UHGV virus genome: UHGV-1359266
Length of the DNA stretch: 12,986 nt
Source of the DNA: a virus
Strand: one strand, 5' to 3'
Below are positions 1 to 12,986 of this stretch, piece after piece. Positions within the stretch are counted from its first letter, which is position 1; every line of letters starts with the position of its first letter. The notes beneath the pieces were generated by a model. It had not been told where the DNA came from. It searched no databases and saw nothing but the letters and a program-made list of their open reading frames with translations. Position numbers and translations under genes: made by a program.

Positions 1-10
1 TCACAAAACG

Positions 11-40
11 GTTTACATCCCCGTTCTTCTGTGGTACTAT
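11..40 (+). promoter_or_regulatory. T4 early-type promoter candidate: GTTTAC (11-16), 18-bp spacer, TG (32-33), TACTAT (35-40)
   Basis: Seen in sequence. Matches the T4 early promoter architecture (sigma70 -35 GTTTAC plus extended -10). Sits in ORF-free DNA upstream of the first ORF. Confidence 0.55.
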
Positions 41-83
41 ACAACTATCGGCAATACTGCTGATAATTAAAGAGGAAAATGAT

Positions 84-311
84 ATGGCTAAAGTTGATAT
101 TGACATCGTTGATTTTGAATATATTGAAGAAATTATTCGTAATCGTTATCCTGAACTTAGTATCACAAGCGTACAAGATTCTAAGTTTTGGAGTATTCAA
201 ATCGTTATTGAAGGTCCTCTTGAAGACCTCACCCGCTTTATGGCTAATGAATATTGTGATGGCATGGATGCCGAAGACGCAGAATTTTACATGGGACTGA
301 TTGAACAATAA
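84..311 (+). CDS. hypothetical small acidic early protein (75 aa)
   Basis: ORF with SD AAGAGGA (69-75) 8 nt before the ATG at 84. The overlapping 79..300 frame gives a low-complexity hydrophobic product and is less plausible. No recognisable motif. Confidence 0.5.
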
Positions 312-317
312 TTATCA

Positions 318-335
318 AGGGGCTATCAAGCCCCT
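318..335 (+). other. intergenic hairpin: AGGGGCT / ATCA loop / AGCCCCT, followed by ATTAAAAT
   Basis: Perfect 7-bp inverted repeat with a 4-nt loop, between the stop at 311 and the SD of the next ORF. The tail is A/T-rich but not a clean U-tract, so its terminator status is uncertain. Confidence 0.35.
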
Positions 336-355
336 ATTAAAATGAGGAAAACGTA

Positions 356-736
356 ATGTATATTGGCAAAAAGTATGAACTTATTCCAAGACTTATTGAT
401 ACATTTATTAATTATAGTCCACGTTCTAATTCATCAATAGTTAAAATTATTCAAGATAATGGCGGATGGTTTGAAGTTAAAGAAGTTTTCTTTGCTAATG
501 GATTTAAAGCAGTAAAACACATTGAATGCGCTAATGGAAAGCATTTTTACCTCAAAGATAGACTTTTAGAAATTTGCGAAGACGAATTTCATTGTTTCCG
601 CGAGTATAAAGAACCGACTTCTGAAGAAGATGAAGTCGAAGACAAGATTTCTGGCGTAACAAAAATTCACTGCGTTGTAGACGAAAACAATGTAGATGAA
701 ATTATTGAACTTTTACGAAAAACTTTCAAAAAGTAG
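356..736 (+). CDS. hypothetical protein (126 aa) with scattered Cys/His residues and an acidic C-terminal region
   Basis: ORF with SD GAGGA 7-8 nt upstream of the ATG. Contains HIECANGKHF ... EICEDEFHCF, a possible metal-binding arrangement. No family recognised. Confidence 0.55.
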   Translation: MYIGKKYELIPRLIDTFINYSPRSNSSIVKIIQDNGGWFEVKEVFFANGFKAVKHIECANGKHFYLKDRLLEICEDEFHCFREYKEPTSEEDEVEDKISGVTKIHCVVDENNVDEIIELLRKTFKK

Positions 737-765
737 TTTACAGTAGGGTAGTAGTGTGATACTAT
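736..765 (+). promoter_or_regulatory. T4 early-type promoter candidate: GTTTAC (736-741), 18-bp spacer, TG (757-758), TACTAT (760-765); an 11-bp inverted repeat (744-754 / 762-772) overlaps the -10
   Basis: Seen in sequence. Intergenic, directly upstream of the SD AAGGAG and the ATG at 791. Confidence 0.6.
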
Positions 766-790
766 TACCCTATCAACTAAGGAGAATAAA

Positions 791-1033
791 ATGAGATTAC
801 AACGCCAGAGCATCAAAGATTCAGAAGTTAAAGGTAAATGGTATTTTAATATCATTGGTAAAGATTCTGAGCTTGTTGAAAAAGCTGAACATCTTTTACG
901 TGATATGGGATGGGAAGATGAATGTGATGGATGCCCTCTTTATGAAGATGGAGAAAGCGCAGGATTCTGGATTTACCATTCTGACGTTGAACAGTTTAAA
1001 GCCGATTGGAAAATTGTGAAAAAGTCTGTTTGA
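791..1033 (+). CDS. hypothetical protein (80 aa)
   Basis: ORF with strong SD AAGGAG upstream. Contains a CxxC pair (ECDGCP). No family recognised. Confidence 0.55.
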   Translation: MRLQRQSIKDSEVKGKWYFNIIGKDSELVEKAEHLLRDMGWEDECDGCPLYEDGESAGFWIYHSDVEQFKADWKIVKKSV

Positions 1034-1043
1034 GGAAAATATT

Positions 1044-1376
1044 ATGTCTGACATTCATGTAACTGGAATTTCACAAGTAAACATTCGTTGCCAATTTAAA
1101 ACTGTACCCGGGGTGACTCATATTACTTTATCGCACGACCCATATTCTCGTGGAAGACAGTTAACTGGTGTAATTAAGTTTTTCGGTGGAATTGGTGGTA
1201 ATGAATTTACTATAGGCGATGACGAAATTGTTGGCTGTAAATTAAAAGTTCAAAAGGGCGTGTTAGAACTTTTTAGTGATGAAGTTTTTGATGAAATTTC
1301 ACAAGCAGTTAATAAAGGAATGCTAACGTTAATTAAAATGATTAAAGCTAGCGGATATGTTCCTGATCCTTTTTAA
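1044..1376 (+). CDS. hypothetical protein (110 aa)
   Basis: ORF with SD GAGGA 7 nt upstream; begins 11 nt after the previous stop. No family recognised. Confidence 0.55.
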   Translation: MSDIHVTGISQVNIRCQFKTVPGVTHITLSHDPYSRGRQLTGVIKFFGGIGGNEFTIGDDEIVGCKLKVQKGVLELFSDEVFDEISQAVNKGMLTLIKMIKASGYVPDPF

Positions 1377-1387
1377 TAGGAGATAAT

Positions 1388-1630
1388 ATGATTTTTGTTT
1401 TTGAATTTATGAATGATGAATTCGATTATGCAATTTTTAACGCATTGCATAATCCTAATTTAAGTGAATTTAATGAAATGTTTTCTGACGCTTTGAGTAT
1501 GTCAGAAGAATACTGCGGAGAATGTCAACGTGTTTGTGTGACAGTTTTTGAAAACAAAGAAAAGACATATGAAGAGTTATTCTTTGATGCTAATAAAGCC
1601 AATGAATGGTTTATTGAAAAGGGGTTTTGA
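1388..1630 (+). CDS. hypothetical acidic protein (80 aa) with CxxCxxxC
   Basis: ORF with SD AGGAG upstream. Ends 3 nt before the frd start. No family recognised. Confidence 0.5.
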   Translation: MIFVFEFMNDEFDYAIFNALHNPNLSEFNEMFSDALSMSEEYCGECQRVCVTVFENKEKTYEELFFDANKANEWFIEKGF

Positions 1631-2236
<606 letters not shown>

Positions 2237-2239
2237 AAT

Positions 2240-2587
2240 ATGAATTTTAATTATTACCCTATTCTATTAGAAAAAGACGCGAAACAGCCAAAGTGGCAGG
2301 GTCCTCAGTTTATTAAAGGTGTCTATCAATTAGTAGTTCCTAAAGACAAGATTTATAGTAGCTGTTTCACTGAATCCGCTTGCAGTATTTTCGGTAATAG
2401 TTCTCCGTATTGGAATTTTGATATAAAGCTTGACAGAAATATCGATATTTGGCTGAAAGCTATGGATATTGGTAATATCACGTTTGATGAGAATAATTAT
2501 CATATTATTGGTCGCTTTTCCAAACGCGGCAAAGAATTATATTTCACACCTGAAATTGAAAGAAAATTTGATGCAAAGCCATATTAA
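2240..2587 (+). CDS. hypothetical protein (115 aa) lying between frd and td
   Basis: ORF in the same frame as frd, separated from it only by TGA-AAT. Weak SD (CGGGG). No recognisable nuclease (GIY-YIG, HNH, LAGLIDADG) or other motif. Confidence 0.5.
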   Translation: MNFNYYPILLEKDAKQPKWQGPQFIKGVYQLVVPKDKIYSSCFTESACSIFGNSSPYWNFDIKLDRNIDIWLKAMDIGNITFDENNYHIIGRFSKRGKELYFTPEIERKFDAKPY

Positions 2588-2600
2588 TTATAGGTGCTAA

Positions 2601-3461
2601 ATGAAACAATACCAAGATTTAATTAAAAATATCCTTGAAAATGGCTATGAAACCGATGACCGAACAGGCACAGGAACAATTGCTTTGTTCGGTACTAAAT
2701 TGCGTTGGGATTTAACCAAAGGTTTTCCTGCAGTAACAACAAAAAAGCTCGCCTGGAATGCTTGTATTTCTGAGTTATTGTGGTTCTTATCAGGAAGTAC
2801 TAACGTAAATGACCTGCGTCAGCGTACTCACGGGTCTTTAATTGCAGGGAAAACGATTTGGGATGAAAATTACGAAAAACAAGCAAAAGATTTAGGATAT
2901 CATAGCGGTGAGCTTGGCCCAATTTATGGAAAACAATGGCGTGATTTTGGCGGTGTAGACCAAATTGTAGAAGTTATTGATCGTATTAAAACATTTCCTA
3001 ATGATAGACGCCAAATTGTTTCCGCGTGGAATCCGGCAGAACTTAAGCAGATGGCATTACCACCTTGTCATATGTTCTATCAGTTTAATGTTCGTAACGG
3101 ATACCTTGACCTCCAATGGTATCAACGATCAGTAGATGTTTTCCTCGGTCTTCCATTTAACATCGCGAGCTATGCTGCTCTTTTACATATTGTTGCTGAC
3201 ATGTGTGAACTAGTTCCAGGCGATTTGATATTCTCTGGTGGTAATACACACATTTATTCTAACCATATTGAGCAATGCAAAGAGATATTAAATAGAACCC
3301 CTATGGACCTATGTAAACTCAGTATTAATTGGCCTAATGGATTTAGTCAATGCGATACTGAAACTCAAATGTATTGGTTAACTGAATATATGACAGCACG
3401 AGATTTCGTTCTAAAAGATTATCAGTCCCATGGTGTCTTGAAAGGAAAGATGGCGGTGTAA
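2601..3461 (+). CDS. td: thymidylate synthase (uninterrupted ORF, 286 aa)
   Basis: Catalytic motifs seen in sequence: DRRQIVSAWNP and LPPCHMFYQF (active-site Cys). SD AGGTG upstream. The length equals recalled T4 Td (286 aa), but the ORF is continuous, so no group I intron. Confidence 0.95.
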   Translation: MKQYQDLIKNILENGYETDDRTGTGTIALFGTKLRWDLTKGFPAVTTKKLAWNACISELLWFLSGSTNVNDLRQRTHGSLIAGKTIWDENYEKQAKDLGYHSGELGPIYGKQWRDFGGVDQIVEVIDRIKTFPNDRRQIVSAWNPAELKQMALPPCHMFYQFNVRNGYLDLQWYQRSVDVFLGLPFNIASYAALLHIVADMCELVPGDLIFSGGNTHIYSNHIEQCKEILNRTPMDLCKLSINWPNGFSQCDTETQMYWLTEYMTARDFVLKDYQSHGVLKGKMAV

Positions 3462-3484
3462 TTTTAATTTAATTGTGAGGATAT

Positions 3485-3748
3485 ATGATTTTACGATTTA
3501 AAGATACTTCTGGTGTAGTTCTTTTTACACTTCCTAACCCAAGCGAGTTAGAAGTTCCAGGACCAAATCAGCCTATTATAATTTATGGCAAAAAATATTA
3601 TACTCATAAAATGACTCGTGAGTATTTTGATAATAAAATTTCCACAGTTAAAACTTCTTCTGACTGTTATTATGATATTACTGTTTTAACGGAAAAACAA
3701 TATGAAGAATTATCACCGCGCGGGCCGTCTATGCCAGGTAGTGAATAA
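3485..3748 (+). CDS. hypothetical protein (87 aa)
   Basis: ORF with SD GAGG upstream. Its 3' end overlaps the next ORF by 47 nt in a GC-rich patch. Confidence 0.45.
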
Positions 3749-4028
3749 ATATAAATCCGACTTTGATGTTAATATTCACCGTGGTACATTTTGGGGAAAT
3801 TACGTCGGTAAAGATGCTGGCAGCCGGGAGGCTGCCATTGAATTATTCAAAAAAGATTTTATACGTCGAATTAAATCCGGAGAAATAACTAAAGCACATT
3901 TAGAGCCTTTACGTGGAATGAGGCTAGGATGCACATGTAAACCGAAGCCGTGTCATGGTGATATAATAGCTCATATAGTTAACCGATTGTTTAAAGACGA
4001 TTTTCAAGTTGAGGACTTATGCAATTAA
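3702..4028 (+). CDS. hypothetical Cys/His-containing protein (108 aa)
   Basis: ORF ending 10 nt inside nrdA (translational coupling). Contains [11 protein letters not shown], a possible metal-binding motif. The start is uncertain: ATG 3702 has a weak SD and GTG 3741 is an alternative. Confidence 0.5.
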
Positions 4029-6283
4029 TTAATGTTATCAAAAGTAGTGGTGTTTCTCAGAGCTTTGACCCGCAAAAAATTATTAAAGTTTTATCTTGGG
4101 CAGCTGAAGGAACATCAGTCGATCCTTATGAATTATATGAAAATATTAAATCTTATCTCCGTGATGGAATGACAACTGATGATATTCAGACTATTGTCAT
4201 TAAGGCTGCTGCGAATTCTATTTCAGTTGAAGAGCCTGATTATCAATATGTAGCTGCACGCTGTTTAATGTTTGCTCTTCGTAAGCATGTTTATGGACAG
4301 TATGAACCGTGTTCATTTATTGACCATATTTCTTATTGTGTAAATGAAGGGAAATATGACCCTGAATTATTGTCAAAATATTCTGCAGAAGAAATTACAT
4401 TTTTAGAATCAAAAATTAAGCATGAGCGGGATATGGAATTTACTTATTCCGGGGCAATGCAATTAAAAGAAAAATATCTAGTTAAAGATAAAAGCACTGG
4501 TCAAATTTATGAAACTCCGCAGTTTGCATTTATGACTATCGGAATGGCATTGCATCAAGATGAACCTGTTGATAGATTAAAACATGTTATTCGTTTTTAT
4601 GAAGCAGTATCTACTCGACAGATTTCACTGCCAACTCCTATTATGGCTGGTTGTCGTACTCCGACTCGACAGTTTAGTTCATGCGTTGTTATTGAGGCAG
4701 GTGATTCATTGAAGTCTATCAATAAGGCTTCTGCTTCAATTGTTGAATATATTTCTAAACGTGCTGGAATTGGTATTAACGTTGGTATGATTCGTGCAGA
4801 AGGTTCTAAGATTGGTATGGGCGAAGTACGACATACTGGTGTTATTCCTTTTTGGAAACATTTTCAGACTGCTGTTAAATCGTGTTCACAGGGTGGAATT
4901 CGTGGCGGCGCTGCTACTGCTTATTATCCTATTTGGCATTTGGAAGTTGAAAATCTTCTAGTTTTAAAAAATAACAAAGGCGTAGAAGAAAACCGTATCC
5001 GTCATATGGATTATGGTGTTCAGCTGAATGATTTGATGATGGAACGTTTTGGAAAGAACGATTACATTACTTTGTTCAGTCCACATGAAATGGGTGGCGA
5101 GCTTTATTATTCTTATTTTAAAGACCAAGACCGTTTCCGTGAATTATACGAAGCAGCAGAAAAAGACCCTAATATTCGTAAAAAGCGTATTAAAGCACGT
5201 GAACTATTTGAATTGCTCATGACTGAACGCTCAGGAACAGCAAGGATTTATGTACAGTTCATTGATAACACGAATAATTATACGCCGTTTATTCGTGAAA
5301 AGGCACCTATTCGCCAGAGTAACTTGTGCTGTGAAATTGCTATTCCAACAAATGATGTGAATAGTCCTGATGCTGAAATTGGATTATGCACTTTATCTGC
5401 ATTTGTATTGGATAACTTCGATTGGCAAGACCAAGATAAAATTAATGAATTGGCAGAAGTTCAAGTTCGTGCTCTTGATAATCTGTTGGATTACCAAGGA
5501 TATCCAGTTCCTGAAGCAGAAAAAGCTAAAAAGCGTCGTAATCTTGGCGTAGGTGTTACTAACTATGCAGCTTGGCTGGCAAGTAACTTTGCTTCTTATG
5601 AAGATGCTAACGATTTAACGCATGAACTATTTGAGAGATTACAGTATGGACTCATTAAAGCATCCATTAAGCTCGCCAAAGAAAAAGGACCTTGCGAATA
5701 TTATTCAGACACTCGTTGGTCTCGAGGCGAATTACCTATCGACTGGTACAATAAAAAGATTGACCAAATCGCAGCTCCAAAATACGTTTGTGACTGGTCG
5801 TCGCTGCGGGAAGACCTTAAGCTCTTTGGCATCCGTAATAGCACATTATCAGCACTTATGCCATGTGAGTCATCTTCCCAAGTTTCTAACAGTACAAACG
5901 GTATCGAACCTCCACGTGGACCAGTCTCTGTTAAAGAGTCAAAAGAGGGTTCCTTTAATCAAGTCGTGCCCAATATTGAACATAACATAGACCTCTATGA
6001 TTATACATGGAAATTAGCTAAGAAAGGTAATAAACCGTATCTTACGCAGGTAGCTATTATGCTGAAATGGGTGTGTCAATCAGCTTCAGCGAATACATAT
6101 TATGACCCCCAAATCTTCCCTAAAGGAAAGGTTCCAATGTCAATAATGATTGATGACCTTTTGTATTTTTGGTACTTTGGTGGAAAAAATTTCTATTATC
6201 ATAATACCCGTGATGGTTCTGGTACTGATGATTATGAAATAGAAACTCCAAAAGCTGAAGATTGTTCATCCTGTAAATTATGA
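4019..6283 (+). CDS. nrdA: aerobic ribonucleotide reductase large subunit (class Ia alpha), 754 aa
   Basis: Active-site SNLCCEIAIP and the C-terminal redox Cys pair (DCSSCKL) are seen in sequence. Length matches recalled T4 NrdA (754 aa). SD GAGGA upstream. Confidence 0.96.
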   Translation: MQLINVIKSSGVSQSFDPQKIIKVLSWAAEGTSVDPYELYENIKSYLRDGMTTDDIQTIVIKAAANSISVEEPDYQYVAARCLMFALRKHVYGQYEPCSFIDHISYCVNEGKYDPELLSKYSAEEITFLESKIKHERDMEFTYSGAMQLKEKYLVKDKSTGQIYETPQFAFMTIGMALHQDEPVDRLKHVIRFYEAVSTRQISLPTPIMAGCRTPTRQFSSCVVIEAGDSLKSINKASASIVEYISKRAGIGINVGMIRAEGSKIGMGEVRHTGVIPFWKHFQTAVKSCSQGGIRGGAATAYYPIWHLEVENLLVLKNNKGVEENRIRHMDYGVQLNDLMMERFGKNDYITLFSPHEMGGELYYSYFKDQDRFRELYEAAEKDPNIRKKRIKARELFELLMTERSGTARIYVQFIDNTNNYTPFIREKAPIRQSNLCCEIAIPTNDVNSPDAEIGLCTLSAFVLDNFDWQDQDKINELAEVQVRALDNLLDYQGYPVPEAEKAKKRRNLGVGVTNYAAWLASNFASYEDANDLTHELFERLQYGLIKASIKLAKEKGPCEYYSDTRWSRGELPIDWYNKKIDQIAAPKYVCDWSSLREDLKLFGIRNSTLSALMPCESSSQVSNSTNGIEPPRGPVSVKESKEGSFNQVVPNIEHNIDLYDYTWKLAKKGNKPYLTQVAIMLKWVCQSASANTYYDPQIFPKGKVPMSIMIDDLLYFWYFGGKNFYYHNTRDGSGTDDYEIETPKAEDCSSCKL

Positions 6284-6334
6284 TATAATTTGACTCACGG
6301 ACGAGTCACTATCTATTAACTAAGCGGAAAATTT

Positions 6335-7513
6335 ATGAGCACAGTTTTTAATACAAATCCAGTTGATGTTTTAAAAGAACCGATGTTTTTTGGTTCAGGT
6401 CTTGGTATTGCGCGTTATGATATTCAACGCCATAAAGTTTTTGAAGATTTGACCGAAAAGCAATTGTCATTTTTCTGGCGGCCTGAAGAAGTAAACTTAA
6501 TGATGGATGCTGCACAATTTAATAAACTTCCTCAGTATCAGCAAAATATTTTTACTAATAACCTGAAGTATCAATCGCTTTTGGATAGCATTCAGGGTCG
6601 TGCACCGTCTGCTGTACTTATGTCATTAATTTCAGACCCAAGCCTCGATACATGGGTTGCTACATGGACTTTTAGTGAAACTATTCACAGTCGTTCATAT
6701 ACTCATATCATGCGAAATCTTTATACTGATCCATCGAAGGTGTTTGATGAGATTGTATTAGATGAAGCTATTATGAAACGTGCTGAATCTATCGGTCGCT
6801 ATTATGATGATGTTCTGATTAAAACCCGTGAATGGGAAAATGCTAAAGAATTTGTAGAACTAGCTAAAGAATCTCCTGATGCCGACTTTCGTTTAAACCG
6901 AGCTATTAAACAAGAGGCCGAAGCTAAACGTGCTTTAATGAAGTCTCTTTACCTCTGTTTACACGTTATTAATGCCTTAGAAGCTATTCGTTTTTATGTA
7001 TCTTTTGCATGTACCTTTAACTTCCATAAGAACATGGAAATCATGGAAGGTAATGCCAAGATTATGAAGTTTATTGCACGTGATGAGCAGCTTCACCTTA
7101 AAGGCACTCAATATATTATTCGTCAACTTCAACTTGGCACTGATGGCGATGAATGGGTTAAAATTGCTCAAGAGTGTGAACAAGAAGCAGTTGATATTTT
7201 CATGGAAGTTAACCGCCAAGAAAAAGATTGGGCAGTTCATTTATTTAAAGATGGCGATGTTCCTGGATTAAATACAAATAGCATGTGGAGCTTTATTGAT
7301 TACTTAACTGTATCTCGTATGAAACAGTGTGGTCTTCCATGCCCAATTACCGATGCTCCGGTTAAACATCCATATCCTTGGATTCGTGAATACCTTAATT
7401 CTGATAATGTTCAATCCGCGCCGCAAGAAGTAGAACTGTCATCTTACCTTGTAGCACAGATTGATAATGATGTTGATGATAAAGTTATGATGAGTTTTAA
7501 AAAATACTTTTAA
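6335..7513 (+). CDS. nrdB: aerobic ribonucleotide reductase small subunit (class Ia beta), uninterrupted, 392 aa
   Basis: Tyrosyl-radical region FSETIHSRSYTHI and the R2-type C-terminal tail SYLVAQIDNDVDD are seen in sequence. Continuous ORF, so no intron. Confidence 0.95.
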   Translation: MSTVFNTNPVDVLKEPMFFGSGLGIARYDIQRHKVFEDLTEKQLSFFWRPEEVNLMMDAAQFNKLPQYQQNIFTNNLKYQSLLDSIQGRAPSAVLMSLISDPSLDTWVATWTFSETIHSRSYTHIMRNLYTDPSKVFDEIVLDEAIMKRAESIGRYYDDVLIKTREWENAKEFVELAKESPDADFRLNRAIKQEAEAKRALMKSLYLCLHVINALEAIRFYVSFACTFNFHKNMEIMEGNAKIMKFIARDEQLHLKGTQYIIRQLQLGTDGDEWVKIAQECEQEAVDIFMEVNRQEKDWAVHLFKDGDVPGLNTNSMWSFIDYLTVSRMKQCGLPCPITDAPVKHPYPWIREYLNSDNVQSAPQEVELSSYLVAQIDNDVDDKVMMSFKKYF

Positions 7514-7516
7514 GGA

Positions 7517-7540
7517 GTGGGCCGCAAGGCCCATTTTATT
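7517..7540 (+). terminator. intrinsic terminator-like hairpin: GTGGGCC / GCAA loop / GGCCCAT, followed by TTTTATT
   Basis: Seen in sequence. GC-rich stem (core GGGCC/GGCCC, extendable by T-A and G-U) with a GNRA tetraloop and a T-run, placed 4 nt after the nrdB stop and ending at the denA ATG. Confidence 0.6.
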
Positions 7541-9128
<1,588 letters not shown>

Positions 9129-9131
9129 GCT

Positions 9132-9162
9132 GTTTACAAGTCCCTTATGTTGTGTTATAGTG
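9132..9162 (+). promoter_or_regulatory. T4 early-type promoter candidate: GTTTAC (9132-9137), 19-bp spacer, TG (9154-9155), TATAGT (9157-9162)
   Basis: Seen in sequence, in the rnlA-alc intergenic region upstream of SD GAGGG and the alc ATG. Confidence 0.5.
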
Positions 9163-9192
9163 GTCTTACTGGCATAACATGAGGGCTTTATA

Positions 9193-9696
9193 ATGGATTT
9201 ACAACTTATTACTACTGAAATGGTCGTTGAAGCATACGGTGATACTACAGATGGGATTTCTGTATTCAAGGGAAATCGTCGAGTTGGATATATCACCGAT
9301 CTTAAGAAAGATTTAGCAAAACAAGTCAAGCGGAAAACGACCATTAAAGAATATCGAAATCGTCGTCTTGAGCAAGCCCGTGATATGCTTCCTGATGCGG
9401 TTGAGGAGATGAAAGTCTTTTTAGAAAATCAGCTTGCGAAATATGATTGTGATGTATTCATTAATCAGACTCAACCTAATGTTCATATCAATAACTGTAA
9501 ATGTTATATTATCGTTAATCCTTTGACAGGAAAACATCGTCTTGGAATTAGTAATCCAAATCGTAGCGCATCGGATATGGCAGAAGATGTTGAGGCATGC
9601 TTTAAAATTTCTAAATCTCCGGCTGAACATCATATTTTAATTAACGGTCTTTCTCAAGACGATATTATAGAGGTTATTAAAACTTTATGCAATTAA
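9193..9696 (+). CDS. alc: Alc-like protein (inhibitor of transcription from cytosine-containing DNA), 167 aa
   Basis: Position between rnlA and pseT and the length (167 aa) match my recollection of T4 Alc. No diagnostic motif can be verified by eye, so this call rests on synteny and recall. Confidence 0.8.
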   Translation: MDLQLITTEMVVEAYGDTTDGISVFKGNRRVGYITDLKKDLAKQVKRKTTIKEYRNRRLEQARDMLPDAVEEMKVFLENQLAKYDCDVFINQTQPNVHINNCKCYIIVNPLTGKHRLGISNPNRSASDMAEDVEACFKISKSPAEHHILINGLSQDDIIEVIKTLCN

Positions 9697-10040
9697 GTAA
9701 TACAACAACAGGCTTGTTATTAATTGTAATTGCATTGGGCGGAACTTCTTTAATTTTAAAAAATAAAATTGAAAGATTAGAAACGTCTGTTGTAGAAATT
9801 ACAAAAACAGCCAATGAAAACGCTTTAGCATTAAATAATTTGCGAATTCAGTATAATTATATTGATGCAATGAATAATAAAAATCGTGAGGCGATTGCTG
9901 CTATTGAGCGTGAAAATGAAAAACTGCGCAAAGATGCAAAGAAGGCGGATGTGGTGGCTCGTAAGCCAGGATTGGTTGAAAAACAAATCAACAACTCCTT
10001 CATCAAGTTCGCAGAAGACATCCAGGATCTTTCTAAATGA
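9687..10040 (+). CDS. pseT.3: i-spanin (inner-membrane spanin subunit, PseT.3-like), 117 aa
   Basis: N-terminal transmembrane helix (GLLLIVIALGGTSLIL) followed by a charged, coiled-coil-like region. Overlaps alc by 10 nt and the next gene by ATGA. T4 spanins are known to map to pseT.3/pseT.2. Confidence 0.7.
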   Translation: MQLSNTTTGLLLIVIALGGTSLILKNKIERLETSVVEITKTANENALALNNLRIQYNYIDAMNNKNREAIAAIERENEKLRKDAKKADVVARKPGLVEKQINNSFIKFAEDIQDLSK

Positions 10041-10336
10041 TTAAACTATCTGCAGTAATATTATCTATTGGTCTTCTAGTTGGTTGTTCGACAAAGCCTC
10101 TAGAAGTAAAGAAAGAAACAGTTCATCCGAATTGGCCTGTGCAAATAAAGTCATATGATGAAGCTAAACTGTCTTGGCAAGTTAAAGTTATTGATGGTAA
10201 AGCTTGGGTCGGTATGCCATTTGAAGATTCCCAGGAATTTCGTATTTGGCTTAATGACGTAAAACGATATGTACACGATCAAAAAACTATGATATGTTAT
10301 TATCGTCAAGAGTTAAAAGAGGATAAATGTAAATGA
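10037..10336 (+). CDS. pseT.2: o-spanin (outer-membrane lipoprotein spanin subunit, PseT.2-like), 99 aa
   Basis: Lipoprotein signal peptide MIKLSAVILSIGLLVGC with lipobox L-V-G-C and Ser at +2 is seen in sequence. Paired immediately downstream of the i-spanin with an ATGA overlap. Confidence 0.7.
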   Translation: MIKLSAVILSIGLLVGCSTKPLEVKKETVHPNWPVQIKSYDEAKLSWQVKVIDGKAWVGMPFEDSQEFRIWLNDVKRYVHDQKTMICYYRQELKEDKCK

Positions 10337-10559
10337 TTTCATGGCATCAATTTGAACATCTCAAAGGATTGATTTATGAATCCGAGATGGCTGCAATGAT
10401 TTACGGACGACAGATTCAGCGGTTAGAATCTTTACCTCCAACTAATGATGTTTTATTAGCTCAATCGCGTGCTAATCTTAAAAATGAATATCAAAATAAG
10501 TGGGGCAAAGCATCTAAAGACTTGCATGATTATATTCAATCATTAGTTGAGAAAAATAA

Positions 10560-10563
<4 letters not shown>
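10333..10563 (+). CDS. hypothetical protein (76 aa)
   Basis: ORF with SD GAGGA about 10 nt upstream; stop/start overlaps on both sides. No family recognised. Confidence 0.45.
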
Positions 10564-11782
<1,219 letters not shown>

Positions 11783-11846
11783 TGGCTTTGCACCATGAAA
11801 CTTGGGATATTATTAATTGGCTCGAAGAAAATTATGTGAGGTAAAT

Positions 11847-12122
11847 ATGTTTCCGACTTACTCTAAAATCGTAGAAGTAGTGTTTAGCCAAATTATCGCT
11901 AATAATATGTTTGAAAAACTTGATAACGCAGCTGAACTTCGAATCCACGCTCAAGTGACTCATGTATTGAACGCTTTGCTTCCAGACCAGGTGGATTCTA
12001 TTGCCATTACGTTGTATCCAGGTTCCGCGCATATCATTGTTGTATTTGGTCTTGATGCTGAGCTAGTTATCAAAGGCGACATTCGCTTTGAATCACAGAC
12101 ATCAGAATTCAAAGCAATTTAA
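11847..12122 (+). CDS. hypothetical protein (91 aa)
   Basis: ORF; the ATG at 11847 has SD GAGG 7 nt upstream, whereas the track start at 11817 has none. No family recognised. Confidence 0.5.
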   Translation: MFPTYSKIVEVVFSQIIANNMFEKLDNAAELRIHAQVTHVLNALLPDQVDSIAITLYPGSAHIIVVFGLDAELVIKGDIRFESQTSEFKAI

Positions 12123-12124
12123 TA

Positions 12125-12154
12125 GTTTACTTTACGGTAGAGTTGTGATATTAT
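12125..12154 (+). promoter_or_regulatory. T4 early-type promoter candidate: GTTTAC (12125-12130), 18-bp spacer, TG (12146-12147), TATTAT (12149-12154); inverted repeat GGTAGAG / CTCTACC (12136-12142 / 12157-12163) brackets the -10
   Basis: Seen in sequence, in an intergenic region directly upstream of SD GAGGA and the ATG at 12185. Confidence 0.6.
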
Positions 12155-12184
12155 AGCTCTACCAAAACAAATGAGGAAATTGAA

Positions 12185-12715
12185 ATGAGCGAATGGTTTG
12201 AAGAAGATAAGGTTTATCGTTTTAAAGCTGAATATAAAGATATTTTTAATGAAACTTGTGAGGCTAATAAACGAATTGCCCAGTTTATTGGGGAAAATTC
12301 ATTTAAAGTAAAAATCGATCCTGCGAAAAATGTTATTAGCATTAAACGCGAAATTGACGATTGCTGGTATAAAGCTGTTGACGTAATGGGCGAATCCTAT
12401 AAAGTTAGCCCGTTATTTTCAATTACTCATATGTTAGAATATTCTTTTTTCGAAGAAGTTCAAAAAGATGATTCTATCAGTAAATTTGAAATTAAAGCTG
12501 ATAAAGAAATTAAGTGGAAAGTAGTAGGTATTACTGGTTGCATGTTTTATATCTATGCTCAAACTGATACGAAGGAAGAAGCTAAAAAGAAAGCTCTAGA
12601 ATATCTTGAAAAATATGAAGAAGGCCCGGTAATGATTACTCAAGATGCTGAATTAGTTTCTGTCAAATTAGTTAAAAATGTTGAAAGTAAGGAGCTTGGA
12701 TCAACATGCTGCTAA
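12185..12715 (+). CDS. hypothetical protein (176 aa)
   Basis: ORF with SD GAGGA upstream and its own early-type promoter. No family recognised. Confidence 0.55.
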   Translation: MSEWFEEDKVYRFKAEYKDIFNETCEANKRIAQFIGENSFKVKIDPAKNVISIKREIDDCWYKAVDVMGESYKVSPLFSITHMLEYSFFEEVQKDDSISKFEIKADKEIKWKVVGITGCMFYIYAQTDTKEEAKKKALEYLEKYEEGPVMITQDAELVSVKLVKNVESKELGSTCC

Positions 12716-12945
12716 GTGAAAAACCAATTACTGTTAAAGAATTCCAAGAAAAAGTTAAACTATTTGCGCAAGAATTAGTAAATAAGGTTTCTGAACGATT
12801 TCCTGAAACATCGGTTCGTGTTATTACCGAAACTCCTCGTTCAGTATTAGTAATTGTGAATCCAGGTGATGGCGATCAAATATCGCATCTTAAACTGGAT
12901 TTTGATGGATTAGTTGAAGCACAAAGGGTGTATGGCGTACTATGA
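12706..12945 (+). CDS. hypothetical protein (79 aa)
   Basis: ORF with SD AAGGAG upstream; overlaps the previous ORF by 10 nt. Confidence 0.5.
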   Translation: MLLSEKPITVKEFQEKVKLFAQELVNKVSERFPETSVRVITETPRSVLVIVNPGDGDQISHLKLDFDGLVEAQRVYGVL

Positions 12946-12986
12946 TGAATTTAACTGATATAATTGATAATTGTCTTGAAAATGAT
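12942..12986 (+). CDS. 5' end of a further ORF (MMNLTDIIDNCLEND...), truncated by the window edge
   Basis: ATG overlaps the previous stop (ATGA), the same coupling pattern as the rest of the block. Only 15 codons are visible. Confidence 0.3.
   Translation, partial: MMNLTDIIDNCLEND

Follow-up and report, generated by a model that had tools for sequence, protein, structure and literature searches.

An ordinary intron-free td gene of Tequatrovirus and its probably still usable homologue of the I-TevI homing site

The td gene in the DNA analysed here, a window of 12,986 nucleotides from the virus genome UHGV-1359266, is in our judgement likely to be an ordinary, naturally intron-free allele of the ime09/Shfl2/JoYop td clade of Tequatrovirus, with a homologue of the I-TevI homing site that is probably still a usable target for that endonuclease. 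Intron-free td with an empty homing site is already known biology, and the finding matters little for this window alone. The window covers the frd-td-nrdA-nrdB-denA-rnlA-pseT region of Tequatrovirus, and its closest record is Escherichia phage JoYop, with 96% identity over the whole window. The gene was identified from the ORF list, from its Pfam family (PF00303) and by ungapped alignment to the spliced td of T4:

2601-3461, plus strand: td (thymidylate synthase), uninterrupted, 286 codons encoding 286 amino acids

Membership of the product in the ThyA/Td family follows from a full-length profile match to PF00303 (residues 2-286 against profile positions 1-266 of 266) that scores 321 bits against a curated cut-off of 24.3 (E = 6e-96). 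The T4 reference, NC_000866.4, has exons of 549 nt (exon 1) and 312 nt (exon 2), separated by a 1017-nt intron that encodes I-TevI. Aligned over the whole gene to the spliced form, window td is 76.0% identical at the nucleotide level and differs at 61 amino acids, with zero gaps. The T4 exon 1/exon 2 junction thus falls between 3149 and 3150 of a single ORF, as in an intron-minus td. The group I intron of about 1 kb with an I-TevI ORF that td of the T4, T6 and RB3 type carries after codon 183 is missing, and the exon ends in CCTCGGT, not TTGGGT. BLAST and alignment revealed no td-intron DNA across the whole window, and BLAST revealed no I-TevI homologue there. A scan with Rfam at gathering threshold was likewise empty and is uninformative for such introns, given that a T4 control (1500-9500) also missed the group I introns of T4 td and nrdB, presumably because the ORFs inserted in them disrupt the model. 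An empty Rfam result thus says nothing against such introns, and the absence of an intron from window td rests on alignment and BLAST. Separately, we observed that the td intron measures 1017 nt in NC_000866.4/AF158101.6 (T4 7548-8564) and 1016 nt in nearly all other records, other T4 isolates included, which amounts to a 1-nt discrepancy in the reference record.

Mapping of the T4 exon ends onto the gene yields the following features, with negative and positive numbers counted from the insertion site.

3120-3167, plus strand: homologue of the I-TevI homing site, 48 bp, -30 to +18, encoding YQRSVDVFLGLPFNIA; 41 of 48 positions equal the fused T4 exons
3123-3127, plus strand: CAACG cleavage motif (CNNNG), -27 to -23; same motif as in T4 at the same distance from the insertion site
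3126/3127 (top strand) and 3124/3125 (bottom strand): predicted nicks in the CAACG motif, mapped from published cleavage geometry
3143-3149, plus strand: exon bases -7 to -1, CCTCGGT in the window and CTTGGGT in every intron-bearing allele read; in helix P1 these bases pair with the guide sequence of the intron
Between 3149 and 3150, plus strand: position homologous to the T4 td intron insertion site, at the Gly183/Leu184 codon boundary (2601 + 549 = 3150 from the T4 exon 1 length)
3128 (-22): difference from T4, C to A, synonymous
3144 (-6): difference from T4, T to C, synonymous
3146 (-4): difference from T4, G to C, synonymous
3152 (+3): difference from T4, A to T, synonymous
3155 (+6): difference from T4, G to A, synonymous
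3161 (+12): difference from T4, T to C, synonymous
3164 (+15): difference from T4, T to C, synonymous

I-TevI cuts 23 and 25 nt upstream of where the intron inserts (PMC2988022; geometry also in PMC5009752), and C1 and G5 of the CNNNG motif are its critical bases (PMC5009752). Both are present in window td, 23-27 nt upstream of the insertion site and around the native central triplet. Differences from T4 thus affect 7 of the 48 site positions and are silent in all 7 cases; four of them (-6, -4, +3 and +6) lie inside the 20-bp primary I-TevI binding region centred on the insertion site. Within 3122-3160 neither strand shows terminators, promoter-like sites occur at background level, and no minus-strand ORF of 40 or more amino acids overlaps.

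Most of what the original prediction had claimed survives this mapping. It described td as one continuous 286-aa ORF, which the ungapped alignment and the lack of intron DNA in the window bear out, and it described the site as close to the T4 intron-minus homing site with several substitutions, which agrees with the 41 matches and seven silent changes. The T4 homing-site sequence that it gave equals the exon ends in NC_000866.4, and alignment to the T4 exons puts both the insertion point and the CAACG motif within the segment it quoted. That segment, a 47-mer, is indeed present; it occupies 3121-3167, so that the span of 3122-3160 given for it was wrong by a few bases. The assertion that td 'keeps' a near-canonical homing site is right insofar as CAACG is intact at its native distance, but the verb is too strong: none of the seven differences alters the protein, and most T4-like td genes encode this same peptide.

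The resemblance has a simpler origin in the coding sequence. The first 24 nt of the T4 site find one match in the window (with one mismatch) as against none in 200 shuffles, an excess that arises because the genes are homologous. Ranked among all 48-nt windows of td for similarity to T4, the site stands at the 41st percentile; its DNA is not specially conserved. Most T4-like td genes from IMG/VR encode the same peptide, although their DNA has 6-20 differences from T4 in the 48 positions. The near-canonical look of the site comes from its coding for the invariant dUMP-binding active-site peptide, with drift confined to silent positions. These comparisons indicate that the likeness to the homing site is a by-product of selection on thymidylate synthase and not preservation of a homing site. 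The constrained active-site region of the enzyme is reportedly the very rationale for the choice of target by I-TevI, to go by the title of a 2004 paper by Edgell, Stanger and Belfort.

Whether the drifted site can be cleaved may be judged from published work on related sequences. In the Tev-TALE assay, single spacer substitutions lowered activity at positions 2, 6 and 8 only, and cleavage of natural phage td sequences of motif plus spacer, with 53-87% identity to T4, equalled that of the T4 sequence, excepting the RB32 sequence, whose activity was reduced. The 15-nt spacer of window td carries one change, at position 1 (-22 C to A), outside the sensitive positions, and would by the standard of these assays on other sequences be expected to support cleavage. 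Intron-bearing T6 and RB3 have exactly this motif and spacer at the end of their exon 1. By analogy with such sites we infer that I-TevI would bind and cut this exact sequence. A comparison of td alleles from 17 phages further establishes that -22A and +6A are the exon state of intron-bearing T6, RB3, PST and SHFML-11, with T4 in the minority at these positions, and that +3T is present in intron-bearing pSe_SNUABM_01 and 121/2022-2B.

An alternative reading, which we consider unlikely, holds that the allele is a partially resistant variant in which the silent changes -6C, -4C and +3T in the primary binding region reduce I-TevI affinity or cleavage and slow homing, perhaps maintained by selection against the endonuclease. 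The diminished activity of the RB32-type cleavage motif and spacer in the Tev-TALE assay speaks for such resistance, as does the clustering around the site of differences between otherwise near-identical intron-free alleles (RB51 and RB32 have 22 of their 44 differences in nt 481-570), and Leu182 is encoded by CTC, the rarest leucine codon in the ORFs of the window (5.2%). However, one rare codon is no statistical evidence, and td itself uses CTC at 4 of its 29 leucine codons; +3T is compatible with the intron; and I-TevI is documented as a sequence-tolerant enzyme (PMC2988022, PMC5009752 and the Tev-TALE assay).

The substitutions at -6 and -4 could be counted for resistance as well. A 63-nt query that joined the window-type exon end to the 5' end of the intron gave 181 full-length matches in the phage collection, the best with two mismatches and none with fewer, so that among these 181 intron junctions neither -6C nor -4C stands beside an intron. 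The link of -6T and -4G to the intron is, however, fully accounted for by P1 pairing, and both bases are also copied from the donor. The exon stretch CUUGGGU, which holds both positions, pairs with the intron guide sequence GGCCUGAG; in predicted folds the T4-type exon end and the intron 5' end form an 8-bp P1 of -7.3 kcal/mol, whereas the window-type end does not form P1. Under the established double-strand-break repair model of homing, -6 and -4 would be overwritten during repair from the donor because they lie between the cut and the insertion site. Their perfect association with the intron, tied as it is to P1 pairing and obligatory co-conversion, is thus not by itself a sign of resistance; the intron always travels with the exon bases needed for P1 pairing.

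Natural chimeras supply the strongest evidence that the site is a usable target. A search with the diagnostic part of exon 1 recovered three intron-bearing phages whose exon 1 is that of the window td clade, namely vB_EcoM_G2540-3, pSe_SNUABM_01 and 121/2022-2B (accessions MK327944, MN580668 and OR958571). Scored at 189 positions that distinguish ime09 from RB3, these genes carry the ime09-clade state up to td nt 450-462 and the RB3 state from nt 462-516 on. The RB3-type tract spans the intron, all of exon 2 and at least about 250 nt downstream; the region 3' of td is too conserved to mark its downstream end. All three junctions are different, and each lies 10-75 nt upstream of the cut at nt 524-526. 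Homing into this td clade, with co-conversion extending far on the 3' side, would be expected to leave such a pattern, which leans towards a recipient. As far as exon comparison can tell, the clade of window td has acquired the intron in nature, which counts against resistance, and the chimeric td genes record past invasions. Ordinary recombination, acting in the most conserved block of td, could also have produced the chimeras without I-TevI cleavage. The T6 td, for its part, resembles a backbone of RB51/RB32 type that carries, at nt 498-552, a patch of RB3/T4 type. The original prediction had hedged between a potential recipient for the intron and, possibly, a partially resistant variant. 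That caution is upheld, and the intact CNNNG, the occurrence of -22A in intron-bearing exons and the three chimeras tilt the balance towards the former.

Were window td to act as a recipient, homing would begin with co-infection by an intron-bearing relative, whose I-TevI would bind around 3140-3160 and cleave the CAACG motif, with nicks 23 and 25 nt before the insertion point; the break would then be repaired from the intron donor. Because exon 2 of the window is only about 76% identical to that of any sampled donor, resection would have to reach far, and repair would replace the whole 3' third of td as well as the 23 nt that separate the cut from the insertion site. Replacement by donor sequence would in turn install the TTGGGT exon end that the intron requires for P1 pairing and splicing. 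From sequence comparison, window td can probably receive the td intron, albeit with low efficiency. In the 200 nt upstream of the cut its homology to donors is 86-88%, with exact runs of up to 73 nt in exon 1. For exon 2, identity to each sampled donor is 75-77% in the first 100 nt and 62-68% across 200 nt, and exact runs extend to 17-21 nt at the longest. The intron-free alleles of T2, RB51, Sf21, SsoM113 and RB32, in contrast, are 95-98.5% identical to some donor.

Divergence on this scale raises the possibility, to our minds a rather doubtful one, that the site is cleavable and the gene effectively closed as a recipient: with exon 2 too diverged, repair would mostly fail and lead to genome loss or marker exclusion instead of intron gain. 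The low exon 2 identity and short exact runs, set against the far closer match of the other intron-free alleles, are what this reading has in its favour. Flanking homology at the insertion site is also said to govern homing efficiency, a result attributed to Sandegren and Sjoberg in 2004. Yet three chimeras have exchanged their entire exon 2 for donor sequence, so long co-conversion into conserved downstream genes appears feasible, and the region 3' of td is highly similar in all phages compared. Of about 22 distinct phages whose exon 1 is of this type, only 3 carry the intron, as against roughly half of all Tequatrovirus records; the sample is small and its phages are not independent. The greater rarity of the intron in this td clade would fit reduced invasion and can be added to the points in favour of resistance.

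We next consider how common these alleles are. Among the 50,697 records of the phage collection, about 190 carry an uninterrupted td (at least 80% query cover) and about 197 carry the td intron (at least 80% of its length), so intron-free td is ordinary. A window-type site within five mismatches occurs in 135 records of this collection, and the window-type junction has 2 matches in IMG/VR and 6 in JGI metagenomes; the exact 48-mer of the window was found in JoYop only, among the matches listed. Among natural empty sites, the type seen in the window is the commonest. As a contiguous sequence, the junction of the fused T4 exons has no match in the 50,697 records of the phage collection, and neither has that of T6/RB3, the majority intron-bearing type, which as a 26-nt pattern is also without a match in IMG/VR and in JGI metagenomes. 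Since the natural sequences searched do not contain the fused junction, what textbooks show as the homing site is a construct of the laboratory; in nature I-TevI has junctions of the window, T2 and RB32 types as its targets.

That the intron-type fused junction is nowhere found empty, as against 135, 2 and 6 window-type junctions in the three collections, can likewise be taken as a mark of resistance. A stronger version of resistance, which strikes us as improbable, is that the junction TTC CTC GGT/CTT CCA is an evolved escape haplotype, whose silent changes in the primary binding region and rare leucine codon were selected for slowing intron invasion. If true, it would explain both why the cognate junction was never found unoccupied and why intron-free diversity is concentrated in about 90 bp around the site, and it would amount to an arms race between host and homing endonuclease at synonymous sites of an essential active-site coding region. 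Should the window-type junction prove measurably resistant, it would offer a simple natural setting in which to study how a target site escapes a homing endonuclease.

The same searches bear on the idea that the allele was formerly intron-bearing and lost its intron precisely, which we hold to be very improbable indeed. The reading frame is intact exactly at the junction, and -22A and +6A agree with intron-bearing exons, as precise loss would have it. Against this, -6C and -4C are not found beside an intron in the 181 junctions, exon 2 lacks the donor-type co-conversion tract of T6 and the chimeras, and no natural empty junction of the intron type turned up in the three collections searched. 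On these three grounds precise intron loss was rejected.

Comparison with known systems places the ordinary intron-free allele among its relatives. The intron-deleted td of T4, the laboratory homing site, shares with the window the gene, the codon boundary, CAACG at -27 to -23, 41 of 48 bp and an identical peptide. It is set apart by the seven silent substitutions of the window, four of them in the primary binding region, and by the fact that the laboratory sequence is empty in no natural record searched. The td of T2 (AP018813) is similarly intron-free, with an ORF of the RB32ORF229c type upstream, an nrdB without intron and no endonuclease gene between nrdA and nrdB, and its site has -22A, -6C, +3T and +6A in common with the window. 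In contrast to the window, T2 has -7T and -4T and is without the changes at +12 and +15, and its td is 95-96% identical to intron-bearing alleles as opposed to 76-79% for window td.

Closest of all are the td genes of ime09, Shfl2, Kha5h and JoYop, which are 93-98% identical over the whole gene and have the same divergent C-terminal third. The JoYop site is identical to that of the window and the ime09 site is two positions off; ime09 has T at -22 and G at -19, where the window has the RB3/T6 state. The empty site of the RB32/RB14 type also lies in an intron-free td, with the same peptide and gene neighbourhood, but it reads CAAAG instead of CAACG and has 15 silent differences from T4 in 48 positions, so that motif and spacer of the window are far nearer to those of T4. 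A more distant parallel is the I-BmoI site in thyA of Bacillus mojavensis, where a GIY-YIG intron endonuclease targets the homologous active-site coding region of thymidylate synthase (PMC5009752); intron, insertion position and motif requirement (NNNNG) are different there, and the case is irrelevant to this phage.

The neighbourhood of td contains one optional element:

2240-2587, plus strand: ORF of 115 amino acids, RB32ORF229c type, function unknown, between frd and td (phrog_1928 match, 8e-36)

ORFs of this type are present in T2, T6, RB3, RB32, RB51 and JoYop and absent from T4, where frd and td overlap directly; the insertion therefore leaves the upstream region collinear with donors of the T6 or RB3 type, but not with a T4 donor. 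The 9-bp direct repeats mentioned in the RB32 annotation were not found flanking 2240-2587, where only non-flanking repeats at chance level occur. Homing endonuclease genes are missing from the window altogether (no homologue of I-TevI, MobE or I-TevIII), whereas T4 has three in the region and JoYop one. Specifically, the gap between nrdA and nrdB (6283-6335) contains no endonuclease gene, whereas T4 has mobE there and JoYop a homing endonuclease gene of 747 bp. The nrdB gene (6335-7513) has no intron either; the one in T4 nrdB would sit at about 7008-7011.

Several minor observations were made along the way. Two other T4-like contigs carry diverged td introns at the same insertion site, at 3550-4561 (79% nucleotide identity to that of T4) and 3563-4572 (72%); the I-TevI homologues that they encode have 76% and 67% amino acid identity, and P1 pairing is maintained in both by one-sided base changes. 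The cluster of differences around the site that separates the otherwise near-identical intron-free td genes of RB51 and RB32 is a swapped patch of 90 bp in which all changes are silent. IMGVR_UViG_3300030021_000013 (2352-3169) has a td in which exon 1 is followed by the first 151 nt of the intron (99% identical to that of T4) and then directly by the last 35 or so codons of exon 2; either it is a deletion derivative that has lost I-TevI and the greater part of exon 2, or it is an artefact of assembly. Finally, in the frd product of the window (1634-2236, 200 amino acids) the Pfam DHFR profile matches residues 22-73 only, and the PHROG dihydrofolate reductase family matches over the full length.

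Follow-up and report, generated by a model that had tools for sequence, protein, structure and literature searches.

The window, by which we mean the whole analysed stretch of 12,986 nucleotides (UHGV virus genome UHGV-1359266), is T4-type phage DNA. The 421 bases around the junction considered here match about 500 Tequatrovirus genomes with 95-99% identity; the T4 annotation at this position is nrdB followed by denA, and the sequence of the nrdB-denA junction is identical in T4. The upstream gene (6335..7513, + strand), taken from the list of open reading frames, is an intronless nrdB of 392 aa encoding the small subunit of ribonucleotide reductase, and the matching records give a class Ia ribonucleotide reductase beta subunit. 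The downstream gene (7541..7951, + strand), assigned from its translation, from PDB entry 2WSH and from the N-termini of homologues, is denA, encoding endonuclease II, an enzyme of the GIY-YIG family with 136 aa that degrades cytosine-containing DNA, its substrate (PMC2764454). The reading frames of td (286 aa) and nrdB (392 aa) are both uninterrupted, and nrdA is directly followed by nrdB (window 2601-3461 and 4019-7513); in contrast to T4, the window phage lacks the td intron, the nrdB intron and mobE/nrdB.1. All likely genes of the window lie on the + strand. The intergenic region between nrdB and denA comprises 27 nt, and a motif scan of the 3' part of nrdB returned no promoter motif of the late or MotA type, nor is there a promoter motif between the two genes. 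With so short an intergenic region and no T4-type promoter just upstream, denA is therefore expected to be read from transcripts that run through nrdB.

In RNA form, the junction consists of the final nrdB codons AAA AAA UAC UUU, the stop codon UAA, the motif GGAG, the two arms UGGGCC and GGCCCA of a hairpin closed by the loop GCAA, the spacer UUUUAUU and the first denA codons AUG AAA GAA. The nrdB stop codon (TAA, 7511-7513, + strand) supplies the first three bases of an extended Shine-Dalgarno (SD) element UAAGGAG (7511..7517, + strand), whose core GGAG occupies 7514-7517; the element is recognised from the sequence itself, from its duplex with the anti-SD and from the motif conserved in relatives. 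Its seven contiguous bases are complementary to the 3' end of the 16S rRNA. The hairpin (7518..7533, + strand; 5' arm 7518-7523, loop 7524-7527, 3' arm 7528-7533) has 6 bp and a GNRA tetraloop, and is identified by energy, pair probabilities, covariation and RNAalifold. It is followed by a U-rich spacer of 7 nt (7534..7540, + strand). The sequence-only reading had placed the GGAG 23 nt ahead of the ATG at 7541 with a 16-nt hairpin in between, and these positions are correct: 16 of the 23 nt are taken up by the hairpin and 7 are left as the effective spacer. The energy of the 16-nt hairpin is -11.6 kcal/mol, all six pairs have P 0.99-1.0 in a 120-nt context, and the 81-nt context around the hairpin folds with z = -2.84 relative to shuffles. 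Rfam returned no family at the gathering threshold in the window and chance-level matches only around the hairpin. The same palindrome would also fold on the minus strand, where it is followed by CUCCUUAAAAG; we reject a minus-strand element, as the likely genes are all on the + strand.

The strength and position of the SD set denA apart from the other genes of the window. For 22 likely gene starts the anti-SD duplex was scored over the preceding 35 nt, and UAAGGAG (-9.5 kcal/mol) is the strongest of all, located 20-23 nt from the denA ATG. In 21 of the 22 cases the best SD is found at a spacing of 2-11; denA is the sole exception, which bears out the earlier claim that a GGAG 23 nt away is too far for a normal SD. 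The same scores agree with the claim that it is the only SD of denA: the last 18 nt before the ATG hold no usable SD, their best duplex being -3.0 kcal/mol for a CAAGGC buried in the hairpin. Other intergenic hairpins that were checked in the window (46-65, 318-335, 743-773 and 12136-12163) are each followed by an ordinary SD.

Several of the remaining structures in the window have features of their own. Those at 743-773 and 12136-12163 have long, perfectly paired stems (12-14 bp, -15 to -17 kcal/mol) and overlap promoter-like sequences, TTTACA-N17-TACTAT/TATTAT extended by a TG; the hairpin at 46-65 comes after a third match of this kind, at 12-40. A further hairpin, UGGCAGCC-GGGA-GGCUGCCA (3818-3837, -15.9 kcal/mol), followed by UUGAAUUAUU, lies inside the open reading frame 3702-4028 at the position of nrdA.1 and may resemble the mobE terminator as a structure within a gene.

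The reference annotations begin denA at a different codon. In GenBank AF158101.6 and RefSeq NC_000866.4 the T4 gene starts at an in-frame GTG (T4 NC_000866.4 137951; window 7517..7519, + strand), 24 nt upstream of the conserved ATG, giving a protein of 144 aa; no stop codon separates the two. The denA of phage Bp7 is annotated from an equivalent upstream ATG, also 24 nt upstream (HQ829472.1 98831; L088 57). If denA truly started at GTG 7517, the hairpin would be coding sequence. Despite both T4 records, the open in-frame path and the Bp7 annotation, we consider this extremely improbable. The annotated upstream starts are found 0-2 nt from the SD and within the hairpin; GTG 7517 lies in the hairpin base and its first base is the last G of GGAG, so that its spacing is zero. 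An upstream in-frame start is present in only 4 of 24 junction types (see below), and the 8-codon N-terminal extension is not conserved. The N-termini of 16 DenA homologues align at the Met of ATG 7541, the original T4 entry X04140 gives a DenA of 136 aa with two candidate ribosome-binding sites marked, PDB 2WSH and the constructs of the Carlson laboratory begin with MKEIATEY, and the enzymology was likewise carried out on the 136-aa protein. Judged from these alignments, ATG 7541 is the conserved denA start, and the GTG of the T4 reference and the upstream ATG of Bp7 are probably mis-annotations; with ATG 7541 as the start of denA, the T4 reference entry is put right. The second SD candidate of X04140, an AAGG in the loop and 3' arm, was rejected: it is not conserved, because relatives carry UUCG loops.

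For a comparison across relatives, the DenA protein was searched against viral contigs, metagenomes and named phages. The search yielded 27 distinct hairpin-containing nrdB-denA junction types with DenA proteins that are 58-99% identical; they derive from Tequatrovirus, Mosigvirus, Dhakavirus, Gelderlandvirus, Jiaodavirus and Karamvirus as well as unclassified Tevenvirinae (at least six genera), and the metagenome scan contributed one new type only. Of the 27 types, 24 carry an SD-like motif (AAGG, AGGA or GGAG type) that mostly overlaps the stop codon and lies upstream of the GC core in a stable hairpin. By computation, the best SD duplex and the maximal helix are 0-2 nt apart in all 27, and no type has an SD between hairpin and ATG, where the best duplex is -0.1 kcal/mol or weaker. 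The linear distance from the second G of AGG to the ATG is 23-29 nt in the relatives. Subtracting the hairpin from the SD-to-ATG distance leaves 4-12 nt (median 7) across the 27 types; the prediction that a folded hairpin leaves the SD about 7 nt from the ATG is exact here. The spacer after the hairpin measures 4-10 nt in the 27 types, and the total intergenic length is near constant (26-28 nt in most types); shared ancestry, and not selection, may account for part of this conservation of spacing. In type L013 the stem is 2 bp longer and the intergenic region is correspondingly longer, with the flanks outside the hairpin unchanged, a single case to which we attach little weight.

The hairpin itself varies in sequence and is maintained in structure. 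Most types have a UUCG loop; GCAA or GUAA is found in the T4 group, and UUAG, UUUG and CUUGA occur once each. The stems include the variants GGGCC, GGGGC, GGGAC, GGGAGAC, CAGGGC, GAGGGC and GGGAG, with compensation on the opposite arm. In an alignment of 24 types, 94% of the cells are paired, and in three of the six pairs both partners are changed (17 cells in all). The covariation score of 0.35 compares with 0.14 in shuffles and was reached by none of 500 shuffles, and slid registers score much lower. According to RNAalifold, the hairpin is the only consensus structure of the region, with SD and AUG left unpaired. The structure of the junction is beyond chance, as seen from the compensatory stem changes, the RNAalifold consensus and the enrichment at real T4 gene starts described below.

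A few relatives deviate from the common layout. Types L032 and L033 and Serratia phage 4S keep the hairpin with little or no SD outside it; the hairpin is therefore of some value independent of a split SD. Type L028 (about 1490-1506, IMGVR_UViG_2974786931_000001) lacks both SD and hairpin, and its nrdB stop and denA ATG overlap (TTATGA), from which it follows that denA can be expressed by pure coupling. The 3' end of nrdB in L028 is T4-like and its denA resembles that of the L025 group, which suggests recombination. Coupling through a stop-start overlap of the ATGA or TAATG type was rejected for the window, where 27 nt separate stop and start; L028 is the only type with such an overlap. In Krischvirus KFS-EC (L048 540-600) denA is located behind a different gene, and an ordinary SD (GAGGAAAGGAUA) stands between a GGCGGGA-GAAA-UCCCGCC hairpin with UUUGUUGU and the ATG; hairpin and SD are thus separate elements there. 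Biquartavirus, Slopekvirus and Tulanevirus have a different denA context.

An SD that is brought close to its start codon by an intervening hairpin is known from T4, for which two natural sites of this kind are listed, genes 38 and 25 (PMC3014915). With the hairpin folded, a spacing of 22 nt becomes 5 nt at gene 38 and one of 27 nt becomes 11 nt at gene 25; destabilising mutations in the stem lower initiation at both, and compensatory ones restore it (PMC3014915). The gene 25 arrangement (Nivinskas 1999; Malys and Nivinskas 2009, both as cited in PMC3014915) is limited to close T-even phages (PMC3014915). In this review of T4 post-transcriptional control, denA and nrdB are not mentioned, and our literature search returned no description of the nrdB-denA hairpin; its coverage of the early literature is incomplete, and an older mention is possible.

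The likeness to genes 38 and 25 had already been drawn from the sequence, and for gene 38 it goes nearly base for base, with a layout that fits the published description (PMC3014915). The T4 gene 37-38 junction (TAAGGAGAGGGGCTTCGGCCCTTCTAAATATG) comprises a stop codon overlapping the SD, a tetraloop hairpin, a short spacer and the ATG, and reads UAAGGAG-A-GGGGC-UUCG-GCCC-UUCUAAAU-AUG. Both junctions have the same UAAGGAG overlapping the upstream stop and a hairpin that begins 0-1 nt after the SD. In both, a GC-rich tetraloop hairpin (-13.7 kcal/mol each in the same scan) is followed by a short A/U-rich spacer, the intergenic regions measure 26 and 27 nt, and the linear spacings of 22 and 23 nt are reduced to 5 and 7 nt for gene 38 and denA, respectively. 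The differences are few. The loop is UUCG at gene 38, whereas it is GCAA at the denA of T4 and the window (most denA relatives have UUCG as well); the denA spacer is more U-rich and more terminator-like; and denA is prereplicative while gene 38 is late. The gene 38 split site is proven by mutation, whereas that of denA is a candidate recognised by comparison.

Gene 25 is the more distant counterpart. It shares with denA a distant SD (GAGG) brought near by an intervening hairpin, from 27 to 11 nt, and a tight intercistronic junction, and both genes are recovered by the genome scan described below. Its hairpin, unlike that of denA, is rich in A/U, less stable (-6.4 to -7.4 kcal/mol) and sequesters two SD-like motifs of lower strength, and the stop codon of gene 26 overlaps the gene 25 AUG, which is not so at the denA of T4 and the window. 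In contrast to the restriction of the gene 25 arrangement to close T-even phages, that of denA extends over at least six Tevenvirinae genera.

The rarity of the architecture was assessed by scanning the whole T4 genome on both strands, without use of the annotation. A strict scan (an SD four-mer followed after 0-3 nt by a hairpin with a perfect stem and an energy of -5 kcal/mol or lower, then 3-11 nt and an ATG with 35 or more open codons) returned five matches among 1779 ATGs, namely gene 25, gene 38, denA and two weak intragenic sites. A relaxed, fold-based scan over 2301 T4 start codons returned 14 matches, five of them at annotated starts: genes 25, 38, denA, 5.3 (weak) and 30.6. The hairpins of denA and gene 38 both score -13.7 kcal/mol in the relaxed scan, the next best -8.9 kcal/mol. 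The enrichment at annotated starts is modest in number and consistent (one-sided Fisher p = 0.01-0.03). Convincing T4 starts with this architecture are only genes 25 and 38, both proven, and denA. Two of the other matches are described briefly. At gene 30.6 (T4 NC_000866.4 129445) an ordinary SD lies inside the 3' arm of the hairpin, with possible sequestration, and at gene 5.3 (T4 NC_000866.4 80621) a weak hairpin is found between GAGG and the ATG.

From sequence comparison and by analogy with gene 38, we consider with moderate confidence that denA has a hairpin-bridged (split) translation initiation region at its junction with nrdB. The anti-SD of the 30S subunit would pair with UAAGGAG (7511-7517) overlapping the nrdB stop, while the fast-folding GC-rich tetraloop hairpin (7518-7533) would stay folded and be looped out; this would shorten the distance between the SD and the denA ATG at 7541 from 23 nt to about 7 nt, a functional spacing. 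We infer that denA translation requires the hairpin. The site would probably be used by free 30S subunits as well as by ribosomes released at the nrdB stop; as the latter would land directly on the SD, reinitiation is likely to have some share. In T4 and the window, the hairpin together with UUUUAUU may also terminate some nrdB transcripts or protect their 3' ends, which would give less denA mRNA relative to nrdB. Such a terminator or 3'-protecting role may be secondary and may vary between lineages. The sequence-only reading had assigned both functions to the one element: its split-site part agrees with the distance, the sole SD, the covariation and the gene 38 match, whereas its terminator part is no more than plausible, the U-run being 0-1 nt in 13 of the 27 types.

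A competing explanation sees in the hairpin chiefly an intrinsic terminator of nrdB transcripts or a stabiliser of their 3' ends, with denA translated only by termination-reinitiation and with no positive contribution of the hairpin to initiation. In T4 and the window, the GC-rich stem and the UUUUAUU behind it have the look of a terminator, and U-rich tails (at least 5 U in 8) are found in most relatives. The directly following U-run is nevertheless 0-1 nt long in 13 of the 27 types, and tail scores range from 0.6 to 4.1, the window being intermediate and L032 and L033 having 2 U in 8; it is the geometry of SD, hairpin and spacer that is uniformly conserved, not the U-tract. Since the U-tract is not conserved, we do not carry the terminator reading across the relatives. 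A hairpin persists in the types with a weak external SD (L032, L033 and Serratia 4S) and upstream of the Krischvirus denA, L028 demonstrates that pure stop-start coupling is viable, and there is no promoter motif between nrdB and denA, all of which fit this explanation; the twin hairpin of gene 38, however, is an enhancer of initiation (PMC3014915). Within the nrd region a precedent exists in the internal hairpin of mobE, a proven weak terminator with 30-50% termination (PMC2790892). The two hairpins are alike in their GC-rich stem, 4-nt loop, short U-run and location in the same transcription unit; they differ in that the mobE stem has 9 bp and the denA stem 6 bp, the denA U-run is not conserved in relatives, and the denA hairpin begins 4 nt past a translated stop. 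A ribosome following closely and positioned at this stop should hinder the folding of a hairpin 4 nt downstream. The nrdB-denA hairpin is also absent from the output of a simple terminator scan, which we treat as uninformative, as we suspect that the maximal stem uses up the T-run. With respect to transcripts, the supplementary tables of PMC9697503 class nrdB RNA as 'early' and denA RNA as 'middle', which, at a distance of 27 nt, hints at RNA levels that are uncoupled across the hairpin and would suit a terminator; no RNA 3' ends mapped to the U-tract of the hairpin were found in the literature searched. Partial termination in the T4-like members is possible, and ahead of a nuclease gene it would hold down the expression of the nuclease. 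Taken as the main function of the hairpin, termination appears rather unlikely to us.

The hairpin could conversely act as a translational damper, separating the SD too widely from the ATG, sequestering the SD in part and blocking access; a nuclease capable of degrading host DNA would thereby be held at a low level. Low expression would be reasonable for an enzyme that degrades cytosine-containing DNA (PMC2764454). In free RNA, the helix can be extended into the GGAG, pairing weakly with the UUUU, by three G-U and one A-U pairs of decreasing probability (G7517-U7534 P 0.96, A7516-U7535 P 0.65, G7515-U7536 P 0.29, G7514-U7537 P 0.08). This extension is, however, not conserved: the maximal helices of the relatives mostly end at or before the SD, and the consensus fold leaves SD and AUG unpaired. 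A similar extension into the SD is also possible at the gene 38 site, where the same layout enhances initiation (PMC3014915). Thermodynamic folds in a longer context pair the SD and AUG with nrdB coding sequence, a point in favour of a damper that we discount because the nrdB region is translated. A damper would moreover have no need for so strong an SD exactly at the base of the hairpin in six genera, and we regard this explanation as improbable. A site for the RegB endoribonuclease was rejected as the main reading: GGAGUGGGCCG does not fit the strong-site consensus GGAGRAYARAA (PMC3014915). The RegB cleavage motif GGAG is also not conserved, with GGAU, GGAC, GGAA or GGU in many relatives.

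A more elaborate version combines the two functions and makes the element of SD, hairpin and AUG a translation-sensitive two-way switch. A ribosome finishing nrdB close behind the RNA polymerase would block the hairpin, and termination would be suppressed; after its departure, the refolded hairpin would provide the only geometry that allows denA initiation. If true, nrdB translation would set both the amount of denA mRNA and denA translation. The near-identical junctions of denA and genes 37-38 could further mean a portable intercistronic cassette and not convergence. We consider this combined proposal improbable. As an observation in its own right, the T4 gene 37-38 junction (L053 1121-1152) is identical to the denA junctions of L022, L035 and L042 in 27-28 of 32-33 bases. 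By sequence, this likeness could be convergence on an SD plus GGGC-UUCG-GCCC or a shared or moved cassette.

Should the split initiation region favoured here be correct, denA would be the third T4 example of a known mechanism, and no new mechanism is implied. It would explain how a nuclease gene is expressed that has neither a promoter of its own nor a nearby SD and lies behind the gene of an abundant enzyme. The denA site is conserved far more widely than the gene 25 arrangement, with many variants of stem, loop and spacer and one natural deletion, and these natural variants form a comparative series on how the 30S subunit accommodates a looped-out hairpin.
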